DNA from: an uncultured Candidatus Obscuribacterales bacterium
GTDB lineage: Bacteria > Cyanobacteriota > Vampirovibrionia > Obscuribacterales > Obscuribacteraceae
Direction: 5' to 3'
DNA: 64,000 bases
Assembly: GCA_964496875.1 (NCBI GenBank)
Contig: CAZCBH010000009.1
Location: 1,902-65,901 of the forward strand
Shown: piece after piece, positions 1 to 64,000 of the stretch
Numbering within the stretch: position 1 is the first letter of the stretch
Layout of the letters: each line of letters begins with the position of its first letter
Made by a program: the position numbers and the translations under genes
Notes under the pieces: model-generated
The model's database searches: none
Told to the model about the DNA's origin: nothing
Seen by the model: the letters and a program-made list of their open reading frames with translations, nothing else

Positions 1-1
1 C

Positions 2-154
2 CTAATCATCGGCATGTAAATCATTACCGTTTGTATCGCTACTCTCCTCATGATAGACATCGCTATTGACGTACCATTTGAGAAAGCGAACGACAAAATA
101 GAAAGGCGGAAATGCCACCAGCAAAAGAAGTAGTTTATCCACCAGCCTGAACAC
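2..154 (-). CDS. small hypothetical membrane protein (50 aa, below ORF-track cutoff), GTG start
   Basis: Hand translation of the minus strand gives (M)FRLVDKLLLLLVAFPPFYFVVRFLKWYVNSDVYHEESSDTNGNDLHADD*. It has one hydrophobic helix and an acidic tail. A GAGGTGG purine run lies a few nt upstream. It begins 16 nt after the stop of the 170..766 gene. Confidence 0.25.
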   Translation of the reverse strand: MFRLVDKLLLLLVAFPPFYFVVRFLKWYVNSDVYHEESSDTNGNDLHADD

Positions 155-169
155 CCTCTACCACCTCAA

Positions 170-766
170 TCAGTCATCTTGAATATCATCAAGATCGCAG
201 GATTCATCAATATCGTCATCAGGAGAGATTTTGACTCCTTCTGCCCTTATATCATCCACATCGACAGATTCGACCTCCAACTCGTCGACATTGATATCGG
301 GACCGGCTTCGTCATTTTCTTCCTGACCGCCTTCGTCACCATCTTCCAGATCTTCTTCATCATCGTCGAAGTCTTCTTCTTCGTCGTCATTGTTGCTCGC
401 GCCTGAAGCCTTCAAATTCCAACCCAGACCGGATGCGGATTTAACCGGAGTAGCCAGAATCTCCATCTTGTCTTGATCGAGAAAACCATCGCCAAGCTCC
501 TGAACTTGCTTAGCGAGTTCTTCTTCTTTCAGACGTTTTCGCTCCAGACGCGCCTCTTCCTTTTCGGCCTGGGTGCGCTTCGGAAACAAACGCTTGCGGC
601 AGCGAGTGCAGAAGCAAAAGCTGCCGGGGCTCAGATGCTTGAAATCAGCCATCTTGAAACCGACCGGCAGATAAGCCCGGGTACCGACCAGGCGACGCTC
701 CAGGTCTTTCAACTTTCGCTGATAGATAATCACATATTCGTGCCTGCAGGTGCTCTCTTCCGACAT
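170..766 (-). CDS. hypothetical protein with Cys cluster (FCFCTRCRK), Lys/Glu-rich helix and extremely acidic C-terminal tail
   Basis: 198-aa ORF. The C-terminal ~80 aa are mostly D/E (NNDDEEEDFDDDEEDLEDGDEGGQEEND...). I recognise no family. Confidence 0.55.
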   Translation of the reverse strand: MSEESTCRHEYVIIYQRKLKDLERRLVGTRAYLPVGFKMADFKHLSPGSFCFCTRCRKRLFPKRTQAEKEEARLERKRLKEEELAKQVQELGDGFLDQDKMEILATPVKSASGLGWNLKASGASNNDDEEEDFDDDEEDLEDGDEGGQEENDEAGPDINVDELEVESVDVDDIRAEGVKISPDDDIDESCDLDDIQDD

Positions 767-860
767 TGTTTGTTCCGGATCTGTTTCTATGTAAGTCCTA
801 ATTATAAAGATGAGATCAATAGTCTAGCACCGCTCAAAGGATTTGCACCGGTTCAAGCGA

Positions 861-2411
861 CTACCGGCTCCTTTTGACAACCGGAAACTCTCTCAAGAAC
901 CGACCGTTCCAGAGAATAATCACCGCCAACTGATGATCCGGCCGAATCGTATGGGGAGAGGAGAAATAAAGCCACTTTTCCTCTCCGGGAGGAAACGGTC
1001 TGGCTTCCGATGCCACCGGCAACTCGATTTTGCCAGCCCGGCGTCTTGAAGTGTTGTCATAAAAAACAGCGGTTAAACTGAGCTCGCTGATATTCTGACC
1101 GGTGACATTGCGAATTTTTATCTTCCCTTCCGGAGTGAGACTGCCTTTCTCAAGCCAGGTCCTGGCGAAAACTATAGCCACCGGAGAACCCTTGGGATCC
1201 CACATCTTGTCGCCTTCGCCGGTCGATTCTTTCTCTTCGTCCGGGGCAAGCAGGGCGAGCTGTTCGGAAACTCTTTCGGCATGTCCCTTGACCGAGGTGG
1301 CTTCCTGAAGCTTTCTCTCCGAGATCAAAAGATCATGCCAGCTCAAGAGCGTATCGCGCAAATTGCGCAAAAGCTCCGGCGTCGCCCTCAGACTGGTCGC
1401 TTCCTCGAGGGCGCGCACGGCACCGGCATAGTTGCCGATTTTGAGATTGAGCTCGGCAAGCAGCTCGAAGTTCTCGACGCTGCGTTCTTTATCTGTGAGA
1501 TCGGCGAGAGCCTCTTGAGCCTTTTCAAAATCCTTCTTCTCTAGAAGAAGCTCTATCAAATGGTGCCGAACTTCCAGGTTATTGGGGTCTTCCTGGCTAA
1601 CAGCCTCGTAATTCTCTATTGCTTTCTGGGTCTTACCGAGCCTAGTATAAATCGCAGCCAGAGCCATGCGGGTGAGGGGCTCATCAGAGACAGAGAGACT
1701 CTTTTCTAATAGCTGAATCGCCTCTTTGTCATTGTTCTCTTCAACTTCGCAGATAGCAGCCAACCTGCGATAGCAACTGGCGAGCTTATGAGGAATGGTT
1801 GCTTTCAGGCTCTCTTCCATCCCCTGAGAAAGACTGTCGGCAAGTTGGAGATGATGTATGCCATCGCGATAATTCATCTGACTGATGTCTTTATCCGACC
1901 ATGATAAGTACATCTTGGCGCGCTCCGCGTCGAAATATTTGGGCTGACCGATGCGGTTCGAAGAGAGATAGAGCTTCTCGGCTTCGTCGAAATCGCCCCG
2001 ACGCATGTAGAACTCGGCATAAGATTGCACCACCGGGAAAAGATGCTTTGCCGGCAGCTTCAGCCGCAGTGCCGTATCAAGGGCGGTGCGTCCTTCTGCA
2101 TAACGCTGAGCGGCCAGATAGCCCTGCGCCAACCAGGGGTAGAGCTCCGGATTGTCAGGATGCTCCCGGACCATTTCTTCTAACACAGGGATGGCGCGGG
2201 CCGCTTTGCCCTGCTGTATCTGTGCCACCGCCCGGGTAAAAGGGGTATCCTTGGGACGGGTGAAATAATAGGCGCTGAACGCAAAAACCGAAAGCACGCT
2301 CACAAGAACAATCGAGCGCACCAGTACAGAACCACCTTTAGTGGCAGTCTTATCCGCTTCGGTTGAATCGGTTGAATCAGTTGAATCGGTTGAAGTAGAT
2401 TCTGTCGCCAT
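861..2411 (-). CDS. TPR-repeat protein with N-terminal membrane anchor
   Basis: I chose the internal ATG at 2411 (MATESTSTDSTDSTDSTE...) because the longer ORF overlaps the divergent hydrolase gene. A hydrophobic segment (VLVRSIVLVSVLSVFAFSAYYF) is followed by repeated TPR-like 34-aa helices. Confidence 0.7.
   Translation of the reverse strand: MATESTSTDSTDSTDSTEADKTATKGGSVLVRSIVLVSVLSVFAFSAYYFTRPKDTPFTRAVAQIQQGKAARAIPVLEEMVREHPDNPELYPWLAQGYLAAQRYAEGRTALDTALRLKLPAKHLFPVVQSYAEFYMRRGDFDEAEKLYLSSNRIGQPKYFDAERAKMYLSWSDKDISQMNYRDGIHHLQLADSLSQGMEESLKATIPHKLASCYRRLAAICEVEENNDKEAIQLLEKSLSVSDEPLTRMALAAIYTRLGKTQKAIENYEAVSQEDPNNLEVRHHLIELLLEKKDFEKAQEALADLTDKERSVENFELLAELNLKIGNYAGAVRALEEATSLRATPELLRNLRDTLLSWHDLLISERKLQEATSVKGHAERVSEQLALLAPDEEKESTGEGDKMWDPKGSPVAIVFARTWLEKGSLTPEGKIKIRNVTGQNISELSLTAVFYDNTSRRRAGKIELPVASEARPFPPGEEKWLYFSSPHTIRPDHQLAVIILWNGRFLREFPVVKRSR
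2359..2394. repeat. 4 x 9-bp tandem repeat (tcggttgaa, one variant tcagttgaa) encoding (STD)n in the TPR protein N-terminus
   Basis: Read directly from the sequence at 2359-2394. Confidence 0.9.
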
Positions 2412-2463
2412 GGTAAATCGGATTTTTGCTTCGAATACATCCCCTGAGTTTATAATAACTGGA

Positions 2464-3333
2464 ATGAGCATACCTGTCATAGATTTGAGCCCGAGCAGCA
2501 CCGAATTTGAAATCCCGGTAAAAAAGGGTAAAGAGCAGGAAAAGATTTTCTGCAGACGGTGGGGAGATCCGGAGGCCGAGATTGTCACGGTGCTCTGCCA
2601 TGGTCTTGGCGCCCACTCCGGCTGGTTCGAGCCGCTGGCTTCGCGGCTTTCGGTCCGCAAGCACCGGGTCTATAGCTGTGATCTGAGCGGATTCGGCCAT
2701 GGCGACCGGCGCCGCTTCGATTCTTACAGGCAATGGCAGGACGATTTAATCGCTCTTATCAACCATGCTAAAGAGGAGAACCCCGGGAAACCCATAGTTC
2801 TAGCCGGCAACAGCATGGGTGCGCTGGTGGCGATCTCCTCGGTGGAGCGGCTAGAGAAGCCGCCCTCGGCCATGCTCCTTATGTCGCCCGGATTCGAAGG
2901 GTTCTCCGGAACCTTTACCCTGCCATATAAATTGAAGGCGATTTTTACCGCTCTGATTGAACCGGCTAAGATAATCGCCCTTCCCTACAGCGTGGACGAT
3001 ATCACCGTCAACGAGAAGATTCGAGAGCAAGTCAACGCCGATAAGCTGGGCAAATTCGCCATCCCAGCCGGTCTGGGTCTGGAGCTTCTGAAATTGACGA
3101 AAGAGGCGATCAGAAAGAGCAAGTCTCTGCCCTGCCCTGTATACCTTGCCACCGCCGGTCAGGAGAGGATAGTAGATAACCGATTCAATGACAGTTTCTT
3201 TGAGGGGCTCGATTGTCCCGCCAAAGAGCGCGTTCACTTCGACCATTGCCGCCATGATCTGGTCTTCGAAGACTCGGTAGATTCACTCGCCGAAGGGTTT
3301 GCAGCCTGGTTCCAGGCCATTGACGGCGCTTAA
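2464..3333 (+). CDS. alpha/beta hydrolase (lysophospholipase / monoacylglycerol lipase-like)
   Basis: HGLGAHSGWF oxyanion-type motif. Nucleophile elbow GNSMG. C-terminal HDLVFE region containing His. Start placed at MSIPVIDL (ATG 2464). Confidence 0.8.
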   Translation: MSIPVIDLSPSSTEFEIPVKKGKEQEKIFCRRWGDPEAEIVTVLCHGLGAHSGWFEPLASRLSVRKHRVYSCDLSGFGHGDRRRFDSYRQWQDDLIALINHAKEENPGKPIVLAGNSMGALVAISSVERLEKPPSAMLLMSPGFEGFSGTFTLPYKLKAIFTALIEPAKIIALPYSVDDITVNEKIREQVNADKLGKFAIPAGLGLELLKLTKEAIRKSKSLPCPVYLATAGQERIVDNRFNDSFFEGLDCPAKERVHFDHCRHDLVFEDSVDSLAEGFAAWFQAIDGA

Positions 3334-3498
3334 ATCTTGCTAAGAAGACTCTGAGTAATAATTCATAATCAGCAGATTTCTGTGGCCCCGGGCAGAAAGC
3401 TCCCTTGGAAACAGTTCTAATACTGATTCATATTTGCTGGTCGCCACCTGAAAACTGAATATAATGCTGGTTGTAATAGTCTCTACGATAAATTGACG

Positions 3499-5370
3499 AT
3501 GAACCGCAAAGAAGAAAAGAACCGCAATCTCGCCACCATATTGAGAAGTCGAATCGCCCGCATGGCAGATCGACCGGCTATGCTCCACAAGCCGAAGGGT
3601 CAGGCGTATGAGTCCATTACCTGGTCCGAGATGGGCGATATCGTAGAGAAGCTGGCCTTCGGCCTCTCGTCCCTGGGTGTGGATATGGGCTCCAAAGTAG
3701 CGATATTCTCCCAGACTTCTCACTTCTGGGTGCTCGCCGATTTTGCCGCTATTTGCAATGGTGCTGTCTCGGTGCCGATATATCCGACCAGCTCCCTGTC
3801 CGATATTGAATACATCATCAACAATTCCGAAGCCGAAGTGGTTTTCGTACAGAACCAGCGCCTGCTTAAGAAATTCGATAGTTTAGTAGCGAATTTACCC
3901 AGCTTAAAAAAACTGGTTCTGATGGAGCCGGAGAGAGAAAGCGATCTTGAACGGGTTGCCGAAGCCTGTCACCTGCCCGGCACGATGCTGATGAGCATAA
4001 GCGATCTGATTCTGGCAGGTGAAACCGAGATGTCGGAGAACCCCAATGATCTGCAATACAAGTGGAGCAACACAAAGATAGATGACCTGGCCACAATCAT
4101 CTATACCAGCGGCACCACCGGTACTCCCAAGGGCGTGCCCCTGACCCACGAAAACATCATCAAATTGGTGGAGGATCTCAGACAGATTATTCCCATCGGA
4201 GATGACGATCTTTATCTATCATATCTCCCGCTCTCTCACGTTTTCGAGAGAATCTGCGGAGAGTTTTATTGGATGATGGATGGCGGCTCCTGTGCCTATG
4301 CCGAAGGCATCGAATATATGGCCCGCAACATGCAGGAAGTCGAGCCTACAATGATCCTTGTGGTTCCCAGGGTGCTCGACCGGATTTATACCAAAGTCAA
4401 AAACGGCATCGATGGCGCCTCGGCCAGGGCTCGCAAACTTATCGAATGGGGTGTTTCCGTCGGCAACGAAGTAGTAGAGCATGCCGCCGAGGGCAAAGAG
4501 CCTCGCATCGGGTTGAAAGCAAAACATTTGATCGCCGAGAAACTGGTGCTAAGAAAGTTGAAAGAGCGCCTCGGTCCCCGCTTGAGACTGATTGTCAGCG
4601 GCGGCGCCCCTGCCACCAGACCGGTTTTGAAATTTTTCAACGCAGTAGGTATCTCCACCCTGGAAGGTTACGGTCTGACCGAGACCGCAGCACCACTTTC
4701 GGTCAATCGTCCGGAGAAAGTGAAAGTCGGCACCGTGGGCTGCCTCTTGCCTTCGGTCCGGATGAAAGTGGACACAGACGGAGAGCTTCTGGTCAAAGGA
4801 CCGACCATTTTCAAGGGCTATTACAAAAACGCCCAGGCGACGGAAAAAGCTTTTGTAGACGGCTGGTTCAGAACCGGTGACATCGGCACTATAGATGGTG
4901 ACAACTATGTCACCATTACCGACCGCAAAAAGGACATTATCGTCAACGCTGCCGGCAAGAACATCGCCCCCCAGAGAATCGAAGCGGTGCTCAAGACCAT
5001 CCCCTTCATCAATCAGGCGGTGGTCTTCGGCGACAAACAGAAACACCTGGTCGCTCTTATCAGCCTCGATGAAACTGCCGCCATGGATTTTTCAAGAGAG
5101 TCGGGCTGGAAATATGAGAGCTTCGAAGATCTCTTAAAGGGTCACGAACTAGATAATCATCTGCGCGCCGAGATCAAGCGTTTGTCACGTTCCCTGGCCG
5201 ACTACGAACAGGTCAAGAAATTCAAGATTCTCGAAAACGAACTCTCGGTTGAAGCAGGCGAGCTGACCGCCACCCTCAAGATCAAGCGCAATGTCGTAGC
5301 CAGGAACTATGCCCAGGTTATCGAAGCGTTATTCGACGAGCGTACTCTGGTCTCTCAGAACAGCAAATAG
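3499..5370 (+). CDS. fadD: long-chain acyl-CoA synthetase (AMP-forming)
   Basis: AMP-binding signature YTSGTTGTPKGV, plus TGDIG and the KIKR C-terminal motif. ATG at 3499 lies two codons inside the TTG-initiated track ORF. Confidence 0.85.
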   Translation: MNRKEEKNRNLATILRSRIARMADRPAMLHKPKGQAYESITWSEMGDIVEKLAFGLSSLGVDMGSKVAIFSQTSHFWVLADFAAICNGAVSVPIYPTSSLSDIEYIINNSEAEVVFVQNQRLLKKFDSLVANLPSLKKLVLMEPERESDLERVAEACHLPGTMLMSISDLILAGETEMSENPNDLQYKWSNTKIDDLATIIYTSGTTGTPKGVPLTHENIIKLVEDLRQIIPIGDDDLYLSYLPLSHVFERICGEFYWMMDGGSCAYAEGIEYMARNMQEVEPTMILVVPRVLDRIYTKVKNGIDGASARARKLIEWGVSVGNEVVEHAAEGKEPRIGLKAKHLIAEKLVLRKLKERLGPRLRLIVSGGAPATRPVLKFFNAVGISTLEGYGLTETAAPLSVNRPEKVKVGTVGCLLPSVRMKVDTDGELLVKGPTIFKGYYKNAQATEKAFVDGWFRTGDIGTIDGDNYVTITDRKKDIIVNAAGKNIAPQRIEAVLKTIPFINQAVVFGDKQKHLVALISLDETAAMDFSRESGWKYESFEDLLKGHELDNHLRAEIKRLSRSLADYEQVKKFKILENELSVEAGELTATLKIKRNVVARNYAQVIEALFDERTLVSQNSK

Positions 5371-5452
5371 AGAGTAGGAAGCAGGAATTTGCAAGAAAAA
5401 TATGCGCCACTATATGTGGCGCATATACAAAGCACAGGTTTTTAAAGTCTCT

Positions 5453-6610
5453 CTAGCTCAACATCGGCGCCGAAGCGGTGCGATCGGCTTTATCTAGAGC
5501 CGCCACTCGCAAGACTCTAGAACGGCCGGCTTCCAGAACAAAGAGCGCGCCGTCAGTCCCGAAGGCTATGCCGGTCGGATTACGCAGACCTTTCAAGAAC
5601 TCTTCTGCCCGACCTTCTCTATTCACCCTCAACACATTGCCGGCACGACCGGCGGTGATATAAAGACGACCGAGGCTATCCATGGCGAGATTACCGTCAT
5701 AACCATCGGCGAAGTTAAAGCTGTCGGATTCGGCCACCGAGATGCGAGAGACTTCCCGACCATCGAGAGATCGCTTGACTACAGAGCCCGAGGAATGCTC
5801 CAGGCACCACAGGAAACCATCGGGATCAAGGAGTAATCCCTGGGTACCGTTACCGGGACCGCCTATCAACACTTCCGATTCTCCGGATTTGTCTATTTTG
5901 AAGATGCCGCCGGTGTTAGATGGGAAGTTGGAGACATAGACCTCTTCTCTTGGACCGATAGCCACATCGGATAAGAAAGTGCCGCCGCCGGTCTTGCCGC
6001 CGTCTAACTGGGCAAGGATGCGACCGGATTTATTCGGGTCGATTTTATAGACTGTTCCCTGAATGGTGGCTACATACAAGACCCCTTTGCGATCGAAGCG
6101 CAAGCCGGATATGGTGCTGTTGCCGCGGATACGAGCGTACTCGCTCGGCTGTCCGGAGTTATCCACGAACCAGACACTGCCGTCGCAGGAGAAATAGATA
6201 CCACCGGGTCCTGCCGTCATCCTGGAAAACCGATTAGAGTAGGAGGCGCTCAACTGGGAGAGTATCTTTACAGCGTAGCCATGGGGCGCCTCGGGAAGGT
6301 CAATTACCGAAGCGGAACTCAGACCGGGCTCTTTACCGTTCTCTTTATCCTCGACTTTGTCCAGGATCTCGTGCTCTTCGCTAATCTCGGAAGTAGTAAT
6401 GTCGATATGCAGAATCAGGTGCATCGGAATGAGGATGCGTCTTATATGTATCTGACCGTCACTCTCATGGGAATAGGACTCCACGTCCAGATGATCGTGG
6501 TCGACACCCAGCACCCTTCCGGTGACGGTGTTATGGCAGCCCATTCCATACCAGATCTGAATCTTTTGTCGATTCTCTACAAACCCCTGCAGTCTGGTCC
6601 TGAAGCTCAT
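5453..6610 (-). CDS. NHL/SMP-30-like beta-propeller protein with a small N-terminal barrel-like domain
   Basis: The C-terminal ~280 aa contain repeated G-x-hydrophobic-YV/FV-(A/S)-(D/N) blades (GVLYVAT, EVYVSNF, GFLWCLE, GRLYITA, GALFVLE). The N-terminal ~75 aa form a separate domain. Confidence 0.6.
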   Translation of the reverse strand: MSFRTRLQGFVENRQKIQIWYGMGCHNTVTGRVLGVDHDHLDVESYSHESDGQIHIRRILIPMHLILHIDITTSEISEEHEILDKVEDKENGKEPGLSSASVIDLPEAPHGYAVKILSQLSASYSNRFSRMTAGPGGIYFSCDGSVWFVDNSGQPSEYARIRGNSTISGLRFDRKGVLYVATIQGTVYKIDPNKSGRILAQLDGGKTGGGTFLSDVAIGPREEVYVSNFPSNTGGIFKIDKSGESEVLIGGPGNGTQGLLLDPDGFLWCLEHSSGSVVKRSLDGREVSRISVAESDSFNFADGYDGNLAMDSLGRLYITAGRAGNVLRVNREGRAEEFLKGLRNPTGIAFGTDGALFVLEAGRSRVLRVAALDKADRTASAPMLS

Positions 6611-6670
6611 ATTTTTCTACCTCTGTCCCGCTCCCTGAAGCTGGTACTAAAATGAAAACCGATAATAAAA

Positions 6671-7129
6671 CTACTCTACTTCTAAATTATCACTATCTGA
6701 CCCTGTTTTTGTCCAATCTTCCGGATCAACTATGAGGGCATGGTTCCAAAATTGCTCGAGTTTGTAATATTCGCGCTCTGCCCCCTGCAATACATGAATT
6801 ATGACATCTCCGAAGTCGATTAGCACCCAGCGTCCTTCGGTCAGTCCTTCTACCGATTTGGCTTTGCGCCCGACTTTCTCGAGACTGGAGAGTATCTCCT
6901 CCACTATCGCTTTAACCTGGGCTCTGGAATCTCCACCGGTGAAAACGAAATAGTCGGCGATCAATGTTACTTTCGCAACATCCAGAACTACTGTGGATAT
7001 AGCCTTCTTAGATTCAGCCGCACAGGCGGCCATAAACGCTGTTTTGCGTGAATCCACTACGGAAGAGGTGGCGATTTTTCGTCCCAAGTGAGTCCTGCTC
7101 TCTATATTCAGTACTATATTTGTTCCCAT
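6671..7129 (-). CDS. rsfS: ribosome silencing factor RsfS (iojap family)
   Basis: DVAKVTLIADYFVFTGGDSRAQVKAIVEEI...WVLIDFGDVIIHVLQGAEREYYKLEQFW is the typical RsfS core. AAAGGA SD lies 7 nt before ATG 7129. Confidence 0.85.
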   Translation of the reverse strand: MGTNIVLNIESRTHLGRKIATSSVVDSRKTAFMAACAAESKKAISTVVLDVAKVTLIADYFVFTGGDSRAQVKAIVEEILSSLEKVGRKAKSVEGLTEGRWVLIDFGDVIIHVLQGAEREYYKLEQFWNHALIVDPEDWTKTGSDSDNLEVE

Positions 7130-7357
7130 ATTCTAGTCCTTTTCACGCTCTCCACATCCCATTAAGAGCCAAAAAACACACGTCAAGATGTTTGAAACTG
7201 AAAAAAACTCGTTATCTAGTGCCACATTTTATCGTGATGTACTTGTTTCGAGACTCAAGGTGCTGTATTCTTGCCCATTACGTGGTTTTGATAAGCCACA
7301 TGATATCAATATATCAATTTCAATTCGTTCTCGATGTGAGGGACAGGAGGAATCTCT

Positions 7358-7639
7358 GTGAACAAAGCAGAACTAGCTGCTGAGATAGCAAATCGTACAA
7401 ACAACACCAAGAAATCTGTAGAAGAAATGCTCCACGCATTAACAGATGTAGTTACTGAAACTGTTGCCAAAGGTGACAGAGTAACTCTGGTTGGCTTCGG
7501 CACCTTCGAGCGCCGTTCGCGCAACGCAAGAGAGACTAATAATCCTCAGAAGCCTGGTGAAAAGATCAAAGTACCGGCCAAGAAAGTACCTGCTTTCTCG
7601 CCTGGTAAAGAATTCAAAGATAAAGTCAACAACAAATAG
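7358..7639 (+). CDS. hup: HU-family DNA-binding protein
   Basis: MNKAELAAEIA...GDRVTLVGFGTFERRSRNARETNNPQKPGEKIKVPAKKVPAFSPGKEFK. GTG start preceded by GGAGGAA. Confidence 0.9.
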   Translation: MNKAELAAEIANRTNNTKKSVEEMLHALTDVVTETVAKGDRVTLVGFGTFERRSRNARETNNPQKPGEKIKVPAKKVPAFSPGKEFKDKVNNK

Positions 7640-7661
7640 TCTTTGACAGTCTAGAATTCCG

Positions 7662-7695
7662 GAAGAGGGACCCAATCGGGTCCCTCTTTCATCTT
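7662..7695. terminator. bidirectional intrinsic terminator between convergent hup and the TPR gene
   Basis: 11-bp stem AAGAGGGACCC / GGGTCCCTCTT with loop AATC, followed by a T-rich tract. Confidence 0.7.
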
Positions 7696-7717
7696 GTTCT
7701 TGAATTTCTAATAGCGG

Positions 7718-8716
7718 TCAGTTGCCAATCTTCTCGTCGTGCTTCTTGAGCGCTTCGGCGTCGATATGCTCGGTATCCCCTTCTTCTTCATCGATACCGT
7801 CGTCATCATCGGTCTCGTCCTTGCCCTGGGCGGCGGACTGGTCATCCTTGCTGTCCGCTTCCTGGACACCACGCAGATAATCCGCCACTCGAACCACATT
7901 TTTCTGGTGAGCGTTCTGTTTGGGAATGATCTGCGATTCCACTGAAAGCAACCGCTTGAACTCGTTTTCTTCTCTGCGTGCCGCTTCGATGTCCCCTTTT
8001 TTCTGGAGCAAGAGCGATAGCAGAAGCCGACTTCGTGGATCTCTGGCGTTATCGCGCACCGCTTCCCGAGCTTTGGCCAGGGCAAGGTCGATATGCCCGT
8101 TTTTAGCCAGGATCTCAATCATATTGACCGATGCCGGAGCGTACTCGGGCATTATTCGCAGACACTTGGCATAGCTGTCCCGGGCACCGAGAAGGTCGCC
8201 TGCCGCCTCCTGGGTCTTGCCCAGCTCAAAATAGGTCATAGCCGCCATGGTGCCGGCATTACCACCTTTCTGATAGTCCCGGCTCTGCATGATTTTTTCG
8301 AGCGCCTGATTAAACAACTCGGCAGCACGACCATAGTCTCCGCGCGTCCTTGCCGCCAGAGCCGCGTCATAGCTTCTGTAAGAGCTATTCAAATTTGAAT
8401 AATTGCTCTCCCGCTTCTGTTTTGCAGCCAGCTCTTCCGGGCTGGGCGGCGCGGGCTTTGGCGGCGGCGGTTTTGGCTTTGCCGCTTTGTGGCGACTTTT
8501 CGAGGTTGTATGGCGTCCACTGCGAGACTTTTTTTTGCTCGTACTGGATTTTCTGGTGCTTTTTTTCGCGCTCTTTTTAGACCTGGCAAAGCTCTGGTGA
8601 GCCGCGTCATCGCCAAGGGGAAGATATGCAACCAGCAAATAAGCCAGGACGAGGAAGATCCTCACCGAAATCTCTGATGACGATGGAGGCTTCAAACGTC
8701 CTGGGCTATTCGACAA
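7718..8716 (-). CDS. membrane-anchored TPR protein with Lys/Ser/Pro-rich linker
   Basis: N-terminal hydrophobic segment (VRIFLVLAYLLVAYL). Basic low-complexity stretch (KKSAKKSTRKSSTSKKKSRSGRH...KPKPPPPKPAPP). TPR-like helices follow, then an acidic C-terminus. Confidence 0.65.
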   Translation of the reverse strand: MSNSPGRLKPPSSSEISVRIFLVLAYLLVAYLPLGDDAAHQSFARSKKSAKKSTRKSSTSKKKSRSGRHTTSKSRHKAAKPKPPPPKPAPPSPEELAAKQKRESNYSNLNSSYRSYDAALAARTRGDYGRAAELFNQALEKIMQSRDYQKGGNAGTMAAMTYFELGKTQEAAGDLLGARDSYAKCLRIMPEYAPASVNMIEILAKNGHIDLALAKAREAVRDNARDPRSRLLLSLLLQKKGDIEAARREENEFKRLLSVESQIIPKQNAHQKNVVRVADYLRGVQEADSKDDQSAAQGKDETDDDDGIDEEEGDTEHIDAEALKKHDEKIGN

Positions 8717-8750
8717 TCTGCGATCCCTTTTGACTGGCGGTGATTTAGAG

Positions 8751-10907
8751 CTAGTGTTTCAGGGCAAGCTCTTTTTCTTCGTCGGTTACTTCTTTCATGG
8801 TCAGGTTAACACGATTACGATCGTCTATCTCTCTTACCTTGACTACGACTTCCTGACCGACGGCGACCACATCTTCTACTTTATTGACTCGACGGTTCTC
8901 GAGCTGCGAGATGTGGACCATGCCTTCCTTGCCGGGCAGTACTTCGACGAAAGCTCCGACAGGAATTATACGAGTTACCACACCCTTGTAGATCTCACCG
9001 GGTGCTATTTTTTTGACCAGTCTCTCAATCATGAGCTTGGCTGCTTCTCCGCCCTGACCTTCGACAGAGCCGATCACAACGGTGCCATCATCCTCGATGT
9101 CAATAGAAGCTCCGGTCTCTTCGATGATACGGCGGATCATCTTGCCACCAGGGCCGATGACAGTACCGATATCTTCCGGATTGATCTTGATGGTGATAAG
9201 CCTCGGAGCCCATTTGGAAAGCTCGGCTCTCGGCTTAGCTAATACGCTCTCCATACATTCAATTATATGGATACGTCCTCTGCGCGCTTGTTCGAGGGCG
9301 ACCCGCATGATCTCGATGGAGATCCCTTGAACCTTGATGTCCATCTGCAAGGCGGTGATCCCATCTCTGGAACCAGTCACCTTGAAGTCCATGTCACCGA
9401 GGAAATCTTCAAGACCCTGAATGTCCGAGAGAATCGCACAACGGTCGTCTTCCAAAATAAGACCCATGGCGATTCCGCCGACGGTATCTTTGAGAGGCAC
9501 GCCGGCATCCATTAGAGAAAGGCAGGAGCCGCAGGTGGACGCCATAGATGTGGAGCCGTTACTCTCGAGCACTTCCGATACTACCCTCAGCGTATAGGGG
9601 AAGCTCTCTTGATCGGGCAGTACAGGAATGATGGCACGCTCGGCAAGCGCACCGTGACCGATTTCCCGACGACCGGGACCACGCATCGGCTTCACCTCTC
9701 CCACCGAGAAACCGGGGAAGTTGTAATGGTGCATATAGCGCTTTTCGGTCTGGGGATCGATGGTGTCGAGACGCTGAGCGTCTCCGGCGATTCCAAGAGT
9801 AGCGATGGAGAGCGCCTGGGTGGTACCACGGGTGAAGAGACCGGAGCCATGAGCTCTGGGAAGAATAGAGGTCTCGACCGTAATCGGTCGGATCTCATCG
9901 CATTTCCTGCCATCGGCTCTGAAACCGGATTCTAGAACCTGAGCGCGCATGAGCTTGGCTTCGTAAGATTCCATGTAGCCTTTGATGGCGCCGTCACTGA
10001 ATTCTTTAAGCGGGCTATCTTCAGGAAGAGCTGCAATCGCCTCTTTGACATTGGCGAAGGCTTTGTCTAATGCGGCCGCGCGAACTTTCTTATCGGTGAC
10101 CCGATTCATAGAAGCCTTAATCTCTTCGGTGGCTTTCTCTTTGATCAGGTTGAGAAGCTCTTCGTTCTTGGGTTCCGGCTCGAACTCGGCTTTCTCGATG
10201 CCAAGAGCGCTTATGAACTCGTTCTGGACTTTGACCTGCTCTTTGATGATTTTGTGGGCATAGTCGATGGCGGCAAGCACATCGATTTCAGAAACAAGGT
10301 TGCAACCGGCTTCTACCATCATGATCGAATCTTCGGTACCTGCCACCACGATATCGATATCGGAGTTGTCTATCTGTTCATAGGTAGGGTTGGCAACAAA
10401 TTTGCCGTTCACTCTGCCGACCCGGGCAGCGCCTATCGGACCGCCAAAAGGTAGTCCAGCCAGAGAAATGGCGAAAGAAGCGCCGAGCATGGCGAGGGTG
10501 TCGGTGGGGTTCTCCTGGTCAGCACTCATGGCAGTGGCGACAACCTGGACATCTTTTCTATAGCCTTTCTTAAAGAGCGGTCTGATCGGACGGTCAATAA
10601 GACGGCTTGTAAGAATGGCCTTGTCCGAAGCTCTGCCTTCTCTGCGCAGGAAGCTGCCGGGTACTCTACCTACGGCATAGAGCTTCTCTTCATAGTCGAC
10701 AAGAAGGGGAAAGAAATCGATACCTTCACGGGGTTCTCTACTCTCGGTACAGGTGACCAGCAGCATGGTGTCGCCACAGGTAATCTCGACTGCTCCACTG
10801 GCCTGTTTGGCCATGCGCCCGGTTCTGACGTGGATGGTCTTGCCATCAATCTCCATGGCGCAAGTTTTGGACAGCTCTTCTTTTTTGTTTTCCGTATCTA
10901 ACATCAT
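8751..10907 (-). CDS. pnp: polyribonucleotide nucleotidyltransferase (PNPase)
   Basis: 718 aa with a duplicated RNase PH-like core. KH region (GKMIRRIIEETGASIDIEDDG) and S1 region (GEIYKGVVTRIIPVGAFVEVLPGKEGMVHISQL). Located downstream of rpsO. Confidence 0.95.
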   Translation of the reverse strand: MMLDTENKKEELSKTCAMEIDGKTIHVRTGRMAKQASGAVEITCGDTMLLVTCTESREPREGIDFFPLLVDYEEKLYAVGRVPGSFLRREGRASDKAILTSRLIDRPIRPLFKKGYRKDVQVVATAMSADQENPTDTLAMLGASFAISLAGLPFGGPIGAARVGRVNGKFVANPTYEQIDNSDIDIVVAGTEDSIMMVEAGCNLVSEIDVLAAIDYAHKIIKEQVKVQNEFISALGIEKAEFEPEPKNEELLNLIKEKATEEIKASMNRVTDKKVRAAALDKAFANVKEAIAALPEDSPLKEFSDGAIKGYMESYEAKLMRAQVLESGFRADGRKCDEIRPITVETSILPRAHGSGLFTRGTTQALSIATLGIAGDAQRLDTIDPQTEKRYMHHYNFPGFSVGEVKPMRGPGRREIGHGALAERAIIPVLPDQESFPYTLRVVSEVLESNGSTSMASTCGSCLSLMDAGVPLKDTVGGIAMGLILEDDRCAILSDIQGLEDFLGDMDFKVTGSRDGITALQMDIKVQGISIEIMRVALEQARRGRIHIIECMESVLAKPRAELSKWAPRLITIKINPEDIGTVIGPGGKMIRRIIEETGASIDIEDDGTVVIGSVEGQGGEAAKLMIERLVKKIAPGEIYKGVVTRIIPVGAFVEVLPGKEGMVHISQLENRRVNKVEDVVAVGQEVVVKVREIDDRNRVNLTMKEVTDEEKELALKH

Positions 10908-10952
10908 TATTTCTCTCTATTTCTCTTCTACTTTATAAATGTGGCAATGCAA

Positions 10953-10980
10953 GGCATGACCAGGCTTAGCCCGTCATGCC
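10953..10980 (-). promoter_or_regulatory. stem-loop in the rpsO-pnp intergenic leader
   Basis: 8-bp stem GGCATGAC / GTCATGCC with a 12-nt loop, about 45 nt upstream of the pnp start. Confidence 0.3.
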
Positions 10981-11046
10981 CACATGAATCCATACCTTTA
11001 GCGCTTGACATCCTGGGTGAGCCGGGACGGAAGCACGTGAACAAAC

Positions 11047-11068
11047 AGGCGAGCCCACGGGCTCGCCT
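11047..11068 (-). terminator. hairpin immediately downstream of rpsO (terminator / attenuator before pnp)
   Basis: GGCGAGCCC-GTG-GGCTCGCC on the minus strand, followed by TGTTTGTT. It starts 6 nt after the rpsO stop. Confidence 0.6.
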
Positions 11069-11073
11069 GAGAA

Positions 11074-11343
11074 TTATCTTCTAAGTCCTAGCTTTTCTAT
11101 CAGGTTGCGATAGCGTTGCGGCTCGGTATTATTCAGGTACTTCAGCAGTCTTCTGCGTTTACCTACCATCATCAACAGTCCGCGTCTGCTCTGGAAATCT
11201 TTCTTGTGAGATCTCAAATGATCGGTAAGCTCATTGATGCGCGTTGTCAGCATCGCTACTTGAACTTCCGGAGAACCGGTGTCTTTATCGTTGACCCGGT
11301 TGTCGGCAATAATTTCTTGTTTTTTCTCTAAAGCAAGTCCCAT
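11074..11343 (-). CDS. rpsO: 30S ribosomal protein S15
   Basis: 89 aa: ...[50 protein letters not shown]. Confidence 0.95.
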
Positions 11344-11496
11344 TCTTTGTTTTTCCGTATTTTTGTCTGCTTCAAAATCGGAAGTGATCTTAACATGAAT
11401 ACAGCAGGCAATACCTTTATTGCTTCAAACTATTGCTTTATACGGTTACACTTCTTCAATTCTTACTGTCTTGCCAGTTTTTCGACTACATGCAAA

Positions 11497-11523
11497 GAAG
11501 CCGGAAGCTGAGCTCCCGGCTTC
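11497..11523 (-). terminator. hairpin downstream of the ferredoxin gene
   Basis: 8-bp stem GAAGCCGG / CCGGCTTC with an 11-nt loop, about 20 nt after the stop. The U-tract is weak. Confidence 0.45.
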
Positions 11524-11545
11524 TGGTAAAAGTGCAAAAGATAAT

Positions 11546-11770
11546 CTATGGCTTCTGCAGCTCGGGCTTCCACTCTTCGAGAATGGCGCCTTCGATAGGA
11601 CAAACAGAAAGACAAGCACCGCAATCGATACAAGTAGCATCGTCGATGTAGGTGTATTCGGTATCTTTCTCGTTTTTCTTACCTTCGGCCCAGTGAATGC
11701 ACTCTACCGGACAAACGGGAATGCAATCACCAATGCCTTCGCATACGTCGGCAACAATGGTATAGGACAT
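11546..11770 (-). CDS. 2x[4Fe-4S]-type ferredoxin
   Basis: 74 aa with CEGIGDCIPVCP and CIDCGACLSVCP cysteine motifs. Confidence 0.85.
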   Translation of the reverse strand: MSYTIVADVCEGIGDCIPVCPVECIHWAEGKKNEKDTEYTYIDDATCIDCGACLSVCPIEGAILEEWKPELQKP

Positions 11771-11974
11771 TTTGGCAAACTCCTCTTAGCTAGATACTAA
11801 GTTCAATCTTTCACAATCAATGGTAATTAACCACGACCCGAAACTATTATGGAACAAAGTGTAGCTTATTATTCCAATTCTTAACAGAGATAAAACCAGT
11901 TGGGTTGTAAAGGATAGAGAATAGGAGCCGGAGAAAAAATCCATTAGTAATAAAGGATGGAGAAGGGGACGAAA

Positions 11975-12256
11975 ATGAGTGAAGTAAAAGTCAACATTTA
12001 CACACCAGCAGGCAAACATGTTGGCTTCTTTGTGAACCCAAAAGTAAAACATTATCCCGAAGGCGACTATGACCTGAAAGGAGAATTTTTCGATTCGGAC
12101 GGCTCCAGAGTGATGAAACTCGACTTCAATCCCCAGGCATTGCCTTACACGGCAGACTTGAGCGAAGTCGAGAATATTCCGGACAAGAAGATTTTTAGAG
12201 TTTATGTTCAACGCGGCAGACAACCGGTCCATATGACCGGCAACGTCAGCAAATAG
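11975..12256 (+). CDS. hypothetical protein (93 aa)
   Basis: I preferred ATG 11975 because GGAGAAGGGGA lies 5 nt upstream. No family recognised. Confidence 0.5.
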   Translation: MSEVKVNIYTPAGKHVGFFVNPKVKHYPEGDYDLKGEFFDSDGSRVMKLDFNPQALPYTADLSEVENIPDKKIFRVYVQRGRQPVHMTGNVSK

Positions 12257-12270
12257 ACTTCAAAAAGGAA

Positions 12271-12293
12271 GCAGCCCCCGGGCGAGGGGCTGC
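12271..12293 (+). terminator. GC-rich hairpin after the 93-aa ORF (no clear U-tract)
   Basis: GCAGCCCC-CGGGCGA-GGGGCTGC, 15 nt after the stop. Confidence 0.4.
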
Positions 12294-12499
12294 GGTGGTA
12301 ATAGATAGAGAAGGCTGGCGTAAGCCGTAAAATCTATCTATTATCGGTTATATCAGTTTGCCGAGAGCAGGAACCTATAGGTATCGAGATAAGTCGCTAT
12401 AGCAAAACCCATGAAAAAATGGCGGTTAGTGCCGCAAAAATGGGCAGAATGTAGATGGAATGTAGTTGGAATCCAAATCGAGACGGCTAGTCCACAGAA

Positions 12500-13795
12500 A
12501 TGGCGACTGAATCAAAAGCAACCGAGGGCAGAACCGGACAGAACAATCCGGCGGAGAAAGCAAAAGAGCGCATAGTTCTTTTGGTGGAACCCCTTGAAGA
12601 AGAGAGGAAACGCTGTCATAGCTTTATAAGCGACCAATCGCCCCTCTATGACGTAGAGACGGCAGCCTCGGGCAAAGAGGCGCTGGCGCTATTTACCACG
12701 CGCTCCTATGACGCTGTGGTGATGAGCTACCAGTTGGAAGACATGGAAGCCGAAGAGGTAATCCGCTCGATTATCACAGCCAATCCGAATTGTCCGATTA
12801 TTGTGACCACCGCCAACGACAGCCCGGAGCTGGCTATAAAAATGCTGCGTTCCGGCGCCATGGACTACCTTCCCAAATTTGGAGAGTACGAGAAGTTTTT
12901 GCCGAGGACCATAACCACCAATCTGCAACGATCGATGCTGATCGAGAACCTGAAAGATATGTACCGCCGGGTGGAAAGAGCCTCTCTGGATGAAGCTCTG
13001 CTCAATCGCCTCATCGTAAACATCCATGGCTCTCTGGAGATGGCCGATACGATAGAGCGTTCGACAAAAGCGCTGCTCACCGAGTTCAATGTCTCGAGAA
13101 TCATCATCTGCCTGGCCGAGGAAGACAGAAGCGACATGCGCATCCGACGTCAGATGACCGCTCCTGATCTAAAGCCAATCTCAGACAAGAGCATCCTTTT
13201 CGAAAAATATCACGACCTCTTACTGGATATCGGAGAAAGACGCCCCCTGGTGGTCATGCAGGACGACACCTTCTCTTTTGCCCAGGATGTGCGCATGGAG
13301 ATGATTAATTACGGCATACTGTCCATGCTGATGGTTCCTCTGGTCTATCGCGGCAAGCTCATGGGTCTCATCCATATGGACCAGACCGACGCGCCCAGGC
13401 TGTGGTCGGTAGCCGAAATCAATCTGATGACCAGGATTTCGAATCAGCTGGCTATTGCTCTGAGCCAGGCCAAGCTCTATCAGATTGTCGAAGCCCAGTC
13501 CACGAGCATCTCGAAATTGACCGAACTGTGCTCCCAGCTCAACGAGGTGGTGGGCTCGACCAAAGAGCTTACCGAAAGGACCGAAAGCAGAGAAAAAGTC
13601 CGAATAAAGCTCTCTTCTCGAGAAATGGAAGTGCTAAAGAAAGTCGCCCAGGGTCTCTCCAATAAACAAATAGCCGAAGAGCTTCATATCACCGAAGGAA
13701 CCACCGAAGTGCATGTATCGAGGCTGAGGAAGAAGTTATCTGTGAATAGCCGTGCCGCCCTGGTCCGCTTCGCCTACGAGAATCATCTCTGCTGA
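12500..13795 (+). CDS. atypical response regulator: degenerate receiver - GAF - LuxR/FixJ HTH
   Basis: REC-like N-terminus (PIIVTTANDS, DYLPKF). GAF-like middle. C-terminal LSSREMEVLKKVAQGLSNKQIAEELHITEGTTEVHVSRLRKKL. Confidence 0.8.
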   Translation: MATESKATEGRTGQNNPAEKAKERIVLLVEPLEEERKRCHSFISDQSPLYDVETAASGKEALALFTTRSYDAVVMSYQLEDMEAEEVIRSIITANPNCPIIVTTANDSPELAIKMLRSGAMDYLPKFGEYEKFLPRTITTNLQRSMLIENLKDMYRRVERASLDEALLNRLIVNIHGSLEMADTIERSTKALLTEFNVSRIIICLAEEDRSDMRIRRQMTAPDLKPISDKSILFEKYHDLLLDIGERRPLVVMQDDTFSFAQDVRMEMINYGILSMLMVPLVYRGKLMGLIHMDQTDAPRLWSVAEINLMTRISNQLAIALSQAKLYQIVEAQSTSISKLTELCSQLNEVVGSTKELTERTESREKVRIKLSSREMEVLKKVAQGLSNKQIAEELHITEGTTEVHVSRLRKKLSVNSRAALVRFAYENHLC

Positions 13796-14451
13796 CGGGG
13801 ACCGTTTTTTATCAAAAGGAACCAGCTCTCTCGCTTCAGTTCATTGATGGGCTCCTCTTTGCGCGGCACTTTCACCAGCTTTTTGATCTCTTCATGGGCG
13901 GAGGGCGGCGGCAACTGTAACCGCCTTTGATACCGGTACCAGATATCGGCATTATTTAGATTACGAGCCGCAGTAAGAAGGGCTCGGTAGTCCGGATCGT
14001 AGGGATAGGCTTTGACCATGGTCTCGAGCAGCTTTATCGAGTTCTCCAGACTACCGTACTGCAACTCCCGCACCAGTCTCCTGAGGCTGATCGCTTCCTC
14101 ATCGATGCGCGCTTTGGATACCTCCGGGACAAGAGGAGCTATTGGCGCTGGAGGAGTCTCGGGCACTCTAGTGGACTCCACCGATTCTCCTACTCTTGCT
14201 TCGGCTTCAGAACCAGGCGAGGAAACATCCTCCTGAAGCTGATCGTCCTCAGTTGAAGTTTCCGGCTCAGAAATCTGTTCTGATTCAGGTTCAGGTTCAG
14301 GCTCCGATTCGGATTCAGGCTCCACCGTATTAACATGTTCGACCTGCAGAACGCTGGAATCATCGGTATTCTGTGCCCAGCCCGGCGATACCGCCAGAAT
14401 CGAAGCGACGGAGAGAAGAAGGGCTTTATGAATTAATAAATCATTCGACAC
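13783..14451 (-). CDS. secreted hypothetical protein with acidic (E-P/E-S) repeat
   Basis: Signal-peptide-like N-terminus (LLSVASILAVSPGWAQ). EPESESEPEPEPESEQISEPE repeat. Its 3-prime end overlaps the regulator gene by 13 nt (convergent). Confidence 0.55.
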   Translation of the reverse strand: MSNDLLIHKALLLSVASILAVSPGWAQNTDDSSVLQVEHVNTVEPESESEPEPEPESEQISEPETSTEDDQLQEDVSSPGSEAEARVGESVESTRVPETPPAPIAPLVPEVSKARIDEEAISLRRLVRELQYGSLENSIKLLETMVKAYPYDPDYRALLTAARNLNNADIWYRYQRRLQLPPPSAHEEIKKLVKVPRKEEPINELKRESWFLLIKNGPRQQR

Positions 14452-14529
14452 AATCTTTTTAATAACACCTAATTCTGATGGCTCTTTAGCTTAACATGAG
14501 TTAGACGGAGAGGAATTCTGATTTTATAA

Positions 14530-17500
14530 ATGCTCAGCTCGAAGGAAAATAATCCTCATACCATCGAAACGCCAAGACATGCTTCGCCGGTGAAATATAT
14601 CATCAAGTTTCTCCTGGTATGGTTCCTTGCCCTTCCGGTGATAGCGGCAGTAGCTCTGCTCTCCGACATAAACTGGACCAAGCCCTATGTCGAAAAGGAG
14701 CTTAGCGAAATCCTCCATCGAGACGCCAAGATAGGACGCTTGAGCTGGCACCTTGGAATGCGCGGTATCTCCATAGACACAAGAGATCTCGAGCTTTTCG
14801 AACTGACCGGAGAGCCGTTCTTCCAATCTCAAAAAACAGCTATCGGAATAGCGGTATTGCCGTTTCTCTCCGGCAAACTCGTCTTGAAACATCTGGATTT
14901 TCGAGCCCCCACAGTCTGGCTTGTAAAAACCGGTCCGGCTAGATGGAACTTCGAAGACCTGCTCATCGACGGACCGGAGATTCGTTTGATCAATGTCCAG
15001 GAAGGCAAGGTTCTGGTGGTGGACGAAACCAGAGACCCGGAGCGCAAGTCGCCCTTCGAACTGAATGATTTAAAAATGAGCCTCAACTGGCCCCGCAAAG
15101 AGAAGAAGCTGCCTTTCTTCCTCTCGGTAAAACGAAAACTGGACAACGCCGAAACCAATGTCACCGTAGAAGGCTTCGGCAAGGGCGCCTTCGAGACCTG
15201 GCCTACGAATAGATACACTTTCAAAATAAAGGGAGAGAGCCTTGATCCGGAAGACTTCTCAACCCTGCTCACCTACCTCGAAGACGATCAAAGCAAGAAA
15301 ACCGGTGCCTCTCAAAACAACATGAATCTCGATGGTTTGCTTGATGTCGAGATAGAAGGAGAAGGAACTTTCGAAGAGGGATTGAATGCCACCATAGCCG
15401 GCACCTTCAAAGAGCTGGCGGTAAAGAACAGCGCCCTGGGAGATATCAATGCCGGCAAGGCATCCGGCACCATGAACATGATCGTCTCGGACGAAAATCT
15501 TGCCTGGGAGAAGCTGGCTTTCCATTTGCCCGGGGTCTCGATAGAATCGACAGGCAGTCTTATGAAATGGCAAGATAAGGATTCCAGAGTCAGTGCCGAT
15601 ATACAGGGCAAAGTCACCGACATCAAAGAGATAGATTATCTCTTCGGAGATCTAACCAAAGAGTTCAAGAAGTCCAGCAATAGCCTTCTTTCCCAGTTCA
15701 ATCCCAGCAAAATTTCGGGCAAGGCTTCCCTTACCATCAATCTAAAAGGCACCGTCAATGACACCAAGATCCTGACCAAGATAGAGACCGACAAACTGGT
15801 TTTCGGAGATGTTATCAAAGATGCCCAGTCCCAGATGCCTTTGCTCTATGTTTTCGGAGTAACCCCGGAGTCTAAGATAAGCGGCAATTTCAGGGTGGAA
15901 GACCAGGAGAAGATCGAACTGGAGAAAGGAGAACTGGCCTCTCCCACCGCCAAGATTCAGGCGAAAGGCTGGATGAACCTGAAAAAAGCCGTCGGTCAAC
16001 TCAAGCTGGAGGCAAACTCCATCTCCCTTTCCAAAACCGGCGTCAATATACAACAGCATCGCTCCAAGATAATACCCAAACCGGGCTTTCTAGAAATAGG
16101 CAAAAAATATGAAGTGGCCCTCAGTGGCGATGCCAGCGCTCGCTCCACCGTGGACGTTCGAGGCAACACTCTAAACATCTCAGGAGATCTCAATCTCAAG
16201 AATGCCGGCATGTCGCTGCCGAAGAATATACTCAATGTCTCCAAAGTAAACGGCAAAGCCGAATTCAAATTCTCCAATCAACGCGGTCGTATCGACATTC
16301 CTCTAGTGACAGGCCGGATGGGAGACGGTAAGTTCGAGTTGAGCGGCTCTGTCATAGCCAGGAATGAGCCCATCGTCGACCTCTCTTTGCACGCTACTCA
16401 CTTTGATCTCAAACATCTCAGCGGTCTGATGAAGCTCTTCCAGGTCGATATGCCGATCTTGACCGAAGAGTTTTTATACGGCTCGGTTAAAGATGTGCGC
16501 CTCAGACTGGCAGGTACACCTAAGTATCCCGAGATCTTCTTCAGCGCCGTCCCCGATGACCTCTACTACAAGCCGCCCGGTCTGGAAAAGCCGCTTCGAG
16601 CAACGGCCGGATACATAGTCTATGACGACGATCAGCTCGTCCTCAAAGAAGTTGCCCTGGTCTCCAGGGGAAACACCATCGTCACCAGTGTCTCGATAGA
16701 CAATGTCTCAACCGAAGCGAGACTGACGAGAGCAAAAGCGAAAACCGAAGGAATAGATCTTGCCGACGTGCACTACTACCTGTCATCGCCGGTGATGCCC
16801 CCACCCTTGCAAACCGCTTACAAAGAGCTGCTCAGTGAATATAAACTCTCGAATCCACGAGGAAAAGCCTATGGCGATATTCTCTGCATGGTCGAGGAAG
16901 ACGGAGAAGTGGTGCTCGATGGTTTAATAGGTTGCTTCAAAGTCGGTGTCGATTTCTACGACTTCCCTGTAACAAATCTGGCGGGAATCCTGGCAGCATC
17001 CGGAGAAGACCTCTTGCTCAGGGACATGAACGGCTCTATTAGAGAAAGTCGCTTCAGCCTCGATGGCTTCATCAAGAAATATCGCACCAAAAATCCGAAC
17101 TGGAAAGCAGAACTATCGGCAAAACTGCATCCAAGAGAGATTGTCCAGGTTTTGCCGAACATAGAAGAGAAGCTCCAGGCAGGCGAGATCCATGTAAAAA
17201 GCAACGGTCCTCTAACCCTGCGCTCAAAAATAAAAGGCAACTTCAAAAAGAATGACATCCAGTTCACCCTGGCGGCGGACAAAGAGGACAAGCTCTCGGT
17301 CAAGACCAGGCTTGGCAGGATCTATCAACCCGCCGATCATCACCTGACCCTGGACGGCAGCATCGTTTTGGAGCCGGAGAACCTCAAGATCAACAATACC
17401 CAGCTACTACTGGGCGATACTTTGATAGCGCTGAAGGGTAACGTCAAGCTTACCCCGGACAAGACCAATCACGGTATCTTCCCCTATAAACCAGACGGAC

Positions 17501-18681
17501 TCGATGTGGATCTCGACTTTCCCCAGGAAGCGTCGCTCAATACCCTGGTCAGCCTGGTGGATCCTGATCTGGCAAAAGGAGTATCCGGCGAGATCAAGGG
17601 GAATATGAGCGCCCGGGGCAAACTGCCCAATCCCGCTCTCTCAGGCAAGATAGAATTCGCCAAGGTCAAGCTGCCGGATTTCACCATCGACAAACTTGAA
17701 GGTCATATTCGAGGAGAGAGCGGCAACGAGGCCGGAGACGAGAAAGAGACCACCGCCTGCAAACTTGTCATCTATGATACGGAATTCAATCATATATTGC
17801 TCCGCAATTTGAGCGCCGACCTCTTATATGAGCCGGACAAGGACAAAAAAAACCCGGGCCGGATTCACTTGAAAAACGGTCATGCCACCGTCGCAAGTGG
17901 CGCTGTTCGGATAGACGGGTGGAGCGATTTGGGAACAAAAAAACACTACATCAAATCGGTCATGAACGATGTTTCGGCAAGAAAGCTATCCGAGAGGCTG
18001 GCAGGCGATCCCAATGAAGTCACCGGAGAGCTGGAGTCGATTCTCGAGGTGACCAGCAAAGGCTGGACAAAAGGGGAGTTGATGAAGAATCTGGAAGGCA
18101 AAGGTCGGGTCAAAATCACCAACGGTGTCGTGGGACGATTCGGCACCCTCCAGACCCGGTTGACTCAATACAACCTCCTCACTCAAGGCATCTTCGGATT
18201 CAATATGAACAACCTGCTTCAGAGCGTCTGGCCGGTAAGAACAGGAGAATTCGATGAGCTCACCAATTCGTTTACGATTTCAAAAGGCAAAGTCAACATC
18301 GAAGAACTGCGTTACACCGGTGACGACATGCGCCTCTGGGGCGCAGGAGTAGCCAGCCTGACGGATAACGAGCTGATAGTCGACATCGCAGGCAAGATCC
18401 CCCGGGTACAGAAGAGTATGATCGGTGGCGCCGTCGGTAGTGTCTCCAGAAAAATGACCCTGCAGAGAGCTATGCACCTGGTAACATTCGGCAAGCTAGA
18501 GAATCTACCATCCTTGCCTTTGATCGGCTCCATCGCCAGCGACAAACCGAGAACCTTCACCTTCAAAATCACAGCACCACTGGACAATCCGGATGTGGTG
18601 GCCAAGTCTATTATGAAGACCTTCAAGTGGCTTCCCAACAAGCCGGCAGCCACAGCCCATCCGGTGCCCGGTATAAAGTAG
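14530..18681 (+). CDS. very large AsmA/TamB-like envelope protein
   Basis: 1383 aa with an N-terminal TM anchor (FLLVWFLALPVIAAVALL). The body is long and beta-rich. The assignment rests on architecture, not a specific motif. Confidence 0.6.
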   Translation: MLSSKENNPHTIETPRHASPVKYIIKFLLVWFLALPVIAAVALLSDINWTKPYVEKELSEILHRDAKIGRLSWHLGMRGISIDTRDLELFELTGEPFFQSQKTAIGIAVLPFLSGKLVLKHLDFRAPTVWLVKTGPARWNFEDLLIDGPEIRLINVQEGKVLVVDETRDPERKSPFELNDLKMSLNWPRKEKKLPFFLSVKRKLDNAETNVTVEGFGKGAFETWPTNRYTFKIKGESLDPEDFSTLLTYLEDDQSKKTGASQNNMNLDGLLDVEIEGEGTFEEGLNATIAGTFKELAVKNSALGDINAGKASGTMNMIVSDENLAWEKLAFHLPGVSIESTGSLMKWQDKDSRVSADIQGKVTDIKEIDYLFGDLTKEFKKSSNSLLSQFNPSKISGKASLTINLKGTVNDTKILTKIETDKLVFGDVIKDAQSQMPLLYVFGVTPESKISGNFRVEDQEKIELEKGELASPTAKIQAKGWMNLKKAVGQLKLEANSISLSKTGVNIQQHRSKIIPKPGFLEIGKKYEVALSGDASARSTVDVRGNTLNISGDLNLKNAGMSLPKNILNVSKVNGKAEFKFSNQRGRIDIPLVTGRMGDGKFELSGSVIARNEPIVDLSLHATHFDLKHLSGLMKLFQVDMPILTEEFLYGSVKDVRLRLAGTPKYPEIFFSAVPDDLYYKPPGLEKPLRATAGYIVYDDDQLVLKEVALVSRGNTIVTSVSIDNVSTEARLTRAKAKTEGIDLADVHYYLSSPVMPPPLQTAYKELLSEYKLSNPRGKAYGDILCMVEEDGEVVLDGLIGCFKVGVDFYDFPVTNLAGILAASGEDLLLRDMNGSIRESRFSLDGFIKKYRTKNPNWKAELSAKLHPREIVQVLPNIEEKLQAGEIHVKSNGPLTLRSKIKGNFKKNDIQFTLAADKEDKLSVKTRLGRIYQPADHHLTLDGSIVLEPENLKINNTQLLLGDTLIALKGNVKLTPDKTNHGIFPYKPDGLDVDLDFPQEASLNTLVSLVDPDLAKGVSGEIKGNMSARGKLPNPALSGKIEFAKVKLPDFTIDKLEGHIRGESGNEAGDEKETTACKLVIYDTEFNHILLRNLSADLLYEPDKDKKNPGRIHLKNGHATVASGAVRIDGWSDLGTKKHYIKSVMNDVSARKLSERLAGDPNEVTGELESILEVTSKGWTKGELMKNLEGKGRVKITNGVVGRFGTLQTRLTQYNLLTQGIFGFNMNNLLQSVWPVRTGEFDELTNSFTISKGKVNIEELRYTGDDMRLWGAGVASLTDNELIVDIAGKIPRVQKSMIGGAVGSVSRKMTLQRAMHLVTFGKLENLPSLPLIGSIASDKPRTFTFKITAPLDNPDVVAKSIMKTFKWLPNKPAATAHPVPGIK

Positions 18682-18773
18682 CATCCGAACAGGAAAATAT
18701 ATCGGACACCATCGGTAATGGCTGGTAATGCCATTTGATTGCATTTATCAAGAAGCTATGTATCATTAGGAGC

Positions 18774-20069
18774 ATGAGTACAACTGAATATGAGTCCGGT
18801 GCAGGCAAAGAGAATGAGAGCCTGGACTTCAGCGTCTCAGCCCTTCCTTTGAACAATAGGGCTGCCCATAGCTGTCGCTCCATAAATGTCTCGATCTCCT
18901 CGCCTGGCTCCGCGTCCCTGCAAAACAAAATAGCCAGCCAGATTTCCATCTCCCATCCAGTAGGATCGTTTGGAGCGGATATCGGGCTGAGTTCTATCAA
19001 CAGGGATAAGCCGAAAGATAAGAGACATCCGGCCAGGCGCAAGAGATCCTTTTTAGAACAACAGCTCAAAAATTATCTGGAGTATGCCGGTTACGAACGC
19101 AGTCTCTCGAAGCACACTATTCTGGCCTACGGCAGGGATATCCAGACCTTTGTAAATTGGTATCAGGGAGAAGCTCGTAAAACCCACCAGGTGCCCAAGC
19201 GTACCGATATTTCGGAATACATGCTGAATCTGAGCAGGCAGAACCAGAAGCCTTCCAGTATCGCAAGAACCCTGGCAAGCCTGAGGGGCTGGTTCGCATG
19301 GATGAAAAACGGCGGCACCATAAGTGATGATCCGACCGAGACCATGCACAATCCCCAGAAAGGAAGAAAACTACCGGCGGTGCTCACCCAATCCGAGGTG
19401 AAGCGTATTCTGGACACGGCGGAATCAGCCAGGGACAAAGCGATACTGGAGCTGCTCTACGCTTGCGGGCTGAGGGTCTCAGAACTTATCGGTCTCAACA
19501 TAGATGACCTGTCACTCAATCAAAGCTATCTGAAATGCCTGGGCAAAGGCGATAAAGAAAGAGTGATTCCCGTTGGCGATACTGCCCTGCTTGCCCTATC
19601 TAAGTATATGAACGATCCAAAAGAGCGTACTCTCGCCTTAAAGACCCGATTTGAGAAACCCCGAAAGGTCGGAAGGCCAAGAAAGAAAAAGTCCGGTGGC
19701 CGGTTGGCAAGATACAAGAATCCAATACTCAGCGAAGTATCCGCGTCTCTAAACCGAGCGAAAAGCGCAGACAGAGAGGCACTCTTTCTCGATGACCGGG
19801 GCAATCGCCTCAGCCGCAGCCATGTATGGAGACTGATTAAACGAGTAGCCTCCGAGGCTGGTATCACCAGAGAGCTTTCTCCTCATACCTTGAGACACAG
19901 CTTCGCCACCCATCTCCTGGAAAATGGCGCCGATCTGCGCTCGGTCCAGGAACTGCTCGGCCACTCCAGCGTTGTCACCACCCAGCTTTACACCCATGTC
20001 AGCCGCAATCACCTGAAAGAGGCCTACTCCAACGCTCAGTCACACTTTGGTAACACTCGAATATCCTGA
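18774..20069 (+). CDS. tyrosine recombinase, XerC/XerD family, with atypical N-terminal extension (start uncertain: TTG 18735 or ATG 18774)
   Basis: Core-binding domain (LSKHTILAYGRDIQTFVNWY). Catalytic region (ACGLRVSELIGL...KGDKERVIP...HTLRHSFATHLLENGADLRSVQELLGHSSVVTTQLYTHV). Confidence 0.85.
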   Translation: MSTTEYESGAGKENESLDFSVSALPLNNRAAHSCRSINVSISSPGSASLQNKIASQISISHPVGSFGADIGLSSINRDKPKDKRHPARRKRSFLEQQLKNYLEYAGYERSLSKHTILAYGRDIQTFVNWYQGEARKTHQVPKRTDISEYMLNLSRQNQKPSSIARTLASLRGWFAWMKNGGTISDDPTETMHNPQKGRKLPAVLTQSEVKRILDTAESARDKAILELLYACGLRVSELIGLNIDDLSLNQSYLKCLGKGDKERVIPVGDTALLALSKYMNDPKERTLALKTRFEKPRKVGRPRKKKSGGRLARYKNPILSEVSASLNRAKSADREALFLDDRGNRLSRSHVWRLIKRVASEAGITRELSPHTLRHSFATHLLENGADLRSVQELLGHSSVVTTQLYTHVSRNHLKEAYSNAQSHFGNTRIS

Positions 20070-20387
20070 TTACAGCAGCCTTTAGAGCCTCAATGTAAAT
20101 AATTTTAGCTTTCAAGCGATGAAATCATATATTAATAGGATACCTTTAAGAGGCCTGAATCCGAGCGACGGAGCATTGAGCACGCAAGCGAAGGGGTCGA
20201 GCCCCGGCACGGAGAGCACGGATACAGAAGGCAATCCAGGTTAGGTTGAAACCTGCCGAAGTAAGGTCTTAGTCAGTTCAGTTTCAATAAAGACAAGAAC
20301 ACCTGTTCAAGCGGTCACCAGAAAATCGGCCGTCTTACTCGGCAAATTCCAACGAATCAATATTGACACGGTTAAGGGATCATATTA

Positions 20388-21584
20388 ATGCGTCAAACAA
20401 AAAAGGTTGAAGGAACCAAAATCGCCCAGGCGGCTAAGGATCTGAACGTCACCTCGGTGACAGTGAGAAGATACATCAGCGAATTCAATATCGAGACCGC
20501 CACCGATAAAAACGGGATCAAGGTTCTACCCGAACAGGCCATGGAAGAGCTCAAAGAAGTTCGCCGCCTCAAAGAGGAAGGTCTGACCAACCCTCAAGTC
20601 CTGGAATCTCTAGAAGAGCAACGCTCGAAACCGGCGAAAAAATCGGTAGAGAAGGTCGAGAAGGCAGAAAAGACAGAAAAGGCGAAGAAAGAAGAGAAGC
20701 CCAAGTCCAAAGCCAAAGCTAAAGAGAAAGACAGCGAAGACAAAGAGAAGTCTAAAAAAGCCAAATCCACCACCGCAAGAAGAGGCAAGAAGGTCGAGCC
20801 TGATGTGGATGAGGTGGAGGAAGAGGAAGAAGCGCCAGCGGCTTCCCGGGGCAGAAAGCGTACACGCCGTAAAGAAGAAGAAGAGGAAGAAGTAGAAGAG
20901 TCGGATGTCGAAGCCGAATCCGAAGAGGAAGAGGAGGAAGAGGAGAAATCCGGCGATTCTGATTCTGATTCCGATTCCGAAAGTTCTGACGGTAGGCTCA
21001 AGCATTCCCTCACCTGCCAGACATGCGGCAAAACCTTCGAACATCCGAATCCAAGACTGAGAGACTGTCTCGACTGCTATAGAACCAAGCGCAAAGAGAG
21101 ACGTCGGGGTGGCGACCGTCACAAAAACGTCATCCAGCATCCGCTGGCCCAGCAGGTGGTCAGCAAGATGGCCAGCCAGCAGCAATCCAGAGATGATAGA
21201 GACAGTAGAGAGAGCAGCAGGGACAGAGATCGAGACAGAGATAGAGATAGAGACAGGGACCGGGATAGAGACCGGGATAGAGAAAGAAGCAGACCGGTCC
21301 GGGAAGCCAGCCATCAAGTAAGACCGGTTGCCCATGTCCAGAGCCAGGCTCAGCCTATAATCGGCGGTCTCAAAACCAAAGTGAGAAGCTATCGCAAAGC
21401 GATAGACGAAACCAGAAACATAACAAGCTCGCTGAAGCGAAGATTGGAGCGCCCCGATCTGCCTGAAGGCGAAAGAAGATGGCTGGAGCAGATCTACGCC
21501 TATCAGCTCATTCTGCACCAGGGCTGGCGGCATCTATCGGAGTATCGCTCCACCACCAATCAACAAGCCAAGCAAGACGACTAG
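20388..21584 (+). CDS. MerR-type HTH protein with K/E-rich and poly-acidic linkers, CxxC...CxxC zinc ribbon and (RD)10 repeat
   Basis: KIAQAAKDLNVTSVTVRRYISEF...LKEVRRLKEEGL resembles MerR. Also CQTCGKTFEHPNPRLRDCLDCY and RDRDRDRDRDRDRDRDRDRDRER. AAGGGA SD lies 8 nt upstream. Confidence 0.65.
   Translation: MRQTKKVEGTKIAQAAKDLNVTSVTVRRYISEFNIETATDKNGIKVLPEQAMEELKEVRRLKEEGLTNPQVLESLEEQRSKPAKKSVEKVEKAEKTEKAKKEEKPKSKAKAKEKDSEDKEKSKKAKSTTARRGKKVEPDVDEVEEEEEAPAASRGRKRTRRKEEEEEEVEESDVEAESEEEEEEEEKSGDSDSDSDSESSDGRLKHSLTCQTCGKTFEHPNPRLRDCLDCYRTKRKERRRGGDRHKNVIQHPLAQQVVSKMASQQQSRDDRDSRESSRDRDRDRDRDRDRDRDRDRDRERSRPVREASHQVRPVAHVQSQAQPIIGGLKTKVRSYRKAIDETRNITSSLKRRLERPDLPEGERRWLEQIYAYQLILHQGWRHLSEYRSTTNQQAKQDD
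21219..21287 (+). repeat. imperfect 6-bp coding microsatellite (AGR-GAY)n encoding 10 x Arg-Asp followed by RER
   Basis: Codons read directly: agg gac aga gat cga gac aga gat aga gat aga gac agg gac cgg gat aga gac cgg gat aga gaa aga. Confidence 0.9.
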
Positions 21585-21601
21585 AGCCAAATAGGTTTAA
21601 A

Positions 21602-22744
21602 TTAAAAAGGATCCGGTAGACTCTTGAGCGGGTCGCCCCCGGCTTGATTATGCGGCATAGAGTTAATCGGCTGATGAAATACAGCATTAGGGTTAGGACT
21701 GGCGTTCTGATTCAGTGCATGTTGGCCGCTGTTGTAATAGGTAGGTTTGGTGTACTTGGAGGCATAGAGCCCGGGATCCGATGAATTCTGGATCAGCCCG
21801 GGAACCTGTGCCTGACTCTGAACCGGAGCTTGATACGAAGCCGGCTGATGATTCACCAGACCCGGCACCGCGGGCTGAGCCGGAGCCATATTGAACTGCG
21901 GCGCATTAGCAATGCCTGGTATCCCTGGCAAATTTCCGCCACCCAGGGCAGGTGTCATGGTGGTGAGATCGATTGTACGATTGACCCTGACAGCCACATT
22001 GCGACCGGCTTCCACCTCGAACTCCTTGCCTCGCATACGCTTGTTGTGCACCCAGCCGATACCGCCGGCGAAGGAGCCAAGCATCCCTTTGACCTGTTTG
22101 CCGTAGTCACCCATGTTAAAGCCTGAGTTTCTCGACTTCGGTTCATCTTCGAGTTCATGGGCCGGGTTCTGATCTATATAACCATGAAAGGTCGTGGTCC
22201 TTCCGTCCGGAAACACCAGGGACTGCAGACCCACCGTCAGCTGTCCCGGCATACCGCTGCGCATCTGACGAGCAGAAGCGGCATTGACGATGGTGCCCAC
22301 TATTTTCGAACCGGGCGGCACTACGACAATACCACTATTGACGAAACCTTCCGGTAACTGAACAGCGAAGATGTCACCGGGTTTACTCTTCTTCGAAGAG
22401 AGGTCGGCATCGATTACCCCGGTCAAAACCGTGCCTACAGGAATTCTCGAGCCCAGGATCTGATTCATGAAAGCCGGACTACCGGGAGGATGATGGGTAT
22501 CCGGTCTCAAAGTGCCGGGCATACCCAGCTGGGTGTGGCTGTTGACGCTGCCGTAATTACCGGTGTATTGAGCCGGGATCTGAGGCGGCGGGTCCGGTCT
22601 GTCTATCTGCCACTGCTCTCTGGAGAAGGCCGCCTGCTCATAGAAGATCATCATGATGATTATGGTTGCAATGAGATATCGCAAGAACTTCAAGGCACTT
22701 GCGATCACTTTATGACGGACCGATTCTGTTTCGTTTACGTTCAT
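21602..22744 (-). CDS. VirB10/TrbI-like beta-barrel domain protein with TM anchor and Pro/Gln-rich C-terminus
   Basis: IPVGTVLTGVIDADLSS..., VVPPGSKIVGTIV, GQLTVGLQSLVFPDGRTTTF and FEVEAGRNVAVRVNRTIDL follow the TrbI/VirB10 core pattern. ATG 22744 (GGGAG upstream) is preferred over TTG 22780. Confidence 0.5.
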   Translation of the reverse strand: MNVNETESVRHKVIASALKFLRYLIATIIIMMIFYEQAAFSREQWQIDRPDPPPQIPAQYTGNYGSVNSHTQLGMPGTLRPDTHHPPGSPAFMNQILGSRIPVGTVLTGVIDADLSSKKSKPGDIFAVQLPEGFVNSGIVVVPPGSKIVGTIVNAASARQMRSGMPGQLTVGLQSLVFPDGRTTTFHGYIDQNPAHELEDEPKSRNSGFNMGDYGKQVKGMLGSFAGGIGWVHNKRMRGKEFEVEAGRNVAVRVNRTIDLTTMTPALGGGNLPGIPGIANAPQFNMAPAQPAVPGLVNHQPASYQAPVQSQAQVPGLIQNSSDPGLYASKYTKPTYYNSGQHALNQNASPNPNAVFHQPINSMPHNQAGGDPLKSLPDPF

Positions 22745-22876
22745 AAGCTCCCGTGTTTCTTCCGATTCTGAGCTTCTCAAGAATTATTCGTATTTTAAGA
22801 TCCTCCTCCCTTGCGGCCTATGTGAAGATTACGTATAGGAAAAAATAGTGGTTCTCGGGGATTTCCAGCCGGTTCA

Positions 22877-22885
22877 TGCTAGAAT
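22877..22885 (+). promoter_or_regulatory. candidate extended -10 promoter element (TGCTAGAAT) for rpsF-ssb-rpsR
   Basis: TGnTAGAAT lies about 115 nt upstream of rpsF. I saw no good -35 element. Confidence 0.3.
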
Positions 22886-22999
22886 CACGGATTCCTTCGG
22901 GTTTTGGCAGCTCTTTCGAGCCTGCCGTAGTCCGTAGGAATAAATGTTGAAATACCCTTGCCTGCTCTGCAGGACGCACATGACCATAGGGGGAATATT

Positions 23000-23329
23000 G
23001 TGTCGGAATTAAAAGACAATATCAGGCTGTTCGAAACGGTCTACATCATCCGTCCCAATCTGGATGAAGAAGGGGTGGATAAAACCATCGAAGCTGTCGA
23101 AGAGTTCATGAAAGGACAGAACTGCGAAATCCTCTCCACCGAAAAGAAAGGCAGAAAGCGCCTTGCCTACGAAGTGAAGAAGATGCGTGATGGCTATTAC
23201 GTGCACACGGTGTTCAAAGCCGGTCCGGAAGCCATTGCCCAGCTCAAGCGAATGATGTCTCTTTCGGAGGATGTCATCCGTGAACTGACCATCTCTGTAC
23301 CGAAAGCGGCCCTGGAAGTCCAGGCATAA
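23000..23329 (+). CDS. rpsF: 30S ribosomal protein S6
   Basis: FETVYIIRPNLDEEGVDKTIEAVEEFM...GRKRLAYEVKKMRDGYYV. In-frame GTG 23000 with AGGGGGA SD is preferred over TTG 22958. Confidence 0.9.
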   Translation: MSELKDNIRLFETVYIIRPNLDEEGVDKTIEAVEEFMKGQNCEILSTEKKGRKRLAYEVKKMRDGYYVHTVFKAGPEAIAQLKRMMSLSEDVIRELTISVPKAALEVQA

Positions 23330-23351
23330 CCAGGTCAGAGAGGATTTTTGA

Positions 23352-23783
23352 ATGAGTTTAAGCAAAATAGTCGTATCGGGACAAGTAATCAAAAACCCGG
23401 AAAAGCGGTTTACACCCAACACCAATGTGGCGGTCACCGAATTTGCCATAGCGGTAGATTCACTGCCCCGCCAGGGACAGAAACAGGAACCTACTCCTGT
23501 GAAAGTAATTGCCTGGCGTGATCTGGCCGAGCGGATAGCAGCCGAGATCAAAAAGGGCGATGTGGTCTGTGTGGATGGAAGATTGCAAATCAACAACTAC
23601 ACCACTTCGGAAGGACAGAAGCGAAGAGATGTGGAGATCGATGCCACTTCGGTAGAGAATCTCTCCCACCTCACTGGTGGCGAAGCCCGTCCCAAAGCAG
23701 GAGCCGCCGTCGCATCCGGGTCCGGTGCATCCCAGGAAGATATAGATTCCATCTTTGCTTCCGAAGATGAGATCCCGTTTTAA
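23352..23783 (+). CDS. ssb: single-stranded DNA-binding protein
   Basis: OB-fold N-terminus, Gly/Ala-rich linker and acidic tip ...SEDEIPF. Located between rpsF and rpsR. Confidence 0.9.
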   Translation: MSLSKIVVSGQVIKNPEKRFTPNTNVAVTEFAIAVDSLPRQGQKQEPTPVKVIAWRDLAERIAAEIKKGDVVCVDGRLQINNYTTSEGQKRRDVEIDATSVENLSHLTGGEARPKAGAAVASGSGASQEDIDSIFASEDEIPF

Positions 23784-23842
23784 CCCTTGTTCCAGTCAAT
23801 AGAATGACAATGAATTTTTCAAAGTAAAGGAGATAGAAGAAG

Positions 23843-24082
23843 ATGGCCCGTTTTAGAGGCGATGGACCGCCCAGAAGAAGAAAGACCTGCAATTTTTGTG
23901 CCGACAAAGTCGAGTACATCGATTTCAAGGACCCGGCCAGACTGAAGAAGTACACTACCGAGCGCGGCAAAATTCTGCCCCGTCGAATCAGCGGTAACTG
24001 TGCCATTCATCAGCGCATGCTCACCGTGGCGATTAAAAGAGCAAGAGATATCGCCCTGCTCCCCTTCGTAGCTGAAGGTTAA
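23843..24082 (+). CDS. rpsR: 30S ribosomal protein S18
   Basis: [60 protein letters not shown]. Confidence 0.95.
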
Positions 24083-24221
24083 AGCGAGAATTCCCGGAAG
24101 CCGGCTTTTGAATGTAATTGACTCAATTCAAGTGGAATCAGTATTCAAGAGCCGGTTTTTGCAAAAACTGACACCTTCAGGTGGACTCTTAGAACGGCTG
24201 TGGTGTAAGATCTTTCCACGT

Positions 24222-24304
24222 GCCGAAGTGGTGAAATGGCAAACACGCTACGTTCAGGTCGTAGTGAGCATTAGCTCTTGTGGGTTCAAGTCCCACCTTC
24301 GGCA
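24222..24304 (+). tRNA. tRNA-Leu (anticodon CAG), class II with long variable arm, CCA not encoded
   Basis: Hand-folded cloverleaf. Acceptor GCCGAAG/CTTCGGC. D-stem GTG/CAC. Anticodon stem CTACG/CGTAG with loop TTCAGGT. Variable stem GAGC/GCTC. T-arm GTGGG-TTCAAGT-CCCAC. Discriminator A. Confidence 0.9.
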
Positions 24305-24340
24305 ATCTTTATTATTACCAGAAAAAAATTAGAGGTGCAA

Positions 24341-24889
24341 TTGGCTTCAGATCCCCGTCGTCCAGACCCGAAAAGAGATTTACCGCCCTTGAACGATCGC
24401 ATTCGCGTTCCGGAATTAAGGCTAATTGATGACGAAGGAAACCAGGTCGGAATAGTTCGCACCAAAGACGCTTTAGCCCAGGCCAAAGAGAGAGGTCTGG
24501 ACCTTTTCCTCGTTCAACCAGATGCTGTCCCGCCGGTGGCCAAAATAATGGACTACGGACGCTATAAGTTCGAACAGGACAAAAAGGCTAAAGAAGCCAA
24601 GAAAAGACAGCATCAAGCCGATGTCAAAGAGATAAAGATGCGTTACAAAATCGAGGATCATGACTATCAAGTTAAGCTCCGTAACGCAAAAAAATTCCTC
24701 AATAACGGCGACAAGATCAAAGTGGTGACCATGCTGCGCGGTCGCGAAATGCAGCACAGCAGCATGGCTGTAGAGCTTATGAACCGTTTTGCAGAAGAGC
24801 TTGTCGATTTATCGATTATGGACAGACCGCCAAAAATCGAGGGTCGCAATGTTATTATGATTCTCTCGCCTGGATCTCAGAAGAGATAA
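24341..24889 (+). CDS. infC: translation initiation factor IF-3 (non-ATG start; TTG 24341 or GTG 24335)
   Basis: NDRIRVPELRLIDDEGNQVGIV...DLFLVQPDAVPPVAKIMDYGRYKFEQ. The track ORF start (24278) lies inside the tRNA, so the real start must be downstream. AGAGG lies just upstream. Confidence 0.85.
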   Translation: MASDPRRPDPKRDLPPLNDRIRVPELRLIDDEGNQVGIVRTKDALAQAKERGLDLFLVQPDAVPPVAKIMDYGRYKFEQDKKAKEAKKRQHQADVKEIKMRYKIEDHDYQVKLRNAKKFLNNGDKIKVVTMLRGREMQHSSMAVELMNRFAEELVDLSIMDRPPKIEGRNVIMILSPGSQKR

Positions 24890-25006
24890 GGTGGTATCAT
24901 CATTTGCTCTCACGCCGTTGTGGCCTGTCCGCCGGAGCGCTGAGCAGATTAGCGGGCCGAATTGAAGTCGGTCCCGGAATTCCGAGTTTATATCAAGGTA
25001 CTGATC

Positions 25007-25216
25007 ATGCCAAAAATGAAGACCAACAAAGCGGCAGCTCGCCGTTTTAAAGTAACCGGAACCGGTAAGGTTCTGCGCAAACAAGCCGGCACCCGCCACA
25101 TCAACGAGTGGATGTCCGCCGATGTGAAGCGCAATCTAAGAGGCTGGGCCAGACTCGACAAAGATGTCGAAGCGCACATCCTCGAAATGTTCCCCTATCG
25201 CAAGTATCTGCGATAG
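25007..25216 (+). CDS. rpmI: 50S ribosomal protein L35
   Basis: MPKMKTNKAAARRFKVTGTGKVLRKQAGTRH. Confidence 0.9.
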   Translation: MPKMKTNKAAARRFKVTGTGKVLRKQAGTRHINEWMSADVKRNLRGWARLDKDVEAHILEMFPYRKYLR

Positions 25217-25323
25217 AGATCTAAATTAGCCAACAAAAACTGATTCATTCCGTATAAGGGATCTCCTCCCCGACTACGCTTGAACCAAATCGAAGAGAAA
25301 AAAAACAAGCAGGAGAATAAGTT

Positions 25324-25671
25324 ATGTCCAGAGTAAAACGTGGCAACGTGCTTCAGAAGCGCCACAAGAAGATCCTCAAGTACGCCAAGGGCTTCCGCGG
25401 CTCCAACTCCAAACTCTTCATCGCCGCCAACCAGACAGTGATGAAAGCCTGGAAGAACGCTTTCAGAGACAGAAGAAAGCGCAAGAGAGATTTCAGAAGA
25501 CTGTGGATCACCAGAATCAACGCGGCTTGCCGCGCCCACGGCATGAGATACAGCCAGTTCATCGACGGTCTCAACAAAAAGAACGTCGAAGTGAACCGTA
25601 AAATGCTCGCCGATCTCGCGGTTCGTGACAAAGAAGCCTTCACCCAACTGGTCGAGCTGGCAAAGAACTAG
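25324..25671 (+). CDS. rplT: 50S ribosomal protein L20
   Basis: [27 protein letters not shown]... with AGGAGA SD. Confidence 0.95.
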
Positions 25672-25695
25672 ATTGCGGCAGATAGAAGTTTCAGC

Positions 25696-26538
25696 ATGGA
25701 CTTCGCATCCGCTTCTCGCGCCCTGCCCGAGCCTATAACCAGCGCCTCCAATCCGCTGATCAAGCGCATAAGAGGTCTTGGCAGCCGCACAGGCAGAAGG
25801 AAAGCTGGGCTTTTCCTAGCCGAAGGCGAAAGCGTCGTCCGGGAAGCTCTCACAGCCTGTTGTGCCGATATCGAAGAGATTGTGATTTCATCATCCTTCG
25901 ACAGACTCGACAGCCTGCTCGAAAATCTCCCCGAGAACAGCGACTGTCCACCTCTCAAAGTAGTGGACGAGAAACTCTTCAAAGAGGTCTCGGGTACCGA
26001 AACACCGCTTGGCATAATCGCTCTCGTGAAGCTACCTCAGAACGATAGAAGCGCAGTGCTCGGTTTGAAAAACGCACTGGTAACGGTGGCTTATTCAATT
26101 TCGGATCCCGGCAATCTCGGAACCATAATAAGGTCTTCGCTGGCTTTCGGAGCCGACGCTGTTTTCTTGACCCGGGGCTCTGTGGATCCATATAATCCAA
26201 AGGTGGTGAGAGCCGCCGCCGGAGCCCTCTTTGCCCTGCCGGTCATAGAAGATGTAGACGCACCGGATTTATTGAACGAGGCAAAAGCAGCCGGTATTCA
26301 GGTGGTCAGCCTGGCAGCCTCAGGCCATAAAACGCTCAAAGAGGTCGATTTCAAGAAAGCGAGCCTTATTCTAATAGGCAACGAAGCCCACGGTATAGAC
26401 CAGGATCTGCTGGAAAAGTCCGATCTGGTGGCATCGATTCCGATTGCGAAGCGGAGCGAATCGCTTAACGCCGCCGTTGCCCATTCTATTGCCCTTTATG
26501 AAGCATCTGATCAGAGAAGGAAAATCCAATCGAGCTGA
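25696..26538 (+). CDS. TrmH/SpoU-family RNA 2-prime-O-methyltransferase
   Basis: SpoU motifs DPGNLGTIIRS, LILIGNEAHGI and IPIAKRSESLNAAVA. Confidence 0.8.
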   Translation: MDFASASRALPEPITSASNPLIKRIRGLGSRTGRRKAGLFLAEGESVVREALTACCADIEEIVISSSFDRLDSLLENLPENSDCPPLKVVDEKLFKEVSGTETPLGIIALVKLPQNDRSAVLGLKNALVTVAYSISDPGNLGTIIRSSLAFGADAVFLTRGSVDPYNPKVVRAAAGALFALPVIEDVDAPDLLNEAKAAGIQVVSLAASGHKTLKEVDFKKASLILIGNEAHGIDQDLLEKSDLVASIPIAKRSESLNAAVAHSIALYEASDQRRKIQSS

Positions 26539-26585
26539 CAATCTTGCTAGAATTAGCAGTTCAACTCAAACAATAGATATCGAGC

Positions 26586-27344
26586 ATGTCCAGTTCAGAA
26601 GCCGAAGCAGAATTAAAAGGGGATATCGAAGCCGAAGAGGAAGAAGATCCTTCTTCCATGACCGTGGTCGAGCATCTCGATGAGTTGCGGCTAAGGTTAA
26701 TCAGAGGCATCGCCTATGTCACCGTGGCCTTCTTCATCGCCCTTGTCTTCGCCAAGGACATCATGAAGATTCTGCAAGCTCCGGCAGGCGACATCACTTT
26801 CCAGGCTCTTTCGATAGAAGAGCCTATCATGGTCTTCTTCAAGGTCGCTTTCTATTCGGCATTGGTGATGGCGTCACCTTTCATACTCTTCGAAGTAAGC
26901 CAGTTCGTCGCCCCCGGTCTCACCGAGAAAGAGAAAAAGATAGTGGCACCTGCCCTCATCGGCGGACCGATTCTCTTTGTATGTGGTGCCAGCTTCGCTT
27001 ACTTTTTGTTGTTGCCGCCGATGCTGCACTTCTTCCAATCTTTCGGAGAAGGGGTGACACCTATAAACCAGAGACTGGATTTCTACATGTCCCTGGTATC
27101 ATCGCTACTTTTATATATGGGACTCTGTTTTCAGCTTCCGATAGTGCTTTTCGCCCTTTCACTGACCGGGCTCGTCACCTCGGATCACCTTATAAAAATC
27201 TGGCGCTATGCCGTGGTTGGTGCTTCGGTGGTGGCACTGGTTATCACCCCGGATCCAACCGCTGTCTCGATGCTCCTGGTCACAGGCGCTTTGATAGGCT
27301 TGTATTCGATAACTGTAGTGCTCCTCAAGTTATTCGGGCGCTGA
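26586..27344 (+). CDS. tatC: twin-arginine translocase subunit TatC
   Basis: MTVVEHLDELRLRLIR (HLxELRxRL) followed by six hydrophobic segments. Confidence 0.9.
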   Translation: MSSSEAEAELKGDIEAEEEEDPSSMTVVEHLDELRLRLIRGIAYVTVAFFIALVFAKDIMKILQAPAGDITFQALSIEEPIMVFFKVAFYSALVMASPFILFEVSQFVAPGLTEKEKKIVAPALIGGPILFVCGASFAYFLLLPPMLHFFQSFGEGVTPINQRLDFYMSLVSSLLLYMGLCFQLPIVLFALSLTGLVTSDHLIKIWRYAVVGASVVALVITPDPTAVSMLLVTGALIGLYSITVVLLKLFGR

Positions 27345-27354
27345 ATCAAAAACG

Positions 27355-28539
27355 ATGAATCAATTTCCTTTCAGCGAAGATATACAGATTCTGGTCTGGC
27401 TCCCACTGGCTCTAATATGCCTGAAAGAGGTCAAAGAGAACTGGCGTCAGATCTTTGACAAGGATCTGACTTTATCCGATAGAAGAGCGCTGATTAAAAT
27501 CACGCTCTTCTTTACCTATCCGGTGGTGGTTCTAATTCACGAAATCGGTCACGCCCTGGCCACTATACTGCTCGGCGGCGTGGTAAAAGAGCTTCATTTC
27601 GGGATCTGGTGGGGCTATGTTCTGCCGGTGGGAGATTTCAGCAGCCTCGATCATCTGCTCATCACCCTGGCAGGAAACGTGGTGCAGATAGCTATCGGTT
27701 TTCTCTGCCTGATAGCAGCCGTCTTTGTATCCTCACCGCCGATAGTGGCGTTATTAGTCTACACCGGTCTCTATGCCATAGGCGGCACCGCCATAATCTA
27801 CGCCCTCATGTCCGCCACCGACATGTACCTGGACTGGTCCAAGATCTATGCCTCGCCCCATACCGAGATAACCTCGGTGGTGGCGGTCTGTCATGCCTTC
27901 ATAGTCGCTTTTCTTTTCTATTGTTTCTATGGAGCCAGACCACGAATCTGGTTCGCCGGCAAGACCCGACCGAAATGGCAAAAAGACAATCTAGCCGCCC
28001 TCGACAGAGTAAAAACCGACCCCAGCGCCATCAACTATCTAAGCCTGGCCTGGTCCTATTTCTTCATTGGAATGGATAGATTGACCCTCAAGTATCTCGA
28101 CCAGGTCAAAGTGCTCGATCCTACTTTAGTAGATCGTTTCTATCTGCTCGGTTGCCTGGAACGCAATCGAGGCAAAAGCAAAGCAGCGGTTTCCGCCTTC
28201 GAAGAGATTGTGAAAAGCCGACATGCCTCGAAAGATACGAAAGCTCGGGCGCTGATGGCGGCGGGTCATTGTTTATCGGACGATCTACCTCCGGAGAACA
28301 AAAGCCTGGAAGATCACCGCAAAATCATCGAAACTTACGACCAGGCCGCCTCCCTGGTTACCGATACAGCCGATCCTCTCTTTTACAAGGCCTCTCTGTT
28401 TAATAAACTTGGTCTTCACAAAGAGGCAGAATTTCTTCTCAAGGATCTGGACCGCATGAAATGGCTGGATCCATCACTGCGGGCGGGTGTTCTTACCGAA
28501 CTCAAGGTTGCCAGGAGCAAAGAGAACGCCGATGAATAA
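27355..28539 (+). CDS. polytopic membrane protein with in-membrane HExxH (zincin-like) motif and C-terminal TPR-like domain
   Basis: VVVLIHEIGHALATILLGG lies within a hydrophobic segment. At least 4 further TM segments follow. The C-terminal ~190 aa are helical repeats. Confidence 0.6.
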   Translation: MNQFPFSEDIQILVWLPLALICLKEVKENWRQIFDKDLTLSDRRALIKITLFFTYPVVVLIHEIGHALATILLGGVVKELHFGIWWGYVLPVGDFSSLDHLLITLAGNVVQIAIGFLCLIAAVFVSSPPIVALLVYTGLYAIGGTAIIYALMSATDMYLDWSKIYASPHTEITSVVAVCHAFIVAFLFYCFYGARPRIWFAGKTRPKWQKDNLAALDRVKTDPSAINYLSLAWSYFFIGMDRLTLKYLDQVKVLDPTLVDRFYLLGCLERNRGKSKAAVSAFEEIVKSRHASKDTKARALMAAGHCLSDDLPPENKSLEDHRKIIETYDQAASLVTDTADPLFYKASLFNKLGLHKEAEFLLKDLDRMKWLDPSLRAGVLTELKVARSKENADE

Positions 28540-28619
28540 AAATCTCTCAGGCTTATCAAGATGGCCCCTCATATAATGACAAGCTCGAATCCACATATTG
28601 AGAGCGCAGACAACGGATA

Positions 28620-29885
28620 ATGTTCGACAGCCCCAATAACTTCTATTTCTGGTGTGTCACGGGAATCTCGGTTCTCGTAGGCGTCGACACTGTGCTCCGT
28701 CTGTGGACCGAAAGACACCGTTTTCCCAAGGACGATCTCAGCGAAGAAGACAGGTCAATGATCTGGCGCATTGTGGTCTTCTTGATCTTTCCTCTTATTA
28801 CATTGATGGAGCTCAACGCCACCGAAGTAGGAGCAAGGTCTTTCGGCGGTGAGTTGAGCACCTGGTCTTACGGATTACTCTGGTATGAAGCCTATCCTAC
28901 GGCTCTGGCTAAATCGGCATTGATTCCGGCATTATTCTCGGGAGAGTTCTTTATTCTCTGCCTGGCTCTGTCTATGCTGCCGGCGCTCTTCTTCCGCCCC
29001 CATCCTTTTCTAGCGACATTAATAGGATATACGGTCACTTTTATATTCGCCGTCAACCTGATTATCGAACCGGTTATAGCTCTGACCGGCATGAGCGGCT
29101 CTAAATGGTATCTGGCTTTGAATGAAGGGGCGCCGGAGCAGATCATGCCATTGGCTATGCTGCATCTGGTCCTGGCCGTCATCTATTTGATGGTGGTAAG
29201 AAACAGATCCGTGCGTCTCTGGTTCTCCGAATTGACCAGGCCAGATGCCTCGGACCGCCTCAAAGCAGCGATTTTCGAATATCGTGCCACCGGGGACAGC
29301 GCCCGTACTCTGTCTAAACTGGGCATCCTCTATGAAAGAGCCGGATTGCACAGACAAGCCAGAGAACAGCTGAAAGTGCTGGAGAGGCATCATCCGACCT
29401 CACTCTATACTTATTTCTTGAAAGCCCTGGTGAATTACGGTCAGCGCAAATTCGACAAAGCGAAAGCCGCATTTCTCTATGCTTCGGACATGGCCCATGA
29501 CGCGGCCATAAGCGGCAGCGCCATTACCACCATCGCCGAGACGGATAAGCTACGCGCCCAGCTCCTGGCTGCAGCAGCCTGCTCCTCATTTGCCGCCGGA
29601 GAGATTATCCAGGCGATTAACTTGAGCGAAAGAGCGCTGGAGCTGGATGATTCTTATCTAGTGGCACGGATGGTGAAGGTCGATGCCCTCCTGAGAACAG
29701 GCCAAAAAGACCAGGCAGCCCAGGAAATTCTTATAGCGGTTCATTCCGGACTTACTCTGGATCTGGAGAACAAAGTCCCCCTGGATGTGGAAGCATCCTT
29801 TGCTTTACTAGAAGAGATGGAATCCCAGAGAAGCGCTTCCGAAGCTGGAAAACGAACGGTATTAGAGACAGCAGGTAAAAATTAG
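28620..29885 (+). CDS. paralog of the preceding membrane-TPR protein lacking the HExxH motif
   Basis: Alignable by eye: FDKDLTLSDRRALIKITLFFTYPVVVLIHEIGH vs FPKDDLSEEDRSMIWRIVVFLIFPLITLMELNA, and RIWFAGKTRP vs RLWFSELTRP. The TPR-like C-terminus is shared. Confidence 0.6.
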   Translation: MFDSPNNFYFWCVTGISVLVGVDTVLRLWTERHRFPKDDLSEEDRSMIWRIVVFLIFPLITLMELNATEVGARSFGGELSTWSYGLLWYEAYPTALAKSALIPALFSGEFFILCLALSMLPALFFRPHPFLATLIGYTVTFIFAVNLIIEPVIALTGMSGSKWYLALNEGAPEQIMPLAMLHLVLAVIYLMVVRNRSVRLWFSELTRPDASDRLKAAIFEYRATGDSARTLSKLGILYERAGLHRQAREQLKVLERHHPTSLYTYFLKALVNYGQRKFDKAKAAFLYASDMAHDAAISGSAITTIAETDKLRAQLLAAAACSSFAAGEIIQAINLSERALELDDSYLVARMVKVDALLRTGQKDQAAQEILIAVHSGLTLDLENKVPLDVEASFALLEEMESQRSASEAGKRTVLETAGKN

Positions 29886-29998
29886 ATCATCTGTAGTCTG
29901 GATTACCTTGTCGGCCACGCATAGGAAAAAGTCCCGAAATTGGCAAGGGAAGGGAGTCAATACGTAATTTCAGCAATTAAACTATTAATCGTTCGCAA

Positions 29999-30020
29999 AT
30001 ATGGGCTTTCTCCCATTTTT
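29999..30020 (+). terminator. weak hairpin plus T5 tract downstream of the paralog gene
   Basis: ATGGG-CTTTCT-CCCAT followed by TTTT. The stem is only 5 bp. Confidence 0.25.
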
Positions 30021-30073
30021 AAAGGGCAATTTCTAGATATATAATTCGGATAGATTTTTAGGATTAGCCGGTC

Positions 30074-32959
30074 GTGAAAAAAGGCATCGTCAGTAAAGTC
30101 AGCCAGAACATGAACATTCGAACCAGAATGCTCCTGCTCTGCCTGGGAGTGGCGCTGCCCTTACTGGCTATCGGCAGCATCTCGCTGGTGATGCAGTACA
30201 ACAGCCTTCATGCCGAATCTAAAAGAGCGACTTCTTTTCAAGCGGCGATTGCGGCCCGCACCCTCAGCCAGTGGACTTATTCTCAGCTCAATTCAGTCGC
30301 CGCCGTCGGTCAGATGGCTGTCCTTTCGGAAGGAAACCAGAACGACATAGAAGAGACCCTTCAGACCGCCCTGGTATCGCATAACAAAGATTGGGCCGAA
30401 CTTGCTTTGATAGACACCAGCGGTGCGCCCCGCTCAGTTCAGGTCGTCGAAGGTGAGCACATCGTCTCGAAGACGGCAGGCTTTGTCAGGGCAGAAACTC
30501 TGGAACAGATCGGCCGCTACCGCCACGCCCTGCTTACAGGCTTCGACCAGAGTCCCTGGACCGACAGGCCCGGGATTTTTGCCGTAGCACCGGTTACCCA
30601 GCGTGGTGAATTGACCGGATATCTGGTGGCAGGCATAAAACCCGAAGCTGTGCTCGGTATATTCACCGGACTATCGCGCTCCAACGGCACAGTGATAACT
30701 GTGATCGACGACAAGAATCGTGTGGTCGCCAGAACACTTCAAAACGATTACTGGCAGGGTAAAGACTTCTCCAACGGACGCTGTGTAATCGCCGCCGACG
30801 GAAAGGATACCGGCACAATAGAAGGTCTGGGCATCGCCGACAAGACACCCCGGGCCTACGCCTTCGAGAGATCGCAACCGAATGACTGGCTGGTTATAGT
30901 CGGCGTTCCCACCCGAACCATATACAGTGGCGCCGCCGGCAGCCTCGGCGGCTACGACTGGCTCGGCACCCTGATAATGCTCTCTCTAGCGGCAATAGCA
31001 ATTTCACTGGCCCTGGCCTATGCCGCTACCTCGCACTTCACCAGAACAATCAATGTTCTGGTCAAAGAGGCTCTGATGCTTGGCAAAGGAGATTTCACCA
31101 AACGTGTCAACGTCCAGGCAAGAGACGAGCTAGGCACCCTGGCCAAAGCCTTTAACGCCATGGCAGAGATGCTCTCCCTCGACAAAGAGCAAAAAGCGAT
31201 GGTACAGAATATTTCTAATGCCGTCCGTCAGTCCCTGGATTTGAACGAGATCCTCAACACAACTGTCCAGGAACTCGGTAAAAATCTGGATGCCAGCCGC
31301 TGTTGTCTGGCACTTTTAGACGACCGCGGCACGGTCACCATGGAAGATGACGAACTGGCTTTCGACTATGTCTGGCATAATCCTATGCGCTCGGGCGATC
31401 AACTGCGAAACCGCAAGATTCCCATTCCGGAATCCAGCGTGCTCCGGCAGATCATCGAACAGGGATCGCTGATGTCCCTCGATGTCCTCGAGGACAGTGC
31501 CGGGACTATCTTCTATGCATCCGGTCAGTCTCCTGATGACTGGAAAACCATTAAGTCCTTCATTGCCTGCCCGATAAGCACCAGTCATGGTGCCCTTGGC
31601 GTCATCCTCGTTCATCAGTGCGACAAACGTCGCACCTGGTCCCCTTACGAGTTGGAACTGGTGGAGGCCGTGGCCGGCCAGGTGACGGTAGCCCTGGAAC
31701 ATGCCCGCCTCTACGAAAGAACCAAGCGCATGGCAGAGCAAGAGATGCTGATCAATCACATTGTGCGTTCAGTAAGAAGCTCTCTCGATTTGGACGAAAT
31801 TCTCTCTACAGTGACTAGAGAGATAAGACATGCTTTGAGGGTGGAGAGAGTACAAATAATTCAACCCCGCTCGAAAAATCCGCTTATAGTAACCCACGAA
31901 TCCAACGCCCAGGGTTATAGCAGCACCATCGATGTCTGCATGTATCCGGACCATCTCGATTTCGATCCGGCCAGACCCGAGAGTGGCGTTGTCCGTAATA
32001 GCGTGCTCGGCATCAATCTTGCCGGTCTGCTTCAGCTTTCTGAAGAGGATTCCACAGCCACCGCTCTGAAAGTCAGCTCTTCTGATCAGAATCAGACTCA
32101 GGCCCAAGTTCAGATTCAATCGATAACCATTCAAGAAGCGCCGATAGCGGTTATCGACGATGTGGCCAGGGACAGCCGCTCCCTTCCCTTTAATGCCTTC
32201 CTCAAGAGTGTCGGATCCAAAGCGCTTATCGCCGCTCCTCTAGTAAACGACAACAAGCTGATCGGACTTCTTGTAGTACACCAGTGTTCAAGCACCAGAG
32301 AATGGAAACCGAGCGAAGTACAGCTGGTCAATTCCATCGCCGACCAGCTTGCCATCGCAGTCACCCATGCCCATCTATTCGCCCAGGTTCGCCACCAGGC
32401 CATTACCGATGGTCTCACCGGTCTCTACAATCATATTTATTTCAAGAAACGCTTAGAAGAGGAGATGCGCCTCAGCGACAGAAAGGGAACATCCTGTTCG
32501 CTTATAATGATCGACCTCGACAAGCTCAAATACATAAACGACAACTTCGGTCACCCGGTGGGCGACGCGGCCATCCGCCAGGTGGCAGACATCCTCAAAA
32601 CCGTTTTGAGAAGCGGAGATACGGCAGCCAGATACGGTGGAGAAGAGTTCGGCGTGATACTGCCCGAGACATCGCTTCTAGAAGCGGCATTAATTGCCAA
32701 ACGTCTCTGCAACCAGATTCGCACAAGCCCGGTGCCTGGTCTGGGTCAAATAACCGCCTCCATGGGCTGCGCCAGCTATCCCCAGCATGCGAAAAGCGCA
32801 GACGAACTGGTTATCAAATCGGACCGCGCCCTCTATGAAGCCAAGAACAACGGCAGAGACCAGGTCAAAGTCTATGAAGAAGAAGAGAGCAACCTCAATA
32901 CCGGCATCTCTTCGGTCAAAGAACACAGTTTCACCGCTGACGAGATCGAGCATAGATAA
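30074..32959 (+). CDS. sensor diguanylate cyclase: periplasmic sensor - TM - HAMP - 2 x GAF - GGDEF
   Basis: HAMP-like region (KGDFTKRVNVQARDELGTLAKAFNAMAEML). Two GAF-like blocks. GGDEF domain with RYGGEEFGV and an upstream RSGD (RxxD) I-site. GTG start. Confidence 0.85.
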   Translation: MKKGIVSKVSQNMNIRTRMLLLCLGVALPLLAIGSISLVMQYNSLHAESKRATSFQAAIAARTLSQWTYSQLNSVAAVGQMAVLSEGNQNDIEETLQTALVSHNKDWAELALIDTSGAPRSVQVVEGEHIVSKTAGFVRAETLEQIGRYRHALLTGFDQSPWTDRPGIFAVAPVTQRGELTGYLVAGIKPEAVLGIFTGLSRSNGTVITVIDDKNRVVARTLQNDYWQGKDFSNGRCVIAADGKDTGTIEGLGIADKTPRAYAFERSQPNDWLVIVGVPTRTIYSGAAGSLGGYDWLGTLIMLSLAAIAISLALAYAATSHFTRTINVLVKEALMLGKGDFTKRVNVQARDELGTLAKAFNAMAEMLSLDKEQKAMVQNISNAVRQSLDLNEILNTTVQELGKNLDASRCCLALLDDRGTVTMEDDELAFDYVWHNPMRSGDQLRNRKIPIPESSVLRQIIEQGSLMSLDVLEDSAGTIFYASGQSPDDWKTIKSFIACPISTSHGALGVILVHQCDKRRTWSPYELELVEAVAGQVTVALEHARLYERTKRMAEQEMLINHIVRSVRSSLDLDEILSTVTREIRHALRVERVQIIQPRSKNPLIVTHESNAQGYSSTIDVCMYPDHLDFDPARPESGVVRNSVLGINLAGLLQLSEEDSTATALKVSSSDQNQTQAQVQIQSITIQEAPIAVIDDVARDSRSLPFNAFLKSVGSKALIAAPLVNDNKLIGLLVVHQCSSTREWKPSEVQLVNSIADQLAIAVTHAHLFAQVRHQAITDGLTGLYNHIYFKKRLEEEMRLSDRKGTSCSLIMIDLDKLKYINDNFGHPVGDAAIRQVADILKTVLRSGDTAARYGGEEFGVILPETSLLEAALIAKRLCNQIRTSPVPGLGQITASMGCASYPQHAKSADELVIKSDRALYEAKNNGRDQVKVYEEEESNLNTGISSVKEHSFTADEIEHR

Positions 32960-33648
32960 TGAAGAGACTGGTGCTCTTCGACATAGATGAAACAATGATC
33001 TCCTCGGACGGCGCCGGTCGTCGTGCCATCGGCAAAGCCCTGGCACAACGCTTCGGCGGAGATATCGATACGATTAAGGTAAGCATGTCGGGCAAGACCG
33101 ATCCCCAGATTCTTACAGAGATCCTGCGCACCTGCAACATGGATGATGCCGAAATTGAAAGCAGTATCGATGAAATTCTCGAGATCTATCTCAATTTGCT
33201 CCAGGCGGAGATAGACCGCTCCAACGCCTATATCATCCATAAAGGCTTCCCTGAACTGCTGGATTTATTGCACGAAGAAGAGGCTTTCTGTCTGGGGTTG
33301 CTAACCGGCAATATCGAAAGGGGCGCGAGGATGAAATTGAATCGCTTCGATCTAAATCGCTTCTTCCCAATCGGTGCCTACGGCTGCGACTCGGCAAATC
33401 GAATGGATCTCCCCAAAATTGCAAGAGACCGCGGCAGCCTTCACTTCAACATCGATTTCGAACCGCGGCAAGTAACGATCATTGGCGACAGCATCTACGA
33501 TGTACTCTGCGCCAAAGGTTACGGAGCGAAGAGTATAGCCGTAAACACCGGCAGCACCGCCCGGGAGATGCTGGAAGAACAAGATCCGGATTATCTCTTC
33601 GAAGATCTTGGCGACATCGAAGCAGTGGCCAAAGCGATTCTTGCTTGA
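32959..33648 (+). CDS. HAD-superfamily hydrolase (phosphatase-like)
   Basis: Motif I LFDIDETM. LLTGN. Motif IV IIGDSIYDV. Its ATG overlaps the diguanylate cyclase stop (TAATG). Confidence 0.8.
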   Translation: MKRLVLFDIDETMISSDGAGRRAIGKALAQRFGGDIDTIKVSMSGKTDPQILTEILRTCNMDDAEIESSIDEILEIYLNLLQAEIDRSNAYIIHKGFPELLDLLHEEEAFCLGLLTGNIERGARMKLNRFDLNRFFPIGAYGCDSANRMDLPKIARDRGSLHFNIDFEPRQVTIIGDSIYDVLCAKGYGAKSIAVNTGSTAREMLEEQDPDYLFEDLGDIEAVAKAILA

Positions 33649-33653
33649 ATTTG

Positions 33654-34748
33654 TTAAAAGAACTCGACACAGAACGGCTTTTTATGGGCGAAGACATCAA
33701 CTAGGGATGGCTCGATTATCTGTTCAGCTTCTGCTGTATTATTTATCCCGACCATGGTCTGAATAAGTCTTCCGGGGGTAAAAACCGGACCGCTCTCAGC
33801 TGATTTATGAGAGGGGCTGATTGAGAGAGGATCTTCAATTTTAAAAGCTCCTGCTGTATCCTGGAGTCCGAAAGTTTCTAGTAGTGCCTCGGTATGCACC
33901 ACCCGTGCCATCACTCCCGGTTTGTAAACGAACTTCATCTGGGGATCGGTTATGCCAAAGGAAATAACAGGCTCTGGAGAAGGAAGGGTGATCTCGACTT
34001 TGTCGAAATTCAGATCGTCCATTCGTCTGACCAGAGAGAGTCCATCTAAAAAAGCCTGGCGATTTAGATATGCGAACTCCACAACCTCCAAGGTACGCTC
34101 CTTCGGCGACCTGGTGTTCCAGAGCATATAGCCCTGATCGCTGGCATAGATGCTGGTCTCGCGCTGAGGATTATTCACCAGACGTATCCACTGATGTTTG
34201 CTTCTGCGCAAGCTCATGTTGCATTTGGCAATCCATTGATCGTGCACCTTTGCTATCTGGTCGAAATCATCTAGAGCCAACTTTCTGAAGACGGTACTGT
34301 CACCACAGTCCGGCAGGGAAGAGAGATTGGCTTCTAGAGTATATTTGAAGTCTGAGACCTCGTATCCGAGACGCTGGTAGAAAGGATAAGAAAATGGCCA
34401 GAGGGTCGACACCGGCACGCGCTTGTCATAAAGAGACTGCAAACAGGCTCTCAAACATTCACGAATCAGCCCCTGTCTTCTAAAAGCAGGATCGCACGAC
34501 ACGGCGGAGATACCGCCGCAGGGGACGAGCTTATCACCCAGCCACATCTCAAAGTGAATTATACCGGCGATACTTACGAGATAGCCATCATGATAGACAC
34601 CGAAGCGTTCATTTAAATAAGTCTCGAAAAAAGTTCGCCAGCGTACCCGATCATAAAAACCGAAGGACATTGACCAGATATCGATGGCCCGCTCCAGATC
34701 ATCGGCATTAATAGATTTGACAACATGTTCACCGGATTTGACAATCAT
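33654..34748 (-). CDS. GNAT acetyltransferase with C-terminal extension (Eis-like architecture)
   Basis: GGISAVSCDPAFRRQGLIRECLRA matches the acetyl-CoA binding motif (Q/RxxGxG/A type). The ~360-aa length fits Eis-like proteins. Confidence 0.6.
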   Translation of the reverse strand: MIVKSGEHVVKSINADDLERAIDIWSMSFGFYDRVRWRTFFETYLNERFGVYHDGYLVSIAGIIHFEMWLGDKLVPCGGISAVSCDPAFRRQGLIRECLRACLQSLYDKRVPVSTLWPFSYPFYQRLGYEVSDFKYTLEANLSSLPDCGDSTVFRKLALDDFDQIAKVHDQWIAKCNMSLRRSKHQWIRLVNNPQRETSIYASDQGYMLWNTRSPKERTLEVVEFAYLNRQAFLDGLSLVRRMDDLNFDKVEITLPSPEPVISFGITDPQMKFVYKPGVMARVVHTEALLETFGLQDTAGAFKIEDPLSISPSHKSAESGPVFTPGRLIQTMVGINNTAEAEQIIEPSLVDVFAHKKPFCVEFF

Positions 34749-34876
34749 CTAAAAATCCCCATTGACAAGCAGATAAGGTGCACAAGATTCGTTTCGTCCA
34801 ACTATAATATGGCGGCTATCATTATAACCAGCCCAGGGTGGCCTGAGCGAATCGCGAACCGCGGATCATCATCGAA

Positions 34877-35458
34877 ATGAGCCAAGCAAGAAAGCTGAGA
34901 GGAAATAGAAGAAGAGTACTGGCTTACATAGGCCTGGGCTCCAACCATGGCGACCGAGTCGGCTATATTCAGCAAGCCGTGCAGTTTCTCAAAGACATTA
35001 AAGAAATAGAAGTGGTGGAATGCTCCAGCCTCTATGAAGCTGAGCCCGTGGGCGAGGAGTACACTCAATGGTTCGTCAACGCAGTAGCCATTATCGAAAC
35101 AAGTTTTTCCGGCGAAGAGCTGCTTGACGTTTTGCAAGATATCGAGAAAAGGCTGGAAGAGATGCACAAGCAAGAGCTTCTGGAAAAGAACGAGAGAGAT
35201 CCGGGCAGGAGAAGAATCATCGACCTGGATATCCTCTATTTTGGCAACGAAATCCTGGACCTTTCTTATTTGACGGTGCCCCATCCGCTATTGCAGAAGC
35301 GAGCTTTCGCACTGGTGCCTCTATTGGAGCTGTCACCGGATCTGATGCATCCCCTCTTGCACAAAACAGTAGCTCAGCTCCATCAAGAGCTGAAAGAGCC
35401 TGAGCAGGTCTTCCTCTACGGAACAAGACAGGTAAGAGAATCAGAATCCCATGACTGA
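34877..35458 (+). CDS. folK: 2-amino-4-hydroxy-6-hydroxymethyldihydropteridine pyrophosphokinase
   Basis: AYIGLGSNHGDR...SSLYEAEPVG...RIIDLDILYF...VPHPLLQKRAFALVPL. Confidence 0.85.
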   Translation: MSQARKLRGNRRRVLAYIGLGSNHGDRVGYIQQAVQFLKDIKEIEVVECSSLYEAEPVGEEYTQWFVNAVAIIETSFSGEELLDVLQDIEKRLEEMHKQELLEKNERDPGRRRIIDLDILYFGNEILDLSYLTVPHPLLQKRAFALVPLLELSPDLMHPLLHKTVAQLHQELKEPEQVFLYGTRQVRESESHD

Positions 35459-35840
35459 CCCCTTTAAGATAGGCGTGGACATCTGTTCTATAAAACGGGT
35501 TGAAGAGACATATGAGCGTTTCGGAAAACGCTTCCTCGAAAAGATACTGACCGAAGCAGAAGCTGCCTATGTCACCTCCAGCCCCAAACATCTTATCCCG
35601 CGATTGGCAGGGCGTTTCGCCGCCAAAGAGGCCTGTGCCAAGGCTCTTGGCACAGGTCTCCGCGGAATAAACTGGAAAGATATGGAAGTTACGAAAATGC
35701 ATTCGGGCGAACCGGGCATCTGCCTGCACGCAAGAGCAAGAGCCAGAGCAGAAAAGCTCGGTCTGCAAAACTTCCAGTTGAGCATCAGTCATGAAAGAGA
35801 ATACGCGGTAGCATTCGTGGTGGCATCGGCCGCATCTTGA
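35451..35840 (+). CDS. acpS: holo-[acyl-carrier-protein] synthase
   Basis: IGVDICSIKRV...RFAAKEACAKALGTG...ISISHEREYAVAFVV. Overlaps folK by 8 nt. Confidence 0.9.
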   Translation: MTDPFKIGVDICSIKRVEETYERFGKRFLEKILTEAEAAYVTSSPKHLIPRLAGRFAAKEACAKALGTGLRGINWKDMEVTKMHSGEPGICLHARARARAEKLGLQNFQLSISHEREYAVAFVVASAAS

Positions 35841-35858
35841 AACGGAGAGGCAAAGTAA

Positions 35859-36665
35859 ATGACCAAAACCGATAGCGGACATGACAGCATAATCACTTTC
35901 ACCAGTGATTTCGGCACAACAGACGGCTATGTCGGCATTGTCAAAGGTTCAATCAGCAACATAAATCGTGATGCCACCATAATAGATTTGGCTCATGAGA
36001 TAAGACCCTTCGATGTAAGGGCCGGAGCCTGGATCATCTATAACTCCTACAGATTTTTTCCTGCGAACACTATCCATCTGGTGGTAGTCGATCCCAAAGT
36101 CGGCTCCAGTCAGCGCCGCGTCCTCCTAACCAACGGCGAGCACCACTTTGTCGGACCGGATAGTGGGGTCTTCTCTCTGGTCCTCAATACCAGAGGAGAC
36201 TGGACAGCCTATGAGATCAAAAACGAAATCTTCTTTCTTCAAGACATCTCCTCGAGCTTCCACGCCCGAGATATCTTCGGACCGGTGGCGGCCCATCTGT
36301 CTCTTGGCATAGAGCCGCACAAATTCGGACCGGAGCTAGACTGCAAGAGTTTAAATGTCTCGGCCTATCGACCGGCGGCAATATCATCATCGAATATCGC
36401 CGGAGAAGTTATCTATATAGACCGGTTCGGTAATCTAATCACCAATATTCCCAACTCGGCAATACCACAGGCAATATCATCGGGATGGAAGCTGAACGTC
36501 ACCAATGAAGTAATCGACGAAATCTCTTTGACCTATTCTTCAGTGCCCGAAGGAGCTCTGCTTGCCTTCGAAGGCAGCCATGGCTTTCTAGAGATCGCCG
36601 CCAATCAAGCCAGCGCAGTCAAGAAATTGAAGGTCTCCATGGGAGAGCCGGTGGTCTTATGCTGA
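35859..36665 (+). CDS. SAM hydrolase / SAM-dependent halogenase family protein (DUF62-like)
   Basis: ITFTSDFGTTDGYVGIVKGSI...VVDPKVGS...FHARDIFGPVAAHL...IYIDRFGNLITNI. Confidence 0.75.
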   Translation: MTKTDSGHDSIITFTSDFGTTDGYVGIVKGSISNINRDATIIDLAHEIRPFDVRAGAWIIYNSYRFFPANTIHLVVVDPKVGSSQRRVLLTNGEHHFVGPDSGVFSLVLNTRGDWTAYEIKNEIFFLQDISSSFHARDIFGPVAAHLSLGIEPHKFGPELDCKSLNVSAYRPAAISSSNIAGEVIYIDRFGNLITNIPNSAIPQAISSGWKLNVTNEVIDEISLTYSSVPEGALLAFEGSHGFLEIAANQASAVKKLKVSMGEPVVLC

Positions 36666-36751
36666 GAGTCCGGTTATCGGTCTTATACTTTCAAGGTGGT
36701 TATTTTGGGAATATCATAAGGGAATAGCTATTCTCCGGATATCTCACAGCA

Positions 36752-37348
36752 ATGAGCAAAGCAAAGAAGAAAAGTTCGGAAACCGAAAAGAAACAGCCTG
36801 CCGATACAGAAGCGGTCAAAATAGAAATAGAAGCAGTAGTAGAGAACAGCGTCAATGTGCCCAGCAAGGAAGCCGTGGAAGACAGCGTCGAGCCGTCCCC
36901 GGAAGAGGCAGAGGCAGAGGCAGAAGCAAAGGCTGAATCCCTATTTGAAGCTCTGCACAAAGACGATCTGGAAAAAGAAGCGCCGGCACCGCTCGATCTT
37001 AGAGCCGCTACCCTGATAGTAGTCATCCTCACAGCTTTGAGCGTTCTGGCCGCCAAACAGTTTTCAGACCAGGGCATCCTGCTAATTTCAGGGATGTTTG
37101 TCTTTCTGGGCGCCTATCCGGCCATAAAGCTGGATATCAAAGACGGCACCAAGCGCTTCGCCGTGGAGATGGCCCTGATTTATGCGCTCTGCATGGTCAT
37201 CTTCGTGATCTTGAGAACGCTTTTTCCCGATAACTACAACGATGGCGAACACGCCAAGATAGTGATCATCATCCTCAGCACTATGGCCTGTCGACTGATA
37301 GTCTGGCCTATCTACAACTACGAATCTTCAGACTCCGGCGATAAATAG
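36752..37348 (+). CDS. hypothetical membrane protein with acidic (EA)n-containing N-terminal region
   Basis: EEAEAEAEAKAE, then 4 hydrophobic segments. Confidence 0.5.
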   Translation: MSKAKKKSSETEKKQPADTEAVKIEIEAVVENSVNVPSKEAVEDSVEPSPEEAEAEAEAKAESLFEALHKDDLEKEAPAPLDLRAATLIVVILTALSVLAAKQFSDQGILLISGMFVFLGAYPAIKLDIKDGTKRFAVEMALIYALCMVIFVILRTLFPDNYNDGEHAKIVIIILSTMACRLIVWPIYNYESSDSGDK

Positions 37349-37350
37349 CT

Positions 37351-37773
37351 TTATTCTTCTTCTTCCTCGGGCAGGTCTTCACCCACCGGTCTGCCGATTG
37401 ATAGAGCGATCATAAGACACTGATCGACCCTTTCCATGACCTCCTGGGGAAAAGCTCCTATCTTGCTGACCAGAAGGGTCTTGGGAATGGTTGCGATCAC
37501 TGTACAGTCGATCACACTGTCAAGGCGCAGCCCGCCTTTCTTGCCTGCCTCGCTGTCCATTTTCACCACCACCTGGGTAGGTTCCCGGGCGGCCCTTGAA
37601 GTGTTACTGGTAAGCGGAACCAACAGTACATCGTCCAGCCTATCGTTGTTGTAGTCGTTCGAAATCAATACCGCAGGCCGACGCTTGGTCTGGGTTTGGC
37701 CATCGTCTGTTGTATAGGGAAAAGAGACGAGAACTACATCGCCTTTCCTGTACTTTGTGATTTTTGTAGACAT
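37351..37773 (-). CDS. MazF/PemK-family endoribonuclease toxin-like protein
   Basis: KGDVVLVSFPYT...KRRPAVLISND...VLLVPLTSN...SVIDCTVIATIPK fits the PemK/MazF pattern. Acidic tail EDLPEEEEE. Confidence 0.7.
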   Translation of the reverse strand: MSTKITKYRKGDVVLVSFPYTTDDGQTQTKRRPAVLISNDYNNDRLDDVLLVPLTSNTSRAAREPTQVVVKMDSEAGKKGGLRLDSVIDCTVIATIPKTLLVSKIGAFPQEVMERVDQCLMIALSIGRPVGEDLPEEEEE

Positions 37774-37917
37774 TCAGCCGAAATCGCTGGTAAGTTACTA
37801 AGGGCAAAACACTGCCTTATTAATTGTACCAATCATACAGAATTTTGAAGCACAAATAGGGCTCCTTGGAACCCTTTTGCAATAAATTGGATTTAGATTG
37901 ATGAGCCGACTAGGTGC

Positions 37918-38136
37918 TTAGGCGTAATCTTCGTACGCGGCAACCATAGCGTCGTCCGCGGCAATGCAGAGACTGGCATTACGGGTCAAATCAGCCACAA
38001 AACCTGCGCGGCTGTTGATCTCGTGCATGTCCTTGAAAAATCCTATAAAGCCTTCTTTGAAAGAGAGAACTTTAGGCGGATTCTCGTTGTCTACGCATTC
38101 TCCGAAAAAATCATTCATATGGAGTGTTTGCCTCAT
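37918..38136 (-). CDS. hypothetical small protein (72 aa, or 66 aa from the second Met)
   Basis: This is the only ORF between the B12-binding gene and the mazF-like gene, on the same strand. No family recognised. Confidence 0.35.
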   Translation of the reverse strand: MRQTLHMNDFFGECVDNENPPKVLSFKEGFIGFFKDMHEINSRAGFVADLTRNASLCIAADDAMVAAYEDYA

Positions 38137-38339
38137 GGATGGCGGAATCGCAGTTTATTGTTTGAAGTATACAGGCTTTCAAGAGGTAGTTCAAGCTTTT
38201 TTAATATTAATCTAGAACGGATTCTTGAGTGTCTAAGAAAGAGACCAACCTGAGTACTCAAATTCTTTATACCCATCCGATTTTTGAAAATACCGCCTTC
38301 AAAACATTTTTTTCGCCGCTCTCAGTGGGAATTTCACCA

Positions 38340-38783
38340 CTAAAAACGGTCAGGAAATTCTCTTTTTAAGAATTCAATCGTCCGCTGGGTACCGCCACCG
38401 GGCACAATAATCTCCTTAATGCCCTGGGATAAGAGCTGCTCGCGGTCTTCATCCGGTATGACACCGCCGCCGAAAACAAGAATGTCTTCTATGCCCTGGT
38501 CCTTGAGGAGTTTCACCACCTTGGGCAGAAGAGTCATGTGAGCACCGGACAGAATGCTGAGCCCGATGGCATCAACGTCTTCCTGGACGGCGGTTTCGAC
38601 AATCTCTTCCGGTGAGCGATGCAAGCCGGTGTAGACCACTTCCACCCCGGCATCTCTCAGGGCTCTGGCTATCACCTTGGCTCCTCGATCATGGCCGTCG
38701 AGACCAGGCTTGCCGATTAGCACTCTTACTTTTCTTTTCGTCATTGTCGCAACCATTTCACGAATACTTCCAAAACTCTCCAT
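38340..38783 (-). CDS. cobalamin-binding domain protein (methylmalonyl-CoA mutase small-subunit type)
   Basis: [34 protein letters not shown] contains DxHxxG. SILSGAHM...FGGGVIP. The start among Met 38783/38756/38744 is uncertain. Confidence 0.8.
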
Positions 38784-38811
38784 CTGACGAATAAGAGTAT
38801 ATCGCCTCGAT

Positions 38812-39327
38812 TCAGGCAGAATCGTCGCCCCGGGAGGTCTTGTGTACGATGGTACGCGCCAAGTCATCAAATGGCTTCAGATCGTACTTATTAATCAAAT
38901 AAAAACATCTGGCGGTTTTGATTATGGAGAATTTGAAAAATCTGGGAATCTCAAAACTCTCGATCTGCTCCCATTTGAGGGTCCGGCGCCAGAAAAGGTT
39001 GTGAAGCCTTATAGATTCGGCGGTGGTCTCCACTTTATTGGCTTCGAAAAGCAGCGGGATCAAAAAGAGAAGGTTGATGATACCTAGAAAGAGGAAGAAA
39101 AATACCTCTTTGAAGGGGTCCATGGTGTAGCCGTGTCGCAGACGGGTGATAAAACTCATGGTCATGGAGATATTGAGCATGAGCATGATTATCGCCCCGA
39201 AATAACGAAAGCCTTTGCCGAACCAACCTCGTTTGTATGTATGGGGAGCGTCGTAATCTAAATAAGGAAGCTTGTCCCCGGAACTGGACGTCTCCTCTTT
39301 TGACCGCTGCTTCTTTCTTTTCGCCAT
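38812..39327 (-). CDS. membrane protein with C-terminal bacterial PH-like domain
   Basis: Basic N-terminus and two TM segments, then a soluble ~70-aa domain ([22 protein letters not shown]). The family call is tentative. Confidence 0.45.
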
Positions 39328-39447
39328 GAATTCGCCTTAAAAACTTGGACATTCAATAGCATATACCGTTTTAAGGATAGAAAAAGGGCTTCCAAATGCG
39401 GTACAAAGAATTTTTGTCAGAACCCGTTCTATATATAAGGTGAGAAG

Positions 39448-41094
39448 ATGGCTAACAAAAAACTGGCTGAGTACTTGTTCGACAGAATTCAGGCTGCCGG
39501 AGTAGATTGCACCTTCGGAATTCCCGGAGATTTTGTTCTACCTGTCTATGCAGCTCAGCAGAAAACCAATCTCAAAACCGTGGTTATGACCCATGAGCCT
39601 TCGGTGGGCTATGCCGCCGATGCCTATGCCCGGCTCAGAGGTCTGGGCATCGCCCTGGTCACCTACGGAGCCGGTGGTCTGAATATGATCAATCCTATAG
39701 GACTGGCCTATGCCGAAGAATCTCCCGTTCTTGTAATCAGCGGCTCTCCCGAGACCCGCTACCGCAGCCAGAAACCCCATCTACATCATTGTGTCAAAAC
39801 CTTCGACACCCAGTACAACGTCTTCAAAGAGGTGACCGAATCCCAGGCCCTGCTGCATAATCCGGTCACCGCCCAAGCTGAAATAGATCGGGTATTCAGC
39901 ACCACCATCAAAGAATCGAGACCAGGATATCTCGAAATCCCGAGAGACATGGTCAACTACGACATCCCGATAGAAGAACCAGCCGCTCCTTGTTCGATGG
40001 AGAGCGAATCACCGGCGACAGAAGAAGCGGTCAACGAGATTATCGAGCGTCTTAAAAACGCCAGCAAACCGGTGCTTTTTGCCGGTGCCGAGGTGCGCCG
40101 CTTCAAACTCCAGGACAAACTGGTGGCATTTGTACAGGCCCTCAATCTGCCTGTGGTTACCTCAATTCTGGGTAAGGCTTCTTTTCCTGAAAGCCATCCC
40201 AATTTCATCGGCAACTATTTCGGCCAGTTCGGCAACCCCAAAGTCAAAGAGTACGTGGAATCTTCCGATTGCATCATCTCTATAGGAACAGTCCTGACCG
40301 AGATGGAGACCGCAGGCTATACAGCCAAGCTACCCATCGAAAACCTCATTCAAGCCACCGCCCGCGAAGTGGTAATCGGTCACCACAGCTACCATGGTGT
40401 CGATCTCAAATCAGTGGTCGAGACCCTGATCCAGAAATGCACTGCCAAGGTAAAACCGACCATGCGTTTCGAGATCCCTTCCATCGAAGAAGAAGCGCTG
40501 GTAATCTCTCCCGATGCCAAACAGCTGAGTGTGGCAGCCATGATCGAAGACCTGAACGGCTTGCTCAACAATCACTATTCGGTGGTCTCCGATGTCGGTG
40601 ATTGCCTATATGCCGGTCTCAGCCTGAGAACCGATATCTTCATCGCTCCTGGCTATTACTCGAGTATGGGCTTCGGCGTTCCGGCAGGTATAGGCGCCTA
40701 TCTGGCAGATCCCGACAGAAGACCGATTATTCTGGTGGGCGACGGCGGCTTCCAGATGACCGGCATGGAGATGTCCACTGCCGTAAAACTGGGCATCAAT
40801 CCGATTATCATTGTCTTCAACAATGCCAGCTATGCCATGCTCAAGTTTATCGATCAGCAAAGAGACTACTATGACCTCGCCCGCTGGGATTATGCCGGTC
40901 TTGCCAAAGCGGTAGGCGGCGATGGCATCCAGGCGACCACCAGAGACGAATTCAAAAAAGCCCTGGAAATAGCCCGGGACTCCAACGGTCTTTTCCTCAT
41001 CGACGCAGTGATCTCGAGCGAAGATATCTCGCCGACTCTAAAACGGCTCACGGACCACTTCGGAGCTAAAGTGAGAGCCGCCCTGGCTTCCTGA
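39448..41094 (+). CDS. thiamine-diphosphate-dependent alpha-keto-acid decarboxylase (indolepyruvate/phenylpyruvate/pyruvate decarboxylase family)
   Basis: N-terminal FGIPGDFVLPVY. TPP motif GDGGFQMTGMEMSTAVKLGINPIIIVFNNASY. Confidence 0.8.
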   Translation: MANKKLAEYLFDRIQAAGVDCTFGIPGDFVLPVYAAQQKTNLKTVVMTHEPSVGYAADAYARLRGLGIALVTYGAGGLNMINPIGLAYAEESPVLVISGSPETRYRSQKPHLHHCVKTFDTQYNVFKEVTESQALLHNPVTAQAEIDRVFSTTIKESRPGYLEIPRDMVNYDIPIEEPAAPCSMESESPATEEAVNEIIERLKNASKPVLFAGAEVRRFKLQDKLVAFVQALNLPVVTSILGKASFPESHPNFIGNYFGQFGNPKVKEYVESSDCIISIGTVLTEMETAGYTAKLPIENLIQATAREVVIGHHSYHGVDLKSVVETLIQKCTAKVKPTMRFEIPSIEEEALVISPDAKQLSVAAMIEDLNGLLNNHYSVVSDVGDCLYAGLSLRTDIFIAPGYYSSMGFGVPAGIGAYLADPDRRPIILVGDGGFQMTGMEMSTAVKLGINPIIIVFNNASYAMLKFIDQQRDYYDLARWDYAGLAKAVGGDGIQATTRDEFKKALEIARDSNGLFLIDAVISSEDISPTLKRLTDHFGAKVRAALAS

Positions 41095-41287
41095 TATTAA
41101 CCACAACTAATATCACCGCCGGAGAAAAGACCTCAATAAATACAGCGGCTACAAACACGGTTACGGCAATCCGCCCGGACCGACTAGATCAGGATCTGGG
41201 TGTTCTAACACGATCTAATGCAATTCGGCAACTCTTCTTCTAAGATGCCGGGTGTCAACCTCACGCTCCCCTGAAACCGTTGCATCG

Positions 41288-41686
41288 ATGAAGAAAAGAT
41301 TTCCCGCTGCTAATTCCCTGGCTCTTCTCGCCGTCACGATCGTCCTTATGGCGCCCGGAGCCCTTGCCGCCGATGAAAAGAAGACAGACCGTCTTACCGC
41401 TCTACCAAAAGCGGTGGGCGGAGCGATTGCCGGCGTTACCGTTGGCGTTCCGGTAAATATAGGTAAGAGCGTAAAACGCATGACTTTCGACATGCACGAT
41501 TCCATAAGCCAGAATTTTTCCTTCTCCGATGAGGCCGACGTGTACTCCAAGGTCGTAGCAGGAATACTGGCTGTGCCCTATGGACTGGTCGGAGGATGCA
41601 TCTACGGCACTGTCAAAGGTCTGGAAAAAGGGGTTATCCAGGGCAGTGAAAAGCCCTTTTCAAAAGAGTCCTTTAGTTTGGAATAG
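41288..41686 (+). CDS. small secreted protein with glycine-zipper segments
   Basis: Signal peptide MKKRFPAANSLALLAVTIVLMAPGALA. AVGGAIAGVTVGVPVNIG and GLVGGCIYG. Confidence 0.55.
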   Translation: MKKRFPAANSLALLAVTIVLMAPGALAADEKKTDRLTALPKAVGGAIAGVTVGVPVNIGKSVKRMTFDMHDSISQNFSFSDEADVYSKVVAGILAVPYGLVGGCIYGTVKGLEKGVIQGSEKPFSKESFSLE

Positions 41687-41813
41687 CCCGGATCAGACTG
41701 ATAGAAACCGACTGCGTAATTTCCCCAATGACAAGCGTGTCCGGTTGGGGCAATATAAGAGCATCGCAATTAATTTTATTCCTGCAAATCTTGCATCGGT
41801 TTCTTTTTAAATC

Positions 41814-43868
41814 ATGGGCAACTTTCTAGACAGTTACGATGGCAATGTAATCCGCATCAAACCTCAGGATGATACGGATTCAAATATAGGATCGCAGTCC
41901 GAAACAGCAGCCTCATTACTAGGTGACGCCCTCCACACCGCAGCCTACAGTGCTCTCCAGAGTCCGCTCACCGCGGTCGCACAAACGGCTGACTCGGCTT
42001 TTGGAACCGACCTGACCGAATCGACCAAGTTTCTGCGCTCTCCCGATGAGATCACAGATACATACTCGGCAAAATGGCATACCCACCAGGTTGCCGCCGC
42101 GGTGGGCATGATCCTGCCGTTTATGTTGGCCCGCAAAGGGGCGAGGAATATCCTCAAGACAGAAGCGGCCGTAGGCAGCGGAGTCTTCTGGAAAACCGCA
42201 GCGGTGAAAGAAGCCGCTTTATCTGGTTTCATCTATGAAGCGGCTCTGCATCCCTCCACCGGCACCCACGACAATCTACTTGATCTCGGTGTCGACCGCT
42301 TCAAGCAAGGACTCTCCGGTGCCGCCACCTTCGGCACCCTGAGCTATGCCGGCATCGGTATCAGAAGTGGTGCCAAGGGTATGTTGGGAGAAACAGCACC
42401 GAACCTGACCAAATTCTTCGAGAATCCTATAACGGCTACAACCTTAGCAGGAGCTCCTGCCGGTCTGGTGAGCGCCCAGTCCAACTCGATATTGTTCGAA
42501 GGCAAGTTCGCCGATCTCGATACATCGGTAGAGAGCGCCTATGCCATGTCCTTCGTGGGCGCCAGCCTGGCGGCTGCCCATCAGGCACCGACCAGCAAGA
42601 ACACCCTCTTGCCTCCACCATCAAATAAGCCCCTGGCTGAGCGCCTTGCCTCTCTAAAATCCACTGCCGGAGAAAAGATCGAGAGAAGCAAATTCTTCAT
42701 CCAGGAGAAAGCCGCCGAAGCATCGCGCGGTCTCGATATTCTGGTGAGCGATCTAGCAGGACCTCAGCCGGCCCTCGCCATGGCCGGCTCGCCAGTTGGA
42801 ATGAGAGCCTTTGAATTCGACGCACCGGGCAGATCGAAGGGAAACAAAGCCGTCAAGCCCGCTACCACAATGCACATGGAAGCACTGGATTTCGATGGTA
42901 GAAGCTCATCTTCCGGAAGACTCAGTGATCTGGAAGGCTCTCTGAAACTGCCGGAGCGCCCGGAACTCAAAGAAAGCCGCGAGCGAAACCCGGAAGCAAG
43001 TGCGGCTAGAGGAGAATCTGCTATCGACGTTCTACGAAGCCATTCTCTCCATGATATTGCCGACTTCGTCGCGTCCAACAAGACTCTCAGAGACCTTCGT
43101 GTAGATCCCGAAAGAGTCTTTCACGGCAACGATGCCCTCATCGTTATGGAAGTACAGCCGAGCAAAGCTCTACCCGATGGAGCCGCCCTCAAAGCGATAG
43201 TACCGGAAGGCGGCTGGGAGAATAACTGGGGCAAACGTCCCGGGGACGCGAAAATATTGGGTAAAGTCCATGAAGTAGAGATGGGCTCCAGTTCCGGCAC
43301 CGCCTATGTCTACCTTCAGGAGCTGGTCGAAGTGCGTGATCGCTACGAACCACATCTGTTAGACGGCTACTTCCGGGGACTGGAAGGCAAAAACCTGGTA
43401 TTCGAAGAACCCGGTAACAATCCCAATAAACAGTTCGGTATCAGCCAGAGAACCGGAAAGTTGGTTTTAATAGATTATCCGTCCACCGGAAAACCCGGTC
43501 ATATGCAGACCCTGAACGAAATTATTCAAGGACCGGAATATTTCGAACGAGAATACGAGGCCGAAAACACTCGTATGCGCGAAGGCAAATCCGAAGCTGA
43601 AGCCGAAGCTGAAGCAGCCGAGTTGAGCCAAACCACCACAAGAGACTTTGAAAGACAGCGCTTCGTCGAAGAAAAAGGTCTGACACCGGCAGAAAAAGAG
43701 ATGGTAGACCAGCTCTCCATGGGCATCACCAAATCCGAACTGGCCGAATACACCGCTCTCATGCGCGGTCAGTTGAATGCCGACGGGCTGCCTGACGTCA
43801 AAGGCATAATGCCTGAGATAAACGCCCTGGTGAAAAAAGCCAAAGCGGCCGGAATCAAATTCGAATAG
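41814..43868 (+). CDS. large hypothetical protein (684 aa): Ala/Gly-rich amphipathic N-terminal region, disordered linker, globular C-terminal domain, (EA)n, helical tail
   Basis: Long uninterrupted ORF with no signal peptide. No family recognised with confidence. Confidence 0.6.
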   Translation: MGNFLDSYDGNVIRIKPQDDTDSNIGSQSETAASLLGDALHTAAYSALQSPLTAVAQTADSAFGTDLTESTKFLRSPDEITDTYSAKWHTHQVAAAVGMILPFMLARKGARNILKTEAAVGSGVFWKTAAVKEAALSGFIYEAALHPSTGTHDNLLDLGVDRFKQGLSGAATFGTLSYAGIGIRSGAKGMLGETAPNLTKFFENPITATTLAGAPAGLVSAQSNSILFEGKFADLDTSVESAYAMSFVGASLAAAHQAPTSKNTLLPPPSNKPLAERLASLKSTAGEKIERSKFFIQEKAAEASRGLDILVSDLAGPQPALAMAGSPVGMRAFEFDAPGRSKGNKAVKPATTMHMEALDFDGRSSSSGRLSDLEGSLKLPERPELKESRERNPEASAARGESAIDVLRSHSLHDIADFVASNKTLRDLRVDPERVFHGNDALIVMEVQPSKALPDGAALKAIVPEGGWENNWGKRPGDAKILGKVHEVEMGSSSGTAYVYLQELVEVRDRYEPHLLDGYFRGLEGKNLVFEEPGNNPNKQFGISQRTGKLVLIDYPSTGKPGHMQTLNEIIQGPEYFEREYEAENTRMREGKSEAEAEAEAAELSQTTTRDFERQRFVEEKGLTPAEKEMVDQLSMGITKSELAEYTALMRGQLNADGLPDVKGIMPEINALVKKAKAAGIKFE

Positions 43869-43922
43869 GTGTAATTGCCTGCTAAGGCTTCGAAAAGTTA
43901 CTTAACTTGAGAAGATTCGAGC

Positions 43923-43950
43923 TTGCATTTTCCTGCTTGCGTGTTAGCAT
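43923..43950 (+). promoter_or_regulatory. candidate sigma-70 promoter for the trp leader (TTGCAT - 16 nt - TGTTAGCAT)
   Basis: -35-like TTGCAT (43923-28), 16-nt spacer, and extended -10-like TGT-TAGCAT (43942-50). Confidence 0.3.
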
Positions 43951-44000
43951 TTTTATCGTGTCGGAAATTCGGTCCTTCATACTGGACTTAAAGCAAAACG

Positions 44001-44078
44001 ATGAAGTTAAGACAAAGCCAAAATCAATTCTGGTGGAGCTGGTTCGAAAAAGCCGAGCCCCTCTCCTATTGGCGCTGA
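44001..44078 (+). CDS. trpL: trp operon leader peptide (25 aa, 4 Trp)
   Basis: Hand translation gives MKLRQSQNQFWWSWFEKAEPLSYWR*. TGG codons at 44031, 44034, 44040 and 44070. It is bounded upstream by an in-frame TAA at 43989. The SD is weak. Confidence 0.65.
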   Translation: MKLRQSQNQFWWSWFEKAEPLSYWR

Positions 44079-44123
44079 ATTTCAGATCAAGCGATTAAGT
44101 AAGAGAATTCAATCTAACTAAAA

Positions 44124-44166
44124 GACGGGCAAGGTTAAGACAAGAGTCACCAGCCCGTATTTTTTT
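44124..44166 (+). terminator. intrinsic terminator (attenuator) between leader peptide and trpE
   Basis: ACGGGC(44125-30)/GCCCGT(44153-58) plus GGT/ACC, followed by A-TTTTTTT (44160-66). It lies 35 nt before the trpE ATG. Confidence 0.7.
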
Positions 44167-44201
44167 GCATTGCTTTTTAGAAATTGAGGACACCTAAAGT
44201 C

Positions 44202-45671
44202 ATGACCGGGGAAACGATCTTATTCAAAGCCAGGAAACTGCATTGTCTGGCCCTGGACAAAAATTCAGAAAACAGTCCATTCATTCACCAGGGACGACCG
44301 ATTGCTATTTTCGAACGCCGTTCTGCCGACGCCGACTACACAGTAACAGTGTTCAGAGCATCGGACCGAATCGTTCTCCAGCCTGATGCTCTAGAAACCC
44401 GACAGCCAAATTGCCCCTTCGACTATCTTGCCTCGGCTCTCGAAAGTCTGGCAAAGAGCGTCGACTGCTCCAACCTGGCTCCCTATGCAGATATTCCGTT
44501 CAAGTATGGCTTCCTGGGTTATCTGGGCTACGGACTGACAGCCTCTCAGGCTACCCTGGCTATACCAAGACAGAAACAACGCTTCATCGATGTTCCCGAT
44601 GCAGCATTAATAGTCCCGGGCGCATTCACCATAGAAGACCGCAAAAACGGAAAGCTCTATCTAATATCGGATATCGACATCGAAGAATGCAAAAGCCTGA
44701 TTGCAAAGGCAGCCTGTTCTAAACCGCTAGATTCAACCACCTCGAAAGAATCGACTGCGGCGATAGAGCCTTCTATGACAAAAGAAGAATACCTCGGCAA
44801 AGTTGAAAGAGCAAAAGAATATATCAACGAAGGCGAAGCATTTCAGATAGTGCTGGCTCAGAGATTCTCTTGTGCTCTTGAAGAGTCGGCGCTAGCGCTT
44901 TTCGAGAGAATAAGAAAGAGTGCTGATGCACCCTACGCTTACTATCTTGATCTGGAAGATTTCCAGTATCTGGGGCTCTCGCCCGAGAGCATGATCTCTA
45001 TCGAAGGCGATAGAGTATCCTTCAGAGCCCTGGCCGGCACCCGGCACCGGGGGCGGGACGAAGCCGAAGACCTCGCTCTCACCAGTGAACTTTTGAGCAA
45101 CGAGAAAGAAAACGCCGAGCATATGATGCTGGTTGATCTGGGTCGCAACGATCTTGGCCGGGTCTGTACTCAAGGCACTATAGAAGTGGAGAACCTCAAG
45201 CAAGTTTTGAAATATCCAAGCGTCATGCACCTCTCGACAGATTTGAAAGGCAAACTCGACTCCACTATCGCTCCTCTCAAAGCGGTTGGATCTTGCTTCC
45301 CCCGGGGCACTGTCTCCGGTGCCCCCAAGCGCCGCGCCCTCACTCTGCTTGCCGAACTCGAACCAGAGCGCAGAGGCATCTATTCCGGAGCAGTGGGCAT
45401 TATCGAGATTGGTGGAGACATCGATCTTGCCATCGCCATCCGCTCCGCCACCATAAAAGACGGCATCGCCCATGTCCAGGCCGGTGCCGGTATTGTCTAC
45501 GACTCTATTCCGGAATGCGAATACGAAGAGACTCGCAACAAAGCCGCCTCTATTCTCGATCATATCAATCGGTCATGGCGAAGCCAGGACGACACCAATC
45601 ACCCTGGCTTCACTAAACTCGCCTTTCAAAGGGAAAAGCACCATGACCATACTTATAATCGACAACTATGA
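44202..45671 (+). CDS. trpE: anthranilate synthase component I
   Basis: Chorismate-binding core (LSPESMISIEG..., GTRHRG..., LLSNEKENAEHMMLVDLGRNDLGRV, GTVSGAPKRRA, RGIYSGAVG). ATG 44202 with GAGGA SD. Confidence 0.9.
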   Translation: MTGETILFKARKLHCLALDKNSENSPFIHQGRPIAIFERRSADADYTVTVFRASDRIVLQPDALETRQPNCPFDYLASALESLAKSVDCSNLAPYADIPFKYGFLGYLGYGLTASQATLAIPRQKQRFIDVPDAALIVPGAFTIEDRKNGKLYLISDIDIEECKSLIAKAACSKPLDSTTSKESTAAIEPSMTKEEYLGKVERAKEYINEGEAFQIVLAQRFSCALEESALALFERIRKSADAPYAYYLDLEDFQYLGLSPESMISIEGDRVSFRALAGTRHRGRDEAEDLALTSELLSNEKENAEHMMLVDLGRNDLGRVCTQGTIEVENLKQVLKYPSVMHLSTDLKGKLDSTIAPLKAVGSCFPRGTVSGAPKRRALTLLAELEPERRGIYSGAVGIIEIGGDIDLAIAIRSATIKDGIAHVQAGAGIVYDSIPECEYEETRNKAASILDHINRSWRSQDDTNHPGFTKLAFQREKHHDHTYNRQL

Positions 45672-46236
45672 CTCCTTCACCTATAACATCGTCCAACAGG
45701 TAAAAAGCGTCCACGACAGAGCGACAGAGACCTATTTCAATGACGCCATCGACTTCGAGCAGATCAAAGCCAAACGCCCAACCGGAATAATAATTTCGCC
45801 CGGTCCCGGACATCCGGCAAGACCGGGGGACTTCGGCGTCTGTCGAGAGATAATCGAAAGAAGAGAAGAGCTGGGATGCCCGATTCTGGGCATCTGCCTC
45901 GGTCACCAGGGCATAGCTCATATGCTCGGAGGGAAAATAGAAAAAGCCGCGCAAATCTTCCACGGCAAAATCAGTCGCCTCGAGACCGTGGCCAGATCAA
46001 GCCTGTTCAAAGGCGTTCCACAATTTTTCGATGCGATGCGCTACCACTCTCTAGTCGTATCTCAGAAAGACTTTCCGACAGACCTGACCGTCACAGCCGT
46101 CGAACCGGCCACCCGGACGATTATGGCGCTGGAGCATCAACATTATCCACTCTTCGGACTTCAATTTCATCCGGAATCAATCGGTACTGAATGCGGTTCG
46201 CGAATAATGAGGAATTTTTCAGAGCTATGTCATTAA
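45643..46236 (+). CDS. trpG: anthranilate synthase component II (glutamine amidotransferase)
   Basis: MTILIIDNYDSFTYNIVQ..., GPGHP, ILGICLGHQ, FGLQFHPES. Overlaps the trpE end by 29 nt. Confidence 0.9.
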   Translation: MTILIIDNYDSFTYNIVQQVKSVHDRATETYFNDAIDFEQIKAKRPTGIIISPGPGHPARPGDFGVCREIIERREELGCPILGICLGHQGIAHMLGGKIEKAAQIFHGKISRLETVARSSLFKGVPQFFDAMRYHSLVVSQKDFPTDLTVTAVEPATRTIMALEHQHYPLFGLQFHPESIGTECGSRIMRNFSELCH

Positions 46237-47144
46237 TTCCAGATAGAGCGAAACTGCTCGCCGCCCCGGAAAACACCGGCTTAGATTCTCTTCGCCGAAT
46301 TCTCGAAGAACTGAAGTCTTCGACAAAGACAGATCTGAGCGACCTGGGAAGAGACGCTCTCGACTGCTGTGGAACAGGTGGAAGCGGTCACCATAAATTC
46401 AATACATCGACAGCGGTGGCTTTTGTCGTAGCGGCCGCCGGCAAAAGAGTGATCAAATTCGGCAATCGCTCAGCGACAGGGCAATCGGGCTCGCTAGACT
46501 TCTTGGATTCGATCTCGATACCTCCTTTGGCAGAAAGATACGCTATTGAACAGTCCCTTGCAAAGGAGAACCTGGCTTTCTTGGATGCTTCCCGATTCTA
46601 TCCTCAACTGAAAGACCTCGCTCCCATAAGAAAGAAGCTGGGGAGACCGACCCTCCTCAACTATCTAGGTCCGCTGCTCAATCCGCTCAAACCGGAGTAT
46701 AGACTTCTTGGAGTCAGTAATGAAGCGATGCTGAATCATCTTGCCACCATCTGTAGCGAGGACTCCGGTCTTACGAAGGTATTGCTGGTCCGCTCTGAAA
46801 AAGGTCTCGATGAACTGGATCCGGTATCATCCAATACGGTTATAGAAATCGACAATGCAGAAGCCCCCTCTAGATATAACCTTAAAACGCGCAGAATATC
46901 CGGCGCTATCGAAGAAGAGAAAAGAGACAATAGCACCATCTTTCTGGATATTATCGAAGGAAAAGACCGCCTCTCCCTGGCCTATTCCGCTCTTGTTCTG
47001 AATGGCGCCGCCGCACTAATGGCGGCGGCAGCGGTAAACTCTCTTGAAGAGGGCATGGAGACCGTCGAGAATCTCTTGAAAAGCGGGGCTGTCCGACAAA
47101 AATATATTAGAACAAAAGAGTTTACAAAGGAGATTGCCGCATGA
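46227..47144 (+). CDS. trpD: anthranilate phosphoribosyltransferase (somewhat divergent)
   Basis: CGTGGSGHHKFNTSTAVAFVVAAAG and KFGNRSATGQSGSLDFL correspond to the GTGGDG / KHGNR motifs. It sits at the expected position in the operon. Confidence 0.8.
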   Translation: MSLIPDRAKLLAAPENTGLDSLRRILEELKSSTKTDLSDLGRDALDCCGTGGSGHHKFNTSTAVAFVVAAAGKRVIKFGNRSATGQSGSLDFLDSISIPPLAERYAIEQSLAKENLAFLDASRFYPQLKDLAPIRKKLGRPTLLNYLGPLLNPLKPEYRLLGVSNEAMLNHLATICSEDSGLTKVLLVRSEKGLDELDPVSSNTVIEIDNAEAPSRYNLKTRRISGAIEEEKRDNSTIFLDIIEGKDRLSLAYSALVLNGAAALMAAAAVNSLEEGMETVENLLKSGAVRQKYIRTKEFTKEIAA

Positions 47145-47896
47145 AAGTTCTCCATGAGATAGTCCGGTCAAAAGAGGCCGAGATAGCTTCTTTGAAAGCT
47201 AGAAAAGCAGACTTCAAAGCCGGCATTAAAGCCGAGCGAAACAAATTCAATGTCATCGGCGAGATCAAACCGGCTTCGCCCAGTCGCGGACAGATACTGA
47301 ATAGGGATCATATCGCCGCGCATATAAAAGCCTACAAAGAGAACGCAGTAGCAATCTCGGTTCTGACGGACAAAAAATACTTCGGCGGCGGCTACGACCT
47401 GCTGCGCCAGGTAAAACAAGCGGCAGGCGATGTACCTGTATTGCAAAAGGATTTCATCACCGACGAGATCCAGCTGTTGGAAGGCTTCAAAGCCGGTGCC
47501 GACGCGGCTCTTCTGATTGTGAAGATCCTGCGCAGAGACAGACTGGCGGCACTCTATCAACTGGCTACCAGCCTGGGCATAGAGGCGGTGTTTGAAGTGA
47601 GCGACGAAGCCGATTTGACCAAAGCGCTCTCGCTTTGCCCGGATGTTGTTCTAATAAACAATCGCAACCTCGATACCATGGTCATAGATCTTGCCACCAC
47701 CGGCAGACTGACAGCCCTGATTCCGCCGGATATAAGAGCCGAAACCGCTATCATAAGCGCCAGCGGTTATGATAGCAGAGAGCAGATAGCTGCCTTCGGC
47801 GGAGGCGCCGATGCATTTCTTATAGGCTCTTCCCTTATGGCTAGCGCCGCTCCAGAAACTCTCCTGCAAGAGTTTTGCTTGAAGGAGATAGCTTGA
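47141..47896 (+). CDS. trpC: indole-3-glycerol phosphate synthase
   Basis: VIGEIKPASPSRG...ISVLTDKKYFGG...LQKDFI...INNRNL. ATGA overlap with trpD. Confidence 0.9.
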   Translation: MKVLHEIVRSKEAEIASLKARKADFKAGIKAERNKFNVIGEIKPASPSRGQILNRDHIAAHIKAYKENAVAISVLTDKKYFGGGYDLLRQVKQAAGDVPVLQKDFITDEIQLLEGFKAGADAALLIVKILRRDRLAALYQLATSLGIEAVFEVSDEADLTKALSLCPDVVLINNRNLDTMVIDLATTGRLTALIPPDIRAETAIISASGYDSREQIAAFGGGADAFLIGSSLMASAAPETLLQEFCLKEIA

Positions 47897-47898
47897 AT

Positions 47899-48576
47899 AT
47901 GACTTACAAAAATATTCAAATCAAAATCTGTGGTATCACGCGACTTGAAGACGCCACCCTGGCACAAGACCATGGCTGCGATCTGCTCGGCTTCATCTTC
48001 GCCCGCCAATCGCCTCGATATATAAATGCGCAAATAGCGGCTTCGATAATTGAGACTTTGAGAGAAAAAGGCGGTGTCGAAATAGCAGGGGTGTTCAAAG
48101 ACCAACCCCTCGAAGAAGTCCTGAGCATAGCAGAAGCCCTGGATCTCGACTATGTGCAACTGCACGGCGAAGAAGATGAAAACTACATTGCCGGCCTGAA
48201 CAGACCGGTGATCAAGGCGATAGTTTACGGAACTGGTGATGGCGAAAACGCGCTCGCGAAATATAACAGTAGCCGCACTATTCTACTGGATCTTCCTAAA
48301 CAGGGCATGATCATCGATAAAACCTCAGCCAGAAAAGAGCTGGAATCTATTTTGGCCGAAGCCGAGCATACAGACCGAAGGATAATGGTGGCAGGGGGTC
48401 TGGATGCGGACTCTATTGTGGATTTGTTGAACAAATTCTCTCCCTGGGCGTTAGACCTGTGCTCGGCGGTGGAGTCCGATCCCGGTATCAAAGATAGAGC
48501 CAAGTTGATAAAACTGCTCAGGCAGTTTCAAACAATTTCCAAAGCCAAGGAGAAGCACTATGTTAACCAGCACTAA
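47899..48576 (+). CDS. trpF: phosphoribosylanthranilate isomerase
   Basis: [12 protein letters not shown]...DLLGFIF...VQLHG...GGL. AAGGAG SD before ATG 47899. Confidence 0.85.
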
Positions 48577-49729
48577 ATTCGGTGCTTTCGGCGGAGTCTA
48601 TGCTCCGGAGACTCTATTACCGGCTCTTGAAGAGCTGGAAAAGGCCTTCATCGCCTTCGAGAAGGATGCTCATCTGCAAGAAGAGTTGCAAGAATTGCTC
48701 GCCGACTATGCCGGCAGACCCACTCCCCTTTATTTCGCCCGCAATCTATCTAAAAACTGGGGCGCCAACATCTATCTAAAACGAGAAGACCTGCTTCATG
48801 GAGGTGCGCACAAAACCAACAATGCCGTCGGCCAGGCTCTTATCGCCCGCTCCATGGGCAAGACCCGGCTGATAGCCGAGACCGGTGCCGGTCAGCATGG
48901 TGTCGCCACAGCCATGGCCGGAGCGCTATTTTCGATGCCGGTGAGAGTCTACATGGGAGCTTTAGATGTAGAGCGCCAGGCCCAGAATGTGGCGCGCATG
49001 AAAATGATGGGGGCCGAGGTCTGTCCGGTGCAGACAGGAGGCGCGACCTTGAAAGATGCCATCAATGATGCTCTCAGAGACTGGATCGGCAACCTCGACG
49101 ACACCCACTATTTGCTTGGCACCGCCGCCGGTCCCCACCCATTTCCAACTATTGTCAAAGCCCTGCAAAAGGTAATCGGCGAAGAGATCGCCGAGCAGTT
49201 CATACATAAAAAAAACCGCCTGCCCGATGCCATAGTCGCCTGCGTCGGAGGAGGCTCGAACGCAATCGGCGCTTTCAGCCGCTTCATAGAAGAAGAGTCC
49301 GTTCGATTGATAGGTGTGGAGCCCGCCGGCAAAGGTCTGGGAACAGGATTATCCGGAGCGGTGATTGCGGAGGGTAAAAGCGGCGTCCTCCACGGCATGA
49401 AAAGCATGGTCATGCAGAACGAAGACGGACAGATTCTAGAAACCCATAGCATCGCCGCCGGTCTCGACTATCCCTCGGTCGGTCCGGAACACGCCTATCT
49501 CAATGCCATCGGTCGAGTCCGCTATGACTGCGCCACCGACCAGGAAGCTGTCGAAGCCTATCTTGCCACCACCAGGGCAGAAGGTATAATCCCTGCTCTC
49601 GAAAGCTCCCACGCTCTCGCCTGCGCCAGAAGACTGGCCGGAGGAGAACTTGCCGGCTGCGATATCGTGGTCAACTTATCTGGCCGCGGCGACAAAGACA
49701 TGGACACTGTCAGCGGCTACACCGCCTAA
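48560..49729 (+). CDS. trpB: tryptophan synthase beta chain
   Basis: [15 protein letters not shown] (PLP lysine motif), [16 protein letters not shown]. Confidence 0.95.
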
Positions 49730-49745
49730 ACAGGGGACGATAAAT

Positions 49746-50564
49746 ATGAAGACGGTAAAAAACAAAAGCAGATTGGCCGAAGCCTTTTCAAAATTGAATC
49801 AGGAAGGCAAGAAGGCTTTCATCCCCTTCAATCTGCTCGGCTATCCCGATAAAAAATCTTGTATCGCCACCCTTAAAGCTCTGGTAGAAGGAGGGGCAAC
49901 GGCTCTGGAGCTGGGTTTGCCTTTTTCAGATCCGATGGCTGACGGACCTTTGATACAAAGGGCATCACATTCAGTGCTGGAAGCGGGCTTTTCGATAGCC
50001 GATGCCGTCACCATTATAAAAGAGGTTCGTTCAGCCTGCCCGGATACTCCGATTAATCTACTCACCTACTTCAATCTCGCCCTATCGAATGGAGTAGAAC
50101 CTTTTCTCACCAGATTCAAAGCGGCAGGCGTGGACGCGGTTACTTTCGTAGATCTTCCACTCGAGGAGATGGAAGAGATTTATGGAACCATGCAAAACCT
50201 GGAACTGGATTCGGTGATGTTGATATCACCGCTGACACCGCCCCATCGCATCGACGAAATTTTGAAATATGCCCGGGGTTTTCTCTATCTTGTATCGAGA
50301 GCAGGTACCACCGGCATGCAGGAGTCCTATTCGAGCAAACTCGAAGAGGTGGTCAAAACAATCAAAGAGAGAACCGAGCTGCCTGTGATGATTGGCTTCG
50401 GCATATCCGGCGCCGAACAGGCAAGAAATATGATCGAACTGGGTGCGGACGGGGTTATTGTCGGTAGTAAAATTCTCGATGTCATTGAGAAGAGCGCTTT
50501 GAAGGAAAGAGAGAAAAACCTCGTCTCCTTCACGGCGGCAATAGTGAAAGCCCTGGAAAAATAA
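49746..50564 (+). CDS. trpA: tryptophan synthase alpha chain
   Basis: ALELGLPFSDPMADGPLIQ...GFGIS... Located at the end of the operon. Confidence 0.9.
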   Translation: MKTVKNKSRLAEAFSKLNQEGKKAFIPFNLLGYPDKKSCIATLKALVEGGATALELGLPFSDPMADGPLIQRASHSVLEAGFSIADAVTIIKEVRSACPDTPINLLTYFNLALSNGVEPFLTRFKAAGVDAVTFVDLPLEEMEEIYGTMQNLELDSVMLISPLTPPHRIDEILKYARGFLYLVSRAGTTGMQESYSSKLEEVVKTIKERTELPVMIGFGISGAEQARNMIELGADGVIVGSKILDVIEKSALKEREKNLVSFTAAIVKALEK

Positions 50565-50652
50565 GCTGCCCTGTCATTGGTCCGAGTGTCAACTATATGT
50601 CAACAATAGCCTCTATAAAAGATTCAGATTACTAAAAGCTTCTTTCCCGAGG

Positions 50653-51147
50653 CTATGACTTTGTCCCGATCATCGGCTGGAAACGATTCTGAAAACCGGA
50701 GCGTTTATCGACCTTAATAGGAACCAGCCTGAATCTCCTTTTCGAATAGGCGCCTTGATCGAGCACCCTGGCTTCGCCGCTATACACCCCATTAGAGGCG
50801 GCTTTCCCGGCGAGATCCAGTTCGAGGGCGCCCCGCATCTGCAGCTTGATCTCATCTTTTGAAAGGCTGCCTTTGATCTTTCCGCCACGATAGAGCCCGC
50901 AGTCGCTGTAAGAATATCCACCGGTACCGGATATGGCATCATTAGTTTTTGTCAGCCTGAGCTCAATCCTGGCTTTACCCACCTCCGGTCCATTCGGGCC
51001 AAGACCGTATTCGGTCATGATAGGCGGCTCCAGAACAAGTGACCATCGATCGGGGAAACTCTCGCTTGCCGCCGAAGCCCCAAAACAATTTGCTGAAGCC
51101 ACCGCAACGAATAGAAAAAAGCTGAGCAAACTAACCAACCTGACCAT
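50653..51147 (-). CDS. secreted hypothetical protein
   Basis: Signal-peptide-like MVRLVSLLSFFLFVAVASA. No family recognised. Confidence 0.5.
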   Translation of the reverse strand: MVRLVSLLSFFLFVAVASANCFGASAASESFPDRWSLVLEPPIMTEYGLGPNGPEVGKARIELRLTKTNDAISGTGGYSYSDCGLYRGGKIKGSLSKDEIKLQMRGALELDLAGKAASNGVYSGEARVLDQGAYSKRRFRLVPIKVDKRSGFQNRFQPMIGTKS

Positions 51148-51294
51148 AACCCGGCAATCCTCCTTCTCTCCATTAAAAATATGCTAGCATCCAGGACCGT
51201 GCAGTACCCCAGTATTTCTCCTGAATTGAGCAGATAATCTGCTATAGTTCCGACACAAATACAGTAAAGGGGTATATGTATCCATGGAGCCCAA

Positions 51295-52239
51295 ATGGCA
51301 ACGACTATGATGAGCGATCCGCTGGAACAATCGAAAATCGATTCTTCGCCGCTACCCGAGCCAATTCGGCTGGAAGCCAGCGAGAATAGCAGCGAGCTTG
51401 CTATCCAGGTCAAGAAACGCCCCATAAAAGAAAAGCTCTACGAAATCATTTTCGAAGCGGACACCGCCGGGGGAAAAGCCTTCGACGTGGTTCTTCTGAT
51501 GATGATCCTGGGCAGCGTAGTGGTGGTGATGCTCGACAGCGTCAGAGCCCTCAATCTTCAGTATTTCGAGACTTTCAGAACTCTAGAATGGTTCTTCACC
51601 ATCGCTTTCACCATCGAATATGTTCTACGCCTCTACTGCTCGACAAACCGAGCAAAATACGCCTCCAGCTTTTTTGGAGTAATAGACCTTCTCTCCATCC
51701 TGCCTACCTATGTGGCTATATTCCTATCGGGCGCCCAGTACATGATGATAGTGAGGATTCTTAGGTTGCTGAGACTCTTCAGAATATTCAAACTGGGTCG
51801 CTTTCTGCAAGAAGCCGATACGATGATCATGGCTCTCAAATCGAGCACACCTAAAATAAGCGTCTTTCTCTTTTCGGTGATGTCTGTGGTCACCATCGTC
51901 GGGGCGATGATGTATTTGATCGAACCGAATGAGAGCGGCTTCACCAGCATTCCCAGAAGCATCTACTGGGCGGTGGTGACTCTGACCACGGTAGGGTACG
52001 GAGATATCGCGCCCCAGACCGTACTGGGACAGATACTGGCCTGCACAGTGATGATCCTCGGATATGGCATAATCGCTGTCCCAACAGGAATAGTGTCGGT
52101 AGAGATGCACAAAGCAAGCCAGAAGAGAAAAGAGATCTTGAGTTGCAGCAACTGTGGAGCGAAGGAGCACCAGAACAACTCCAGCTTTTGCAATCGCTGT
52201 GGTGCAAAGTTGACCCGGGTTCCCCTCGACCATCAATAG
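51295..52239 (+). CDS. voltage-gated-type (6TM) potassium channel with C-terminal zinc-ribbon
   Basis: S4-like IVRILRLLRLFRIFKLGR. Selectivity filter TTVGYGD. C-terminal CSNCGAKEHQNNSSFCNRCGAKL. Confidence 0.85.
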   Translation: MATTMMSDPLEQSKIDSSPLPEPIRLEASENSSELAIQVKKRPIKEKLYEIIFEADTAGGKAFDVVLLMMILGSVVVVMLDSVRALNLQYFETFRTLEWFFTIAFTIEYVLRLYCSTNRAKYASSFFGVIDLLSILPTYVAIFLSGAQYMMIVRILRLLRLFRIFKLGRFLQEADTMIMALKSSTPKISVFLFSVMSVVTIVGAMMYLIEPNESGFTSIPRSIYWAVVTLTTVGYGDIAPQTVLGQILACTVMILGYGIIAVPTGIVSVEMHKASQKRKEILSCSNCGAKEHQNNSSFCNRCGAKLTRVPLDHQ

Positions 52240-52284
52240 AGACAAAAACCCTCCTAAAATTTCAGAAGCCATAGTCACTCTCAA

Positions 52285-52842
52285 ATGACAAACAAACTAG
52301 CAACTCTAACTCTTTTGCTCGCCCTTGCCATTCCGGTCCTTCCTTCCCTGGCCGCTCCGGCGGCAAAATCCGGGCAAGCGCCGCCGAAGCCTATAGCCAC
52401 CCGCTTCAAGATCAAAAAGAAACCGATTAGAAAAGGGGATCCTTTTTCAGTCACGATTACCCCCCGGGAAAAGTCCTTCATCTTTCTGTTCTATGTGGAC
52501 GCCGAAGATAGAGCGGTCTCGCTCTATCCCGGCAAAACCGAGAACTTCGAAATCATCTCGCCGGATGATCCTCTGGAGGTTACATCGATTACAAATAACT
52601 CCATCAAAATAGATGACAAACAGGGCAAGATCATCACAGTTGCGGTGCGCTTTTCTGCCGAGGGTAAAAAAGTAAAGGGAAAAGTCCTCAAGCCGACGGA
52701 TTTTTCCAAAGAGAAACCTTACCAGCATATGCTCTCCATCAAAGGACAAGACTTGATAGAACGGCTGGAGTTCATGCGTGCCGATCACCCCAGGGATATC
52801 CACATCCTGGTGGAAGAGGCACCAAAAGCAGTGACCAAGTAA
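52285..52842 (+). CDS. secreted hypothetical protein (DUF4384-like by eye)
   Basis: Signal peptide LATLTLLLALAIPVLPSLAAPA. FSVTITPREKSFIFLFYVDAEDRAVSLYPG resembles DUF4384. Tentative. Confidence 0.45.
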   Translation: MTNKLATLTLLLALAIPVLPSLAAPAAKSGQAPPKPIATRFKIKKKPIRKGDPFSVTITPREKSFIFLFYVDAEDRAVSLYPGKTENFEIISPDDPLEVTSITNNSIKIDDKQGKIITVAVRFSAEGKKVKGKVLKPTDFSKEKPYQHMLSIKGQDLIERLEFMRADHPRDIHILVEEAPKAVTK

Positions 52843-52871
52843 CTAATTGAATCGATTTGAACTTCAGTTAG

Positions 52872-53516
52872 CTAGTTGGCGGCAGCCACTTCGACTCGGC
52901 AGAGACTGGCGAGAATGCGATGCATCAACTTCTGAATGGTTTTGAGTCGCTCGAAATCATCCACTGCGCCTTTCAATCTCAAAGAGAGAGTATTGCAATC
53001 AGGACGCAGAGCTCTGGAAGATGGGCTTGAGTCCGTGTTCTCGCAATGGGCCCAGAGTTGCACGCTCGGCTCTTCCAGCAAAAGCCTGCGCAGGGCCGCA
53101 TCTTCGAAAAGATTCTTGACTATGGATTCGTCCGAACCTTTGATAATGAAAGCCTTATCGAAGTCTTCGTGACCGACGACGATATCCTGCATTCCAAGAA
53201 GCTTGGAGAGACCGTGATGGAATTGCTCGGGATGAATCGCGAACTTGAAAGCTTGATCAAGGGGAGTATAAGAGACATCGACCTGGGTATGGTCCGACTT
53301 GGTCTTGCCACCGGGATTCATCGTAAAGCTCAAGGTCCAGGGAGTCTCCGGCAATGGGACATGGATACTCATGGGCTCATGCGAGGAGTCCGGATTCGGA
53401 TCATCGATCTCACCTTGATGCTCTTCGGCAAAAGTGTTCCACACGTATTTCCAGCCATACATTCTAGAGTGAAGCTTAGACATATCTCCCCCTGGGCTTG
53501 CTTGCGAATCCTTCAA
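52872..53516 (-). CDS. hypothetical protein
   Basis: 214-aa ORF (a start at the second Met is possible). No family recognised with confidence. Confidence 0.45.
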   Translation of the reverse strand: MKDSQASPGGDMSKLHSRMYGWKYVWNTFAEEHQGEIDDPNPDSSHEPMSIHVPLPETPWTLSFTMNPGGKTKSDHTQVDVSYTPLDQAFKFAIHPEQFHHGLSKLLGMQDIVVGHEDFDKAFIIKGSDESIVKNLFEDAALRRLLLEEPSVQLWAHCENTDSSPSSRALRPDCNTLSLRLKGAVDDFERLKTIQKLMHRILASLCRVEVAAAN

Positions 53517-53667
53517 AACTCACAACTAACGACTAACGACCAACAACAAAAACGAGACCCCAGTATATCTTGTCGGTGAATAGAAGATTATTATCATGAG
53601 CGAATCCTTAACACAAACGGGATAAACTAAAGGATTCGAGTAGTCGGGGTCTTAAAACTAAAACGGC

Positions 53668-55086
53668 ATGGACAGCACAGAGACAGCAAGAGATGACATG
53701 CCGGATTCGAGAACCGATGCAAATTCGGATTCGAAGTCGAATTCAGCCCCCCTTGTAACCGGCAGCCTCTGGCGGGCAATCTGGATAATGTCCTGGCCCT
53801 TGCTGCTTACCACGGTCGCCAATTCTCTTGTGGGAATGACCGATCTCTATGTAGCCGGCAAGCTGGGCTCGATATCCCAGGCTGCAGTCGGTCTTTCAGA
53901 GCAGATCATCTTCATGTTCCTGCTCTTTATCATGGCAACCGGTACCGGAACCACCGCCCTGGTGGCAAGACACTGGGGAGAAGGAGACAGGGAGAAGGCT
54001 TTCAATTACACCGCCCAGTCCCTGATCATGGCGGTCATGCTCGGAGCCGGGCTGGCTCTGGCTTCTTCCCTGGGAGCTCATTTCGCCCTGGCTCCTTTTA
54101 CGAAATCGCCCGAGGTGACCCGGCTCTGCACCGTGTATCTTGGCATCTTCAGCCTCTATATGATTCCATTTTCGGTGATATGCATCACCAACGCGGCTTT
54201 TCGAGCCATAGGCGATGCCAGGACCCCCCTTGCCATCGTCTCGACCTTCACCTCCTTAAGCATCCTCGGAGACATTCTGCTGGTCATGCACAACTGGCCC
54301 ATAGCCGGTCTGGGTATCCGGGGCATTGCCTATTCAGCTCTCACCGCCTCCACCATCGCTGCTACCCTGGCGCTGTATAAGCTCAGTCGATCAGAACTGG
54401 CTCCCTCCCTGAAATTGATCAAACGGGTGATACCGGAGATGATCCGTCGCATAGTCAAAATCGGCATTCCATCAGCATTGCAGAGAATGGCCTGGGCAAC
54501 CAGCACCTTCGTGCTCTTCTTCATCCTGGCGAGATGCCCGATGCCCACCGAAGCCCTTGCCTCCTGGACCATAGGCATGCGAGTGGAAGGACTTATGTTC
54601 ATGCCGGTGATGGCTCTGTCCATGGCTGTTTCGTCGATAGTCGGTCAAAACCTGGGTGCCAGAGAGATAGAAAGAGCCTATAAAGCGGGTTGGCAGGTGG
54701 CATGGATCGGCATCGGGCTGCTTACCGTGATGGCGGTGGCGCTTTTTCTCTCCTCTACAATTATCGCCAACGCATTCAGCAAAGACCCTACTACTATCGC
54801 CTATGTGATCAGTTATCTTCGAGTAAACTCCCTATCGGAGCCATTTCTTGCCCTGGGAATGATTTTGGGCGGCGCCTTTCAAGGAGCCGGTGATACCAAA
54901 ACGCCGATGTGGATCACTTTCTTGACCAACTGGGTTATTCGCTTGCCCCTGGCCTACTTTCTAGCTCTGCACCTCGAGCTCGGTCCCACCGGCGCCTGGT
55001 GGGCCATGACTCTCTCGGTCTTGATCATGGGCTTCCTCACAGCCTGGAGATTTCGCTCCAGATCCTGGACGGAGCTCCACGTTTGA
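53668..55086 (+). CDS. MATE-family efflux transporter
   Basis: 12 hydrophobic segments. N-terminal LWRAIWIMSWPLLLTTVANSLVGMTDLYVAGKLG and the internal duplication are typical of MATE. Confidence 0.85.
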   Translation: MDSTETARDDMPDSRTDANSDSKSNSAPLVTGSLWRAIWIMSWPLLLTTVANSLVGMTDLYVAGKLGSISQAAVGLSEQIIFMFLLFIMATGTGTTALVARHWGEGDREKAFNYTAQSLIMAVMLGAGLALASSLGAHFALAPFTKSPEVTRLCTVYLGIFSLYMIPFSVICITNAAFRAIGDARTPLAIVSTFTSLSILGDILLVMHNWPIAGLGIRGIAYSALTASTIAATLALYKLSRSELAPSLKLIKRVIPEMIRRIVKIGIPSALQRMAWATSTFVLFFILARCPMPTEALASWTIGMRVEGLMFMPVMALSMAVSSIVGQNLGAREIERAYKAGWQVAWIGIGLLTVMAVALFLSSTIIANAFSKDPTTIAYVISYLRVNSLSEPFLALGMILGGAFQGAGDTKTPMWITFLTNWVIRLPLAYFLALHLELGPTGAWWAMTLSVLIMGFLTAWRFRSRSWTELHV

Positions 55087-56325
55087 GATCATCAAAGCAA
55101 GCACGAACCATTGCATGAGCCGGACGTTTCCGGTTCCGAAATTGAACTCGAACAGTCCAGCCACCATGAGCGATATCAAACTGCCGAACACCGCCAGACC
55201 GATTCCGGCATCGATAAGTCTGCGGTACTCCAGACCGTAGTACCAGTTTCTCAAAGACTGCGCCAGGGCGACCATAGAAAGAAAAGTGTAAGTGAGAAAA
55301 CCGCTGATGCCAAGCGTTGCCAGCACGTGCAGATAGTTGCTGTGAGCATGCTTGAAGTCCCCCTGGCCGGGCACCTCGGCAATGTCGAAATTCTGAGAAG
55401 GAAAGTTCCTCACTCCATACCCGAAAAGCGGACGGGTTTTCCAGAGTTCAATAGTATTCTTCCAAATCTCCAGTCGAACCCTAACTCCTATGTCGCTCAA
55501 TGGATTCTCTATAACCTGAACCAAACGAGTCTGCACCACCGGTACATAGTTCCAGGCAAGCACCGAAGCAAGAGCCAGGCAGACTATCACCGAGCCGATC
55601 ATACGCACCGAAACAAAAGCAGCGGTAATCACCACCGCCGCGGCCACACCAAGCCAGGCATTTCTTTCGCTGGCGAAGAGCACACCCAGGAAGTTGAATA
55701 GCGTGACAAGGGCGAAAACCGGTAATTTATTCAGCGGACCTACCAACTCTCTATATGCTCCGGAGACCAGAAATGATCCTGCCACCATGGCTGTTATCTG
55801 CATTTGACCGGCATAGGCCATGGGATGAAGCGTAAAGCCGGTGGCCTGAAGGTAAGCATAAGTGGTGAATGGATGTATATCGAGCAGTTGTTCGATCATC
55901 CCCCAGGCTCCGGCGACGGTGCCCATGCTCAATAGTCCGCTCAATATCTGAGCACGTAGAGGAAGATTGCCGCGAATCAGGTGATAGACCCAAAAATAGA
56001 CGACCATGGCTCGCAGTGTATAGACCGAGCGCACAGCTTCTATAAGATCAACCTGAAGAAATCCGGATATAAAAACACTGACGGCAAATACTATTAGTGG
56101 CACCGTCAGCGGTGCGTCCAGAATCGGAAATTCTGTGGGTCTGCTCTCCAGTTGACCTCGATTTCTCAGAATTCGAGCCAAAATAGAGACCAAAAGCCAG
56201 GCAACCAAGCCAGAAGCGAGTACCACCCAGGGATAAGTAATCGGCAAAAAAACAGCGATTGAATAGGCGATTACAAGCCATTTCTGCAACCTTGAGAAAA
56301 ACTCGTGTGCCGCTTTGACTGTCAC
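54961..56325 (-). CDS. O-antigen ligase / O-antigen polymerase-like (Wzy_C-type) membrane protein
   Basis: At least 10 TM segments with a large loop carrying H (FKHAHSNYLHVLATLG), typical of the family. Its GTG start overlaps the trpS stop (GTGA). Confidence 0.6.
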   Translation of the reverse strand: MTVKAAHEFFSRLQKWLVIAYSIAVFLPITYPWVVLASGLVAWLLVSILARILRNRGQLESRPTEFPILDAPLTVPLIVFAVSVFISGFLQVDLIEAVRSVYTLRAMVVYFWVYHLIRGNLPLRAQILSGLLSMGTVAGAWGMIEQLLDIHPFTTYAYLQATGFTLHPMAYAGQMQITAMVAGSFLVSGAYRELVGPLNKLPVFALVTLFNFLGVLFASERNAWLGVAAAVVITAAFVSVRMIGSVIVCLALASVLAWNYVPVVQTRLVQVIENPLSDIGVRVRLEIWKNTIELWKTRPLFGYGVRNFPSQNFDIAEVPGQGDFKHAHSNYLHVLATLGISGFLTYTFLSMVALAQSLRNWYYGLEYRRLIDAGIGLAVFGSLISLMVAGLFEFNFGTGNVRLMQWFVLALMISNVELRPGSGAKSPGCEEAHDQDRESHGPPGAGGTELEVQS

Positions 56326-57383
56326 TGCCTCTTCCAGTTGGTGAGACCCATTATCTCTCTAACATCCGCTAACGTCTGCTTGGCCGTCTCTCTGGCTTTG
56401 AGGTTACCGGTCTCGAGAATCTCCATGACCTTTCCTGGATCTTCAGCAAGTTCAAGGCGACGTTCTCTAACCGGCCTGAAAAAATCATTTATGTAATCGG
56501 CCAGGCGCATTTTGCAGTCGACACATCCTATCTTCGCCGACTCGCATTCGTCCTTGACCACTGCGCAACTATCTTTGGCGAAGATATTGTAGTAAGGCCA
56601 GGGCACTTCGCATAGGTCAGTATGACCGGGATCGCTCTTAGCCACTCTGGTCCGGTCGGTGATCATCTTTTTGACTTGCTTCTTGGTATCTTCCTCGGTA
56701 TCAGCTATTTTGATGTCGTTACCGTAGGACTTGCCCATTTTCTGCCCGTCAACGCCTTTGAGAAGAGGTGTCTCGGTAAAGCGCGGTTTTGGTTCCGGAA
56801 AATAATCCACTTTGTAGATACTGTTAAATCGCCTGGCCAGGTCCCGGGCAAACTCCAGATGAGACTCCTGGTCTTTGCCCACCGGAATAAGCTCTCCTTT
56901 GAAAGCGAGAATATCAGCCGACATCAGCACCGGATAACCTATTAAGCCATAGGTGCATCGATCCTGTGCCTCTTTCTCGTCCTGAGCCAGCATCCTGATC
57001 ATATCTTTGAGAGTGGGCTCCCGTTCGACCCAGTTCTGCTTGGTGATCATCGACAAAAGCAGATGCAGCTCCGCTATCTCCGGCACCCCGGACTGAACAT
57101 AAATAGTGGCGACTTCAGGGTCGATACCCACCGAAAGCCAATCTAGAGCAACTTCGAAAACATCCTGCTGGATGTTCTCGGTCTGCATGTATTTTGTGGT
57201 AAGAGCGTGCCAGTCGACAATAGAGAAAAAGGATTCATATTCCGATTGGAATTGCACCCAGTTGGTGAGAACCCCCAGATAATGTCCGATGTGCAGCCTC
57301 CCGGTGGGACGCATTCCGGACATGATTCTTTTTCGGCTACTACTTTCCTTCGCTTGCCTCTTGGCAGTTTCGGCTTGTGTCAT
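56322..57383 (-). CDS. trpS: tryptophanyl-tRNA synthetase
   Basis: HIGH motif (GRLHIGHYLG). KMSKS motif (QKMGKSYGN). Class Ic length. Confidence 0.95.
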   Translation of the reverse strand: MTQAETAKRQAKESSSRKRIMSGMRPTGRLHIGHYLGVLTNWVQFQSEYESFFSIVDWHALTTKYMQTENIQQDVFEVALDWLSVGIDPEVATIYVQSGVPEIAELHLLLSMITKQNWVEREPTLKDMIRMLAQDEKEAQDRCTYGLIGYPVLMSADILAFKGELIPVGKDQESHLEFARDLARRFNSIYKVDYFPEPKPRFTETPLLKGVDGQKMGKSYGNDIKIADTEEDTKKQVKKMITDRTRVAKSDPGHTDLCEVPWPYYNIFAKDSCAVVKDECESAKIGCVDCKMRLADYINDFFRPVRERRLELAEDPGKVMEILETGNLKARETAKQTLADVREIMGLTNWKRQ

Positions 57384-57384
57384 A

Positions 57385-57543
57385 CTAGCCCTGGCTTTCT
57401 TCGACGTTCTCCTGAGGAGTCTCTTTCTTGGAGGGCTTGGACTTGGCAGCCTTGGCTATAAGCTCTTTGACGCGCTCTCTTTTACGCTCTACTTTAGCTT
57501 TCTTTCTTTTACGCTTTTCGACAGTATTGTACTTACGGGTCAT
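57385..57543 (-). CDS. small highly basic protein (52 aa, below ORF-track cutoff)
   Basis: Hand translation gives MTRKYNTVEKRKRKKAKVERKRERVKELIAKAAKSKPSKKETPQENVEESQG*. GAGAGGA SD lies about 5 nt upstream. Its TAG stop is 1 nt before the trpS ATG. Confidence 0.5.
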   Translation of the reverse strand: MTRKYNTVEKRKRKKAKVERKRERVKELIAKAAKSKPSKKETPQENVEESQG

Positions 57544-57635
57544 ATTTTCCTCTCATTTCCTCTTGGCATCTTCGGGGCAATTATCACCTCGAAGCAAGTA
57601 GAGGAAGAATATATCATGAGGAAGGGAGCCAGGAT

Positions 57636-59150
57636 CTACTTAGGCGCGAATCGTTCCTGCTCTTGTTTCAATCGGTCAAGATCGGCTGGTAAAACAGCCC
57701 CGGAACCTATCAACAACTTAATAATCTCTATGCCCTGACGCTCGGCGATTACAGAAAGCTCCTTGAGCTGTTCGCCGGTCACCCTTCTGCGCTGCAGAAG
57801 ATACTTGATCAAGTCGAGTTTATCTAACAAAAGCTCGATGGTCAGCCTGACCACAGGATCATGATGCTCGATCATCTCGTTGTCGAGACAATAGCGATAG
57901 GTGGCCATAATCGAAGCATCGGAACGATTGGAGTCGGTCAAAACCAGAAGCAGCGACTTGCCGAGCTTAACATCCTGGAGAACCTCGGCAACCATGTCAT
58001 CTTCGGAGGCTTCTTCCAGGTGCTCTACTCCCCTGCCGGTCAACTTGAAACTGGTGTTCAAAAGGCGCTCGATATCGATAGAGACCAGAGGCAGAGGATC
58101 GGTTCTTTTCATATCGAAAGGAGACTTCTCCGCTTCCAGATTGGTGAAGGTTGTTTTCACACTTCCTTTCTGCTGACGCTTCTTCTCTACCTTGTTCTCT
58201 TCCTTTTCTACTTCCTTCTCGATCAGATTCGAAAGCGGCGATTCAATCACAGCATTGACTATCTCTTCCTGAACAATGCTTCCCACGGCGGGAAGCTCCT
58301 GGGTATCAGTATCCTTCCCCGGCAAGCTCACTCTGGCATTGGGTACGGTGAGAGAGTCACTCGTATCGTTTGTATCATTTTCGATATCATTTTCGGTATC
58401 ATTAGCTGCGATAGCAGCTTTCACCTCTTCTGCCAGAGGCACTTCTTTTGATACCAAATCTTTCAGTGCCGGACGTTCGTCCTTTATCGAAACGATGGTC
58501 GCTCCGGAGGTCACGCCGACTTTGCGAGCAGCGACTTTTTCTATACGCCTGGCGACAATCGGAGAAATATTCAGTGCCGCTTCTTTGCCGACATCAGCTT
58601 TGACCACTTCCACCGAACCGGTGAGCACAAGACGGTAGAGAATGCCCACCGCGGTTCTCAAATCGATCTCCAGTTCGCTTATGGCCTGGCGCATGGTCCG
58701 ACCATCGGTGATCCAACCTAGCACGGTGTAGTCGTTCTTTCCCAGGGGCTGTATATAAAGAGACTCCTGCCATTCCGGTTGACCGAAAGAGGAAGATGGG
58801 ATCAATTCTGAGGTAAGGCCGATATTGACACTGCGGAGAAAAGAGCACTGATCCTGAAAACTGCCCAGTTCTTCCAGATTGCATCGGAAGAGGGATTTCT
58901 CCAGGTGTGCTCCGGCATCCTTGAGGTTGTCCACCATGAACTCGCCTTCGGTCCAGGAGAGAACCTCCGAAAGGGCGTCGATTCCTTCTAGAATTCCAAA
59001 GCGGCTGTCGATCAACTCTCCCTCGACAACATAAAGATGAGCTATCTGCCCATCCGATTCGAGGGTGACGCGATAGCTCTTGGCGGGCTCGTTGGCGAGC
59101 AACTGCAATAGCCCGGGCACACTTACTAGATTGAGATTTCCTTTGATCAT
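57636..59150 (-). CDS. DUF4388 (PATAN-like) N-terminal domain protein with acidic linker and GspE-N/MshEN-like C-terminal helical domain
   Basis: MIKGNLNLVSVPGLLQLLANEPAKSYRVTLESDG...LYVVEGELIDS...GIDALSEVLSWTEGEFMV is DUF4388-like. C-terminal LIKYLLQRRRVTGEQLKELSVIAERQGIEIIKLLIGSGAVLPADLDRL. Confidence 0.6.
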   Translation of the reverse strand: MIKGNLNLVSVPGLLQLLANEPAKSYRVTLESDGQIAHLYVVEGELIDSRFGILEGIDALSEVLSWTEGEFMVDNLKDAGAHLEKSLFRCNLEELGSFQDQCSFLRSVNIGLTSELIPSSSFGQPEWQESLYIQPLGKNDYTVLGWITDGRTMRQAISELEIDLRTAVGILYRLVLTGSVEVVKADVGKEAALNISPIVARRIEKVAARKVGVTSGATIVSIKDERPALKDLVSKEVPLAEEVKAAIAANDTENDIENDTNDTSDSLTVPNARVSLPGKDTDTQELPAVGSIVQEEIVNAVIESPLSNLIEKEVEKEENKVEKKRQQKGSVKTTFTNLEAEKSPFDMKRTDPLPLVSIDIERLLNTSFKLTGRGVEHLEEASEDDMVAEVLQDVKLGKSLLLVLTDSNRSDASIMATYRYCLDNEMIEHHDPVVRLTIELLLDKLDLIKYLLQRRRVTGEQLKELSVIAERQGIEIIKLLIGSGAVLPADLDRLKQEQERFAPK

Positions 59151-59358
59151 CGCAAGAGAATTAAATCATTGAATCGGCAACTCTATCAAATCAGCTACCA
59201 GGGTCTCTATAAAGGAGTTTGCCCAGTAGTTATCCGTCTGATGCACCAAGAGTCCTCATTTACAAAAGTTAATTCCTGGACTGAGCGCTACAGGATGTAG
59301 CGAAATGGGTAAATACGTCTTAGAGATCTTTACATCATAAATATGGGAGCGAACGACT

Positions 59359-60333
59359 TTGGGTTCTCGCGTCACAGATGAAACTTTAAACGAATGGTCC
59401 GACGTAGATCAGGATCAGGATCAAGAGCAGGATCAGGAAGAAAACGATGAATTGCTGGAAGGCAAGAAGACTCGCAAGAAAAAAGGCGATGGTTTTACCG
59501 AGGATTCTGTACGTCTCTATTTAAGAGAGATAGGCAGAGTGAGGATGATCAAGCCCGATGAAGAGATAGAGTTGGCGCGCCGCATTGCTGATGGCGACGC
59601 CGAAGCCAAACAAAAGCTGATCCAGGCTAATCTGCGTCTGGTAATTTCGATAGCCAAGAAGTACGTAAACAGAGGTTTACCCTTCCAGGACCTCATTCAA
59701 GAAGGAAACCTCGGTCTGATTCGAGCTGCCGAAAAATTCGATCACACTAAAGGATTCAAATTCAGCACCTATGCAACCTGGTGGATACGGCAGGCCATAT
59801 CCCGGGGTCTAGCCGATAAATCTCGTACTATTCGTGTGCCGGTGCACATGGTCGAGTCGATTAATAAACTCAAAAAGACCAGCGCCAAACTATCCCAGGA
59901 GCTCGGTCGCAAACCCACCGAAGAAGAACTCGCCCACGCGATGAAGCTTTCTGTTACCAAGATCCAGGAGATTCTCACCGCAGACAGAGAACCGGTATCC
60001 ATGGAGATGCCTCTCAATCGCGATGAAGAGACCTATCTGGGAGACCTTATCGAAGATAACGAATCCTCCAGACCGGATGCCACAACCGAAGAACAGCTCC
60101 TGCGCCAAGATATAGGCAGGATGCTGAGCCAGCTCACTCCCAGAGAAAGAGACATCATGCATCTGCGCTACGGTCTGGAAGATGGACGGCAACGCACCCT
60201 GGAAGAGGTCGGTCGTCTATTCAACATAACCCGTGAAAGGGTCAGGCAAATCGAACACAAAGCATTCCGAAAACTGAGACAGCCATCCTGGTCCAACAAG
60301 CTGGTGGGCTATCTGGACGACACGATGCACTGA
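59359..60333 (+). CDS. RNA polymerase sigma-70 family factor (RpoD/SigA-like, short region 1), TTG start
   Basis: Region 2 ([37 protein letters not shown]). Region 3. Region 4.2 ([27 protein letters not shown]). Confidence 0.9.
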
Positions 60334-60449
60334 TTTGTCCCAGTTACTTTTGCATTAGAATTAGATTTTAACCCTTATCTCTTTTGCTCAGAATTGCTAA
60401 CTTATATAGGAATTCGCGATTCCTGCAATCTTAAGGGTGAGCCCCAGCC

Positions 60450-61823
60450 GTGACGGAGAAACAGGCCGTAGCTCTGGAAGAATTAACTGCGCTTGTCGAC
60501 TCCGGTGAGCGGCAGAAACTCCGCTTGCTCTTGAACGACGAGCACCCTGCCGACCTTGCCGAATATTTCCGCGAGATGGACCCACCCCACAGGCTCTCCT
60601 GCTTCAGATTGCTCGATCTGGACAACGCCAGCGCGGTTCTGGCTGAATTAGAACCGGAGAACCAGTGCGAGCTTCTAACCTCCCTGGGAGATATCGGGGT
60701 TGTTCCGATTATCGCCCGCATGTCTCCCGATGATGCCGCCGACGTCCTGTCCGAACTACCGCCGGAGAAAGCCACCGAGATCATCGAACAGATGAGCGAT
60801 GTGGAGGCCAAAGCCGACCTCAGGCAGTTGCTTACCTTCAAAGAAGATACAGCCGGCGGCATCATGTCCACCGATTATCTCTCCCTTTTCTCGCGCATGA
60901 CCGTGGGTGAAGCCCTGGTCAAGCTCCGGGAGATGTACGAGGATGTAGAGGAGGATATCTACGATATCTATGTCGTGGATGAAAACGAAAAGCTCGTCGG
61001 CCGAGTCACCGTAAAAGAGTTGCTCATGGTCGAGCCCCGCGCCCAGGTCGAATCGGTGATGGACGAGGATGTCCAGCGGGTAAGAACCTATACCGACCAG
61101 GAAGAGGCAGCAGAAATAGTGGGTCGCTACGACCTTTTGACTCTGCCTGTCGTGGATGAAGAAGACAAACTCTGCGGTATCATCACTGCCGATGATGTCA
61201 TCGATGTTCTAAAAGAAGAGGCCATCGAGGACATTTATCAGTCATCCGGTATCAGCACCGGTGATCCCTCCGAAGCGCTGACTTATAACGTAAGCAAAGC
61301 CTTCACCGCCAGGCTGCCCTGGCTGCTTGCCACCCTCGCCATCGAGACCGGCTCGGCCACGGTGATAACCCATTATGATTCGGTTATTCAACAGACTGTG
61401 GCGGCAGCCTCTTTTATGCCCCTCTTAAGTGGCGTTACAGGCAGCGTCGCCACCCAGAGCACCTGTATCGTCATTCGCGGCACCAGCAATAGATCACAAC
61501 TCAATCTGAAATTGATTTTGCGCAATATCTGGCACGAACTCAAGGTCGGCGTTCTGCTCGGTCTTTTCTGCGGTGTCTTCACTTATTTCATATCGCTCCT
61601 CGTCCATTCATCGAGACAGGAGCTCGGTCTGGTCGTGGCCATCTCTCTTGTCATAACCATGACCTTCGGTGTCATGGTCGGCACCACTATGCCGATGGTC
61701 TTTCAGAAACTGGGAATAGATCCGGCTCACGCGTCCGGTCCTTTCATCACCAGCATCCTCGATGTGTCCACCATGACAATCTATCTGACCATAGTCCATT
61801 ATTTTCTATCGCATCTGATCTAA
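60450..61823 (+). CDS. mgtE: magnesium transporter MgtE
   Basis: N-domain, CBS pair (VVDENEKLVGRVTVKELL..., LPVVDEEDKLCGIITADDVIDVL) and 5-TM C-terminal domain (PFITSILDVSTMTIY). GTG start. Confidence 0.9.
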   Translation: MTEKQAVALEELTALVDSGERQKLRLLLNDEHPADLAEYFREMDPPHRLSCFRLLDLDNASAVLAELEPENQCELLTSLGDIGVVPIIARMSPDDAADVLSELPPEKATEIIEQMSDVEAKADLRQLLTFKEDTAGGIMSTDYLSLFSRMTVGEALVKLREMYEDVEEDIYDIYVVDENEKLVGRVTVKELLMVEPRAQVESVMDEDVQRVRTYTDQEEAAEIVGRYDLLTLPVVDEEDKLCGIITADDVIDVLKEEAIEDIYQSSGISTGDPSEALTYNVSKAFTARLPWLLATLAIETGSATVITHYDSVIQQTVAAASFMPLLSGVTGSVATQSTCIVIRGTSNRSQLNLKLILRNIWHELKVGVLLGLFCGVFTYFISLLVHSSRQELGLVVAISLVITMTFGVMVGTTMPMVFQKLGIDPAHASGPFITSILDVSTMTIYLTIVHYFLSHLI

Positions 61824-61849
61824 CTTAAAGAGGTAGGGAGAAAGTCAAA

Positions 61850-63388
61850 ATGAGCAAGGTTGATTCAATTCTGGAAAGACGAAAGAAAGCCTCGGCGGTA
61901 AGCGCCGAACAAGCGGAAAAACGCCACCAGAAAGGCTATCTTCTCGCCAGGGAGAGAATAGACGCTTTGGTAGATCCCGGCTCCTTTATGGAAATTGACC
62001 GCTACGCCTTGCACCAGTGTCGCGACTTCGGCATGGAAGACAAACAAGCCTACGGAGACGGAGTAGTATGCGGCCAGGCAAAAATAGACGGCAGACCGGT
62101 CTATCTCTTTGCCCATGATGTAACTTTCGTTGGTGGCGCCCTTGGTGAAGTCTTTGCCAAGAAAGTCTGCAAAATCATGGATCTGGCGTTGAAAGCCGGC
62201 TGCCCTGTGATCGGCCTCAACGAAAGTGGTGGCGCCAGGATTCAAGAAGGGGTAAAAAGCCTGGCCGGCTATGCCGATATTTTCTATCGCAACGTCAATG
62301 TCTCGGGCGTTATTCCCCAGATCTCGGTCATCTACGGTGCCTGCGCCGGAGGAGCGGTCTACAGCCCGGCGGTCACCGACTTCACGATTATGGTAAGGGA
62401 TAAAAGCTATATGTTCGTCACCGGACCGGAGATAGTCAAGACCGTCACCGGAGAATCGGTTACTCACAACGAACTTGGCGGTGCCGTGGTTCATAACACC
62501 AAATCGGGAGTAGCTCAGCTCCTCGCCGAAGATGAAGAAGATTCATTTCTGCTCACCCGCGAACTGCTCTCCTACATCCCACTCAACAACCTGGAGCTTC
62601 CTCCCCGGCAGGAGGTCGGTGAGGAAGCTCGCCCGGATGACGAAGCCGGCCTCAACGACATAGTCCCGGCCGATCCACAGAAGCCTTACGACATGCATGA
62701 TGTCATTGAGAGAATTTTTGACTTCGGAGAATTTCTGGAGATCTCGCCTTACTTTGCCAAGAACCTGATTACAGGCTTTGCTAGATTAAACGGAGAGACC
62801 GTGGGCATAGTAGGCAATCAACCAAGCGAACTTGCCGGATGCCTGGATATCAACGCTTCGGTAAAAGGCGCCCGCTTTGTCCGCTTCTGTGATGCCTTCA
62901 ATATTCCGGTGGTCACCTTCGTCGATGTGCCGGGCTATCTACCGGGAACATCCCAGGAATTTGGTGGCATCATCAGACATGGAGCAAAACTTCTTTATGC
63001 CTATTGCGAAGCCACTGTTCCCAAGTTGACCGTTATAACGAGAAAAGCCTATGGTGGCGCCTTCGATGTAATGGGCTCAAAGAACGTGGGCGGAGACTAC
63101 AACTTCGCCTGGCCCACCGCGGAGATTGCGGTGGTGGGTGCAGAGGCTGCGGTCAATCTGCTCTACAGAAAAGAGCTGAAAGGCGATGACGGTCAGGATA
63201 GATTTAAAGAAATGGTGGCGCAATATCGCTCCCGTTTCGCCAATCCGGATATCGCTTCGGAACAGGGCTATATAGACGACATCATTCTGCCCACAGAAAC
63301 AAGAGATCACCTCGGTCGCGCCCTTGAGATCATGCGCAACAAACGCGTGGAGAGACCCAAGCGCAAGCACGGCAACATACCTCTTTAA
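61850..63388 (+). CDS. acyl-CoA carboxylase carboxyltransferase subunit (propionyl-CoA carboxylase beta / methylmalonyl-CoA carboxyltransferase 12S type)
   Basis: [18 protein letters not shown]..., [68 protein letters not shown]. Confidence 0.9.
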
Positions 63389-64000
63389 TGATTATGTTTA
63401 GACCGACTACCGGATGCCTTTCTCAAGGTGGGATGAATTAAACGAATAGGGCATGAATCCGCTTGATGCTGAGACCGATAATCGAGCAGATTAAGAGGAA
63501 TGAGAGCCGGCTCCGGAAGGCGCGATTCGTATCTCGCCACCGGATCATCTGCGCCCAAAAACTTTCTGGTCTTTTCTAAAATGGTTTCGTCCACCGGATC
63601 AGGCAGAGCCAGAAAGACTCCACAAAGGGGGCTCTCCTGCAGCTTCATCTTGTTGACCTTCTTGATAAGCATGTTAAAAATGGAGTTGACTTCACCGCCA
63701 TCCTGCACCAACCAGGCCAGAATCAAGGGTCTGCCGAGACTATCCAGCAAGAAAACCTCTTCTACAGGATGCTCTTTCGACATCAAGAACCATCCTGTTC
63801 TAAGCGGATTTATCGTCCCCGATACGATTCTGGTGATCGCTTCCCAGAGCGCCAGCTGGCGATTGTAAAGACCGGAGCTATGAGCCTGTACAAAAAAATC
63901 AGCGAATAGAAATTGCAAAAAAGCACTACTGACAGGACCGGGCTCCTCGCCATGAAAGTCCAGTTTCAAATTCTCGACCGCACTGGTCAGATCATGCGGG
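63385..64000 (-). CDS. hypothetical protein, probably 5-prime truncated by the window edge
   Basis: The reading frame stays open from TTG 63969 to position 64000. Its stop overlaps the convergent carboxyltransferase stop (TTAA). No family recognised. Confidence 0.45.

Follow-up and report, generated by a model that had tools for sequence, protein, structure and literature searches.

The trpEGDCFBA operon in the 64-kb stretch of DNA analyzed here (the window) is preceded by what is probably a ribosome-mediated, leader-peptide transcription attenuator that would tie expression of the operon to the supply of charged tRNA-Trp. Computational support comes from the leader ORF, its Trp codons, an intrinsic terminator, complementarity between regions 2 and 3 of the leader, conservation, covariation and the response of the predicted folds to a ribosome mask; translation of the leader ORF, coupling of ribosome and RNA polymerase, and a response to tryptophan are what we infer. 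A sequence-only reading of the same DNA had proposed a classical trpL-type attenuator, and the conserved ORF with its W-W-x-W cluster, the covarying terminator and the covarying antiterminator support that proposal. The nearest genomes to the window are Candidatus Obscuribacterales metagenome-assembled genomes (MAGs; Melainabacteria/Vampirovibrionia), consistent with the earlier remark that the host is not enterobacterial.

The leader ORF spans 25 codons on the forward strand (44001-44078, with the stop codon at 44076-78), and its translation, read directly from the DNA, is MKLRQSQNQFWWSWFEKAEPLSYWR*. It contains four TGG codons, at 44031-33, 44034-36, 44040-42 and 44070-72 (W11, W12, W14 and W24). 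The first three (TGG TGG AGC TGG, 44031-44042) fall in invariant alignment columns and are the putative regulatory codons. Sequence and translation both match the Trp-rich ORF described from sequence alone, in which three of the four Trp lie within codons 11-14. We found no recognizable Shine-Dalgarno sequence before the leader ATG in the window or in relatives, where the stretch is merely A-rich; the weak site suspected earlier is a trait common to all the relatives. In two lineages, L164 and L166, the leader mRNA may even be near-leaderless.

The comparison set comprised the window clade and 11 further lineages, 12 in all, with TrpE identities from 89% down to 41%. All are MAGs from uncultured bacteria, collected via a protein collection and contig look-ups, and they include two named Obscuribacterales MAGs and one Vampirovibrionales MAG. 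For a MAG labelled Oculatellaceae (L173), the nearest named TrpE is that of ‘Cyanobacteria bacterium REEB67’ (64%), with Obscuribacterales at 54%. A metagenome scan with TrpE returned nothing above 43% identity. A control scan recovered the known trpL leaders of Vibrio, Photobacterium and Aliivibrio, a positive control, and also found leaders in Bacteroidota-like loci.

In 12/12 lineages we observed the same series upstream of trpE: an ATG, about 10 non-conserved codons, a Trp cluster and a stop codon, followed by a GC hairpin with its T-run. Conservation of the Trp codons and the hairpin in relatives, which the sequence-only reading had made a test of its proposal, therefore holds throughout the set. 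The W-W-x-W cluster is invariant across the 10 aligned leaders, and variants of it occur in L171 (WW..WW) and L173 (WW plus a C-terminal W). The relatives’ leader ORFs are 25-31 codons long, with the ATG and W-W-x-W at codons 11-14 invariant, codons 2-10 without conservation, and 10-12 codons between the ATG and the WW pair. Indels among them are multiples of three, and the frame stays open despite heavy sequence turnover. The ORF and its cluster are kept in frame even where TrpE identity is only 41-50%, and close relatives share 97-99% identity over the leader ORF and terminator, compared with 82-91% over trpE DNA. Four of these features argue for translation of the leader ORF: a conserved ATG, a conserved spacing between it and the WW pair, an open frame, and indels that keep the frame.

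Downstream of the ORF lies a predicted intrinsic terminator (44125-44166, forward strand), an interrupted hairpin at 44125-44158 followed by an A and then by T7 at 44160-66. Its layout is ACGGGC..GGU..GAC-AAGA-GUC.ACC.GCCCGU, and its outer arms, ACGGGC (44125-30) and GCCCGT (44153-58), together with the T7, are the GC-rich hairpin and T-run that had been picked out by eye. Folded alone, the hairpin reaches -15.4 kcal/mol (z = -3.66; 0/200 shuffles as stable). All relatives have equivalent GC hairpins with T5-T9, and across lineages 80% of terminator pairs form versus 71% in shuffles (0/500), with a covariation score of 0.317 versus 0.182 (1/500).

Upstream of the ORF, conservation in relatives points to a putative sigma-70-type promoter (43923-43950, forward strand) composed of a -35 element TTGCAT (43923-28), a 16-nt spacer and an extended -10 element TGTTAGCAT (43942-50), in which the extended TG is at 43942-43 and the hexamer TAGCAT at 43945-50. 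From this we infer a transcription start near 43957, about 45 nt 5' of the leader ORF. The sequence-only reading had placed 16 nt between TTGCAT and TGTTAGCAT; that distance is right up to TAGCAT, while TGTTAGCAT itself begins just 13 nt after TTGCAT. A consensus promoter scanner made no call here, as the hexamers carry mismatches, and the assignment follows from conservation in relatives: the promoter is nearly invariant among close relatives, and the arrangement TTGCA(A/T)/TTGCTT ... TG(T/A)TA(G/A)(C/G)AT recurs 5' of the leader ORF in L164-L170, L173 and L175. A promoter of the general type TTGCAx/TGnTAnnAT belongs to the features shared by all 11 further lineages.

These data bear on one alternative, namely that the ORF is fortuitous and the hairpin next to it either an ordinary constitutive terminator or one that serves the upstream gene. 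Short ORFs are common, and a consensus terminator scan left the hairpin unflagged, its 22-nt, interrupted loop being long. Against this stand the conservation of the feature in 12 lineages with covariation, the conserved promoter between the upstream gene and the leader, and the singularity of the locus: within the 64-kb window this is the only intergenic mini-ORF with an amino-acid cluster and a terminator-like hairpin, and no other amino-acid leader mini-ORF was found there. We regard a chance ORF as scarcely credible, and as effectively refuted by the sequence comparison. The TGGTGGNNNTGG motif has an expectation of 0.35 per window; four further TGGTGGNNNTGG sites in the window were considered as leaders and rejected, as all four are embedded in longer open frames and are read in another frame.

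Attenuation would also require a helix that competes with the terminator. Region 2 (GCCGAGCCCCUCUCC, 44052-44066, forward strand) lies inside the ORF, in codons A-E-P-L-S, and has two alternative predicted partners, region 1 and, for its 44052-64 part, region 3 (AGACGGGCAAGGU, 44123-44135, forward strand), which consists of the terminator 5' arm and its flanks. The candidate antiterminator originally proposed, GCCCCTCT with AGACGGGC, forms the central part of a more extensive pairing between GCCGAGCCCCUCU (44052-64) and AGACGGGCAAGGU (44123-35), which covaries across lineages. The mutually exclusive helices that folding had been expected to reveal are present in the predictions, with 44052-64/44123-35 competing for the terminator 5' arm.

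MAFFT alignment of full-length leaders misaligned the terminators between clades, and for that reason we used anchor-registered gapless segments and an alignment-free test of cognate against non-cognate duplexes. The cognate region 2/region 3 duplex in the window has an energy of -13.1 kcal/mol; summed over lineages, cognate duplexes total -185.7, versus -154.2 +/- 7.8 for non-cognate ones, and 4/20000 permutations were as low. In the anchored alignments, which we registered on invariant triplets and which are hence biased towards the structure, 78.3% of region 2:3 cells are paired versus 68.2% in shuffles (0/500), and the covariation score is 0.294 versus 0.131 (0/500). Slid registers, the control, gave 22-46% paired. 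Five of the 10 region 2:3 pairs change on both sides, and the G-CC at 44057-59 does not vary among 12 sequences. When region 1 is taken out, the predicted energies are -26.3 kcal/mol for the terminator state and -24.6 for the antiterminator state, 1.7 apart, and such nearly iso-energetic modelled states fit a kinetic switch.

Region 1 (44035-44046, forward strand) comprises GGAG at 44035-38 and GGUUCG at 44041-46 and is predicted to form an anti-antiterminator (1:2) hairpin with region 2 at -13.1 kcal/mol. In a leader-only transcript, pairing between the Trp-codon region and the core of region 2 has a probability of 0.76 in the window and 0.41-0.87 over 10 lineages. Two fixed registers tried for the 1:2 helix gave no covariation, because both cores are invariant; the invariant UGG/GCC core alone pairs in every lineage, and two amino-acid changes in L002/L161 sit in the hairpin loop. 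Further predicted helices would close the leader domain (44002-44084, forward strand): UGAAGUU (44002-08) with AAUUUCA (44078-84), and GCCAA (44017-21) with UUGGC (44069-73), the latter strand containing the fourth Trp codon. The whole domain is predicted at -22.7 kcal/mol. One outer-helix pair among close relatives is G.U in the window, A-U in L001 and G-C in L161, and in the cognate versus non-cognate test the outer helices scored 162/20000.

The predicted folds respond to a stalled ribosome. Placing the A site of the mask on W14 leads to region 2:3 pairing in 8/8 MFE models. Without a ribosome, the probability that the region 2 core pairs with region 3 is 0.00-0.46 in 8/10 lineages, versus 0.70-1.00 in 10/10 with the stall; in L168 and L169 the antiterminator is already favored at equilibrium without a stalled ribosome. 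The sequence-only reading had further supposed that a ribosome at the leader stop codon would mask the antiterminator strand, which is true of its 3' edge (44061-64) and leaves the rest of region 2 uncovered. The model therefore probably requires region 1 to sequester region 2 once the ribosome has been released.

Might the ORF be incidental, its UGG triplets kept for structure or binding in a ribosome-independent RNA switch, such as a T-box-like or TRAP-like leader that binds a protein or tRNA, or else a riboswitch for Trp? The UGG triplets do fall in predicted pairing with the invariant GCC, and the leader lacks a Shine-Dalgarno sequence. Yet Rfam searches gave no family match in the region at the gathering threshold, nor even at E <= 10 on 43850-44250, RF00513 (Trp_leader) and the T-box included, and there is no array of 9-11 (G/U)AG repeats. 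An ATG 10-12 codons before the WW pair, an open frame and multiple-of-three indels are moreover expected only if ribosomes read the ORF, which leaves such a switch quite unlikely. Two specific candidates were rejected on these grounds: a T-box leader, for lack of any match to the T-box covariance model in the Rfam search, and a Bacillus-type TRAP leader, as inspection of 44079-44135 showed no 9-11 (G/U)AG triplets spaced 2-3 nt.

The distance from leader to operon is also informative. Pfam matches on the forward strand from 44202 to 50564 appear in the order Chorismate_bind/Anth_synt_I_N, GATase, Glycos_transf_3, IGPS, PRAI, PALP and Trp_syntA, confirming the earlier assignment of trpE, G, D, C, F, B and A downstream of the leader. 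The trpE start region (44186-44204, forward strand) comprises a ribosome-binding site, GAGGA (44186-90), and the ATG at 44202-04, located by sequence and Pfam. The 35-nt gap reported before trpE is correct when counted from the end of the T-run to the ATG at 44202; it is 35 nt in L168 as well and 11 nt in L173. No promoter fits in gaps of this size, and trpE would therefore be expressible by read-through only.

This spacing weighs against another explanation, in which the mini-ORF is an independent small gene whose Trp-rich product is functional, or the short transcript a trans-acting sRNA, with the hairpin merely its terminator and trpE regulated elsewhere. There is precedent in Sinorhizobium meliloti, where an attenuator-derived peptide and sRNA act in trans (PMC7298713, PMC6614838), and the C-terminal P-x-W of the leader peptide is fairly conserved. 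In the window clade, L168 and L173, however, no space remains past the terminator for a separate trpE promoter, codons 2-10 are unconserved, and the conserved positions other than Trp correspond to RNA-paired nucleotides (xxG-CCx with region 3; UUGG with GCCAA). A stand-alone peptide or sRNA is quite unlikely, and a trans role could exist besides attenuation rather than replace it.

Under the favored attenuator model, transcription would start about 45 nt 5' of the 25-codon leader ORF. When Trp is scarce, the first ribosome would stall on the W11/W12/W14 codons and cover region 1. Region 2 (44052-64, within the ORF) would then be free to pair with region 3 (44123-35) once the latter is transcribed, and this antiterminator would hold the terminator 5' arm, allowing RNA polymerase to pass the T-run and transcribe trpE. 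With ample Trp, the ribosome would translate through region 2 and release at the stop codon; the leader would refold to its closed domain, composed of the outer helix that joins the start and stop regions and of the 1:2 hairpin, sequestering region 2, and regions 3 and 4 would form the terminator and stop transcription at 44160-66. As modelled, this Trp-replete branch depends on refolding kinetics. One feature runs counter to simple attenuation logic: a ribosome stalled on the fourth Trp codon, which is conserved, would cover region 2 and favor termination.

The end of the leader peptide raises one further possibility. A conserved Pro and a late Trp occur near the stop codon in 9/10 aligned leaders; L164 lacks the late Trp, and the leaders of L171 and L173 have other C-termini. 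A nascent peptide with the pattern W...P...W-x-x-stop might sense free tryptophan in the manner of TnaC, arresting the ribosome near the stop codon at high Trp so that region 2 is covered and termination enforced. If held with the late Trp codon or the next codons in its A site, a ribosome would indeed cover region 2. The spacing is nevertheless unlike that of TnaC (W12-D16-P24-stop), the exceptions in L164, L171 and L173 do not fit, RNA pairing accounts for the conserved residues, and the clustered Trp codons already explain sensing. We judge TnaC-like arrest very unlikely.

The leader-peptide attenuator preferred here shares its logic with enterobacterial trpL (RF00513): adjacent Trp codons in a short leader ORF that precedes a trpE...A operon, four segments with mutually exclusive 1:2, 2:3 and 3:4 pairings, predicted ones in our case, and an intrinsic terminator just 5' of trpE. 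Once the first round of translation is over, the start region of the E. coli leader can become sequestered, as we propose here. The two elements also differ. E. coli trpL has 14 codons and two Trp, whereas the present leader has 25 codons with three clustered Trp and one late Trp; region 2 lies just past the stop codon in the enterobacterial element and inside the ORF here, 12-24 nt before the stop, and consequently a stop-codon ribosome barely covers it. The present element also has no RF00513 match, no Shine-Dalgarno sequence and a Cyanobacteriota/Melainabacteria host. The long trpL leaders of Vibrionaceae (e.g. ...WWRTWTSSWWANVYF) likewise have a W-W-x-x-W type cluster, more Trp near the C-terminus, and a hairpin and T-run before trpE, but their peptides are 36-45 aa, without similarity beyond the Trp residues, and come from another lineage with another RNA sequence.

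Classical trp attenuators outside Proteobacteria, backed by comparative evidence, have been described in the actinobacteria Corynebacterium glutamicum and Streptomyces venezuelae (PMC1262725), with double or triple UGG, a GC-rich terminator with poly-U and conserved pairing segments. Those belong to another phylum and have unrelated sequences, and two of the actinobacterial cases have experimental support, whereas the present element is known from sequence alone. The Sinorhizobium meliloti trpL (rnTrpL/peTrpL) is also a leader-peptide attenuator 5' of trpE(G), differing in that trans functions are documented for the RNA and peptide it releases. The architecture predicted here may be distinctive in three respects: the placement of region 2 within the ORF, a closure of the leader by pairing of the start and stop regions that would follow a single round of translation, and an mRNA that has no Shine-Dalgarno sequence and is perhaps near-leaderless.

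The mechanism itself is classical and widespread, and no new regulatory principle is involved. In Firmicutes leader-peptide attenuation is largely absent, and T-boxes or TRAP take its place. For cyanobacteria, a 2016 survey reported no reliable attenuation data (PMC4833913), and our search of the literature on Melainabacteria, Obscuribacter or cyanobacterial trp leaders found nothing relevant. We lean, by a modest degree, towards regarding the element as the first ribosome-mediated attenuator family in Cyanobacteriota/Melainabacteria, conserved across Obscuribacterales and Vampirovibrionales and possibly reaching the MAG labelled Oculatellaceae. A conserved, covarying Trp attenuator across Vampirovibrionia would fill the cyanobacterial attenuation gap, supply an RNA and mini-ORF family for annotation before trpE in these MAGs, and offer a compact, testable switch from an uncultured lineage. 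Leader-peptide attenuation requires a ribosome close behind RNA polymerase, and an attenuator is therefore a genomic marker of transcription-translation coupling. If the proposed mechanism is true, the lead ribosome would be functionally coupled to RNA polymerase in these organisms.

The Trp-rich leader ORF noticed in the sequence-only reading occupies 44001-44078 (+), where 25 codons from an ATG encode MKLRQSQNQFWWSWFEKAEPLSYWR*, with its four TGG codons at 44031-33, 44034-36, 44040-42 and 44070-72. The GC-rich hairpin and T7 run reported downstream are likewise present: an interrupted stem at 44125-58 (+), closed by ACGGGC (44125-30) and GCCCGT (44153-58), is directly followed by an A and seven Ts (44160-66). 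In isolation the hairpin folds at -15.4 kcal/mol (z = -3.66), and none of 200 shuffles was as stable. As that reading also held, the trpE ATG (44202, +) lies 35 nt past the T-run, preceded by GAGGA at 44186-90, and Pfam identifies trpE, G, D, C, F, B and A over 44202-50564 (+). The spacing from T-run to trpE start is also 35 nt in the more distant locus L168 and only 11 nt in another, L173. This gap is too short for a separate promoter, and expression of the operon is therefore possible solely via terminator read-through. Judging from this layout, the terminator must be conditional.

The proposed promoter fared less evenly. TTGCAT (43923-28, +), a 16-nt spacer and TAGCAT (43945-50), with TG at 43942-43, are present, and like elements, TTGCA(A/T)/TTGCTT ... 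TG(T/A)TA(G/A)(C/G)AT, precede most relatives' leader ORFs, but a consensus scanner did not call the element because its hexamers are too distant from consensus. A perfect palindrome, AAGTTA-CT-TAACTT (43895-43908), lies 15 nt 5' of the -35 hexamer, unchanged in the close relative L001 and with one change in L002. It could be the operator for a DNA-binding regulator of the leader promoter; if so, it would add a second control layer, like TrpR in E. coli. The leader's ribosome binding site had been called weak, and indeed no lineage compared has a Shine-Dalgarno sequence 5' of the leader ATG, only A-rich sequence. In L164 (2238-2259) the -10 TAGCAT ends 10 nt ahead of the leader ATG, and the -10 of L166 is followed 8 nt later by an in-frame ATG. 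By position, some of these transcripts may have little or no untranslated leader, which would fit the lack of a Shine-Dalgarno sequence.

Across the whole 64-kb window, no intergenic mini-ORF other than the trp leader has both an amino-acid cluster and a terminator-like hairpin. The motif TGGTGGNNNTGG occurs five times in the window (0.35 expected). The four other sites, 12909-12920(-), 20761-20772(-), 27229-27240(+) and 29521-29532(-), were rejected as leaders, as they lie inside longer frames and encode Gly-rich G-G-x-G in another frame. At gathering threshold, Rfam matches the window only once, in a tRNA of 83 nt at 24222-24304 (+; 56.4 bits). Upstream of the leader, a 684-aa ORF (41814-43868, +) carries no Pfam domain; ORFs of 663-695 aa hold the same place, immediately 5' of the trp leader, in L161, L164, L167 and L168, making it a conserved, lineage-specific neighbour. 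Within the operon, the listed trpG ORF (254 aa, 45472-46236 +) is over-extended. TrpG in relatives has 197 aa and overlaps the trpE end by ~29 nt, which puts the window trpG start near 45643.

When TrpE was scanned against GTDB genomes, one per species, the closest matches were the MAGs Candidatus Obscuribacterales bacterium HK-STAS-CYAN-1 (89% identity) and RI_106 (85%), with all others at 47% or below, in keeping with the earlier remark that the sequence does not look enterobacterial. In the NCBI taxonomy, Obscuribacterales belong to Candidatus Melainabacteria, part of the Cyanobacteriota/Melainabacteria group. Five close relatives (L001, L002, L161-L163) share 97-99% identity with the window over the leader ORF and terminator, versus 82-91% over trpE DNA. 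The two amino-acid changes, K17E and A18T, fall in the loop of a hairpin predicted between the Trp-codon segment (region 1) and a segment later in the ORF (region 2). Because a metagenome scan with TrpE gave no match closer than 43%, distant homologues (41-50% identity) were taken from a protein collection and their contigs fetched; all genomes compared are MAGs.

Every distant locus fetched has a short ORF of the same plan 5' of trpE: MQEIQIQLQNNLWWPWQKKEAAPTEIFC (L164), MHAANTFNTTWWLWSNEPVKPRWRCKFSSN (L165), MKLAQNKTNKWWSWSNRLVKPLWWCS (L166), MKLAVNKLNTWWLWSNQPIEPRWRS (L167), MKLAHTNQQTWWLWSNRLEEPYWCS (L168), MTTNTANAQNWWTWCNLVDEPRWRW (L169, Obscuribacterales GCA_019637435.1), MKTDIITAQYWWTWHSMADRPRWRW (L170, Obscuribacterales GCA_019746975.1), MATNSFNAQSWWTWCKLADGPRWRW (L175), MKKTVQKAAFRWWAPIWWLQSSCGQLKVLPA (L171/L172, Vampirovibrionales GCA_035285165.1) and MRESILQLKLSWWRAVKQPGKHLLGW (L173/L174, labelled Oculatellaceae cyanobacterium). 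The Trp cluster and hairpin are kept upstream of trpE in all lineages fetched. Neither the ATG nor the Trp cluster varies, and the intervening 10-12 codons are kept in number, not in sequence. Indels are multiples of three, the WW pair lies 26 or 29 nt from the region 2 anchor, and a GC-rich hairpin with T5-T9 follows every relative's ORF. This pattern is the one expected of a regulatory ORF that is translated but in which the encoded peptide would be immaterial except for its regulatory codons. Lineages with a long terminator-trpE spacer (52-167 nt; L164, at 2414-2500, L166, L167, L170 and L175) share a recurring hairpin followed by GGTATCAC, GGTATCGC or GTATCAC between T-run and trpE. This hairpin, missing from the window clade with its 35-nt spacer, may be a second conserved element.

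The full-length window transcript is predicted to fold into a closed leader domain, the 1:2 hairpin and the terminator. Outer helices pair UGAAGUU (44002-08) with AAUUUCA (44078-84) and GCCAA (44017-21) with UUGGC (44069-73); the 1:2 hairpin (-13.1 kcal/mol) pairs GGAG (44035-38) with CUCC (44063-66) and GGUUCG (44041-46) with CGAGCC (44054-59). Region 2, GCCGAGCCCCUCU (44052-64), is complementary to region 3, AGACGGGCAAGGU (44123-35), which comprises the terminator 5' arm and its flanks, and the antiterminator pairing suggested earlier, GCCCCTCT/AGACGGGC, forms the core of this 2:3 duplex. Terminator and antiterminator are mutually exclusive, as both use region 3. The corresponding 2:3 pairs elsewhere have other sequences, namely GAGCCC/GGGCUC (L167), AAGAGCCC/GGGCUCUU (L168), UUAAGCCC/GGGCUUAA (L166), GACGAGCC/GGCUUGUC (L169), GCCUGC/GCAGGC (L171) and GGUAAGC/GCUUACC (L173).

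That regions 2 and 3 have evolved together is supported by two comparisons. An alignment-free test computed duplex energies for all leader 3' segments against all terminator 5' segments, a statistic that additive GC effects do not sway; cognate duplexes summed to -185.7 kcal/mol versus -154.2 +/- 7.8 when permuted, with 4 of 20000 permutations as low. Pair counts used a gapless alignment registered on invariant GCC and GGC triplets, a hand-chosen registration that, unlike the alignment-free test, is biased towards structure: 78.3% of antiterminator cells were paired versus 68.2% in shuffles (0/500), the covariation score was 0.294 versus 0.131 (0/500), five of ten pairs were altered on both sides, and slid registers gave 22-46%. 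The terminator helix also co-varies (80% versus 71% paired; score 0.317 versus 0.182, 1/500). Cognate strands of the outer start/stop helix pair better than permuted ones (162/20000), and one of its positions reads G.U, A-U or G-C among close relatives. The 1:2 helix showed no covariation in either plausible register, and the pairing common to all lineages is confined to its invariant GG/CC core. The Trp-codon segment (44030-44043; CTGGTG, GCTGGT) is complementary to the terminator 3' arm (44148-44154; CACCAG, ACCAGC), an expected by-product of 1:2, 2:3 and 3:4 complementarity that would allow long-range 1:4 pairing in the window clade.

Ribosome positions were modelled with a 28-nt mask (A site -15 to +12) on transcripts folded to just short of the terminator 3' arm. 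Placing the A site on W14 brought region 3 onto region 2 in 8/8 lineages. The probability of pairing between the region 2 core and region 3 was 0.00-0.46 without a ribosome in 8/10 lineages (0.91 in L168 and 0.99 in L169), 0.70-1.00 with a stalled ribosome in 10/10, and 0.00-0.47 with the ribosome at the stop codon. In leader-only transcripts, region 2 paired with the Trp-codon segment at 0.41-0.87 in 10/10. With region 1 removed from the window, the terminator state (-26.3 kcal/mol) and the forced antiterminator (-24.6 kcal/mol) are nearly iso-energetic, which in these models fits a kinetically decided switch. The idea that a ribosome at the stop codon masks the antiterminator strand holds only in part: it covers 44061-64 but leaves the rest of region 2 exposed. 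The Trp-replete outcome therefore probably needs rapid refolding of the leader domain, which we infer would occur within the 45-nt spacer before region 3 emerges. The fourth Trp codon is also conserved, and a ribosome stalled there would mask region 2; this codon may instead be kept for outer-helix pairing.

Functionally, the design is classical, as in E. coli trpL, although region 2 is here part of the ORF itself, 12-24 nt short of the stop codon. The enterobacterial Trp_leader family of Rfam had no match at the leader region even at E <= 10. A T-box leader was excluded by lack of an Rfam match at the leader, and a TRAP-type leader by sequence inspection and Rfam. Classical trp attenuators are known from Proteobacteria and Actinobacteria (PMC1262725), and a control scan of unrelated fetched trpE loci picked up the trpL peptides of Vibrio, Photobacterium and Aliivibrio. 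WWW mini-ORFs (e.g. MNFKCTNTNWWWSTQRM, MFHLNVNTKFWWWHFSNSQPE) with strong hairpins 5' of trpE also occur at L040, L119 and L144-L158, in a Crocinitomicaceae (Bacteroidota) MAG and several metagenome contigs, which adds candidate Trp attenuators beyond Proteobacteria. With leaders recovered across groups, the mechanism is therefore phylogenetically widespread. Full-text literature searches, with subscription journals mostly outside them and prior descriptions thus possible, turned up no trp leader described from Melainabacteria, Vampirovibrionia or Obscuribacter. The sole hint of the element in oxygenic cyanobacteria is the unverified Oculatellaceae label of L173, whose TrpE is closest among named proteins to 'Cyanobacteria bacterium REEB67' (64%) and Obscuribacterales (54%).

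Taken together, comparative sequence evidence that is unusually clean, drawn from 12 lineages and with terminator and antiterminator both co-varying, supports the original reading of the element as a ribosome-mediated Trp attenuator of the trpL type. It is a new lineage-specific example of a very well-known regulator type, and the regulatory principle is not new. On this evidence, ribosome-mediated attenuation would now extend into the Cyanobacteriota/Melainabacteria group, together with the transcription-translation coupling that it implies.
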